From positions 138,942,001 to 139,006,000 of the forward strand of contig OX597815.1 of the NCBI GenBank assembly GCA_951406725.2: a DNA stretch of 64,000 nt. The letters are read 5' to 3'. Both the position numbers and the translations under genes were made by a program. The notes beneath the pieces are model-generated. The model saw only the letters and a program-made list of their open reading frames with translations, searched no databases and was not told the DNA's origin. Source of the DNA: Octopus vulgaris. Taxonomy: Eukaryota. Numbering within the stretch: the stretch's first letter is position 1; each line of letters begins with the position of its first letter. Below, one piece after another: positions 1 through 64,000 of the stretch.

Positions 1-154
1 TATCATTATTATTATTATTATTATTATTATCATCATCATCATTATTGTTATTGTTAAACTTTTCATTATTATTCTTATGCAGCCAACAGATTAGACTTTT
101 GGAAACGAAAAGATTCCTAACATCGAACTACAAGTTGCCTTAGAAGTGAATAAC

Positions 155-235
<81 letters not shown>

Positions 236-290
236 CATTATTATTATTGTTGATGTTGTTGTTGTTTCTGTTGCTGTTGATGTTATTGTA
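1..290. repeat. (ATT)n/(GTT)n trinucleotide microsatellites
   Basis: Long ATT runs at 1-50 and 155-248, grading into GTT. Confidence 0.95.
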
Positions 291-1443
291 GATGTTGTTA
301 GTCTGTGTGGTGCCCTAAAGGACACAAATTTCATAATATTGATTTGCTGTCGTCTATTTTCCTATCTATATAGAATTATGGTAGCAACGGCGCCCAGTAT
401 CCAACGAGGAGGTAGCGGGAAGATCTTCTCATACAACTATAAACTGCATAGAGGATTGACTTACACGAGAACAACAAGAATAACAAAGCAATAACTTTAA
501 TTGGTTAAGAGAACTAGTTTAACAACACAGTCAACAACGACACCTGTATGAAAAACAAAAAAGGAAGCGACAGGAAGACCAGCAACAGTAATAGCTCTCT
601 ATATTATTACTCGCCCGACAACGACACAAACAACAACAATAACAATTACCTTGGAAGTTGATACTTATTGTAATAATCATTACAGACGCAATTGAATAAT
701 TGAATAATTGCAATCTCTAAAACTTTCATTTACTGGAATTCTTCAAATCTAAAATTTGTTTTCTAAATCTTAAATCGACCTATAATTATCCACTTTGGTA
801 ATAGCTTAAACTGCTGTTTATATAGCTATTTAATATTCTATTCTATCAATTGAGGAGAGAAAATCCAGTACGCCTCTTCTGATTAGCAGAGAACAAACTT
901 TGAATATTCCCCCCACATATTTGTACATAGAAAGCATAGAATGAATGTGTTTGTATTCTTACAATTTTTTAAACAGGTTTTGAACTATTAGAATAATAAT
1001 TACATATAGACGCCATCGAATTACTTTATATTACTGTCTCGTTATTATAGATACTTGCAGTTGTTTTGGGGAGTTGCAATATTATTTAATGACATGCCGT
1101 GGCATTAGTTTTTCAGTCAGCTTTGTTGGTTGGCACGGGAGTTTATGCATTGTCACCCATTGTGAAGATACAAGGAAGAGACATTATTTAATAGTTTTAG
1201 TTTAAAATACTGACATATTGAACAGTAAATTTGTTGGCTAAATCTGCCATGTTTTTATTTATACACTATGTAGTTCACTATGTCAATTTCATCATTGTAG
1301 CATCAGCACTTTGGATCTATTCTATTTATTTTTATCCCATTGGCTTGGTAGTTCTGGGATAATAAGTTTTGATTTTGAGAAGCTACGATGAAGTCTTGAC
1401 AACCCGCCATTAGACCTCAACTTCGTAGCTATTGATGGGTGTA

Positions 1444-1460
1444 TTTTGTTGTTGTTGTTG

Positions 1461-1527
<67 letters not shown>

Positions 1528-1555
1528 CATTATTATTATTATTATTATTATTATT
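1444..1555. repeat. (TTG)n(TTA)n microsatellite
   Basis: Direct read; it explains the poly-L and poly-N ORFs. Confidence 0.95.
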
Positions 1556-1943
1556 AAGTGAGAGAGTAGCACATGTCATCAAAATGACACTGGGGTACAA
1601 GTGTACGAAGCCCAATATACCTATCGTCACTGTCCGTCTGATAAAGGTGATGCCGCTAATTTTACTATACTGCAGGTGCAGACATGACGATGTCTGCTAT
1701 CTTCCGACATCTAGTCCGAGAACGTGTTCCTAAGAATAAAGAAAATAACTGATGTCACTGTCAGACCAATATTACTGCATGATTGAATTGACCAGTAGAC
1801 GCGTATCATCTAAAAACTATCTTCGATTTGTTTCACGTCCCTTTACTCTTGTCTAGATGCCTGATAAGATAGGGTCGTTCTGCGAGCTCGCGAAATTTTA
1901 AGTTCGTTGAAACTGAGTCAAACATTTCTCAAAAGTGTGTATT

Positions 1944-1988
<45 letters not shown>

Positions 1989-4336
1989 AAAAAAAAAGAA
2001 AGAGAGAAGAGGAGAAAATGACTATTTGATATAGTTATTCTCTCACAACTATTGCATTACCTCCAAATTTCCAAGTCTGAGATGTGGATATTCTGGGTAA
2101 TACATATTGGTTTAATGTTGTTGTTTCTAATCAAATACTTGGAACATTCGTCTTCGAAACCGGCGGAGATCCATTTTCTTTTGTATAATTGGACGCATCG
2201 GATGGGGTTGTTAATATAATCTCCCTCTAAATAATTATTAGTTTATGTGTTCAGGCCGATCAATTTCAATCTCAATATTAACTGTTGATTATTACTTCCG
2301 TGTGCTGCAAATATTGAGGTAGAAACATTGACATTCAATACGTGCTATTGCTGTATTCATTACTGACAATGATCAGAACTGTGATGACAATATTCATATC
2401 GTGTAAATTGGGATATTGCTTTATGTATTAGTGTCGCCAAGTTCAATTCAGTTCAAGCATCAAAACGTTAATAAAGCTCACTCTTTATAAACCGAAAATA
2501 TAAAATACAAATTCCAGTATTGATTAATTGTAATTTTCAATAAGAGTTGAGTAAATTTCTTTAACAGCAAAGTCAATGAAAAATATAAATCTTCCTCGTA
2601 GCCAAAGCCTGTAAGAATTTTAACAAGAATGTGTATATTCCATTTAACTTATGAAAACTGTCGTTTGTATAAATCAGAAAGTTTCGGAGATAGAACGGAA
2701 TTTGTTTAATATTCAATCTTCAATCATGATAATTTCCTCAATCATCATTTGATTTGATGAAAGTTGCAGGAGATAAACTATAACTTTTATCGCAGAACAT
2801 CAGAAATATTTATATGAAATGGGATAATCTACTTAGTAATACTTTCAGTTTTATTACTGAACTTTGCAAATAGACTGCAACACCGCCCGAAAATTTACTT
2901 TGAAAATATCTTACCATATTGTTTACTTATGTGCACATACACTCACATACACAAACACATACATAAACTCACAGACACGTACACAGACACACGGAAACAT
3001 ACGCGGGCACACGCATACGCATACACACGCGCTTTCTCTCTCTCCCTCTGTTTCGCATGCACTCGCACAAATATATCTACTTTCTTCGATATATATAACG
3101 TAAACGCAAAGGTGTTCCAAGAAACATGCCACATAGCTAGGCACATACCGACAGAGAAACATACAGACGTATATACACATACACACAAACACACTCGTGT
3201 CGCTATATTCACACAGACACTTTCATCTATATGTGCATACATTGAAGAGACTGTATTTTCATTTTTCGTATACGAGCTTAAATTTCTTGCAATTCATATT
3301 TTTTATTACAAATGCCAATTTCATAAATCTAAGTACACATACAAAACACACAAGCAAATAAACTCTCACACATATGCACACATTCACATACAATCACTCG
3401 TACGCACATGCATACAAAAAGTTTAGCGACAGCGAAAAATAAGTTCCTCTTATTAAGTTAACCATCAATGAAATATAAACATCTCCCACGTTTGATTATT
3501 AGGAAGACGCGATAAAAGAGAAAACAGAAAAAAAGTAAATGTTGAATCACTTCACTTTCTATAAAAATCTAGAGCCAGCACTGAAAGTTTCGACGTCTTG
3601 TATACGAATACATCTATGTAAACAATGCAATCGAAGATAGTAAAATAGATAATGGGTATATATGCATATTGTAGAAGTTATTGCTCCGTCTCGAGCACTA
3701 CATTCAAACCATTTACTATCAAAGAAATGCAATTTATGCGTAACTAAATGTCGTACTTTCGTTTTAGATCTAAGAATTCCACCGCCCTACTTAATTCCAG
3801 ATGCAAAATTTTCAATAAATACAAGCAAATGGGCGAATTTTTTTTGGTGAACTGGAGAATACCACTGTCTCCGCATCGAGCAACTGTCTTGCAGATGTTG
3901 GACTGATCTCCGTTGAATTATTCTTCAATAATTAGTTTAAATATAACTTCTACAGCGAAATAGCATGTAACTCTAGTTTTCTTTCTTTTTTTCCACTTTA
4001 ATTCACCATTTATTTACTCATTGCACTTTTTTGCATCAATCTTCTTGTTTTTTACTTATGATTTCACAAATATCACTGTCTTAATTTTCAAATAGTACAA
4101 ACTATATGCCCAGAGACCGAGAGAGCTTGGAAACCAAAAACACATTATAATAACCCATTTTAATGGCTAGAAACTAATGGTAGGTCTTATTTTAATACAC
4201 TGTAGTTTATAAATTTTATGTATCTTTTACTGGATGGAGTCCTTTTTTGTGAATCTTACCTGAACGGTACAATAAACCACACACGCACACACACAAATAC
4301 ATATATACATATATATGTATATAAATATACTTGCTG

Positions 4337-4413
<77 letters not shown>

Positions 4414-5353
4414 TACATACATAGGTACGAGGCGGTACTATGGTCAGTGAGGTAAATCCGAGGCCTGGTTATTGCTAGTTAAAAACTATATGTACACATG
4501 AATACATGATTTATATGACGTATGTGTTTCCATGTAGTATGCAACACTTCGTGCAAGTGGCCCTATCATAGCTGCATTGCTGCTATTAAGGCATTGAATA
4601 AGGGTACCACATATGGAGAAATTCATGCAACCACCAATATTGGACAATGGTTACCCAACTTCGTAATTCCTATAAAACTATTACAGCGAAAAAAGCTTTC
4701 TTGCACTGCATAACCCCACATCCCAAGCTGCAGCCGATCGTTGTAATAACTTGCCAAAAGGAATCTCAACCCATTTGGCAGCAGCATCTTTTCCTCTATT
4801 ATACAAAGAGAATGGCTGTCTGTGACCTCTCCTTTTGGAGAAAATCTTTGCTTCCGCTGCGCCCTCTACACTATACGCCACATCACATGCACTTGACAGC
4901 TATCCTTCCAATCTATCCTCTAATGTTTCAGGTTCACCGTTTTCATGCATGCATACCATCTACAAAAGTCGCTTCAAAGCAACAAGGCCACAAAAGCTGA
5001 ACATTTTACCTACTAACATCTTTAAACACTGAACACCGGAGTCAAACCTTATACTCACCAAAGTCTTCAATCAGGTATGAACGTTGATTTCAGAAATACA
5101 TTATAATATCTTTCTCAATATGTCGAAGATAATAGAGATAGCCAAAACAACGACGTTTTCCAACACTTCGAATCCCTCTTTCTCTCTCTCTTCTGTCTGT
5201 CTGTCTGTTAGTCTCTCTCTCTGTATCCATCTCTGCTCAACGATCACAAGTTATATGACATGCGTCACACATAATTGTGTCGATAAGGTCGATGATGTCT
5301 ACGCGATGGCTCAACTTCCGGAAATTATTGTGAATTTATAAAGCTAATACTAA

Positions 5354-5683
5354 GGCACATGGCTCGGTGATTTGAACGTCGGGTTTACAATCACGAGGTA
5401 GTGAGTTCGATTCCTGGACCGGGCTGTATATTGTATTCTTGAACAAGACACTTTATTTCATGTTGGTGCAGTTTACTCACCTGTAGAAATGTGTAGCGAT
5501 GTCACTGATCACAAGCTGTATCAGCTTTGCCTTTACCTTGGATAACATTAGTGCGATGGAGAGGGCATGCATGGATGACTGTTGGTTTTCCATAAGTAAA
5601 CTTTCCCCAAGTTAGTCCTCGGAGGGGAAATTTCTAGGTGCAATCCCATGATCGTTCATGACTGAAGAGGGACTTTACCCTTT
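5354..5683 (+). mobile_element. tRNA-derived SINE, near full length
   Basis: Pol III A-box-like TGGCTCGGTG and B-box-like GAGTTCGATTCC; homologous over its length to the minus-strand copy at 60010-60338. Confidence 0.85.
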
Positions 5684-5879
5684 TTACGAAGCTTACAAAG
5701 GAATACAACTAGGATGCGTACCTGCATTCATACACACACATGCAAACACACGCACACACATATTCAAACTCTCGACCGCATTTATAAAGGCGCCACTCAG
5801 CCAAAATAGCAAAAATCGTTCACAGAGAGACTCCGGACTCTCAATAGGCTCGTTGATACCTTTCTCTTCTACCTTTTCT

Positions 5880-5967
5880 ACCACTAGTAAAAGACACTTA
5901 CCCAAGGTGCCACCCGGAACGACGTGGTTTGCAAGCAGACTTCTTACCATATAGCCTTGCCTGTGCC
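5880..5967 (-). mobile_element. SINE 5' fragment
   Basis: Shares GTGGCACCTTGGG(T/C)AAGTGTC-like sequence with fragments at 24645, 27345-27500 and 62615-62675. Confidence 0.6.
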
Positions 5968-5985
5968 AACGTGCTTATATAAATG

Positions 5986-6037
<52 letters not shown>

Positions 6038-6124
6038 TATTAGAGACAAAACCACTATTTTGCAAAACAAACAAGGAAAGACTTAATCAATACATAAAAT
6101 TTTAATAAATAGTCAAAAAAACCG

Positions 6125-6167
6125 CCACTACAATTGTTTCTTGTCTTGATCGACAATCTTCAGGTGA
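6125..6167 (-). ncRNA. Minimal type I hammerhead ribozyme (inverted copy)
   Basis: Minus strand: UCAC-CUGAAGA-UUGUC gaucaa GACAA-GAAAC aauu GUA-GUGG. Confidence 0.75.
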
Positions 6168-6187
6168 ACTATTAATATCTATCTATC

Positions 6188-6279
<92 letters not shown>

Positions 6280-6330
6280 AAATATTAGGGAATAAATCCA
6301 AATTTACAGGGAAAAAATCAGATTTGAAGT

Positions 6331-6373
6331 CCACCTGAAGATTGTCGATCAAGACAAGAAACAATTGTAGTGG
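6331..6373 (+). ncRNA. Minimal type I hammerhead ribozyme
   Basis: CCAC-CTGAAGA-TTGTC gatcaa GACAA-GAAAC aatt GTA-GTGG: complete core, stem I CCAC/GTGG, stem II 5 bp, palindromic stem III; predicted cleavage after 6369. Confidence 0.8.
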
Positions 6374-6548
6374 CGGTTTTTTTGACTATTTATTAAAATT
6401 TTATGTATTGATTAAGTCTTTCCTTGTTTGTTTTGCAAAATAGTGGTTTTGTCTCTAATAATATTTTATAATATTTTACTATAAAATTGGATTTAATCCT
6501 AAATCTGATTTTTTCCCTGTAAATTTGGATTTATTCCCTAATATTTAT

Positions 6549-6643
<95 letters not shown>

Positions 6644-6801
6644 TAAATATTATAATTAGGGTTCAGCAAAGATTTGCGTCACCACATACCGAAGTTTAGA
6701 AATAGCAGTAAAAAAATCTTAGCTATTCCTTCTACTTTAAAAGGGGCTCCTAGAAAACCAAAGTACTTGAAAACAATCCACGCAGGCAAGGGGAAAAATA
6801 A

Positions 6802-6845
<44 letters not shown>

Positions 6846-7856
6846 TTATTTATTTATATGTAAGTATATGTATACATATGTATATGTGTGTGTGTGAGTA
6901 TATATATATATATGCTTGCAAATGAAGACACAGGCAGGCACACACGTAAATTATAACAAACCATCAAACGTTCCGAGGGGACTGGAATATTATTGTAATT
7001 TCTATAGAAAGGACTATATTTTATGCAATTGTTCAATATCTTTAGGAATGAGTAAATAATGGAAATACTATTGATTAATACGTAGGTCAGCAGAAGTTCA
7101 TTCTCGAATTATGTTGTATATTCAGACTTTGTTTTGTAGTTAAGCTTATAATATTGATATTTTGTAGCTCAACGCATGGGAACTCGAGCATTTGGGTAAT
7201 AGTATTCTAATAGGTATTTTAGCAGGTCAAGCATGGATTTCATTCCAAGGATTTTCTTAGTCTATGAGTAGAGCATTATGCTTAAGATTAAGTTCCGTAA
7301 ACATCTGAAGCAATGCAAGCCCTGTAAAATGAAAATCATGTAACATAATACCGACTCTTGTGCTCATTTACATATCTGCTTAGAAGACATCGTATTTTGC
7401 GAATTGATCCATGATCCCATTAACTACGACAGCTGGCTCAGAACACGCTTGTGTCATTGAAAGGAGAGATATATTTCGTATTATTTACGTTCAGGTTAAA
7501 CGTCAGATATTCGAAACTAAATAGTATTGAGTGTTGATAGAAAATTATGGAAAACAAACACTACTGCAAAAATGCTGAAAATATTCTATACATACATGAA
7601 TTTAATTTTGTAGGGAGTTCTCCGCGTGAATTCAATTTACGCTAAGTTCTTCTCTACAAATCTGGCTACTGCTACAAAGATTTACAAAGTAATATCCGTG
7701 GCCCAGAAACACATGCGCAACGAGGATACTAATATGATTGATTGATTGATTCTAGTTTCAGCTCATGAGCTGTGGCCATGCTGGGGCACCGCCATTTATA
7801 TATACTAATACATATGTATATATATAGTTATACACATACATACATACATATATATT

Positions 7857-7945
<89 letters not shown>

Positions 7946-8041
7946 GTGTGTGTATGTATATCTATGTATATATGCATATATATATATGTAGGCCAACAAG
8001 TTTAAGGTCTGATGATACGCTACATATATATGTATATATAT

Positions 8042-8072
<31 letters not shown>

Positions 8073-8102
8073 AATTTATATCTATCTGTCTATATCTATC
8101 TG

Positions 8103-8143
<41 letters not shown>

Positions 8144-8825
8144 GTATCTATCTATCTATTTCTCTCTCTATATATATATATACATGCGTAAACACACACA
8201 CATATATAGTTTATTGAAAGTTTCGGCAAATTTAAAATTGTTAATAGATTTGTTGACAACTGTTTTATCTGCAGAGAAAGATATTTGACTAGACCTACTA
8301 TATCCGTCAAAAAACCCCCCAAAAAACCTGTTCTCCATTCTTTAGAATGGCTTCAAACTTACCGCAGAATGATTGCCGTTAGTATATGAGACTGAGAAAA
8401 ACGGTTATCTATAAGCGAAACTACATTTTGTTTTAGAGAAACGGCAATACTGTGCTATATGCACACAAAGTAGGCTGTGGAGATTGAAAGTAGTGAGTTA
8501 AACGTAGTCTCAAGTAGGGAATTCCTGATTAGGTATGTGTAAGTTCTGTTGTCTTCGAATTACTCAAGTGTTTACATTTTCTTCGTGGGTGTCTTATACT
8601 GGGCAGCTGAGATGTTAAAGTCGATATGCTAATGGGCCTGCAGGTGGGATGTTTAAAAAAATAAAAGTGGTGATACAAGCATTTCTCGTTTTCACTTTCT
8701 GTGTTTGTAGCGTACGTTATTTTTAGCTGGTAGGAAAGAAGGTAACATTCGCTCTATCACTACGGTGATTGGTGTGTTTCTTGCTCGGTGTAAATGTTAC
8801 TTTTCAATTGATCCAGATGAATTGC

Positions 8826-8904
<79 letters not shown>

Positions 8905-8999
8905 GTGTGTGTGTATGTGTATAATATTATATACATATATGTATATATATATATATATATGTATCTATATATATATATATATATATAGATATATATGTT

Positions 9000-9715
9000 T
9001 GATAAAACATAGATAAAACATAGATATGTTTCGACTAAAGATTGGTCCAGGCCATGTCTAACTTAATACCACCACCTGATAGGATTATCTAAATCCTTTT
9101 TTTAAGTCAAGTTTTGTGGTATCATGGTCCATTCAAGTAGTGAGTTCTTGTTGAGTGTGTTATATCGAGGTATAGGTGGCTTATCTGTTATTCCTCCGCC
9201 GAGGTTGACTTTGCCTTTCATCCTTTCGGAGTCGATAAATTAAGTACCAGTTACGCACTGGAGTCTATGTAATTGACTTAATCCCTTTGTCTGTCCCCTC
9301 TATGTTTAGCCCCTTGTGGGCAATAAAGAAATATATCTGTTATTCCTTGAAGAAATTTGTCCAGACTCCGTTTAGGGAGTTGGGATCTTTTTCCTCCTTG
9401 ATTGGTTTTGGGACAATGTTAAACAGAGCAGGGCCTGTTGAGGAAAAAAAATTGTGTCGCAGTGTACCTATATGTTGTGATCATGAATTGGGTAGGGGAA
9501 GTATGGCTTGTGGTCCCAGGCTTGGATAAACCTTGAAGCTAAGGTTCAGATCGTTTGGGCAATGCTGGCGGTATATTCTCCACATCCTGCAAATGATGTA
9601 CTGCTCGCAGCGGTTGCGCTGGAAGTAGTAGAGTTTCAAGGCTTTAAGGCACTCTCAGTAATCGAGATCAGTCGTGCCCTTAATTCGTTAGTGAATACCC
9701 CTTGGTGTGATTCAA
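9000..9715 (-). mobile_element. 3' end of a CR1/L2-type LINE (decayed RT C-terminus, 3' UTR and short tandem tail)
   Basis: Minus-strand remnants such as GPALFNIVP and LDKFLQGITDKPP; AGATAAAACAT tandem tail at about 9000-9025; a second copy at 55045-55300. Confidence 0.75.
9196..9333 (+). mobile_element. 5'-truncated SINE with a 14-bp TSD
   Basis: Core GCCTTTCATCCTTTCGGAGTCGATAAA (Nin/Deu-domain-like, also at 44920-44950); flanked by TATCTGTTATTCCT at 9182-9195 and 9334-9347. Confidence 0.85.
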
Positions 9716-9724
9716 TTTTGTATG

Positions 9725-9792
<68 letters not shown>

Positions 9793-9793
<1 letters not shown>

Positions 9794-10172
9794 TAGCAGT
9801 ATCGCCCGGCGTTGCTCAGGTTTGTAAGGAAATAACTATAAAGCATTTTTAGAGAGTTATAGCCAAAAAATAGCAAAAAAATGGAAAAAAATGACGGTAA
9901 ATTTTTTTGAGAGTGAAAAAGGTGGAGTTGCGTCCCCTAGACAGTTTGCGGTTTGTGTTTCTGATTCTCGACCCCATGTCGAATTTATCGATTTTTTCAG
10001 AACTGGGGGAACTTTTCAAAATTTTCGCTACGTTAGTTTTGAATTATGACATTGGGCTATGTGTGTGTCAAGTTTCATCAGAATCGGTTGAAAGCCGTGG
10101 TCAGGGTGAGGGTACAAGCAAACAGACACACAGAAACACGCACAGACAAACTGCCGTTTATATAGAGAGAGA
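9793..10172 (-). mobile_element. Non-autonomous Helitron (about 380 bp)
   Basis: On the minus strand it starts TC, ends CTAG after a GC-rich subterminal hairpin (CCTGAGCAACGCCGGG), and sits between A and T with no TSD. Confidence 0.7.
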
Positions 10173-10510
10173 TATCGAGATGGAGGGAGAGAGATAGAGA
10201 AAGAGAGAGAGAGAGTGAGAAAGAGGATTTTTGAAGTGAGGTACAGGTATTGTATATTGAGAATAACAAGGTAGTCAAAATGTCCGATGATTATATATAT
10301 ATATACTTTTATTTACATTTTTAGTGCTTTCTTCCGTAATGAGAATTAAGGTGGTCTACACCGAAATTCGAAATCGTGATATGGGTATGTACGCTAGAGA
10401 CTTAGCTCAATTTCTCAGTCATATACTGCTTTAGCGGTTTTGGAGTTTTTAGCACTTATTTTAGCGTAAGTGGTGCTAGCCAGTACCCTCCGTCACTTTT
10501 GTGACCTCTA

Positions 10511-10575
<65 letters not shown>

Positions 10576-10618
10576 TATGCATAAACATGCATACATATAT
10601 GGATACATACATACAAAT

Positions 10619-10690
<72 letters not shown>

Positions 10691-10826
10691 TTCAGTGATT
10701 TACTTGCATAGCAAGTGACCTTATCTGAGATTGTGTGCTGAACAAAAACAATTGCAGTGTGGAAGGTGTTTATAAGCCCTTTAAGAAACACACAAAATCC
10801 ATTAGATTCACTTTAACATTTAAATC

Positions 10827-10873
10827 TGTCAAAATATTTTCGTCGCTTTGAGACTGCGACCTGTTCACTGGCA
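10827..10873 (-). ncRNA. Hammerhead-like motif with a G3-C8 core
   Basis: Minus strand: UGCCA-GUGAACA-g-GUCGC agucucaaa GCGAC-GAAA auau UU-UGACA; flanked by inverted arms 10755-10800 and 10890-10936. Confidence 0.5.
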
Positions 10874-11011
10874 AAATTTCGTGCTGCACGGATTATGTGT
10901 GTTTCTTAAATTACCTATAAACACCTTCCACGCTGTTATATATATATATATATATATATACAAATGAAAGACAGAAAATGGAATAGACGAGAATATATTA
11001 ATATATTATTA

Positions 11012-11115
11012 ATCCCAACATTTGTTTCGACACATCTAGCATCGACTCCTCCTGTGGGACACACAAAAACCGGTTCAGGAGTATCCAGTGGTGCACACGT
11101 ATCTCGTCAAGTGAT
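11012..11115 (-). ncRNA. Degenerate type I hammerhead with extended stem II
   Basis: Minus strand: AUCAC-UUGACGA-GAUACGU...AUGUGUC-GAAAC aaau GUU-GGGAU; C3 is U and stem I has one mismatch. Confidence 0.5.
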
Positions 11116-12200
11116 AAATAAATAAATTAAAAAAAACTCGTTAAAATTACTGTTCCATAATGCAACTTTTCGTCTTGTAGAGAGAAAAACAGCCAGACGG
11201 AGGAAAATTCTTCACATATATAGAGAATTTGGCGTGTATTCTCGATAATGCAAGTACGATAATATCATAATTTTCTATCACAGATAACTCCTTTGGAGGA
11301 TATAGTTCCATTTTTCCTGTGAATGTGGAACATTCTGCGCAGTTAGGTTTTACTTCAAAATCCAGTTTAATATTCAGCTCATATGAGCGACAACTATCTA
11401 ATATTCGCAATCTTCATTCACCTTGGATAATTAGTATTCTGCTCGATACATTGCAATCGTCAATAACATGTAACATGAAACATAATTAGTAATTATTGAA
11501 ATATTTTAATTTAAATATATATTAAACATTGATCGGGGAAATTTAAACTCATATTGACTGCAACATTCTTCAAATACTCAGCGGTGTATCACGAATATTT
11601 TGAATATTAAATTTACACATTAGGCTAATGAAGAAAATTATATTGATGAGATAGAAATCATGTGTTGAATGAAAATGTGTTGATATGATTTTTTTAAATT
11701 ATGCTACCACATATACATACGCACGTAAACACAGAAAGCAAAAAAAAAACTAATGTTTGCTATTTCTAGATTCTCATGTATTTATTAATGCGTATTTGGA
11801 AATGAAATTCCGCTGACGTAGATAAACATTGTGCATTGCAACAATCTATTATATATCGTTCTATAAAATTTTTATGCTAAGCTGATTAATATGTAAATTT
11901 CTTAAATGAGATCGTGCCCTAACTTAAAGATATTCCTTTTGTCTAGATCCTAATCGATTATTACTTAAAGAGTTAGGTTTAATTCCGATTAGCAACTTCT
12001 GCATTGCTTCTGTTCTCTGACGAGGTATTAAATTTCGGAACATAAATGGAGGGAAGCAAATATATAGAGTTCGCAACTAGCCCAGGATTTTGCTGAATTA
12101 GAAAATTATGTCAGGACTTCATTTAAAAGGATATAGACGAAACTGTAGTTTCGACAGCAGCACAAAAATTATATATATATATATACATACATATATATAC

Positions 12201-12287
<87 letters not shown>

Positions 12288-12290
<3 letters not shown>

Positions 12291-13170
12291 TAGCTGTGTA
12301 TTGTTCAGTAGGTCATTTTCTTCTAGGAACATTATCAAATTATTACTGATGATTTGCTCCATGACTTTACCGATATGGGAAGTCGGAGAGACTGGACTGT
12401 AGTTTTTGGCCTTTGCTTTGTTTTCACCTTTGTGTATAGGGCATATAATACCTTCTTTCAGCTTTTTAGGAAGTTTATCACTTGCAAGGAAATTTTGGAA
12501 AAGTATCTGAAAAGTATATGACGTTAGGAGAATAGCTGGGAAGTCATTAGGACAAGTTACGGGGCATGAGCTCATTTCATCTATGGTCGCTGTTACACCT
12601 GTGTCCTCGATGTTAATGTAATCGATAGTTGACACCTCTTTTAGAGCTGCAACATTAAAGAATTCAGCCGGGTTTTTTTTTATCTGCATATGTCCAAGGG
12701 GGGAAGTGAAGACACTTTTAAATTGTTCACTGAGTATCTCACTTACTCTTCTTTGGTCCGCTGTCGGTGAGTCACTCCCTTGTAACAATGGTCCTATTTT
12801 ATATTGTATTGTGGCCGTTTCCATTGCGAATTTATATAAATCTTTGGGATTTGTTTTTATGCTTCCCACAGCTCTCTGCTCTTACCATTTCATGAAAGAG
12901 TTTGATCTTGTTTTCGATTTCTAAGGGTGTCCATATTAAGATAGACTTCTCCCTATTCTTCAGTTGCTTATTCAAACGCTTTCAGGCCTTTGACCTGCGT
13001 CACATAAGGATTTCTCTGTACCTGGGAATAATATATGTCGGTATGCTAGCCTTTCTTTATGGTGTATATTTAGTGCATATAGCTTGCACTGTTGTCATAA
13101 ACTGGTTGAATTTCAATTTAATGCCTTGCACACATAGAATTTTGGACCAGTTTCTTTCTGGATCTCTTTG
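12288..13170 (-). mobile_element. CR1/L2-type LINE ORF2 fragment (linker to RT start)
   Basis: ORF 12288..12869 with KTNPKDLYKF, QFKSVFT, IICPIHKG..AKNYSPVSPTSHIGKVMEQII, FLEENDLL: the typical non-LTR RT N-terminal block; decayed upstream. Confidence 0.85.
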
Positions 13171-13216
13171 CAGATTGATTTATATTTTGCATTTTTTTTT
13201 CGCGCACACATATAAA

Positions 13217-13526
13217 TGCATATATCTTAAATTTCAGTGATAAAACGCGTACACTTACATGGAAGCGGCTATTAAAAATATATAATGCCATACAATAGAA
13301 ACATTATTATTTTCTTACTATTGTTATATGCTTTAATCAGCTTCTATATTTTTATTTGGCTTGTTTCTCAATTCATATATCTTTTTATGCACACATACAC
13401 ATACACACACATACGTCTGTGTGTGTGTATAAAATATTTATGTACAGATTTGCGAATACATGTATCAATGTGCATATATGTATACATGTAAATATATATA
13501 TAGTTATCCACATATAAGTATATATA

Positions 13527-13573
<47 letters not shown>

Positions 13574-13616
13574 ATATATTTACATATATACATATATATT
13601 TGTATATGTGTGTGTA

Positions 13617-13654
<38 letters not shown>

Positions 13655-13877
13655 TATATATTTGTTCACGTGCATACAATCACACATGCACACGTACACG
13701 CGCTCACATATATATGCATATATCTCATATTTCACTGATAAACCCAGTACACTTATATAGAAAATACTATTAAAAAAATATAATGCCATGCAACAGAAAC
13801 ACTATTATTCTCTTATTATTGTTATATATTTTAATCAGGTTCTGTATTTTTATTTGGCTTGTTTCTCACTTCATCTA
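13217..13877 (+). repeat. Diverged direct repeat of about 165 bp around a (TA)n tract
   Basis: 13217-13380 and 13714-13877 align end to end (e.g. TATAATGCCAT, TTTTTATTTGGCTTGTTTCTCA). Confidence 0.8.
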
Positions 13878-14266
13878 TCATTTTCGCAACACTATGTTTA
13901 ATCGATGTATTTCATTTTACAAACCCATTTGAAATCTTACTCAAAGTTTTAAGGCCCATTTTATGTTCTATAAACTCACAAAATCATTTTCCTTTACCTT
14001 CACAAAAGACAAAAAATAAGTACAGAAAAGAAAATAGAAAACCCGCATGTGGTCTCATTAATTTATGAATGATATCACTTTCTCACACTTATATATTCTC
14101 CGTAATAGGTTTCTGTTTTCTCGTCAGCTTTACCCAAAGATACGCCATCATTTCTTTCGCATTCACCTTCATCCAGTCCCACTCCACCGTTATATTCCAG
14201 ATGGAAATTCTCATAGGATCCATATTTCATTACTGTATTCTATTTCACCCACTTTCCTACTCCTCC

Positions 14267-15310
<1,044 letters not shown>

Positions 15311-16299
15311 ACAGACACACACGCACACACGCACACATACACATGCGCCAGCTCGTGCACTCGCTTCCACATCCACAAGTACACGAGCTCATCCATACAG
15401 ATACACTAACACGTATATATACCAACACAAGCACATCATCACTAGTAAGGCACAGACACACATAGCTGCACACATACACACATATACATATGTGTATATA
15501 TGTATATGTCTATATATGCATACGCGTGTGTGACAGGAAAAATATTGATTATTTCCCATATGAAATCGCTTTTCCTCAATTCCTAATCCCTTTATTCATC
15601 ATTACCACACAATATAGTTGAAAATATATTTATATATCAAATTTCTCGCTGCCAATTCTATATTAATTTATTTTGTTTATTTTCCGCATTTTTGCTGATA
15701 TATATTTTACTGTTTCTCACTCGCTTTCATCATTTATAACTGAATCACTGCTATAACACATACACACACTAAAACACATTATCCTCACTTCCTGTTTTCC
15801 CATCCCTCTCATGCAAACACACACACACACACGCACATATATAAATATATATCCTTTTTCTATGCTCAGGATAAAAAAGATAGAGTAATATTCCTTGTGC
15901 CACTTACGTACACATTATTTATTCATGTCTATGCATATACATATTTTATAGCTCTGCCCATTTCGATATTTCCTCAGAGATTTCTGATATATGTATACAA
16001 TCTCGTATATTTGCGCTTCTGTGTACGCAGATATTCCCATCAATATATTTATGCTCATGGTTAAAGTGGAATTAAAGGCATATCTCGAGCTCTTGTGCCA
16101 AACATGTTCCCTGCCTCAACATTTCAAACACACAATTTTCAAATACATTTAGAAGCACACACTCATATATATATATATGTCCTTCTGCATGCATTAGAGA
16201 CGGAGACGTTCCCCCATATAATATATATATATGATGATAGTCTTACGCAGTCTGAGAAAGACGGCTCTACAGTTTCTTGTTGCAAAGCCTGTACAAATG

Positions 16300-16531
16300 A
16301 ATTTTTATAGTGATAAAATACTTGAGCTGTGCATTAGCTCACTTCTTCGATCAAATTGACGTTGCCTGAACAGTTGCCCGGCATACTGCATGTCAGCTGT
16401 AGAAGTGATGACAATACAATGTGCAATGAAATGCTTTGTTTAAGAACACAGCTCACCAACCGGTTTTTTAATGGAAATCACGAACTCGCTATCATGAGTG
16501 TGACACCCTATTCACCAGGCCATGTGCCCTC
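16300..16531 (-). mobile_element. Decayed tRNA-derived SINE
   Basis: tRNA-like head at the right end and a GTGTTCTTAAACAAAGCATTTCA block resembling the other SINEs here. Confidence 0.5.
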
Positions 16532-17060
16532 ACAGAATTTTACAGCACGTCTAATTTATATCTTTTAATTTTTCTAATTAATCATATTAATCTAACAATA
16601 TTATTAATTAACAAAATTATTTATACTTTGTGAAAGAGTGGAAAGAGTGCTTGACATTGAACTAGGAAAGGATGATTAGGAGGCCTGCTTACCTTCAGGA
16701 AATAAAACCTGTTTTACTGCCACAATTAGATTTGATGTAGCTGATGTGACCCAGTAGTAGAAACTATAGTGAAGCAGTCAACTCTCACATACTTTATGCT
16801 GGGACAGTCAACCATTTTAAATTATATAATTTGTGAAATAGAGAAGAACAAACGTTATATCATTAATTCTGGTTAAGATAGAGAGGGGAGAATACTCCAA
16901 AATGTTTATTATTAGTAGTAGTTTCCTTGTAATATTTCACTGAGCGTTATTGACGAAAATTTTGGATAACAGTCCTGCTGTTGTGTTATTACTGATTCCT
17001 TATCAGTAACTGAATCACTGCTCTCTTCTTAGAACTTTACAAACCTAGAGAGAGAGAGAG

Positions 17061-17167
17061 ACAGCAGTTCATTACCACGTCACAACAGTTCATGCCCACG
17101 TTACAACAGTTCATAACTACGTCACAAAGATTCATGACCACGTCACAGCAGTTCATGACCATGTCAC
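17061..17167. repeat. 21-bp minisatellite, 5 copies
   Basis: Unit ACA(G/A)CAGTTCATGACCACGTC with scattered substitutions. Confidence 0.9.
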
Positions 17168-18728
17168 AAAAGTGGTATTATAGGACAGTGTTTAATAATT
17201 GTCTACCTACTTCCTCGAGGCACTGTTGATTATTAAAATAACCATACTATTACTTTAATATAATGATTTTATCTTCCGGCTATGTATGTAATAGTTTCCA
17301 TTAGCAATTTTTGGCTCACTATTTTTAGCAGCAGCGATTTAGCTGTTTGCTTTTCATGAAAAAAGCATCGCTCAATAAATTCCCTTTCTCAATCAATCTT
17401 TAACGTTGTCGGCGCTATCGGTGTTTATTAACTCTATAGTGTTTACGCTTCTATGCCGCAATAGGTGGAATAATTTAACAACTCCTGCTAATTGATATAT
17501 TTCACCGAGGGTGTCTAATTATGTTGAAACATGTCTTAAGTTAACCCCGTAGCTACGAAATATCACACTCACCCCACCTCATTATATGTCAACTTATAAT
17601 ATATGTATGCGTGTATTTATTGTTTAAATTAGAGTTGTTGGTGAGTGATTATCAATCCGGGCAAAATACTTTATAAATTCTCTGTTAGTACCCCAGGCTA
17701 GCAATATTGTTTAGATTAGTAAAGAACACCGCATATTCCTGTGGCAGGCTCCGAGGTTATAGGTCATCACCATTCTATTTTGTAAATCAATAGTTGTGCT
17801 CCATTTATACTGGCTTTTATACAGAGTGATATACAAGACAAGGTATAAATAATGATCATGACATATTTATATTTACGGTAGTAAGTTTAACTCACAGATG
17901 TTTCCGGTAGTCATTACACGGGAGCGAAGAGAAGCAATAAGAATCAAAATAAGATAAGTGGGAGACAGATTAAGAAGTGATTATTTGGAAGAGTCGGACT
18001 AAAATTAAGAGAAGGAAGAGAGAAAGGAATCAAAAGGATAGACGAGGGGAAGCATGCTATAGAAGAATGGGCAGAGGATGGCCGAAATTACGGAAAAGAC
18101 AGTCATAAAAAAAATAGTGTTTCCGAGTCATCACACATAAACAAATTTGTATTGTTTTCAAGTCAAATACTCTCCAAATATTGTTGGAATTTAATATAGG
18201 CCAATTCATCATATGGTCAACTTAAATCTTCAGTTTTTGGTCATTTGTACTATAACACATAGTGAAAGACTTATCTATTCTTCTTATTGTTTCCTCTCTT
18301 CTTTTCTTTCCTTCTCTTCACTTTGTCTTTTTTTTTCAAATCATCAGTCTTTCCTTTCCATCTTCATCTCTCTTCCATTTACCATATACTGAATCTTATT
18401 GCCTCTTTTCGCTCCCCTTCTCATAGCTGTGCTATTCCTTCAGTATTCTGCTTATTTATAAACAGAAATGACTGATGAAAGTAGCATTAATTTTTTTAGG
18501 TCTTTCAATGTTGTCTTAATCGATCAATGGACCGATTGAGAAAAGCTGTCAATATCGAACCTATTATGATAACTCGAAACAACTGTAACTCAAACTCACT
18601 ACAACAAGGAAAAGCTTGTAATAAACATTACCTACGTCTTGTATCTCTCTCTTTCTCTCTATACCTTCTATTTATAAATGTTCTAAATCTTTCACAGCCT
18701 TGGATATATATATCTGATTCTGAAAATT

Positions 18729-18761
<33 letters not shown>

Positions 18762-18763
18762 AT

Positions 18764-18972
18764 AGGGAGAGTTCACGAAAATAACAAAAGACGAAGACAG
18801 GTGGTGTGCAAAACAAACAGGTGTATTAATATAACGCTCAGGAATAGAAAAAGGCTTTTACGTTTCGAGCCTAAGCTCTTCTACAGAAAGGGACACAGAA
18901 AAAACAAGGAGAGAAACAAGGAGAGAAAAAAGGAGAGAAGAAAATGTGTGTAGTGGCTAACGATCTATCATG
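18764..18972 (-). mobile_element. Short dispersed element with an HHR-like motif (copy 1)
   Basis: Homologous to 59679-59857; motif at 18855-18890. Confidence 0.75.
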
Positions 18973-19077
18973 GCATCAGACATTTTTCGGTAATAGTAAG
19001 CTCGTTCTACGTTAAGCAAGTCCACATCATTACAAGAATTTCAAGAACGCAACTCATAATTCGGTTCCGTTGCTTGT

Positions 19078-19401
<324 letters not shown>

Positions 19402-19421
19402 AAAACAAAACAAAAACAAAA

Positions 19422-19457
<36 letters not shown>

Positions 19458-19490
19458 AAACTTGAACGACGATTTAACAAAATTCCTGTA

Positions 19491-19570
19491 TTCTGGACAT
19501 GGTTTCGAAGGCTGCATATTCCTAATTTCGAAGGAATAAGGGTGCATTATGCCGCCTTCTCATCAGGAAA
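19491..19570 (-). ncRNA. Type I hammerhead (left-arm copy)
   Basis: Minus strand: UUUUC-CUGAUGA-GAAGGC...GCCUUC-GAAAC cau GUC-CAGAA; first stem I pair mismatched. Confidence 0.65.
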
Positions 19571-19717
19571 AACAAGGAACTTATGTCAGCATCAAGATGA
19601 ACAAAAACTCTTAGATGACTGCCCACACGGAATCCATAACGATAATGAGTGTGGGATTCCGTGTGGGCATTCATCTAAGAGTTTTTGTTCATCTTGATGC
19701 TGACATAAGTTCCTTGT

Positions 19718-19802
19718 TTTTCCTGATGAGAAGGCGGCATAATGCACCCCTTATTCCTTCGAAATTAGGAATATATGCAGCCTTCGAAACATATGTCGAG
19801 AA
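19718..19802 (+). ncRNA. Canonical type I hammerhead ribozyme
   Basis: TTTTC-CTGATGA-GAAGGC...GCCTTC-GAAAC atat GTC-GAGAA: perfect core, GUC cleavage triplet at 19795-19797, stem II extended by a further hairpin. Confidence 0.85.
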
Positions 19803-20283
19803 TAAAGGAATTTTGTCGTTCAACTCCATTCTTTCATTTATTTGTATTAAAAAAAACACAAAAATTTCCACACGAAAGCACGTGATCTCTGCCCTTGGCA
19901 TGTAGCTTCAACCATGTTTTTCTGACGTGAATTTGCTACCCAGGTATCGGTTAACCGAATTATCCATACTAAGATAATTCATTCAACTACTTAAATATAT
20001 ATATATATATACATATATGAGTGCACGCGCGTGTTTGCATGTGTAAGATGTCTAATTTGCGCCCAATCTCCAGGTTTTACTGCAGGGGTGTGATGCCTGC
20101 ATAATCGAAGATTAATTATAGGCACTGAAACGAACGAGCACTTTATATTATAAAAATACATATATAACGAATAGGAGAAAATGTATACATAAAGGAAGGT
20201 ATATATAGCAGCAAGTCTGGGATTGTCGGAAATAAGAAATGATCTTAATAATTGAGATGTTGATAGATACACGCCAATTTAAA

Positions 20284-20342
<59 letters not shown>

Positions 20343-20610
20343 ACTGTGTACAAGAAGACTGTTAAAACTGTTTCTGGAATGGTTGCATAATTGGTGCAGT
20401 TTAAAGCATGTTGAGTGTAGCTCTGAAATTTATCAGTAATTGGACTGCGTTACAGAAATTTAACTGGCAACCCGTTCCATCGCTGCCAGTAAATTTTGTT
20501 CAAAGATGGCAATCAAAAGAGTGAATGAGGAAAGAAAAGATAGACCGAGAGGAAAATGAGGGAATAAAGAGGGGCTATAATAATAAATGGTATGAAAATG
20601 AGGTTAAAGT

Positions 20611-22066
20611 GAAAATTTTAATGTTGAGTTTGGTCTCCTTCAGAGCTTTTCTAAATCTACGGGCTAGCTCCCCATGGGCTGTGGCCTCTACAAAATCACT
20701 CCTTGATATTTGACGGTTTTATACTACGTGTTCGTCCTGTTTGCTTTGCCACAAGTTCTTTGTATTCTATTCCATTCTTTGTTTCTATATCTAGGGCAGG
20801 TACCACTATCCCACTCCCCCGCGTACATTTAGAAAAGCTCTGAAGGAGACCAAACTTAACATTAAAATTGTTGAACAGCCAGGGAACTCCATCAGATCAC
20901 AACTATGTAGGACGTACACCTTTAAGAATACCATATGCACCAATGATAACTGCATTGTATGTAGGATTAGCCCTGGCATTAACTGTAGAACTCGAAATGT
21001 AGTTTACAGCATAAGGTGCACAGAAGGTGCTTGTAAAGACATGAACATGACGTACATAAGGGAGACGTGTAGGAGCATTGCAGAACGAATAAATTAACAT
21101 CTAAGACAATATGACGACAGAAAACAGTCCTCCATACTCTACCAACATGCCAAAGACCAATATGGAGGTAACTTGGGTCACCTTGACATCCACATCTTAT
21201 CCAAGCACCCAAAAGACCCAACAATCAGACAAATACGGGAGTACGTCCTTATAAATGAAACCTCCCCAATGCTAAATAGGAAATATGCATAGTAAATACC
21301 ATACCTCCATACCCACAGTTTACACAAGTAGAGTAGAATAGTTAGTGGATGGTTAGTTAGTGGATGGTTAGATAAATGTATGTATGTGTGGGTGTGAGTG
21401 TGTGTATGCACCTTTTTTTCATGTATGTAAGCATATAGATATGAAAATAAACAGATACATACAGACGGATAGGTACGTAGGCTATAGGAACAGACACATA
21501 TGGAGACACGGATCTACACATATAAAGATGCACATCCATACATACAGACATGGTACATAGTTGCATAACACAAACTCACACAGACATGCACACACAAGGA
21601 GACAGAGGTGCATACATATACAAACACATACTCACACACACATGCATATACACAAGCACGGACATGCAAGCACATAAATATACAAGATACGAACATACAG
21701 ATGCACACACATACATAACTATATACATATGCATACACACACATATATACATACACATGTAAACACACACACGCATACATACGTACATGCTTGCATGTAT
21801 AGGCACACACACTGACCCACAATCATGCGCACCAACAAACAAAAAGGAACGCAGTGTAAATAACGGACAGTCAAAACTATTGAAAAGGTTGCAAGACGCA
21901 ACGAAAATTTTGGGAAAATAAAAATAAGAAATTTCTCCGAGACACCTGATGAAGGCTGGAGGGTATATCAGACGAAACTTTGTGTTAACAACAACCAAAC
22001 TGAGGACAAATATCCGTCAAATGTAAATAATGTACATAATTCCTCATCTCTTAAATATAGAACTGT
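20611..22066 (+). mobile_element. 5'-truncated Penelope-like element with an inverted 5' segment
   Basis: Plus frame 20831-21292 (no ATG, one internal stop) reads RKALKETKLNIKIVEQPG...CRTRNVVYSIRC...YIRETCRSIAERIN*HL...RQIREYVLINETSPMLNRK, a GIY-YIG endonuclease. 20611-20826 encodes the upstream part on the minus strand. An HHR-bearing terminus lies at 21930-22066. Confidence 0.85.
21942..21985 (+). ncRNA. Degenerate type I hammerhead at a Penelope 3' end
   Basis: ACAC-CTGATGA-a-GGCTG...CAGAC-GAAAC TTT-GTGT; one stem II mismatch and an altered stem III. Confidence 0.6.
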
Positions 22067-22074
22067 ACAAAGGG

Positions 22075-22450
22075 TATCATATTTCCAAAGGAATCTGACA
22101 ACGTTCTCTAGGCTAAAGCCTAGAGGACCCATTTTGTGTATTGCATTCAGCTCCAGACTGGGAGATGCAAGTTGACCTGATGGGCAGAGTTATCTTACCA
22201 GAAGAGATAGCGGTGGCATCATTTCGACCAGACATGTTCCTGCTCTCCAGAAAAACCAAAACAATCATCGTGGTAGAATTCACAGTGCCCTGGGGGTGGA
22301 GGCAGATTAGATATATCGCACCATGTAAAAGGTGATGCGTATAGTCTAAGGGGGCCAAATGTTTTTGACACTGACGATACGGAAGGGCCTCCCGTACTGC
22401 AATGGATTTAGAAGAATAGGTCCTGGAGTTTCTGCATGAAACCAAACATC
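22075..22450 (+). mobile_element. RLE-type non-LTR retrotransposon C-terminal fragment (HERO/NeSL-like)
   Basis: ORF 22141..22335 APDWEMQVDL...RPDMFLLS...VVEFTVPW matches the PD-(D/E) restriction-like endonuclease motif. Confidence 0.75.
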
Positions 22451-23054
22451 TCGAATATTTATTTCACCTACATTAAGCGACTAAGCATGCAGAATTTATC
22501 GTTAAGAAAAGAAAATAGGGTAAGATCTCTTATACAAAATGTAACGGGTATGGTGCAAAATACTGGTGATTGATAAAGAAAAATATTAAAATGATTATTT
22601 AGGTTGCGGCTTTAAATACATTTTCTTAATGAAAATACTTGTGATTGTGGCGGTGCTTTTGTAAATTCTGCTGACTTTGAGTTTAGTCGGGTAACATAAG
22701 AGTAATTTTTATGTATAATATTATTTTCTTTTGTAGATAGATAGTGTCATAAACCTCGTTCCTTTATAGTATATTTAAAGACAGAGTCTTCCACTTGACG
22801 TGGAAATCGATAGCATATTCTTTCAAATAATAGATATAATTGGATAATTTCATTATATTCTTTCTTATGCGACTGAAATATAACATGCAGTTAGAGTAAA
22901 TGTTAAAATTTATGTTCCTCTATAAGTATATCACATAGGTGCACAACTTGAACATGAGGTTTTGTGGTGGTGAGTTCTAATCCAAGAACGGTCTTCCCAC
23001 TTTCTATGACACACTCGGTAAATATCCGCTCGTATATGTTCAACTATGAACGGA

Positions 23055-23322
23055 AAAAGCAGATGAAAACTATTGTGTACATTTAAGTGCCCCAAATATA
23101 ACAGAATAGAAATTCTGTAGCAAGCCTCAGCACACGTGTATTCGGTGAGGAATCTCACGTAAAGTGGTTACCAGTCCCGAAGTGAATGGTAATAAATTTA
23201 CTTCTAATATAAGTAGTTTCCTGTCCGACTATACGTCTGTTGAGGCTTGTTACAGAATTTCTGCTTGGATATATTTGGGGTACTTAGATGTACACATTAC
23301 TTTGTATCTGCATTTTCCGTGG
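23055..23322. repeat. Diverged inverted repeat (arms about 100 bp)
   Basis: 23055-23152 versus 23216-23322, e.g. GAAATTCTGTAGCAAGCCTCA / TGAGGCTTGTTACAGAATTTC. Confidence 0.75.
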
Positions 23323-23336
23323 GTATATGTAAGTGT

Positions 23337-23680
23337 GGAGACGCAATGGCCCAGTGGTTAGGGCAGCGGACTCGCGGTTTCGATTCCTAAATTGAGCGTT
23401 GTGAATGTTTATTGCGCAAAAACACATAAAGCTCCACGATCTCCGGCAGATGTTGGTAGTGGTGAACCCTACTATACTCCTTCACCACAACTTTCTCTCG
23501 CTCTTTCTTCCTGTTTCTCTTGTACCTGTATTTCAAAAGGGCCAGCCTTGTCACACACTGTGTCACACTGAATCTCCCCGAGAACTACGTTAACGTTACA
23601 CGTGTCTGTGGAGTGCTCAGACACTTATACGATAAATTTCCGAGCAGGCTGTTCAGTTGATTGGATCAACTGGAACCCAC
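23337..23680 (+). mobile_element. tRNA-derived SINE
   Basis: Head as at 19197; body GAGAACTACGTTAA..TACACGTGTCTGTGGAGTG shared with 25395-25640. Confidence 0.85.
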
Positions 23681-24727
23681 TTTGATACTTAAGTATTCCA
23701 TTTACTCTTACCGTGTTACTCGCTGATAAAAGAAGAATTCTTTTGGATTCATATAGAAATCGGTCCGATTCTGGAATAACGAAATTAGAACAAAAATTCT
23801 GTTAGCTTGCTTTCCTCCTTTCAACACGCTGTCTATTTATTGGGAAAATATTAAATGTGGTTAGACGATCTAAAGTCTGATTTTCAGCACATTGGCATAG
23901 AAATTCTTTGCTTTTGGTTTTATTCATAATTGGTTAAAATTTTCACTTTAAAAGGCATTTTAATATACTGGCAACTAATATGAGTTTAATATATTGGCCA
24001 CTAATAAAAGCTTTATGACAAATTCTCTGTCTGTCACTCTCTCTTTCACTCTTCCTCATTTGCTCACGTGGATCCCACGTGCCCATCGGTCATCTTGCTT
24101 TCTTTTCTTAGCTTGTGTTTCTTTCTGTTGCAGTTGGAGGAATCAGACGCATTATCGTCTGTCACCTGTCCAAGCTTGTTCCTCCGCGTTTGCCACCTCA
24201 CCTCATTTAGGCTTAGCAGCCCTTCCTGCTTGTTTTCACTGTCCTGTTTTTGTTACCAATTTTGACCCTCCGTAAAATAGCAATCTTTATTTAATTTGCT
24301 TTGCGGGAGCAAATGTTTTATCTAAGGCGTATCTTGTTGAATTGCTCAAAATACAGATTAGAAAACAGCCGACAACTGATGAAGGGTCGTTCGTTATGCT
24401 ACTTATCTTGTTTCTTTTGTTGTTGCGAAAATATTCATAGGCCATGTATTCGTAATTCGTACCTCATGTTCTCTTATGTCTACGTTCCATGACGTCCTGT
24501 GCCCAGATATGCATATGTATATATGTATAGATGTATGTACATATACGTATCTATATATGCATATATATATATATATGCATATATATATATATTATATATA
24601 TATATGTATATATATATATGTATACATATATATACATATATATATATGTGGCATATTGGGCGAGTGACTTCTACTATAGCCTCGCACCTACCAAAGTCTA
24701 CCAAAGCCTTGTGAGTGGATTTAGTAG

Positions 24728-25310
24728 GCGGGTTGCGGACACAACTATATTGGACAGACGAGTATGACCTTGAGAAAGACAACCACTGTACATAAAGAGT
24801 AAACCCTTTTCCCGCAAAACAGGCAAATTCCTATCAGTGAACATATAGAAAAATGTGCAGATAACATCAAGCCAAATTTTCGAGTCTTCTCCTTCTACCA
24901 GTGCAAAACACAATCTCTTCAGAAGAACGTTTAAATACAGAAACTTTTTTAATTGATAAATACGATTACAATTCATGATTACACCATAAATCCTCTCACT
25001 AAACAAGATTTTCGAAATCTGTTTTTGTCCGAATATATATATTCCCCTCCCATTACCGAAAGCTGAACAGTTATCTCCCTTACCCACAACAATGACAAAA
25101 CTAACCAATTACCTCCCTTATTATTCTACTTGTGAAGTCATTCACTCGTAAATATCATCACACATACCATGGACAAGATTTCTTCTTAAGAAAATACGTA
25201 TTCAAATTAAGTAAAACATAATATCAGGAATAGCGATAGAGAAACCGGTCGATATATTAAAAATTATATTAAAACTATGTAAAGTGTGCGTATTTTCCTT
25301 TTTTCTTAAT
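24728..25310 (+). mobile_element. Penelope-like GIY-YIG 3' fragment
   Basis: Plus strand reads [22 protein letters not shown], then [28 protein letters not shown]; a GAAACCGGTC half-HHR lies at about 25241. Confidence 0.7.
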
Positions 25311-25314
25311 TTCT

Positions 25315-25393
<79 letters not shown>

Positions 25394-25394
25394 G

Positions 25395-25952
25395 AAGGTG
25401 CGTGCGTTAGAGGTTAGGGCATTCGACTCTAGATCGTGAGTTCAATTCCAGGCAACGCCTTGTCGTTGAGCAAGAAACTTATTTCGCGTTGCTCCAGTTC
25501 ATTCAGCTGGGGAAAATGAGTAGCCTTGTAACACTCTGTGTCACGCTGAGTCTCCCAGAGAACTACGTTAAGGGTACACGTGTCTGTGGAGTGATCAGCC
25601 ACTTGCACGTTAATTTCACGAGCTCCTGTTCCGTTGATCTTATTTGTTGGGACCCTCGTCGACCAAAGCCTTGTGAGTGGATCTGATAGACGGAAACTGA
25701 AAGAAGCCCATCGTATATATGTATATAGATGTATGTGTATGTGAGTGTATGTGTTTGTGTATCTGTGATTGTTCCCACAACATCGCTTGACAACCGATTC
25801 TCGTCTTTTACGTCTCCGTAACATAGCGGTTCGGCAAAAGGGAGCGATAGAATATGTACTAGGCTTACAAAGAATAAGTCCTGAGGTCGATTTGTTCGAC
25901 TAAAGGCGGTGCTCCAGCATGGCCGCAGTCAAATGACTGAAACAAGTAAAAG
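25395..25952 (+). mobile_element. Composite of two SINE segments
   Basis: tRNA head with GAGTTCAATTCC, shared SINE body to about 25640, then a second family's 3' half ending GGCGGTGCTCCAGCATGGCCGCAG...GAAACAAGTAAAAGA. Confidence 0.8.
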
Positions 25953-26944
25953 AATATATATATAAAGACACATTTCGGTTACGAAGATGATATAGGACGT
26001 TGGCATTTGGTGTGTGTTTTCTAGGCGTATGATGCTGTGAATAATTTAGAAGAAATATATGTTATTTTTAAAGTATTGAAATACCATACAAACTTTTGCA
26101 ATGAAAAGATTCTTTAGATGGTAATGATCTATAGTTCTCTCTTTTCACGAATGTCTATCTTTGCAAAGTATTTTGAAATATAGAAAACTATCTGTATATT
26201 TATAAATATTATTCCAGTCTATAGCTTACCTAATGTTTATAATCTTCTGACTTATTTTCCATAATATTTGCAATTAATCTATATTTTTCATTTTCTGGAA
26301 TTCGTTGTTTTCACTTAATATTTTTCTCACGTAAATTAGAAAGTAATACGTTTATTTCATATAAAATAAATGACAAAATTTTACGACAAATGTTTGAAGT
26401 TTCATTTAACTAATTCCAGTCTTTTCTCATACTTTCATCAAAAATTTAATTTTGCTATCTATTTATATTGTTATTAATTATCTGTTCCTCAAAATACAAC
26501 GCTTTTGTTGCATATGTATTTTAAACTACCATAAACAAGTTATATAATTAATTGCATTTTCAGTAAATTCCTTCATAAAGTATTTCCTTCGTAGCGAATG
26601 ACGGAAGCAGTAAACTCCTTATTCGGTTTCAAACTAATATAAACCAGCTAATGCATTAACTATGTTATGAATATTCATATGAAAGAAAGTAGATTATCTA
26701 GGAATCAATACTTAATCAATAAATTAATCAAATGAGGAAAAGCGAGCGTTGTTTTTAATTCGGCACAAGGTATGAATGTCTGTCTGTGACGCTCACTTTG
26801 CAACTACGTATTTCGAGTTCGATCCAAGCGTGCAGATTATAATAAGACTGCCTTTGACTGTGATGATCGGTGAAACAAAGCTCTTCGTTACAGCAAAAGT
26901 GAGTGATGTTTTCTCTTATATGAAGTGTTCTGCATGTGTCATTC

Positions 26945-27019
<75 letters not shown>

Positions 27020-27020
<1 letters not shown>

Positions 27021-27500
27021 ACCACGATGTGACCGACCACGTTATCAGATTTGCTCACATCGCTGGTCGCAATGCGCTTGTGATTGTTTTAGCCATCAAG
27101 TGACGCCACCATACTGGCTAAGCGAGCAGGCCAACAAAAGAAAGAGTAAGAGAAATTTTTGGCAAAAGACTTCGGCAGAGATGGCCACCACCCCCTGCCG
27201 GAGCCTCGGGGAGCTTTAAGTGCTTTCGCTCAATAAACACTCACAAGGCCCGGTCTAGGAATCGAAACCGCGATCCTACGACCGCGAGTCCACTGCCCTA
27301 ACCACTGGGTCATTGCACCTCCACATTCACACACACGCACGCACACAGGAATGACGTGCTTCTTTCTCGTCTACCAAATCCATTCACAAGGATTTGGTCA
27401 CCCCAGGACTATAGTAGAAGACATTTACAACAAGGTGTCACGCAGTAGGACTAAATACGGGTGTTTGAAGCAAACATCTTGCCACACAGCCATGCCTGCT
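27020..27500 (-). mobile_element. Two adjacent SINEs (27020-27324 and 27345-27500)
   Basis: Reverse complements of the heads at 19197/23337 and 5880 respectively. Confidence 0.8.
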
Positions 27501-27719
27501 CGTATACCCACACACACACGCACACACACACTCACGCACACACACATTCGCACACACACACATACTCACACACACATAGACACACACTCACACAACACAA
27601 AAACATATTCTTTTCATTCTTTTATTCTTTTACTCGGTGCCGAGTTGTCAAACATTCATACCAAACTTTCTCAAAACAACTTGTCCGACCGTCCCATTGG
27701 CATCCCCTTTGAGAAACAC

Positions 27720-29450
27720 TGATATAACCTAAATTTGAGACACCAGCAAAAGAAAAAATAAAGATAGACTTTTTTTTCCATTCCAAAGAAAAAAAGATTT
27801 TATTCATACAAATATACAACCGATGAGTTTAAAGTACCAGTAATGATAACGTCGTTGACAGGGAGAACATAATCATGTTTTAAACAATAAGCTTGGCAGG
27901 ATCGAGAAAGGTAATTTGTGGATCATATCCCGCTTTGGATAATGCAGTATTGTAATGGTTAGAGTGAGAGTTAAATATATCACTATTAGATGACAATTTA
28001 GAAATTCTTAGGGAAATATTTTTAACTAATGATTTTATTATATTTGGGGGATTATTAGATGACTTAGTTACATATCTAGTGATTTCGCCTTCTTTTCTAA
28101 ATGGATAATGTAGCTTTGAATTAAGGTTTAAGGTAACATCTAGGAAATTAACTAATTAGTGCCAGGTTCGTAAGTAATGCTTAGGTTAAATTCTTTAAAG
28201 AATTTATTAATTTTCATTTTAATCCTTTCAATACTTGATTTACTATTGCTAGGTACAACGAACAAAGTATCATCCCTATATAGACCACCTTGTAACTCAG
28301 GGATATCCCTATTTATGCATTTTAATAAGTATGCCCCTACTAGATTCGTTATCTCAGCTGAATCACTAGAGCCCATAGGTATATCAAAATTATTAGGGAT
28401 ATCCGCCCTAGTTCATAATTTCCCTTCAAATTCAATGATAGTTTTTCTAGCTAATAGGATTATGTCAATTTCTTCTTTAGGTATAAGAGAGCGATTCATA
28501 GCAAAAATAAGCGATTTTAGTAGAATGGGGGATATACTAGAATAATAATTAATTTTACTTTTATAGTCAACTAGATTAACCTCACTATAATCTTGAAATT
28601 GCCTCTTTCCCCAAATCTATTCTAATTTTAACATTTAATACCATTCCCCCAGTTATAAAATACGATACCTTCTATAAATTAGATGAGGTTTTGTTCCCCT
28701 ACCCTTTGTAAAAGAATTTACTTGACCTCTGGACATTGACCTAGATTTTTTCTCACCACATAAAAATAAATAGCTTTCTGTTCTCTTCATGTATTTTTTC
28801 TGTAACTAACTTAAACCCCATTTACAGTATTCTTTCACATCCCCTTACCTAAATTCCTACTAAAAAATTCTGATGGCTTTCAGTTGAAAGTAAGGTTTGG
28901 TCAGTTAGTAGCTGACCTACTACCTCATATGTTCCTAAGAATTTATTGATCTTTCTACATTGACCTAAATTTTTTGTCACCACATAAATAAATTGACCCT
29001 TTGTTCTAGTGACAATCTGTTCTTATTTTACATCTCCTCAATTTTCCTCTTCTTTTCTTCAACTAACTTGAATTCTTGGCCTGCCCTTACCCCTATCCTT
29101 ATAACTAAAGAAATTTTCTTACAACAGTCAGTTGTAAACAAGATTTTGGTCAGTTGGCATCCAAACTACACTACCTCGTGTTCCTAAGATTCATATCTAC
29201 ATCTTTATCTGTATATTTACCTTCCCTAAGGTGTTATTAATTGTTTTGAGAACTTTATATTATTGGAAAACCTATATAAAATTAGCTGAAGATTACTCGG
29301 CATCTTAAATCTGCTGTAATATTTACAGCTTTTAATAAAATGTTGTAGTATGAAACAATTGTAAAAAATTACCGGATCCATTCTTGTTGCTTATTTTTGA
29401 TTATAATCACCCCGCATATTTTTATGGGTAACACCATCAAAAATTCTGGT
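27720..29450 (-). mobile_element. Penelope-like RT fragment
   Basis: ORF 28152..28376 MGSSDSAEITNLVGAYLL...GGLYRDD, followed by NFLDVTLNL and thumb remnants; a degenerate HHR (CTGAAGA...GAAACAATTGTA) on the plus strand at 29286-29363. Confidence 0.85.
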
Positions 29451-29559
29451 GCATCTAAATTAAGTGCAATATTCATTTGAATCTAAATTATTACTGAAAT
29501 TATTTGGAAAAGGATGCGTGGCGTTCGACCATATAATAAGATAAGTAATATCTAAATAT

Positions 29560-30070
29560 ATGCATATATACATACATATATGTACATACCTACATTTATA
29601 TGTATATATACATGCACATATGGGTACAGGACATAAAAAAACTTGAAAACAATGAGAAATGGAAACATAAAAGCAAAAACTTAATAACAAAAACATAGAT
29701 ACGAATTTTTTCGAACAACGAAAAAAGGAAACAGAAAAACGAGACATGCAACATAAAGAATATTTCCATTCATCAGTTGCCCCTGTTTCAACTACTCCGT
29801 ATTACGAAGGCAAGGACAATACACGACTTAGTTGAAACAGTCCTTCCCGCAAAGCAAATTAAATAAAATTTGGGATCTTTTGCGGAGGATGACAGTGGTA
29901 ACAAGAACAGGACAGTGAGACCGTTTCTCTGTTTTTTTCCTTGTTCGAAAAAAATTTCGTTTCTATGTTTTTGTTTTTATGTTTTCGTTTCTCATTGTGT
30001 TCAATGGCTTTTTGATGTACCCATATATGCATGTATATATACAGATATATGTAGGTATATACATACATGT
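29560..30070. mobile_element. Foldback element of the 24290-24520 / 50500-50710 family
   Basis: 29600-29745 is inverted relative to 29920-30040; shares AACTGATGAA with the other copies. Confidence 0.65.
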
Positions 30071-31505
30071 ATGTATATATGCATATATTTATATATTATA
30101 TATATGTGTGTGTTTCTACACGGACACACGCATGTAAGTGTGTGTATATTTCTATATGCATGCTTATGTATATGTTTTCTCTAATTTTATGTAACTTCTA
30201 CTACAATTCTGCACCAATCATACTAAATTACCATAGTTTTTGTATATTGTACAACTTCATTTAAATATTCTAAAATTTGCAAAATCCACCCTGAAAGTGA
30301 AAAATATTTATTCCTTGTGTTTCCTATTTATATAGCTTGTCCATTCGATCAAATGCTTATATGTCTAATGTAGAATTTCTACATTATATTTCCTTTCTTA
30401 TTCAGCATTATGAAGATGTTAGCATCAACCAGTATGACTGCGTAGGTGATTTTTTGCCGAATATTAGCTGTTACTCTGCAGAACTTTGGCAAAAGTCCTT
30501 CTGTTCATTACAAGCATAATATTTTGCATATCTAGCACGAGATATGCCCATCTCTTTTTAAGACAATTGTACAATAGTATGCGGGTTATGAGTATTTGAC
30601 TGATATTTCTCACGGGGTAAAAAACCACTGTGAGGCTTTTCCGAAGTAGAACCGTGTAGAGTCAATATTAATTCGGAGATAGTTCAGGATTGAAGAAAAC
30701 ATAGATAGAAAGATAAAAAAAATTATAGACATGGAGTTCTAAGGAAGATGGATTGCTCTGGAGTTAAATTGATGCTACTGAAATCTTCCAAAGCGTGTAA
30801 AGACCGACTTCGCTAGGGACCTATACAAAACAAAAACGTAAGTTATATTTATACATTTAGTTTATTTTTATTGTTCAGGTATTTTTCATTTGTTTATTTT
30901 AACTCATTACTTAGATCCAGACCTATTTATATCCTGACAAATATACACATAAACAAACTCAGAGTAGACCCTATTATTATTTTAAAATACGTGTTTACGT
31001 TTAATGAAAATGTGTTTACATTAAAGGAATAAACAATTCCTGTATGCTTATGTAAAGTATGCATGAATAAGGTGTGTTTATTTATTCCAGTTTCCTTGTT
31101 CAATTCCTAACGACCATTTAGAAATTGGCTATAAAAAAATCGCAATAACTATTTGTAAAGTACCAGCTTCCAATAAATTATATCTTTCTACTGCCTTGTT
31201 CGACTTCTCTTTCTCTTTTCTTTTATTTATACTAAAGGGTTTACAATTACACGCATACACGCACATATGTTCACATCCATATAATTATCTATTTTTGCAC
31301 GTGCGTGTGAGTGCTCGTGTGAAGGGTGGAGTGTGCATTCATAAAATTCATTACATAGATGTGCATAAATGTATACAAGTTCATACAACAATACAGTGAA
31401 TATACACTTTTGTGAATACACATGTTCCCACAATTAGATTTAATACACATACATGTGCATTACTTATGATTGTGAACCATGCGAACAACACAATTATATT
31501 TGAAG

Positions 31506-31547
<42 letters not shown>

Positions 31548-31572
31548 GTACATATATAGATATACACACGCG

Positions 31573-31631
<59 letters not shown>

Positions 31632-31932
31632 TACTTTTCGTTAATACAACTCTTCTATCAAACTTTTATAAAATATCAATAATTCATTTTCATGATTTAA
31701 TGCATGCCATTTCAAAAGCATAGATTGTTTGCCATATTAATACTTTCACTCCTCTTATATCTACAATATTTAATATTCCTGTCAGTTCCAATTCTCTTTA
31801 ATCAACCCACGTTTATTTTATTTTTCTCTTGCAATTGATTAAGTAATCCGTTTTCAGAAGTGAAATAAATGTTCACTTTTAAAATAATACTTTACAATAT
31901 AACTTTGTGAGCACCTACTGTGTAAGCTCCTG

Positions 31933-31995
<63 letters not shown>

Positions 31996-32569
31996 TATAT
32001 GTATATGTATATACAGACATATTTGATGAGTGGCATCAAACTTCCTTATTCGGTAAATACAAAATAAAGTATACATTATTAGCCCTGTTAGTCGTACTGC
32101 AACGTGTTTAGAGTTTACTAGATGGTATAACTAAGTAAAAAGAAAAATAAATAAATGATTTTATTGTACGTATTTGGTTCTGCAGTTTCTAGTGTGGTAA
32201 TCTGGTATGCAAAGTTTGTTGCATAAGGATCAATGCGTCACTATCATTCTGCTTATATCGTGTGTATACAATGTGAAACTTAAGCAACATAACATTATCA
32301 AATCGGGGGTATATTGAAGAGCAGTGACGTTATACAATATATATCGTAAAATATGCAATGTTTCAGAATGACATGCAACATTTTCAAGCATTACGTATGC
32401 ATATTGCAGAAATCAGCGTGAACAGTCAGATATGCAGCAAATTTCATAAAGAGTGAGCAAATTTCTTATAGTGTGGCAATGTACCAAATTGTATTTATTA
32501 TAGATATAACAATACGGTATTTCTTCATACTCAAGTTACTGCATGGGGTCAAATGTTATTATATTCATA

Positions 32570-33859
32570 CGAGGGACGTTCAATAAGTAATGCCTCTGAC
32601 CTACTTGCAGTTGTTTGATCTAGCTGCAATTTTGCATGTGCAAATATTCATACATATACAGATTAAGTGGCAAATTACAGCTCTGAACTGATTGTGGTTT
32701 CTGATTTACAGTTGTTTGAACTGAGTCAAGTGTGAAATGGAGCCTGTTGAGTGTCGAGCAGTGATCCGGTTTTTGTATTTGAAAGGACGCACACCACGGG
32801 AGACTTTTGATGAAATGAAAGTAACTTATGGTGATGATGCCCCATCATATGACCTTGTAAAACGCTGGCACCGTGAATTCAAACATGGTCGGAACTCGGT
32901 GGAAACAGCTCACAGATTTGGTCACCCCCTTCTGCCATGGTTGAGGCATCTGTCCGTCAAGTTGAGGCTGCCATTTTGGAAGATCGACGCATAACTATTC
33001 GCCAAATAAACCATGAGGTCAAGATTAGTACCGGGTCTGTGGAAACTGTCATTCGTGACCATTTGCATAAGCAAAGGTGTCTGCCAGATGGATTCCCAGG
33101 TTGCTCATACCTTTCCAGAAACAAGAACGCGTCGAGTGCTCGAGGATGAATTTGGAGATGTGCCAAGAAGATGAGTCAAAATTTTTCAAAAGACTGATTA
33201 CACAGGATGAAACCTGGATCCATCACTATGATACAGAGACCAAAGCCCAGTCAACGCAGTGGAAGCACCGTGACTCACCTCCTCCAAAGAAGGCAAGGGT
33301 GCATCCCTCCGCTTGCAAGGTCATGCTCACAGTCTTCTGGGACCAGGACGGTGTAGATTTGACAGATTTCCTGGCAAAGGGTATCACAATTACAGGAGCC
33401 TATTATGCTTCACTTTTCAGGAAATTAAGAGAAGTTATCAAAATCAAGAAGCGGGGCAAGATCAGCAAAGGCATCCTCCTCCTGCAGGACAACGCTCTGG
33501 TCCACAACTCGCGTGTTGGCAGATCAGAAGCACAGGCGTGCGGCTATGAACTCCTCCCCCATCCCCCTACTCTCCTGACCTTGCACCCTCTGATTTTCAC
33601 CTCTTCCCAGCCATGAAGCTGTTTTTGAAATGAAAGCGTATCCCAGATGATGCAGCCTTGATTTCTGAAGTCACGTCGTGATTGGAGGACCAAGCTGGGG
33701 TCTTCTACGAAAACGCTCTCCAGATCTGCATCAAACGATGTGAGAAATGCGTAACTCTGGATGGTTCCTATGTAGAAAAGGGCTAATAACTGTACCAAGT
33801 TTCGTTGCTCTACTGCAATGGGAAGTGGGTCAGGGGCATTACTTATTGAACGCCCCTCG
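32570..33859 (+). mobile_element. Full-length mariner DNA transposon (copy 1)
   Basis: TIRs CGAGGG(G/A)CGTTCAATAAGTAATGCC(C/T)CTGACC, TA on both flanks, 1290 bp. Confidence 0.97.
32737..33786 (+). pseudogene. Mariner D,D34D transposase, frameshifted
   Basis: HTH N-terminus, WIPRLL, TQDETW, LQDNA and SPDLAPSDF split over several frames, with internal stops. Confidence 0.95.
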
Positions 33860-34210
33860 TAGGTTGAATGTGGTGATCCGGCCTTCTGCATGTATCGCAA
33901 AACTTGCATTGTAGTACTCTGTTATAATTCTGTTACCATATAAGGGGCAATGTGGCACTCTTAATTTGAGAGACTGCTCCTTAACGTTGAGTATGCAATG
34001 TGACACTCTGAAGTTAATCGTCTATTACTCATTATATTATGGTACATTAACGTATTTCTTTTCGCGTTATTCTACGTTCCGAAATTCATTTCTTGTTTAC
34101 ATGATTTCATTTGAGAGTGTGTTTGTGTTTGTACCTATACATATTCATACACACACACACACACATATATATCTATATATCTATATATATATATATATAC
34201 ACGTATACAT

Positions 34211-34246
<36 letters not shown>

Positions 34247-34477
34247 GTATACATAGATACATAAAGGGTATTGTCGCTCTTATTTCTAGCAATCCTAACT
34301 CACACTTAGAGTGACGATTGAATTTTTCCTTTACGGTACCACATAGCGCCTGGCTGTTAATATTAATTTTAGTATACGCATTAGCAATGGTAAATACATA
34401 CATGCTGGCCGAGTGAACTAGCCGATCATGCGCTGTTCGAGTAGTCCTCACTAACGATGTCTAGATTCATTTACTTC

Positions 34478-34810
34478 ATTTACATAGGCTGCTTTGAAAA
34501 AAATGCCTGAATAACCACTGAATAACCACTTTTCTTCTTTTAGACTTAGGCAAAATCCAACAGTACCTTATTATCTTTGAAAATCTGGGCACTCAAGGAC
34601 AGTAATAGTAAATTTGGCCTAAAATGGGATATAGTCCATAGAGCTCAGCCATACAAAAGTAGCCGATACTGATGTGAACTATGTTGTATGGAGATTTATG
34701 AAATATTTAAATATAGTGATAAGCGAAAACTAATTAATAATAAATCAGACTTCAGAGCATCTTGTTTACATAGGATTAACGGTACCTTCAAATACTTTAA
34801 AAGCAAATAA
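34478..34810 (+). mobile_element. Penelope-like GIY-YIG C-terminal fragment
   Basis: IYIG, NHFSSFRL, IWALKDSNSKFGLKWDIVHRAQPY..*CELCCMEIYEI...LINNKSDFRASCLH; same layout as ORF 52006..52443. Confidence 0.75.
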
Positions 34811-35699
34811 TAATAAGCACATTATACTTTGATTTCGTTGCATGAGTTATCCAGGGTGTCATATATTCATAGCATACCCTCTGTTATCTAGAAATATATG
34901 CAGTATTGCTCTCTAATAAACTGTAACCACTTTAATTTGCATTCCTGCAATATTTATATTACGTATATTCCCCTTCGGTATTGGAATTTTCTTCCTTTAC
35001 AGTTATAATATATAAATTTGCAATAGATTGGTAAGTCTTGCGCCTCCCCTATGTATAAGTTATACCCCCTAGGAACTGTTATTGTACTACATAAATCAGT
35101 GTCTCTGACATATTTTAGAAATATTTATAAACCCATTTCCAAAGGTATATTTAATTAATATTTGATATACATATCTTGACTTATCTTTCTTTCTTTTTTA
35201 TCCCTGATATACCTTTCATATTATTTGCAATGCAATATATTATAAAATCTTTTTGATAAAATTTTTATACATAAAAATGTTATGCTTTTAATTTTTAATT
35301 TTTTATAGCATATATTTTCAAATATTTAACTATCTATATCTCCTCATATATATTTGTGTAGCTTCTACAAATTGTAGAGGGGTTTATAATTCCTCACTGT
35401 ATAATATAATACAATATTATATTTCTATTTATAATTACACATTGTTTTATAAATTTTATAAACTCTTGATATGCATATATATATATATATTTGTGTGTAT
35501 GTGTGTGTTTACAATTACATATGCGTTATAAATTTTATTAATTTTTTTATATATATATATATGTAATATTTTTGTACATTCTTATATCATTTCATAAATT
35601 TTTACAAGATTTTTAATAAACGTTTACCAGATATAGAAATACTTATTTTATTTTACTTTAGTATTTTTATAATTATGTAATATTCAATAAGCATTTACA

Positions 35700-36650
35700 T
35701 ACCCATATCAGTTTAGCTGTTACTTCCGCATGTAATCCATTATACATTTAGTATATCTCTAATCAAATTACCTCTTACATTCGATTCTATATTTTCGATA
35801 TCTTATCCTTAATGAGGATAATAATCCTTGTTTTGCTTTAATATATACTATGTACTCCAACTCAGATGAAATTAAATTCAATTATACATTTATTGTGGAA
35901 AGGTTTTATCATGACTACCTTAACAATATGCTTAGCAAAGGCGTTAGCTTTCTCTTATATATAAAATATCCCATTATTAGGTTTTAAGTTTAATTTCTAT
36001 CCCTTTTCTATATATTGGTTTAAATTTTTTTTCTAAATTTAATATAATAAATTTCCTAAGTTATGAATTACTATATCCCATATGCGTCAATTCTAATTCC
36101 CAAACTTAGAGCTGATATTACTTATCTCTTTTGTTTTTCATTATATTCCCCTTTTTTGATAATCTAAACAGGTATTGACCACCCCTATCCTTCCTTCTTC
36201 TAGTTATCACCTCTTCCCCATCAGCCATTCTCTTACTAGCAGCTCTGATACATATACTTTCATGCAGATAAAGCTAGATATATGGTTCCAGTAAAATAAG
36301 GGTCTGGGAGATTGTCCGACATTAACTGATTTATCACTATCAACTAGAACAAAGTTGACAGCTCCCAATGGTTGTAGATTACATGCTGCATAAAACCTTT
36401 TAAATATAAATAGCTATCTCACTACTCCTATATATTGGCCCCCACCATTTTCGTCTACTACTCTTTAAATTATAGTAGGCTTAACAAGATAAGCATTATT
36501 TTGGTTTCTAGTATTGATATAAGTTTTGTTAAAAATGGTTTATCCTTTATGTTCGTAATCCATACGATCATGCACTCTGAGGAGAGCGGTTTCTTTCAAA
36601 TTGATGTTATGATCGATTATATGGAGCCGCTGGAAACGATCGTAATGTAT
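35700..36650 (-). mobile_element. Penelope-related element with an opposite-strand HHR terminus
   Basis: 35970-36395 is the reverse complement homologue of 63040-63470; 36410-36650 is the direct homologue of 63710-64000. Confidence 0.65.
36570..36650 (+). ncRNA. Type I hammerhead-like motif
   Basis: ATGCACT-CTGAGGA-GAGCGG...CCGCTG-GAAAC gatc GTA-ATGTAT; C11.1 is mutated to G and stem I has a bulge. Confidence 0.6.
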
Positions 36651-36706
36651 TGATATATGGAATCCTTTTTACGCATTTACATGTTCTCCCTCTCTCTCTG
36701 TCTCTC

Positions 36707-36779
<73 letters not shown>

Positions 36780-38007
36780 AAGATCTTTAGAGAGACACCA
36801 TTTTATGTATGGTTGTACTGCAAAATGGATGCAACACAACATGTTTCACGGAGAGTCTCACCCAAATGTCTCACTCAAAAGGGTCGAAACAATCGTCGTA
36901 CAAAATAAAGACGAAAACCAGACCCATCTTTCGTTCCCTTAATCAATTATATATATATATAAAATTATAATGAATAAATATTTATTATACAAATCTCTAG
37001 CTAAAGTCGTAAACATCAACTAAGTTATACATGTTTATATATCAATCTGTGTGTTATGTTTCCTTCTATATGTACAAACAGACGAAAGCATGATAACGTC
37101 GATTTACTTTGGCCTATATACCTTTAACCTGTAAGAAAATGCTCTTTTAATTTTCTTTTATAAACATGGCGAAAATATGTGGATTACTTGTATGTTATAT
37201 TCTTGCAGTTTAAATTTATAGATCTAACATTCCGTATGTCGTAAGAGCATTAATACAAGCACAAGACACTTCTTTGTAACGGACAAGTAATGGGTGGGCT
37301 TGAGTATTCGTGCGCGAGTTGGCCTTTACGTTGGCTTCCATTGAAAATTAGTTACAATAGATCACTCTGTCAGATAGCAGGTGACTTGCAAGAAATTTAC
37401 CTTACACTGTTTACACACACACACACAGAGGCATACACAATGCATACACATATGCACACACAACAACAACCAGACACACACGTACAGACACACATACACA
37501 CCTATTGTTTACGTTATAACAAAAGAGAAGTGAATATTAAAATATGTCAAACGACATAGTTTAAAGACAATATTTAAGAAAGCTGTAATATAGGGACACA
37601 AACGACACTAAGCATGCTGGTTGTTTGAACATCAAAGAAATTATGTATTTATACAGGAACGAAAGAAAAATCTTTAGTTCCTCATTAACAATTATGAATG
37701 AGATATTCTCTTCACGGATTGGTTGACAGAAATAGTAGTTTAGAAAAACATATTTGAAAATATTAGATTCATTCTAGAGAAACATAATTGAACTTCATTA
37801 TGTTACACATCTTATGGTATATCATTTAAAGAAAAGAAGGAGCTGGATTCGTAGGGGAAAAGTATGTTTTTAGCAACAAGAGACGAGCTATAATTCCGTC
37901 ACAACAAAATTCAAATCATTAGGCTCCTTTCTGTAAGGTTCCTTTTGTGAAGGAATTTCTCTTGTGTATGCATTTAGAGAGGTTTACATCCATCCAATTT
38001 ATACGTA

Positions 38008-39273
38008 CGAGGGGCGTTCAATAAGTAATGCCCCTGATCCACTTCCCATAGCAGTAGAGCAACGAAACGTGGCACAGTTATTAGTCCTTTTCTACATAGG
38101 AACCACCCAGTGTTACGCATTTCTCCCATCATTTGATGCAGCTCTGAAGACCGTTTTTGTAGAAGACACCAGCCTGGTCCTCCAACCACGACGTGACTTC
38201 AAAAATCAAGGCTGCATCATCTGGGAAACGCTTTCCTTTCAAAAACAGCTTCATGGCTGGGAAGAGGTGAAAATCAGAGGGTGCAAGGTCAGGAGAGTAG
38301 GGGGATGGGGGAGGAGTTCATAGCCATACGCCTGTGCTTCTGATCTGGCGACACATGAGTTGTGGCCCAGAGCGTTGTCCTGCAGGAGGAGGATGCCTTT
38401 GCCGATCTTGCCCCGCCTCTTGATTTTGATAGCTTCTCTTAATTTCCTCAAAAGTGAAGCATAATAGGCTCCTGTAATTGTGGCACCCTTTGCCAGGAAA
38501 TCTGTCAAATCTACACCGTCCTGGTCCCAGAAGACTGTGAGCATGACCTTGCAAGCGGAGGGATGCACCCTTGCCTTCTTTGGAGGAGGTGAGTCACGGT
38601 GCTTCCACTGCATTGACTGGGCTTTGGTCTCTGGATCATAGTGATGGACCCAGGTTTCATCCTGTGTAATCAGTCTTTTGAAAAATTTTGACTCATCTTC
38701 TTGGCACATCTCCAAATTCATCCTCGAGCAATCGACGCGTTCTTGCTTCTGGAAAGGTGTGAGCAACCTGGGAATCCATCTGGCAGACACCTTTTGCATA
38801 TGCAAATGGTCATGAATGATAGTTTCCACAGACCCGATACTAATCTTGACCTCATGGGCTATTTGGCGAATAGCAGCCTCAACTTGACGGACAGATGCCT
38901 CATCAATGGCAGAAGGGGGCGACCAGATCTGGGAGCTGTTTCCACAGAGTTCCAACCAGGTTTGAATTCACGATGCCAGTGTTTTACAAGGTCATATGAT
39001 AGGGCATTATCACCATAAGTTACTTTCATTTCATCAACAGTCTCCCGTGGTGTGCATCCTTTCAAATACAAAAACCGGATCACTGCTCGACACTCAACAG
39101 GCTCCATTTCACACTTGACTCAGTTCAAACACCTGTAAATCAGAAACCACAATTAGTTCAGAGTTGTAATTTGCCACCTAATCTATAGAGATATAAATAA
39201 TTGCACATGCAAAAGTTCAGCTAGATCAAACAACTGCAAGTGGGTCAGGGGCATTACTTATTGAACGCCCCTC
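38008..39273 (-). mobile_element. Full-length mariner DNA transposon (copy 2)
   Basis: Same TIRs as copy 1, TA flanks, one terminal base lost; 24-nt in-frame deletion relative to copy 1. Confidence 0.97.
38081..39107 (-). pseudogene. Mariner transposase, frameshifted
   Basis: ORFs 38859..39107 and 38251..38955, plus a C-terminus in another frame. Confidence 0.95.
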
Positions 39274-39292
39274 TACATATACCGCTACCTAT

Positions 39293-39332
<40 letters not shown>

Positions 39333-39383
39333 TATTCTCATCCGTGTCCTCGGGTGCATATAATTACACACACACACACACAC

Positions 39384-39465
<82 letters not shown>

Positions 39466-39499
39466 GACATGTCGAAAGTAAATAATCACTTGAAACATT

Positions 39500-40215
39500 C
39501 TCTTCTGCGTATTTTAACTTGAAAAGAATTATAGTTTTTATGAACTGATATTTTTATATTTTAGGTTCTACATGTGACTGTTTAATCGTGCCACATACAA
39601 AAGAAGGCTTGGACCTCTCCGAATTTCAAAGAGGCCGTATTGTGAGTTAATATGAATCTGGGCCTAGTCAGAGTAAAATTGCAGCATTGGGATCCCTCAT
39701 TCTACAGTTAATAGAGTGATTGTGCAATTCGCCAAGGTGATGAAGGAGTCCACGTTACATAACCCAGGTGACCAGGACCCTTCGCTTTGTTAAGAGAAGT
39801 GTGGACGATAATCCTCGTTGCAAGGCCTTTGGCGTAGCAAAACATGTTGATGCTAGTCCCAGAACAGCAGTCACGTATCCCCACAAACTTAGCTACTATG
39901 GCAGAGCAGCAAGAAGAAAGCCATTTCTTCGACCAACAAATACAAAGCGGAGAAAAGATTGGGCCAGAGAGATGGTAGTGGGTCCACTGGCATTAGGACA
40001 CTGTCATAGTCTCTGATAAGTCTAGATTTGCTGTATTTCCTGACAGCGGTCGAGAGTGCGTGTGGAGACTCTGATCAAAAGTTTGACGTGAAATTATTGC
40101 AGCCAACAATGAACACCGCGACTATTCTGTGATGGTCTGGATAGCGATTTGGAGTAAATTTCGATCAGAGCTGGTGGAGTGTGAAGGAAATATAAATTCG
40201 AAGAACAGGTGAAGA
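39500..40215 (+). mobile_element. Tc1-type transposase fragment, decayed
   Basis: DLSEFQRGRIV, GRAARRKPFL, TVIVSDKSRF (SDES motif), [14 protein letters not shown]; multiple indels and no clear TIRs. Confidence 0.85.
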
Positions 40216-43065
40216 TTGTACTTGTATATTTTGAGACTGAGCATACTACAGTTTATTACAAATTTGTATCAAGGCGATTCAAATCAAGCTTATTGCAAGG
40301 CATCAGTATTTTTCAAATATAATTTTTTTTTCTGCATAGAAATATATAGTTTGTTTTATAAAACAGTAGTCGGAATGAATACTCTTTTGTGTCGTTTGTT
40401 TAAAAGAAAGTAACAGCCAAATTACCTGTTGCATTCAGCTTTGAATATAGTTGAAACATGATAATAAGGGCTACTTGGCATATTGTTCAAGAAACCCCAC
40501 CACCACAAGTATACCTGCACATGTAGAAACACTTACACAAAACGGAGGTTAGGAGTTTAGCATGCAATTCGTGTTCCCTTGAAGAATACCCATTCTTAGA
40601 TGGAGAATGAAACTACAAGCAAAGGATATTTGCATCATTGTTTCTAAAAGATACACCTAAACAGGAAGGTGGAGAACATTGAAATGCCGGAATGGGGAGT
40701 ATTTTCTTGTGTATTTTGAAGAAGAGAAAAGGTACACAATATGTACGCTGTATAGGTAGTTGAAATGTAAGGGTAATTTACCCCATATTTCTGATGTTCT
40801 AACGGCGTCTCTGCTTTCGAAAATAAATTGTCATCTGATTTGTTTCTTACAATACACATTTCAACGCTTATGAAAAACAAATATCAGTTTGTTTATATTT
40901 ATATACACGTATATGTGCATATATATACGTATACTAATATTTAGTTTCATGTCAAGTTATAATAAAAATGTTATATTACACTGTAGTATTACTCAATAAT
41001 TTTGTGGATTACTATTTATTGTTCTTTAACATGAATATTATTAACTGTAACTTCGAAATATCAGCCTGTTAATCGATCATCGGGCTACATTATATTTAGG
41101 TTCACTCTTGGTTTATATTGTCTTTGTAAAGAAAGCACTTTTAGGGATTGATGGATCTCTGTTGGGTGATAATTAGGTTGCAAGATAAGTATTATTTTTA
41201 TTGATTAAGTTCTGAGTTGTTTTAATATTCAGAATTTAGTCATTAGGTGTATTCATTTAGATGTGTCAGATTCAGTTCTTGGCGTTGCTTTTTGAGATGC
41301 ATATAAGAGAATTTAGATGGGTAGAAAAGTTGGTTGATCAGTAGATGTGTCGTTAGGTTTAGTAACTGTCAACACTAACAGAAGATTTAAACTTTTATCT
41401 TGGGAATGCGGACGATTTAGTTCAGAATTTAGTCTAGCATTTAAACCTTTGTAATTTGGTATCTTTTATTTTTTAAGTGACCTAGAATGTTAAAACTTAG
41501 TACGCATACACAACTAAGTCAAAGATTTATCTGTGCCAAGCGTGTTCACTGTGCGTGCTTTAGCTTCGTTACTATGGCAACAGTCCAGCTACATATTGAT
41601 CAGATCTCGTATATGCATGGAGGAATGAATTTTATTTTCACGCTATAAAAGGTTCAAATATACCCCAAACATATAAGACGCAACCTAATTTTAGCAGTGC
41701 ATGATTAGTTCTGTGAAGCTTTTTCGACGCCGATTTTTGGCTGTAGGATCCGAGATGATTTATGAGACAGTTTCTTTTAGTGTTTTATGTAGGCTATTAA
41801 ATGAAGTAATTTAATTATGTAAGTATGTTTATATCATTGTATGTATGCATGTATCTCTCTTTCTCTCTCTCTCTCTCTTTCTCGACGCACACACGCACAC
41901 ACATAAAATGAAGTAGCAGATGTGGCTTCCATTATAACCTTCGCAATAATGCATAGTTTGTACATGAAATTTTACAGAAATATCTAAATCGTTATTTTAA
42001 AGAATATTATTTTCAAAATGTTTTTCTTTCTCTCTTACTGAGAAAAGAAGCTCATATCTTTTTAATTATTTAGTACCTTTCTCCTGATCACTGCCCGACG
42101 CAAAGACGCATTACCCTGATGGATACTCTTCAATATTGACATGAAATTAGAAGATGGTAAAAGAGTTTCCAGTTCATGTTCAGCATTGTACAATGCAAAT
42201 AGAAAGTATTATCTCTGAATACTTATTATATTAGGGAATATTTTTAGCATGCATTCCAGTTTCATATTGATAATGAATAATATCAATCAGGACATTGTCA
42301 TAGATTACATTTCTGTAGTCCAAAGATTATGAACAAATTAATGAATACTTAAAAATTATGCTCGTTCTTCTTTCAGAGGAAATTTTGTAGTTATGTGAGT
42401 ATATCTTGTATTTTATCACGTAGGGAGAGTTCCAAAACAGGTTGATGAAGCCTTGTACTTGTGAATGTATTATCATAGTAGCACGTAAGCGTAGTAAATT
42501 GGTCGGTGATTAAATCGGTTCCCACACTGGGCTTGATCCGTGAATGGGATATGTGGACACTCCGTAGAACTGAAAAATGAAACTGTTAAAATCCGTGAAT
42601 GCCAACATCACGCACTTGTATATAGTGGGCATAATCGGGATTAATAGCCCCAGTGAAACATTTGAATCGAAGTTACAAGAATATATAAAATTATAGCAGG
42701 CAGGTCAGGACTCATGTTCAAAACGAAAGCCACAGATAGAAAAGACTGAAAAAAGAAATGATCAAAAGTCAGATGTCTCAATGGCAGATATTCCATGGGA
42801 TTACCACAACATCTGGTAACAAAATCCTCGTAGTTAAATGAAAACTGATAAATTCCAGGTAACAAATATTTCTGGTTATGGTATAACTCCTGGCAGTATA
42901 TTACGATTAATGTACAATCCATGCCAATCTACTTCCTTGACGAGAAATTTTAAATGCACCACTCAATGGATATTTGGTAACACAGTTTCATGATAAGATT
43001 CTTAATTCTGTTTTCAGTAAATTACCTTTCGTTTCTTGAGTCCAGAAAATACTTCGACCTTGACC

Positions 43066-43217
43066 TTACCAGCTCATGCTTGAAATCCATCAACTAAAGT
43101 AACGGAATTTTTTTAATGGGAACTTTAATTATGTTTAATTTTTACCAGCTCATGCTTGAAATCCATCAACTAAAGTAACGGAATTTTTTTAATGGGAACT
43201 TTAATTTTGTTTAATTT
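43066..43217. repeat. 76-bp tandem duplication
   Basis: TTACCAGCTCATGCTTGAAATCC... starts at 43066 and again at 43142; about one mismatch. Confidence 0.95.
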
Positions 43218-44819
43218 TGTATCTTTCGGATACATATAGTATTATTAGTCACCTGCGTTACAAGAAGCAATAATAATCTATACATATCTCAGAAAAAAGT
43301 ATAAAGTTTTATACTGAATGGATGCTATTTATTTCTCCCGGTTGTAGCCACTGGGCGAAGTCACTGCTGGAACAATTTGATCTAATTGAAATGAAATATT
43401 TGTAGGATTGAGTGCCCAAAGAATTAACCCTGTCATCTACGAACCAGTTTTCATTGCTACACAAAGCTTCTATTCTTACCACTAACTTTTCACCAGTTAC
43501 CATGGTATTTTTTTAGAGAATTTCTTTACACTTTTACATTTTCTCGTCGTTGCAATATGACAGAAAACTCAGGTAGAATGTGTACTAGTGCTGGTATTGC
43601 AGGTAAAATCATCTACATATACACCTACTAGTGCCTCTTGTATATTGATTTTCCTATCAAATCATACGATATATATGTTATATTCGGGTTATTCTGAAAT
43701 TTACACTCATATTCCGATATTTCTCCTGCCACAGTTAGTTTTCTTATCTGTATTTGTTTAAAAATTTTTGGACATTTTATAAGAACTTTATTTGTATCGT
43801 CATTTTTTGCGTGTTTCTTATAAATGATTTACCACTTAATTTGAATGTTCGTGATTTTGTTTTATCAAAGCAATAACGTGCAAACGTTGATCCTACGTAT
43901 ATCCTGAACGTCATAACTGTATGTGGTTCACATTTTCCTAAGATATATACAAATGAGAGCAGTGAATAAGTTGGAGTATACTGCAAGGGATTTGTTACAT
44001 CTCTGGTTAGTATTCTATTTGAATTCTCTAGCAATATAGAACAAGTATAACTTACGCATGAAATATTCTAAATGGATTAAATACAAATAAACATGAGCCG
44101 AGGAGGTACGTATAAGCAATCGACATAATTGTCCAAATCAGTAACAGCAGTGAGCGCTATAGCGATACACTAAATTTCATATTAGCTCTAAATATTAATA
44201 CTAACCCAATTAAAACCTGATCCCTGTCTGTAAATTGATATTTTTGGAGGACAGGTTTTTGGTATAGTGTGTACACTTACCTTACAAGATATCTGTAATT
44301 ACTAAAGTGAGAATAATTTTACACAAGTAATGAAATGTCGACATCATTAATGCTTACCGTGTCAGTGAGTAAAAGCTAAGATCGGGAAACGATAATGTGC
44401 TAAAGTTAATTACCGCAGCCATAAAGTCTTAAGAAATGACAAACGATGGCAGAGGTGAAAGGCATCGCCAAGATACTGGCTGATATTACTAATGAGTGTA
44501 AGAATTTGCAATAGTAATCTTAGATATTTCAGTGATCTTCTTCAACGCTATAAGCCGCGTTTGTTGTAAGAACACATTTCCATAACACTGATGAACCATA
44601 TATTATTGCATTTTCTGCTTCGAGAGAGACAATATTTTATTGATCACACATATTCTTACAACCATCTTAACTTCATATTGCTTTTACTGCGTAGTTTGTC
44701 AAGATGTTATTATTTTTTTCATTATCACACACCAATTACGTATACGCTTTAAATATGATTGTATAAAGCCTGCTCAATGATATTACTCCCGTTTCTTTCG
44801 GTTTATATTATTTTCTCTT

Positions 44820-45035
44820 CGGCGGTGAGCTTGCAGAATCGTTAGCACTCCGGGCAAAATTCTTAGCTGCGTTTAGACTATCTTTACATTCTGAGTTTAA
44901 ATTCCGCTGTGGTCCATTTTGCCTTTCATTCTTTCAGGGTCGATAAAATAAGTACTGATCATGTACTGAGGTCGATGTAATCGACCAGCTCCTCGCCCCC
45001 GCCAAAACCTTTTTGGTGTTATGCCTATAGTAGAG
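44820..45035 (+). mobile_element. tRNA-derived SINE with a Nin/Deu-like core
   Basis: GGCGGTGAGCTTGCAGAATCGTTAGC head, GAGTTTAAATTCC B-box-like site, core shared with 9196-9333. Confidence 0.8.
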
Positions 45036-47766
45036 AGGATAATTATGTTTATTCTTTTTAATTATTATACTCAAGTTCCATTCTCATTGGATTTGTGAAT
45101 TCTATATAGTAACTACGAAAAGGTTAGCTGAAATAACTAAAGTTAGCTGAAATTAATGTACACGGGAAGATGTTTTAAGGTTTTGAAGTCAAAGATTAAA
45201 AACCAAAATAATTAAGTGTAAATGTCGTATACTTTGCGTATTGTTGCATTAGAATATAATTTCATGCCAAGATTGGTAAATAATATATTATCTTACGTGA
45301 AAGGAAATTATGCAATATGACATTTATATCATTACTGAAATAGTGTCTTCTTTGATTTACAATGCTTTATATGAAGAGTTTCATTCTAATATTTGAGACG
45401 TTATTTAAGAAGTTATTTTATTAGTTGCTGAATGAGTCAAATGAATATACTTTTAGAATAACGAATACACAAATAATAATTTTCCCATTTCTAGAGAGAT
45501 TTCATTTGGTTGCAGTATCTAAAGCTCTAGTTGTCTCAAGCATGTCTGTATTTTTACTGAACGATCAGCTGTGTTGCTACAGTTTGTCTAGGACCTTCTA
45601 CTAAGAACGCTAACATTACAAATAAAATATTTTCCCTGCGCTCTCAGTAAGTTGGTCCACTAACAAGATAAAATTATGCTATCCAGTTGTCTTGAATAAT
45701 GAACAGAGTTAGAATCGATTGGTGTTCGTTAGAGAGTGAAATATTAACTTATTAATCATTTCATTTGAAAACGTATTGCCTTTTATAAACATTATCAATT
45801 GTTATCGTTGATGGATGTTGTATAATATTTTTATGTGTTGAAGCCTGCTGTTCTAGAATCATTTATTTGGTACAACGGTAAAATTAAGAAGAAATTTAAA
45901 ATTACTATCAAGTATTTTAACTACATTGACTACTCGATCACTAATTACAATTCTTCAGTGCAAATCAAATTTCTAATCTAACATGATGTAAGTTTTAAAC
46001 TGGAGAACGCCATGAAAGTAATATTCAAAGTAGCTAGCCAATTAATTTTATCACAGAACAAGCACGCTTGAGAATCATTACGGTTGGGAATTCAAACCAG
46101 ATTCACTGAAATGTAAATTTATGTTAATAGGTTTAATTAACATAATAAATTATAACTCAACATTAAAAACCTCTCAGTTTAAACTAATTTAAATCAATAA
46201 ATACATACAGAACAAATTGGAAGAAATCTATTAATGGCAAAATTAAAAAAAAAATGAAAAAGTTTTCAATTTTCATAACTCGGAGAAGTATCTAATTGAT
46301 TCAGATAGTTTTAAATTCATTAATCATGATAATTCCTAAGTAATTATCGTAAATTAATTCCATCATAACATCAATTTCCGCATGGCGCAAAATAAAATTA
46401 AAAACTGAATACAAAAATAATGGAAACTTTTTACTTCAACAAAAGGAAATTTAATGTATTCGTTCTATTGACTAATTTTATTAGAAGTGAATTTTATGAG
46501 TATTCTTCTTTGGACTTTGATGCTTCCATTCCTTCTATTATGTTAATAATGCAAATGTTACCATTAGATTCCATTACTACACACCAAATGTTATCGACTT
46601 AATACAAACTAACAAAAGCGTTTCAGTTCATAACAAAAACTTTATAAAGCCTTTACTTCATTCTTGCTTCGTTTTTATACATGCCGAACAATTAAAAGTA
46701 AAAAGAAACAAAAAAAAAAACAAAACAGCAACAACATTTATTAGAAGTATTGTGGGTGTATTTCGATTGTAGTAAAGTTATTTCAGAAAAACGCAGTATA
46801 TTTAATTAAAACATTACAACAAGCAATTTGAAACATAATAAGTAGGTGGTAAGAGATATTTCAGTATGTTATGTTTGTAGTGAAGTATTTCAGTTTTTTC
46901 TTAATATATTCCTCGTTTCAAATGATAGTAAATATTCGTTTAAAAGATTTTAAACTACAGTCTTAAACACTTAAGCCATAGGAGAATATGGGAAATTTGA
47001 CATATCAATGTAAAAGAGAAAAAGCCAGTTTTTATTTACTCGTCATGCACTTATTGAATTTAATTTTAAATATATATATAAATGGAGTCATGTGTATGTA
47101 ATGATTTCCGAAATAACATTTCACCGACGAATCAATCGTAAGAAAATTTGTCTATATTTGATGTGTTGTAAGATATATAATGACGGGAAAAGAAGTTAAG
47201 ATTTCCTATCAAATTATAGTTAGATATAATGAAAGCAATACGATTTGATGGTTGAATAAAATAATGTTTCGAAGAAATACTCAAAGGGAAAGTGTACACA
47301 TATACACGTGATTACTTACACATACATTCTTCACACACACACAAACACACATGCACACACATATATCTATAAACTGAAGTCAAGATAATATAGAAGGGTC
47401 CATTAATATGATTGAAATACTTTAAACATAGATGAAGATGTCAAGTAAACTTGTGAATTATATATGAGTGTGTGTGTGTGCGCGTGCGTTAATACATGCA
47501 TATATGTATACTTTTCGGTAACAAGAGAATGAAGGATGAGAGAGTGTAAAAGTATTAGTTGATGAAACATATAGGACGGCAATATATCATAATGTGATGA
47601 AAGGACAGATAAAATAAAAACGCAAAGGGAAGCAATATCAATGATTTGATGATTTAAGATTTGCAGAAGATGAAAGAAAAATTCAAATAGTGGTCACGTG
47701 GGGAAGTAAAACTATATATATAGACTGCGTGTACGTATTTTACTTACACTTTCACGTATACACACT

Positions 47767-47769
<3 letters not shown>

Positions 47770-47816
<47 letters not shown>

Positions 47817-48737
47817 GGGGGTGGTGAATTTTTTATATATATATATGTGTGTGTATGTGTGTGAAAAAATATATGTATGTGCATGTATGTATGTATGTAT
47901 GTGTGTATATATATATATATATATGTGTATATATATGTGTGTGTGTGTATGTGTGTGTGTGTATATTTATTTGCATGTTTATGTGTGTATAAACATGTAC
48001 ATTATTTGCATGCGCATTGTATATATGTATATTGTATGTATGTGTATTGTATATGTACGTGTACAATTAAGTGTATATATTTGTGTGTATGTGTGCACTG
48101 TATATATGTATATTGTAGGTGTGCTATATGTGCATGAATACATGTATATGCATTGCGTGTATATATATGTATGCATTGTGTGTGTATGTATGTTATGTGT
48201 GTGTGTGTGTATATATATATTATATGTATGCGTACGTGTATGTGTATGCATTGTATGTATGTGTGTTGTGTGTATATGTGGTACATCTATGTATGTGTAT
48301 GTAAACACTATTTATATGTATATGTGTATATATGTATATGCATTGTCTATATATATATATATTGTATGTATGTATTGCGTATGTATATTGCATGCATATA
48401 TTGTGTATGTATATTACTTACATGCTGTATGTGTGTATTGTATGTGTGTATATATATATGCTAGGTGTATTTGTGTGATATTTATATTATGTATGTATGT
48501 GTGCGTGTGTTGTGTGTGCGTGTGTGTATGTGTGTTATATATCTGTGTATATTATATATAGATACATGTTATATTTGTGTGCTGTGTATATATGTGATAT
48601 ATGTGGGTGCGTTGTGTGTGGGTGTGTGTGTTCTGTGTGTGTGTGTGTTGTCTGTATGTGGTTTGTGTTTGTATACTATGTGTGTGTGTGTGTGTGTTGT
48701 TGTGTGTGTGTGTGTTTGTGTGTATATATATGTGTGT
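47770..48737. repeat. Degenerate (TG/TA)n low-complexity tract of about 1 kb
   Basis: Direct read; source of the 249-aa Cys/Val/Tyr ORF. Confidence 0.95.
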
Positions 48738-49094
48738 GACAAACAGACGCTGTCTGACCAGCAGGCACGGACACATCTATTCACACCCGCATACTAACCT
48801 CCTGATAACCCCAAAATCATTCATGCATAAAGGGGAAGTATACACCACATTGGCTACTTCTGTTCTCTCAGTTCAGCCTTTCTGCTAATACTAACAGGTC
48901 AGTAAAAACATACTTAAAATATTCTGAGATGGACAAAAAATCCATTTTAATTTTTGCTGTCAAAACGCTGTATATATATACCAAAGATTGTATATATATA
49001 CATGTAATGTGACAATTTGCGACAACCAATAATTAACGCAACCAATTCCCAATAATATATTTGTTTTATCCTTTTCTGCCAAATTTTCCCAAAT

Positions 49095-49322
49095 AATGTG
49101 ACAATTATGTATAAAAAAACATTTTTGAATTCATAATATCCAATGTGACAATTATGTAAAAAACTTTTTTGAATGCATAATATTCAATGTGACAATTATG
49201 TAAAAAACTTTTTTGAACCCATAATATCCAATGTGACAATTATGTAAAAAACTTTTTTGAATGCATAATATTCAATGTGACAATTATGTAAAAAACTTTT
49301 TTGAACCCATATTATTCAATGT
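49095..49322. repeat. 44-bp minisatellite, about 5 copies
   Basis: AATGTGACAATTATGTAAAAAACTTTTTTGAA... starts at 49095, 49142, 49186, 49230, 49274. Confidence 0.95.
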
Positions 49323-49453
49323 TTCCTTAAATGTAACTTTTGACAATCTTTTACCAAAGAGTGAAACCGGTTAAGTAAATAAACATCGTTTAAATTGCAT
49401 TTTCAAACCTTTTTTCTTATATAATCCCACTCGTGCGATACCCCACAACTCAA

Positions 49454-49490
<37 letters not shown>

Positions 49491-49560
49491 GTACACGCAC
49501 ACATATATATACATATATATAGATACATACATACATATATATATATGTATGTATGTATGC

Positions 49561-49613
<53 letters not shown>

Positions 49614-49621
49614 TATATATG

Positions 49622-49671
<50 letters not shown>

Positions 49672-49922
49672 TACTTACATATATGAATATATCTATAATA
49701 TTTTTTTCTCTCTAGTTTCAGCTCAGAGCTGCGGCCATGCTGATGCACCGCTGTTTAAATAGATACTATTTTTACTTAAGACACTCAGAATTTTATGTAT
49801 CTTTTACGTATGTATATATACGCATATACCCTTTTTATTGAAGGATGTCCTCTTTGTTCTCATTAAAGCGGGTGTCTTTAACGGACAATAACTGCCCTTG
49901 ATATTATAATATATACGCATCC

Positions 49923-49988
<66 letters not shown>

Positions 49989-49989
<1 letters not shown>

Positions 49990-50260
49990 TTAAATTAATA
50001 ATTATATACATATGTATATAACTATATTAAGGGACCAAAGTTGAAAACGACCCATATCTCACATGCTTGAAGTGCCGAGGGAGACTCAAAACTACCCAAA
50101 ACTCCAGATTAAACATACACATGACTGAAAACGTATATTTAATCTGGATTTTTTGGTAGTTTTGACTGTCCTGGCATTTCAAGCACGTTCGAGACTGATC
50201 GTTTTCGCCTTCGCTCTCTTAATACAATCATATACATATGTATATAATCATTAATTTAAT
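49989..50260. repeat. Diverged palindromic element
   Basis: 49989-50118 versus 50132-50260, e.g. TCAAAACTACCCAAAACTCCAGATTAAA / TTTAATCTGGATTTTTTGGTAGTTTTGA. Confidence 0.75.
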
Positions 50261-50407
50261 GTATAAATTGCCTATAAATTTTTATAGCATGCTGACTACT
50301 TGATAAAAATTACAAGCGTGATCTTACCCTTAAATCCTACTATGAAGTTATAAATAATATATGTATATATCGCATATCTATAAATATATGTATGCATACA
50401 CACGCAT

Positions 50408-50458
<51 letters not shown>

Positions 50459-50611
50459 GATATACACACGCATGCACACACACACGCATGCACACACACA
50501 CCCACCCACACATATATATGTAATAAACGAAAAAATGCATGGCAAAAATAAACAAACGACATAAGGTATACTGAGTGTACAACCAGACGGGAAACAAACA
50601 CAGAAAGTCCC

Positions 50612-50676
50612 CAAGTCTTCATCAGTTATCAACCAATTGGTAATACGAGGTTTCGCACCATTAATGGTAAGACTGA
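50612..50676 (-). ncRNA. Hammerhead-like motif in type II order
   Basis: Minus strand: C-GAAAC cuc GUA-UUACCAA uugg UUGAUAA-CUGAUGA-AGACU; stem I is closed as a hairpin. Confidence 0.5.
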
Positions 50677-51160
50677 GATCTTCCCATATTTGCGGTACCC
50701 GTAAATGTTTTGTGGAGAGTTCAGGGCCAAGAGCAAATGAAACAAAGCAAAACAACAGAGAGAGAGAGAGAGATTTGGGACGGTGAGCAAAGTCGAAGAG
50801 TCAAGCAAAATATGACCTTAGGGTCAAGAAGACAAGAATAGTGGATAACGCGTAGAAAACATCCTAAAGGATAGAGAATGGAGGGACAGATATTCCTTGA
50901 TTCTTACACTCTTAAGACGGAATAGCTAAGTTAAATGGAAATCTTTGCTCAATGACCTAGATCCCACATGCATAGCTGTACTAGAAAAAGTTGTAAGAAA
51001 CTTTATGCATTATTTCGCCAACAAATCTCAAATCATGTTTGAGTTATAATGAATTATAAATCATACTTTCGAAAGTGTTACCGCATTTTGCTTGTTCTTT
51101 CTGTCTTTTCAATGTTTATGTGTGCATGTATATGTACACACACACACACACACAAACGCG

Positions 51161-51204
<44 letters not shown>

Positions 51205-51399
51205 AATGTTAAAGAGAATTTTAGGTAGGTTCAACAATATAATTGTACATGCATTCTGCCGTAGGTCAATGCATATCAGTCTTTAGAATATACCAATGTA
51301 TCAATCGTTAATATATTAAATCATATTACAAATTCATGAATACACAAATATATAAAAATCTTATATACATATATAAATAGATGAGTGAAATTATTTTAG

Positions 51400-54080
51400 A
51401 ACGGCGTAGTAAAAATTATTAAGAATACAAGTGTTTTACAAAAAAAGATGAATAAAGTAAAGTCTTCCGAAGAGCGAATAAAAAACATCGTAGCGTTGAG
51501 GTTGGAATATTTCAAAACACAAATGTAAATAATCCAAGAGAATAAGTAATCCTGATTAGGGAAACTGTTAGTGATAATCCCCTTACGGCCGTCCGTTTCA
51601 AGGGTACAGTAATCCATTAATTTTAAGGGTATTTTCACTCCAAAAATCCATGAGAGAGTATATTATTTAGAATTCATATTTCGTGCGACTTTGTACTGGG
51701 TAGATGAGATTTAGTTATACAGGGTGGTGAAGTTGTTAACAGGAGGAGGAAGTATCATAATAAAGAATTATGGGAAATGTAATTTAGAGAATTTATAAAT
51801 GTTAAGAAGATAATAATTGGTCAATATGAGGTTACAGGATGGCAATAGTATAGAAATTAATCGAAGTATTGATAATTAAAAATTAAATGGTTATTTCATC
51901 TAGGTTTACGAAAATATTTAAATGTTGAATGGTATCTATGGTTACAAGGAAATATAGCATCCAAGAAATTATTTAATGATGTAGGCCCATGTCGACGAAG
52001 TATATTTATGGCTCTCGAATACACAATTTACATACACACGTAATTGTATTGTATGGCGGTGCTTCTGGTATTATTGACCAAGATAATGTGTATTGTATAT
52101 TTTTTAGTTTAAGTTCTTGTATATACGCGGTTAGCGTTGTAGAAGATTTATATTTTGCGTTAGTGAAAGAGTTCAAACGGTTCCGATACCTACGTTTAAA
52201 GTCTACAGTGCTTCCTATATGAATTCTTAACCCCTGTGTAGCAGGGATTTCTACAGAACAACTATATACTACGTTATTACGTAAACAGGAACCGGCTAAA
52301 GGACATAACACCTTTATTCGACATGTTCCCCACCCCCACATCATTATTAATTTTCCAGTTATTAGAGGGGTTGACCTGTGAGGGTTGACCTGGCGTAATG
52401 TTAACGCTAGAGCTATTGCCAGTTTGGGGATTATAGAGTTCATTTTAAAGATTTGTGTAGATAAATTTCTTAAGTCTGAGTTTAGATCTATTGATGGATG
52501 CTATGATGGAACCTAAATTCGGAGTAGTTGAGTACGACAATTTTACAGATAATTTATTAAAAATAGAATAATATTTATGATTTTTAAGAAACAATTTTTT
52601 CAGTATGTTAAAAAACAATTTGAGTAAAAGATTTGACCTGAAGAGAGAAGGGCGGGGCAAACCATATAATTCCACATTTCCTAGATTTTGATATTTTGGT
52701 CTGAAATGTAAATAATCCAAGAGAATAAGTAATCCTGATTATATTTATGTGAATTCCCAAATGCCATGTTATTAATTCGGGCTTCATTCATACAGTGTTT
52801 TTAATTGGTTTACCTAAATTGGAGGTCGTATTATTAGATTGTGAGCCAGTTCCATTCAAGATATTTGACATTTTTTGTCTGAAGAATTGTATCAGGGATG
52901 TAAAGTATTTCTTTTTTAAAAACACTTAACTTTAAGGTTTAGTTATAATACGGAGCCTGGGTGTTAAATATCTCCTCGTTCGCCGATAAGTTTGAGATTC
53001 TAATTGGGATAGCCGTTAGCATGCCATCGAGGGTTGATCTAGGATGATTAGAAAGAACGTTTAGGTACTGAAGGGTTTGATTTGGTTTCCTATATGGATA
53101 GTGGAGATTGATTTTATGATTAAGTGTGACGTGTACAAAATGAGATATATTAAGATTTATTTCCAACACTATATTTAAATTATAATTTTTAAAGAATTTT
53201 ATTAAATTTTCTAAGTGCGTTCAATCTCTAGACGGGAGAAGTTTTTAGTTTCCAAAAGCGTGTCATCTCTATGGAGGCCTCCGGAGATGTTAGGGAAGTG
53301 TTGCTTAATGTTTGACAGAAGAAATAGTCCAACAAGGTTTGTTAATTGAGCTGAATGCGAGGATCTCATTGTTATATCAAGAAGGGTCAGAGTTAGTATT
53401 ACGGGTCCAATTTTTAACATGAAACCTTATAAGGGTCTTTCTAGCAGCCACGATTATGTCTATATGAGATGCAGAAAATGTGATATAGTTTTTGGGCAAA
53501 TGATAATGCTTCACTCGGTAATTTAGGTGTTACTGAAACGTAATAATCGAAAATATCAAATTGGATGAATTTAATATGATGTTTGCCCCTGAGGGAATGA
53601 AACCATGTAACTACGTCACCAGTTGAGTTCCAGAGGAGGAGCTCTACGTTCTCTTTAATTTTGGGTAACACTCTATCTAAAATGGTTTTACTAATGATGC
53701 TTGAATCCGACAGAAGGTTTAGCTTGAAATTTGGGTTTACGGTCCTTCAGTATTAAACGTGGTGTTCTCGGAACGTATGGTTCAGTTCTGTTGAGTAGGT
53801 CCAAATCCTTTATTAATTTATATGTTTTATTAATATCATTCAATGCGTTTGCGTGAGTGTGTTTGTAATTAGTGTTAATGTCTTTTTGTAGTAAATTATG
53901 ATAGGTTTCGATAGATAATGCATAGAGGTTCCTAGTTTTATCAATAAACGCATGTACATATTATGAGGCATCTATTTTAGATATGGTTTCAGAGAGTTGT
54001 TTTTGAAATAGGTTAGTATATTTAGAATATTTTATGTCTTTTGTCATATTGCAAGTCTTTTATAAATATGGTGCAAATGA
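51400..54080 (-). mobile_element. Penelope-like retroelement, RT plus GIY-YIG, decayed
   Basis: FIQFDIFDYYVS, SAQLTNLVGL..GGLHRDD, PYRKPN..SNHP, IIWFAPPFS, VKLSYSTTPN, CPLAGSC..NVVY..HIGST..FKRRY..CKLCIRE. Confidence 0.92.
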
Positions 54081-55044
54081 TCTAGATACAGAGGAAAAGG
54101 GAGAAAGGATGAAATCAGCTGAAAGAGATAAAAAATATGTTTTCTCTTCCATTTTTGTCTCTCAGTATAGAAACAGACATACGTAAGTCAATACGTAAGT
54201 TGCATATATGTATACATTAATGTAATTTATTACATAAATTTAGAAATCGTGATATATACATCTACAAAAGAAAATAAGAGTTAAAGATTATATAAAATGT
54301 ACCTGTAAAAGATTTATGCATTTAATATTAAGATTCCTAAAATATATAGAAATGATCTTAACTATAGAGGTAAATCTATGTGTAACAGCTCAGTTAAACT
54401 GATAGTATGGTAGTCTCTAAGGTCAAAGACAGACGGTTCTGATACTTCTTGGTGATCAATCTGCACAAGTGTTTAGGATGCACATTACCACATATTCTCT
54501 ATCAACTCGACATTAACTAAATAGTTGCTCGTGGTAACCACAGAGCATCATCAGATTGATTTGCTCAAGAATACAACGCCTCACCCGATGCAGCAATAAC
54601 CCCCCAACCCAATCTCAGGATCGTGAATGCAAAGCCTAGCCGTTGGGCCATAGGTCCTCACTGGTTAAACTGACAATATAATCCCAGATTTCATTGCACC
54701 TATGTCCATATCATAGTTCCGATCATGAATTCCAGATATGGTAATGGGGAAAAAGACGGAAGTTTGAGAGTTGACATTTCATACTAATCTCCTGTTTGGG
54801 ATCGAACATATGACATTAATCAGCTTTAATGATATCTAGGATATTATATGTACATGGCCGGTGGAGTTTTTCTTACTTTGAGAAGATTTTTCAAATTAAA
54901 GAATAGATCATTCTGAATTATAAGGGATGTGTTTAGCTTTCAAATTGAAAATATATGCAGCAAAGGGTGTAGAATTCTTTAGGGTATCTTTAGGAAATAA
55001 ATGGCAATATGAGTAATATCTTTTTCTGTTTTGAATTTGAAGAA

Positions 55045-55300
55045 GCATAAACTTAGATAAACTTAGATATGTTTCGACCAGAGATTGGTCCAGGCCATGT
55101 CTAACTTAATAGCACCACCTGATAGGATTATTCGAATCCTGTTTAAGTCAAGTTTTGTTCAAGTAGTGAGTTCTTGTTGGGTGAGTTGTATCCAATGATG
55201 GGTGGCTTATCTGGTATTCTTTGAAGGAATCTATCCAGACTCTGTTTGAAGTTGATGGGATCCTTTTCCTCTTTGATCTCCCTCGGGACAATGTTAAATA
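55045..55300 (-). mobile_element. CR1/L2-type LINE 3' end (second copy)
   Basis: High identity to 9015-9425 without the SINE insert. Confidence 0.8.
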
Positions 55301-56550
55301 TAGAATTTAGACCGGGTATGTGTTCTAAAAATAATTTGTGAACCTTAGTTATATTCGCTTTACAATTATATAGATCTTCGAAAAGAAAGAGTTCTTAGAC
55401 GCAGGTAAGAAAGATGTTATCGTTGCTATTGGAAGGAAATGTGTTATTGTTTGTAACATTGTTTATCCTCGACTTTATATAATTTGTATAAGAATCATCT
55501 GTGCTGCATTTACTCATTTTGTTATTTGCCTCAAAATCATATTTATTGCTATTTATATCGCCATAATTATAATTTTATTAATACTCTCAAAACCATTATT
55601 CCCAGACTTATTAGTATTTATGTTTGTGGTAATGTTACTATGTGTAATATTATTGTAATTTCGAAGAATCCTACCCATTCTACGACTAAGATTACAATCG
55701 ATATTATTAGAAGTAATGTAGTCAACAGGACAATTATTGTAAATAATCGAATTTTTGATATATTTAGAATAAATATAATTCAGGTTTAATTTATAGCGAT
55801 TTAATGTTGCTATAATAGAGGCGAAATTAGGCGCGGTTCAATAAGATAGTTTGACGGTTGACTTGTTGAAAACTTTGTAGTACTTGTGTTATCTCTTTCT
55901 GTCCCCCCCTCTCTCTGTGTATATATATATATACATATATATAAATACACACACACATAGACATATATATATATATATGTATATATGAATACAAGTGTAC
56001 GAATATTTTATGGTGTGTCTAGGTTTATATGTTTGTATGTAGGTGTATGCGTAATTAAATTTATATACACTTGTGTGATTGTGTACATATATTTACGCGC
56101 ATAGCTTTAATCTTTATCTCTATTCATTTATATACGCACATAGATAATTTTCACCAGCAGCCCCCATGATATTTTGACACTAGAAATGTTGATAATTTTG
56201 TTAACTCACCCGATCCTACATATTGTATTGTTTAACGTTTTGTATTGTATCAGATTTTATGTTCGTGTATTTGTAAGTGTCTGTATCGATATGAGAATTT
56301 CAATTCATTCACTCTACCAGTCTATCTTTACACACACACATACACACACTCATGTATGATTGCATACGTGTTTATGTCTGCTTTTATATAAATGTGGTTG
56401 TTCTTGTGTGTTTGTACGTTCATATTTCTCACCATATATGCATATGCGCATGCATTTATAAGCATATACATATATATCTGTATATATATTTATATATATA
56501 TATATATATATATATGTGTATGTATGTCTGTATATATATATATATATATA

Positions 56551-56621
<71 letters not shown>

Positions 56622-57232
56622 ACAATATTTACTAAAGTAGAAATTGAAATATCTTGTAAATTTTATAGAAAATGAAAGCTTCCCGTAGGACTCTAACCCA
56701 ACTCTTCTGTAAACATGATAAACTCAAATCTTCTGTAAACCAAAATCATCTGTAAACATGTCAGACGATCTAGCATTATACTAAAAAAATTCCTTCGAAT
56801 GTCCCAATCCATTTTAGAATCGATGTTTTTCATAGCGTGTATTGCATGTTCATTTCGGTATAACTATTTAGAAATTTTGAGAAAATGTGAAAGAATTTGT
56901 TTTGTTAACGGTTTTTCTTTTTTTACGTGTTTCGCTCTCAATAGATATGATTACACTAGTAAAGTTTTATTATAAATAACGCATCATTTACCATTCCTTT
57001 GGTTTTGAGTACACACAGGTTTTAAACATAATTCAAGTTTACTAATCTGTATATCACTGCAATTTAATTGTACATTTAATGGCGTTCGTTTTAATGAAAT
57101 ATGTTGAACACAGTTAAAGTGCGAAACCTGTGTGAATCTATGATTTTCTGCTTTTATTCTAAATATTTCTCTTTCTCACTATATTTAGGTATATATATAA
57201 TATACATCCATCCACCCATCCATCCATATATA

Positions 57233-57293
<61 letters not shown>

Positions 57294-57366
57294 CTATATT
57301 TATGTGTGTGTATATATATATAATATTTATATATACATATATACATATACAGATATGCAAACATAT

Positions 57367-57432
<66 letters not shown>

Positions 57433-58093
57433 GGAATTTCTTATACACCTATTCATTGATGCATTCAAAATGTGAAGTTGAGCTCAAGAAACGTTTGTTA
57501 AATAGAAAGAGAAGGAAACGTGGCAGAGTGAGAAGAGAGAGATGTGAGTAAAAGATTGCATAGAAAAATGAAATACAATCTACGGTTTATTGAAATGTCT
57601 ACAACTTTGAAGTATTTTGTTTACCTTTTATCAATGCAGGTGCAATGATAATTATTGACCTTAGGAGATCGATGACTGCAGACTCAAAGTTACCTTTATT
57701 ATTATATCAGTACAAAGGTTCTCACATTATTACCGTGTAATCTACACACCTTCTGATATTGTACTTCTTTAGCTGGTGGCACATTCGGTACATATTTCTG
57801 CAACATTCAATCTAAGCAGAATATGTAAGCGAGGGACTTTATGGTGGTGACCATTGACTTTATTAAATGTTTTAAATTTAGAAACAGTTTCCGAACGAAA
57901 CTGTGTTTGGTCCTCAGAACTTTTGAATGTCTACAAAAACCTCCTTCTACAGTAAAAGATATGCAGCCTACTATAAAATCTTGCAAAACGCAAATGGTCA
58001 CTACCGCTGTGCAGCTTGATAGAACGGTGGGATTTCAGCATCAGAGATATTCCAGGAATATCCTACAACTTAACAGAAGGTACATACATACAA

Positions 58094-58132
<39 letters not shown>

Positions 58133-58139
58133 AAGATTT

Positions 58140-58540
58140 TTGATGTGAAACCTTGTGTTGAAACAGATATTGTTGTATTTAGGAATAGTCATTTTGCCAG
58201 TTTAGCCAATAAAAACACGCACTATATATTTTGTGTTACTTTGCTTCAGCGTTATTTATTTTTCACATTCATCTTAATGTTATTTCAGCCAGAGTTCTTT
58301 CGTCACACTACACAACACAAAATGGCTGGCCGTTAGTAAGGAGAGACACACAAATAAGAAAGAAGAAAGCAAAGGACCACTGATTAGGTCACAAGAGTGT
58401 GACAAAAGAACTCTGGCCGAAATAATATTAAGATTAATGTAAAACATAAATAACGCTGAAGCGAAGTAACACCAAATATATAGTGCGTGTGTTTTTATTG
58501 GCAAAACTGGCAAAATGACCATTCCTAAATACAGCAATAT
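58140..58540. mobile_element. Foldback element with an HHR-like motif
   Basis: Arms 58167-58309 and 58396-58540; motif CCA-CTGATTA-g-GTCAC..GTGAC-AAAA gaac TC-TGG at 58377-58416; diverged relative at 60445-60620. Confidence 0.75.
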
Positions 58541-58653
58541 ATATATACATATATGGATATATATGTGTATATATATTCATGCATGTATATACGCATATAT
58601 AAACACAGATACAAATACACGTGCGAACACACACACACACACACACACACATG

Positions 58654-58703
<50 letters not shown>

Positions 58704-58744
58704 CATGTATATGTTTGTATCCTAGGAGTGTTTGTCTAGGATAG

Positions 58745-59170
58745 GACTACACAGCCACAGCAGGAAATGTATCAGGACATGAAATGTAAAAGCCGGACTA
58801 GACTACTTTATGCGCAACTCCATTGTCTCCCGAGACAAAAAGGATGCCAACCAATATGTTTGTAATGGAAGGGGTTCTGCGAATCCAGAGAATGTCTTTG
58901 CGGGTGTAAACAGAGGAGAGAACATGAATATAAACATCTGAAAAATGGAAATTCTTGCTATCAGCCATGTAGACATTAGAACTAAGAAGTATGGGGTGAG
59001 TTCAATATTACTGAAGGAAAAAAGTTGGTACAGGTATCCAATTTGACTAAAGAAGCCATAAAATCGGTGTAGTGATAAATTCCATAACAAATGAGTTCGA
59101 TTAAAAAACAAGATCTGGGTAGTATTTAGGAGGTTGAAAGAGGTGCTTTCGAAAGAGGGGCACATTGTAG
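58745..59170 (+). mobile_element. RTE-like LINE RT fragment, heavily decayed
   Basis: Remnants QEMY, MNINI*KMEIL, KLVQVSN and VFRRLKEV occur in the order expected for the RTE RT C-terminal half. Confidence 0.45.
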
Positions 59171-59678
59171 TTCAAATGAATCATATAAAAAGTAATGCTA
59201 TGTCTTATTTTTACGTGTGAGCATAGCACTTACACACAAAAGTTACACCATCAAGAAGCTAAATATTTGTTTGATTTATGATGAGCAGGTTTTTCAATTG
59301 TGAACACATGGTCCGAATTACAATCTTTGTACAAATATTCAGCTTCACCGTTAATGAATACGTGAAACTGTGATTAGCAGTTCAGACAATGAGCAAAAGG
59401 AAAAAAAACCTATATTATGTATAGTATGTATGTATGTAAGTATGTATGTATGTATGTATGTATGTATGTATGTATGAATGTATGTATGTATGTATGTATG
59501 TATGCATGCATGTATGTATGTATGTACGTATGTATGTATGTATGCATGTATGTATTTATGTATGTATGTATGTATGTATATATGTGTGTGCATGTATGGA
59601 TGGATGTATGTATGTGTGTATGTATGTATGTATATATGTATAAATATATGTGTGCGTGTGTGTCTACGTATATATATA

Positions 59679-59857
59679 GGGAGAATTCACAAAAAAAAAC
59701 AAAAGACGAAGTCAGGTAGTATAGACAACAAACAGGTGTGTTAGTATAACGCTCGAGAAGTGAAAAAGTCTTTAACATTTCGAGCCTACGCTCTTCCACA
59801 GAAAGGAACACAGTAAGAAACAAGGAGAGAAAATAAAGAAAGTGTAGTGGCTAACCA
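59679..59857 (-). mobile_element. Short dispersed element with an HHR-like motif (copy 2)
   Basis: Homologous to 18764-18972; motif at 59770-59805. Confidence 0.75.
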
Positions 59858-59935
59858 TATATATATATATATATATATTATATGTGTGTGTGTATGTATG
59901 TATGTATGTATATATGTGCATATATATGTATATAT

Positions 59936-60009
<74 letters not shown>

Positions 60010-60011
<2 letters not shown>

Positions 60012-60338
60012 GGTAAAGACCCCCTTCGGTCATGAATGACATGGGATTGCACCTACCCTCCTAGACACAAGTCTGGGCAAGGTTGTTTATGGAAGACAGC
60101 AGTCGCCCATGCATACCGGCCTCCCCTCTCCATGCCACCAGTGTTATCCAAGGGAAAGACAAAGGTCGATACAGCTTGGCACCTGTGACGTCGCAACTCA
60201 TTTCTACAGCTGAGTGAACTGGAGCAACGTGAAATAAAGTGTTTTGCTGAAGAACACAACACGCAGCCTAGACCGGGATTCGAGCTCACAACCTCACGAT
60301 CGTAAGCTCGACGCTCTAACCACTGAGCCATGCGCCTT
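60010..60338 (-). mobile_element. tRNA-derived SINE, near full length
   Basis: Minus strand GGCGCATGGCTCAGTGGTTAGAGCG...GAGCTCGAATCCC with A and B boxes; homologue of 5354-5683. Confidence 0.9.
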
Positions 60339-61132
60339 CACAGGTGTATTAGGTGTATTATATATATATATATATATATATACATATATATATAAATACA
60401 CATATTTATGCATACATACATGTATACACATATATACTTATATATGGACTAAACAGAACACGTGGGATACAGAGTCGCTGAAGAGGTCACAAGACGTGAG
60501 ACGAAGCATTTCCAGACAATGGACATAAAATAAGAACAATAATAAACAAGTGAAGAACAAATATATAGTGCGTGTGTTAAGCTTGCAAGGACAGAATGAC
60601 CGTCCAGAAGTATAATAGTATATATGTATATATATATATATATATATATTTAGAGGGAGAAAAGGGGAGGAAGAAAGAGAAAGAGTGTATCTACAATTTA
60701 GAATGTTCGACTAAGTATTATAAAGACGAAGGTTCCGCTCATGAAACATTCGGCGTGTTGCGTCCTTAACCAAGCCAATGCATTCCACGTCACCTTAATG
60801 CATTCGTTTGAAATGTGTTGTAGTCAGTTACTAGCGTATTACTCGCTTCCTTAAGCTCTGCATACAACATGTTCCTCTGATTCAAGTTAGGAGCGTAGAA
60901 GTGAACCTTCTGCCTACTCTCAACCTCTAGGTATAAAGTAATTATCTACCAATGATCTAGCCTGCGATAACACATATCATTCTCGTAGTTGACACACGTA
61001 CATACACACTTACACACACATATGTATGTACCTTTGTGTTTGCACTTGTTGGTGGTAGTGTATCTGTGCATATATATGCATATACACACATATATACACA
61101 TATATATACATATAAATATAAATAATATATTA

Positions 61133-61167
<35 letters not shown>

Positions 61168-61178
61168 GTATGTGTGTA

Positions 61179-61350
<172 letters not shown>

Positions 61351-61854
61351 TTCGGATTGATATATGTGTTTCTTTATATGTCTTGCTTGTGTTTGAGAAT
61401 ATGTCTCGTTGTGTGTGTGTGTTTCTATGTGCATATGATGTATATTTTATATTCGGGTATATACAATTTTATTTGACCGTTCATTTTAGAATATGTGTAT
61501 AGCGTGAGCAATAGTCTACGTAAAACCGTGGGAAAAAAATTAAATTAAAAATATCTATATAAAATAAGTTTGTAAATCACGGCATTCATTGAAATGACAA
61601 GAAAGATACGTTAAGCTTCATGACATAAAAAAACTGGTGTGATTGAATAGTATTCTGTTTTTTTCTTTCTCGGAATATACAATGAAAGAGTAATATTTTT
61701 TTGGAAATGTAGTAATAATAAATATGAATTCATAAAGAAGATATATGTAGGCTACAAGCGAAGTCGGGAGAAAATACAAATGATATACGTTTAGACTGTC
61801 GGCTGGAATCTAATTTTTTTTTTCTGCTCGTGCATCATTATTAAAAGAGATGAT

Positions 61855-61912
<58 letters not shown>

Positions 61913-62675
61913 CATACGTATATAGATATATACAAATACACAAACTTATATGTATTTGTGTCTATGTATGCATATGCATACATGCACACACACACGTATA
62001 TATATATATATATATATATATATTCATGTACACACGTATATATGTGCTGGTATGTGTGCTTGAATGAGAGTATTTATACTGTATATATACGCACAGATAT
62101 AGACACATAGACACATATAGCAGCAGGCATAGGCACAAGCATACGTACACAGTTATTTTAAAACATGTACTTCATATAGCTATGATTTACTCTTGTCATT
62201 TGACAATTGATTATATCCAACTGATTTTATTTCAGATTTTCTTTCATTTCTTTTATAGTGAAAGTTTCAAATGATTATTTATGTTTGTTTCAGAATTATT
62301 CTTTCCATTTCAAAGTAGTCTTCTTCAATGAAATCCGGGTAACTTATTTCTACCGTTGTGTCATAAATTGCGCAACATAATCACCAATAGTGAAATGTTT
62401 CTGAAAGTCTGTAGGAAAGAAAGGAGCAGTTATATTATACTGGATATCAATGGGAAAAATGTAACCTGCAGCAATTCCTGAAAACAGGTATACGTACACA
62501 CGCGCACACACACAAACATACACACTGACACGCACGCACACACCCACATATGCATACGCACACGCATGCGTGCACACACACACACACACACACACACGCA
62601 TATATTTCTGTGAAAGAAGTTTGGCTCTGAACTATATGGTTCCGAATCCCACTGTGTGGCACCTTCGGCAAGATC

Positions 62676-62815
62676 CTTGTTACTTCAATTTAAGTACGGA
62701 ATTCAACTTAATCTTAATTATATATACGTATATATACGTAATTCAACTTAATCTTAATTATATATATATATAATTAAGATTAAGTTGAATTACGTACTTA
62801 AATTGAAGTAACAAG
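62676..62815. repeat. Near-perfect palindrome centred on (TA)n
   Basis: CTTGTTACTTCAATTTAAGTACG..AATTCAACTTAATCTTAATTA and its reverse complement; left arm partly duplicated. Confidence 0.9.
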
Positions 62816-62893
62816 CCAGTTCGGTATAGTCCACACTGCTCCAAGTTATGTGGACAGGATGTAAATAAGTAACAAGGATGTCCAGGTATCAAT

Positions 62894-64000
62894 ACACTAC
62901 GTGCGTTTCGAGCGACTCCAGTTAATCGATCAATGAAGACATTACATCAATTTGAAAGAAACCGCTCCCTTCGGAATTAGATGATCATATATAGCTTCAG
63001 TGTAAAGAATAAACCATGTTTGACAAATTTATATCTACTTAGAAGGTTTTATACAACCACGTAGAATTAAACCCATCGGGAGTTGTCAACGGTGTTCTAA
63101 TTGATAGTGATTAATCAATTAATGTCAGACAATCTTTCAGAACCTTATTTTTATGGAATCATGTATCTAGCGTTATTTACATAAAAGGATATGTATCAGA
63201 GCTGCTAGTAAGAGAATCATTGATGGGGCAGAGGTGATAACTAGGAGACGGAAGGGGTGGGCAAGACTTATATTATAAATGAAAGGAGAACATAATGAAA
63301 AATGCAAAAGTGATTAGTAATATAAGCTCTAAGGGTGGGAATTACGATTGAGGGATACAGGATGTAGTAATTCTTAATTTTGTAAATTCATTATCTTAAA
63401 TATATAAAATCAATTTTTAATCAGTATATAGGAAAAGGATAGAAACTAAACCTAAAACCTAACAATGGGTTTAAGAAAGCCCATAAGGCCTTTAATTGCA
63501 AGAACTACGAAAACTTATGAAAAGATATAAGAATGTATAAAAATATCCCATGTATATTACAAGGAAAAATGCGAGCACGAGAAGTCATAAGATTATAAAC
63601 ATGGAAAAGTACAGGACAAGTTATTACACCTGTAAAAGTATAGGGCAAGCTATTACTTCGAGTAAAGTAAAGAATAATAAACTTGGTGTCACAATTTCTG
63701 AATTAAGGAATGCTCACCACTCCTATATCTCCAATCCCACTATTTTCTTCTGTACTCTCTAAATAATAGTAAGCTTAATAGGATATGCATTTATTTCTAA
63801 ACTCATTCTGCTACAAATATAACATAGAAGAAACAATGTAATTATTTTGGTTCCTAGAATTGATAACTTTGTGAAAAATGATTTATCCTTTATGCTGGAA
63901 ATATATATGGTCATCTACGCCTGAGGAGAGCGGTTTCTTTCAAACTGATGTACTGTTTCCATTGATCGATTAAATGGAGCCACTCGAAACGGCTGTTGTG
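62894..64000 (+). mobile_element. Penelope-related fragment with inverted HHR-bearing termini
   Basis: 62894-63040 is inverted relative to 63860-64000; ORF 63550 (HKIIN..YRTSYYTCKSIGQAITS) resembles the PLE KIFN..VKLSYST block. Confidence 0.65.
63917..64000 (+). ncRNA. Type I hammerhead ribozyme (stem I cut by the window edge)
   Basis: ACGC-CTGAGGA-GAGCGGTTT...GAGCCACTC-GAAAC ggct GTT-GTG. Confidence 0.7.

What the first reader, a model, noticed from the sequence alone, without database searches (positions are those of the whole stretch)
19462..19823. 360-bp hairpin element with mirror-image canonical hammerheads
Seen: arms of about 170 bp pair almost perfectly, each with a CUGAUGA/GAAAC/GUC ribozyme pointing outward. 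Any read-through transcript is a long rod in which the ribozyme competes with its own antisense, reminiscent of viroid-like ambisense RNAs. Inference: a head-to-head pLTR dimer or a self-processing non-autonomous unit, and also a strong dsRNA substrate for ADAR or Dicer.
Basis: partly seen in the sequence, partly recalled or inferred. Interest (0 to 1): 0.75.

Follow-up and report, generated by a model that had tools for sequence, protein, structure and literature searches.

The report
Head-to-head stump of Penelope retrotransposon
The hairpin is real and is one of at least 1,800 short end pieces of a Penelope-like jumping gene; it likely arose when the element's RNA was copied twice, once into each strand of a cut TA repeat, and its two ribozyme motifs are predicted to be silenced in the hairpin, so it is ordinary in kind and likely not a viroid-like self-spreading unit.

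Summary
The hairpin is real. It is part of a 537-bp insertion (about 19456-19992) between (TA)n tracts: two 5'-truncated terminal repeats (pLTRs) of a Hydra-clade Penelope-like element, head to head, one with a ~145-nt tail. Full-length relatives encode RT plus GIY-YIG endonuclease. At least 1,836 copies exist. Of 60 position-ordered copies, 42 have an inverted arm ending near +55 (from the cleavage site) and a sense arm ending near +200; 22 form hairpins, only 7 hold two whole ribozymes. The loop is not constant: the commonest junction occurs 9 times, on different haplotypes. So the palindrome is likely built anew at each insertion, not moved as a unit. Arms pile up at -160..-141, beside a predicted promoter start, not at the ribozyme cut. 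The left hammerhead here is damaged, and on either strand the antisense arm is transcribed first, so the rod is predicted to block the ribozyme rather than compete with it. Cleavage, expression and editing are not shown. Inverted pLTR plus tail is published, and this scan noted the same pattern many times on other DNA, also in this genome. Modest extras: the long tail, and loss of the Cys linker with (TA)n targeting kept.

The parts
19426..19454 (.). left (TA)n target tract
   Evidence: sequence; 57 of 60 tail ends of the family are followed by >=(TA)4 within 30 nt
19456..19652 (-). inverted, 5'-truncated pLTR copy (family positions about +50 back to -158 from the hammerhead cleavage site); outer end altered in this copy
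   Evidence: BLAST to family reference
19483..19579 (-). left type I hammerhead motif, damaged: CUGAUGA at 19566-19560, predicted cut 3' of 19496; 1-nt loss in stem III loop, G>C at first stem I pair
   Evidence: core-helix probability ~2e-5 as a monomer
19637..19653 (.). unpaired loop and junction; made of the extra length of the inverted arm; holds a predicted initiator TCATT (minus strand, 19648-19644); the predicted TATA and CRE lie further upstream in the family and are absent from this copy
   Evidence: promoter reading is inference
19654..19992 (+). sense, 5'-truncated pLTR copy with tail (family positions about -141 to +201)
19710..19810 (+). right type I hammerhead motif: CUGAUGA 19723-19729, GAAA 19786-19789, palindromic ACAUAUGU stem III, predicted cut after C19797
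   Evidence: core letters vary 1.5% vs 6.2% elsewhere over 188 distinct arms, compensatory changes at 3 stem pairs
19848..19992 (+). unpaired tail (~145 nt); in full-length copies it runs on into the ORF
19995..20018 (.). right (TA)n target tract; no target-site duplication can be read inside the microsatellite
   Evidence: sequence

Best explanation
The hairpin is a head-to-head pair of truncated terminal repeats of a Hydra-clade Penelope-like retrotransposon, likely made during one insertion in which both nicked strands of a (TA)n tract primed reverse transcription of the element's RNA. Shown: family identity, fixed outer ends (about +55 and +200), variable inner ends, TA flanks, arms mostly of one haplotype. 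Inferred: the element protein nicks both strands; one cDNA starts near +200 and the other near +55 on the 5' part of the mRNA; each stops at random or runs off the RNA 5' end at about -150; the two 3' ends join by short homology, or one snaps back and anneals to the other; host repair fills in. The hammerhead is a passenger of the pLTR and is predicted to be blocked in read-through RNA of the hairpin.
For: Sequence continues upstream into a GIY-YIG ORF and the tail continues into the ORF start. Motif counts fall from 1,836 at the tail end to 935 at the ribozyme core to 125 at about -205. In 60 position-ordered loci 44 have an adjacent inverted piece, 42 ending at +47..+69; 22 overlap the sense arm and 20 do not, which fold-back of one cDNA cannot give. 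In this copy the inverted arm reaches further upstream (-158) than the tailed arm (-141). The hot junction occurs in both loop orientations and on several haplotypes. 27 of 42 junctions show 1-10 nt overlap. Arms agree at 16 diagnostic sites (37 discordant vs ~234 expected), yet L100 joins two subfamilies. This copy's mirrored variant is shared with L264, which has the same three-variant haplotype. 14 of 28 arms at risk end at -160..-141 vs 0.098 per 20 nt elsewhere; 3 of 66 at the cleavage site. TGACGTCA -193, TATAA -180, TCATT -154. Full-length copies have the same end pairing (L244, L247). In vitro, a Poseidon PLE cuts and extends both strands, starts RT at two internal sites that define the tail, and does not need ribozyme cleavage (PMC11167929).
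Against: Near-symmetric junctions are in excess (11 of 42 within 15 nt vs 2.9 by permutation, p=2e-4), so the inner ends are not fully independent; snap-back or a shared broken RNA end must contribute. Central deletions after insertion could also vary the junction and were not excluded. The -150 bin was chosen after seeing the data, a 3-bp mini inverted repeat lies there too, and no RNA 5' end was observed. D. virilis Penelope has an internal TATA-less promoter (PMC2377424), so the TATA call is a guess. BLAST over-extension inflates the microhomology count. The tail is ~145 nt, not the 30-40 bp described. No empty site was compared. None of the 5 long copies translated has an unbroken ORF.
Confidence: 0.72

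Rival explanations
1. One cDNA, primed at the tail end, folds back on itself at a short inverted repeat and copies itself (self-priming), with later deletions giving the asymmetric forms.
For: Excess of near-symmetric junctions; a CAT-N7-ATG mini-hairpin at the hot junction; arms share haplotype; self-priming is proposed in PMC3846280.
Against: Cannot give an inverted arm that reaches further upstream than the tailed arm (this copy; 7 of the 11 near-symmetric cases, two of them by 1 nt), 20 non-overlapping pairs, two-subfamily arms (L100), or lone arms ending near +58 without extra events.
Confidence: 0.15
2. A palindromic non-autonomous unit (retrozyme- or viroid-like) is transcribed whole, self-processes and is reinserted as a unit; variable centres are later deletions.
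For: A modal size: 6 of 16 head-to-head core pairs are 158-166 bp apart; hundreds of hairpins; conserved ribozyme core.
Against: Exact hot junction only 9 times genome-wide, on different haplotypes; 7 of 60 copies have two whole ribozymes; ribozyme fold ~106 kcal/mol worse than the rod; no tandem short monomers among sampled loci; same architecture in 3.5-kb copies.
Confidence: 0.06
3. Arms were made from unrelated RNAs and later made alike by arm-to-arm gene conversion.
For: 9 locus-private changes mirrored in both arms vs 0.03 by chance; mirrored and one-arm counts weakly anticorrelated (rho -0.28, p 0.037); L022's mirrored haplotype has no source copy by an exact 20-mer search.
Against: One-arm private changes (0.31% per arm) outnumber mirrored ones (0.10%), so conversion is at most partial; arm haplotypes match the unpaired tail; this copy's mirrored variant exists in another locus.
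Confidence: 0.05
4. Assembly or amplification artefact.
For: Long palindromes can be chimeras (general knowledge). No public contig spanned the whole locus.
Against: Arms differ by several changes, ends are fixed by family position, and contigs of four runs of four organism codes hold joined forms of like kind (table 5, three of the four runs).
Confidence: 0.02

Closest known systems
Hydra-clade Penelope-like elements (Craig et al. 2021, PMC8557442; section 11, passages and supplement rows seen), incl. Hydra-1_Obim
   Same: C-terminal GIY-YIG, DKT motif, RW(K/L) motif, CxxC and CxH around the conserved E and N, hammerhead in pLTR, (TA)n target, inverted 5'-truncated copy and one tail.
   Different: Unit ~3.55 kb (Hydra generally <3 kb); RWL for RWK; CxCX5C linker absent and an Asn-rich linker present; tail ~145 nt. 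By eye a different family from Hydra-1_Obim (different N-terminus and hammerhead).
EN+ Penelope insertions with inverted pLTR and tail, Adineta vaga (PMC3846280; passages seen)
   Same: Head-to-head inverted pLTR, tail on one end, palindromes at the junction, Asn-rich insertions in the ORF.
   Different: There the palindromes are read as self-priming on an antisense template; tail 31 bp; few copies; readable TSDs.
Poseidon of Anolis carolinensis, PAc (PMC11167929; parts 1-2 of 4 read)
   Same: AT-rich target, two ends defining a tail near the RNA 5' end, hammerhead in pLTR; in vitro both strands are cut and extended.
   Different: Other clade; its RT starts lie inside the ORF, here the tail ends ~50 nt before the first ATG seen; no biochemistry here.
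PLE hammerheads (PMC4209133; part 1 of 4 and passages)
   Same: Type I, short palindromic stem III, predicted to need a dimer; dual motifs 100-700 bp apart on opposite strands already reported in Schistosoma.
   Different: Here stem II is long (11 bp plus a branched loop) and stem I is extended.
Non-LTR retrozymes (bioRxiv 10.64898/2026.07.22.740005; part 1 of 5 read)
   Same: Type I hammerhead, PLE origin, non-coding.
   Different: Retrozymes are head-to-tail tandems with same-strand ribozymes; this is head-to-head with opposite-strand ribozymes.

Membership tests
EN+ Penelope-like element | single ORF with RT and C-terminal GIY-YIG endonuclease linked to this repeat | tested here: met
   L111: 833-aa frame with YRDD and IY..YIG motifs ending ~690 nt before the cleavage site; Pfam GIY-YIG only weak, E 0.01, below cut-off, none for the whole frame; 681 homologues at E<=1e-10 align over RT and EN
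EN+ Penelope-like element | pLTR with optional tail that continues into the element body | tested here: met
   tail runs into ORF in long copies; length ~145 nt rather than 30-40
EN+ Penelope-like element | inverted 5'-truncated copy at the 5' end | tested here: met
   44 of 60 loci; L244, L247
Hydra clade | RWK and DKT motifs | tested here: met
   DKT exact, RWL for RWK
Hydra clade | no CCHH; CxxC and CxH flanking conserved E and N in EN | tested here: met
   CGVC..E and ..N..RCMH align with relatives
Hydra clade | CxCX5C linker | tested here: not met
   no Cys in the linker in any EN-bearing copy of this family printed (12 distinct strings); present in 9 of 9 aligned relatives; read as a secondary loss
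Hydra clade | (TA)n insertion preference | tested here: met
   57 of 60
Hydra clade | placement in the clade on an RT tree with named members | not tested
   named reference sequences were only seen as text in the supplement
type I hammerhead ribozyme | core CUGANGA / GAAA / UH with stems I-III | tested here: met
   right arm by hand-set fold; core conserved, 3 compensatory pairs, but two stem pairs broken in subfamilies; Rfam no hit; left arm damaged
type I hammerhead ribozyme | self-cleavage | not testable with these tools
   no raw reads offered; no pile-up of copy ends at the cut
non-LTR retrozyme | head-to-tail tandem monomers each with a same-strand hammerhead | tested here: not met
   all 16 close core pairs among the first 100 of 935 hits are head to head (counted by hand)
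viroid-like ambisense RNA | circular RNA with ribozymes foldable in both polarities | tested here: not met
   both polarities predicted locked in the rod; circularity not testable
non-autonomous palindromic unit (MITE-like or retro) | constant centre shared by descent | tested here: not met

The most novel reading that the evidence does not exclude
The ~1,800 stumps are a fossil record of the Penelope insertion reaction: one protein dimer primes both target strands at two sites ~145 nt apart near the 5' end of its own uncleaved mRNA, both cDNAs run off at the pLTR transcription start (about -150), and (TA)n targeting works without the Cys linker thought to mediate it. Hairpins are then partly homogenised arm to arm.
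Probability: 0.4. Interest if true: 0.55.

Novelty: new member of a known kind. Interest (0 to 1): 0.3.

Why it matters
How Penelope-like elements make their inverted and tailed ends is an open question (stated in PMC8557442). This family gives countable predictions: two RT starts, run-off at a promoter start, no use of the ribozyme cut. The loss of the Cys linker with TA targeting kept tests the idea that the linker steers targeting. Hundreds of 100-400-bp hairpins could also feed ADAR or Dicer if transcribed. As a single locus it is ordinary.

Tried and rejected
Rfam: no hammerhead family at gathering or E<=10; only generic miRNA hairpin hits below threshold. Host gene: 99 filtered frames of the window gave only transposase families, so intronic read-through is not shown; short exons would be missed. 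Expression and editing: only contigs were offered and 'RNA' was a guess; three such runs mirrored the DNA profile with no A>G excess; uninformative. Contig depth not used as copy number. A>G bias among mirrored changes traced to subfamily sites; no sign of edited templates. Run-off at the ribozyme cut: not seen. My stem IIb register was mis-set and is ignored. The first 40 hits were biased to the query's shape and were not used for frequencies. Literature: 8 searches found no paper on this family or on two-ended priming of PLE palindromes; the library lacks most subscription papers, and Repbase was not seen. Only the supplement of PMC8557442 was searched; supplements of the others were not seen.

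Full report
Observation. The inverted repeat is centred at 19644.5; self-alignment gives 92% over 345 columns and the fold is far beyond chance (z -34). Both arms hold CUGAUGA, a stem II, GAAAC and GUC, pointing outward. Rfam finds no hammerhead. The right motif is complete, with a palindromic ACAUAUGU stem III and a predicted cut after 19797. The left one has lost a base in loop III and the first stem I pair. Positions below count from the cut; they shift by 2-3 nt between my references.

Extent and family. Comparison with 17 other loci shows the insertion runs from about 19456 to 19992 between (TA)n tracts, with an unpaired tail. Following copies upstream leads through a 3' UTR into a GIY-YIG frame and a near full-length element with RT motifs (L111); the tail continues into the ORF start. 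The unit is about 3.55 kb. The protein has DKT, RWL, CxxC and CxH motifs and aligns with relatives bearing all Hydra-clade marks, but lacks their CxCX5C linker and has an Asn-rich one. Pfam support is weak. None of 5 long copies translated has an unbroken ORF. The host is probably an octopus (earlier scan notes on this genome say so; not tested).

Copy census. Exact motif counts in G000: tail end 1,836, ribozyme core 935, about -205 125; all lower bounds. Among the first 100 listed core hits I counted by hand 16 close pairs at 84 loci, all head to head, 69-1,582 bp apart, 6 of them at 158-166 bp. For frequencies I fetched 60 loci covering the first 62 listed tail-end hits (one skipped, one merged). 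44 of 60 have an adjacent inverted piece, 42 ending at +47..+69; 22 overlap the sense arm, 20 do not; 8 were flagged with two whole ribozymes, 7 after dropping L162, whose sense arm has an internal deletion. Only ~1 kb upstream was seen, and one locus is partly withheld. 57 of 60 tail ends adjoin (TA)n.

The centre is not constant. Inner ends are uncorrelated by rank (rho 0.17, p 0.27). The commonest junction occurs 9 times as an exact 20-mer, in both loop orientations and on several haplotypes. Against full independence, 11 of 42 junctions are symmetric within 15 nt, versus 2.9 by permutation. 14 of 28 arms at risk end at -160..-141, against 0.098 per 20 nt elsewhere (p 8e-8, bin chosen after the fact); the cleavage site shows no excess (3 of 66). 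A TGACGTCA, a TATAA and a TCATT lie at -193, -180 and -154; I read them as CRE, TATA and initiator (labels recalled; inference). This copy stops at -158 and lacks the first two.

Arms share a source. In 64 two-armed copies, mostly picked by similarity, arms disagree 37 times at 16 diagnostic sites where ~234 would be expected from random pairing (sites +53 and +55 left out because they merge with the TA flank). L100 joins two subfamilies, so two templates can be used. This copy's mirrored variant recurs in L264 with the same haplotype. Over 57 copies, 9 locus-private changes are mirrored (0.10%), 0.31% per arm are one-sided and 0.44% lie in the tail; L022's mirrored set has no source copy found. 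Some arm-to-arm conversion is likely but not shown.

Mechanism. Most likely both strands of a (TA)n tract are nicked and each primes a cDNA, one from about +200, one from about +55, usually on RNA of one source. Each stops at random or at the RNA 5' end; the two join by short homology or by snap-back and annealing. Fold-back of the tail-primed cDNA alone cannot give this copy, whose inverted arm reaches further upstream, nor the non-overlapping pairs. The in vitro behaviour of the Anolis element matches these steps (PMC11167929). All steps are inferred from sequence; later central deletion is not excluded.

Ribozyme in context. The core is conserved (1.5% vs 6.2% variation over 188 distinct arms; 3 compensatory pairs; rows are related), so it mattered in source elements. 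In the hairpin the antisense arm comes first on both strands and the hammerhead fold costs ~106 kcal/mol. It is predicted to be blocked. No host exon was found, and expression or editing could not be tested.

Known and novel. Inverted pLTR with one tail is described (PMC3846280 passages; PMC8557442 passages, section 11 and supplement rows), and opposite-strand hammerhead pairs 100-700 bp apart were noted in 2014 (PMC4209133). I formed my reading before opening the scan's notes; 218 earlier findings in at least 38 genomes hold the same words and several reach the same reading; none matched this sequence or place. They are not independent support. Verdict: a new family of a known kind, interest 0.3.

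Noticed in passing
window 6028-6470: A second head-to-head inverted repeat (179-bp arms, 90%) with CUGAAGA motifs at 6163 (-) and 6335 (+) and a (TA)n tract in its centre; probably another PLE family.
   Followed up: partly
window 18756-18960, 20795-21097, 21946, 24376, 29776, 36577, 63921: Further hammerhead-like cores (one with CUGUAGA) and a PLE-like Cys-linker/endonuclease fragment; not related to this family by BLAST.
   Followed up: no
window 27904-28550, 34550-34789, 52009-54047: Decayed Hydra-type PLE coding fragments of other families (tblastn).
   Followed up: partly
window 19196-19400: tRNA-like SINE directly left of the insertion, very high depth in public DNA contigs.
   Followed up: no
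window 32571-33873 and 37994-39273: Two mariner-type transposase copies in inverted orientation, 93-95% alike.
   Followed up: no
window 4417-4558: U4 snRNA match just above gathering score, good 5' half only; likely a pseudogene.
   Followed up: no
L241-L243 (G000 C20, 23.33-23.36 Mb): Array of at least seven long copies of an older subfamily (~75-79% to L111) in tandem and inverted order.
   Followed up: partly
L111, L101, L103, L248 (RT-EN linker): Asn-rich linker and no CxCX5C motif, yet the family inserts in (TA)n; relative P0001 has an Asn-rich linker with the Cys motif kept.
   Followed up: partly
L022 (arms): Four rare changes mirrored in both arms, one in ribozyme core C3, with no source copy found; candidate arm-to-arm conversion.
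   Followed up: partly
family positions -237 to -257: Possible second pile-up of 5' ends (5 of the few arms that reach it).
   Followed up: no
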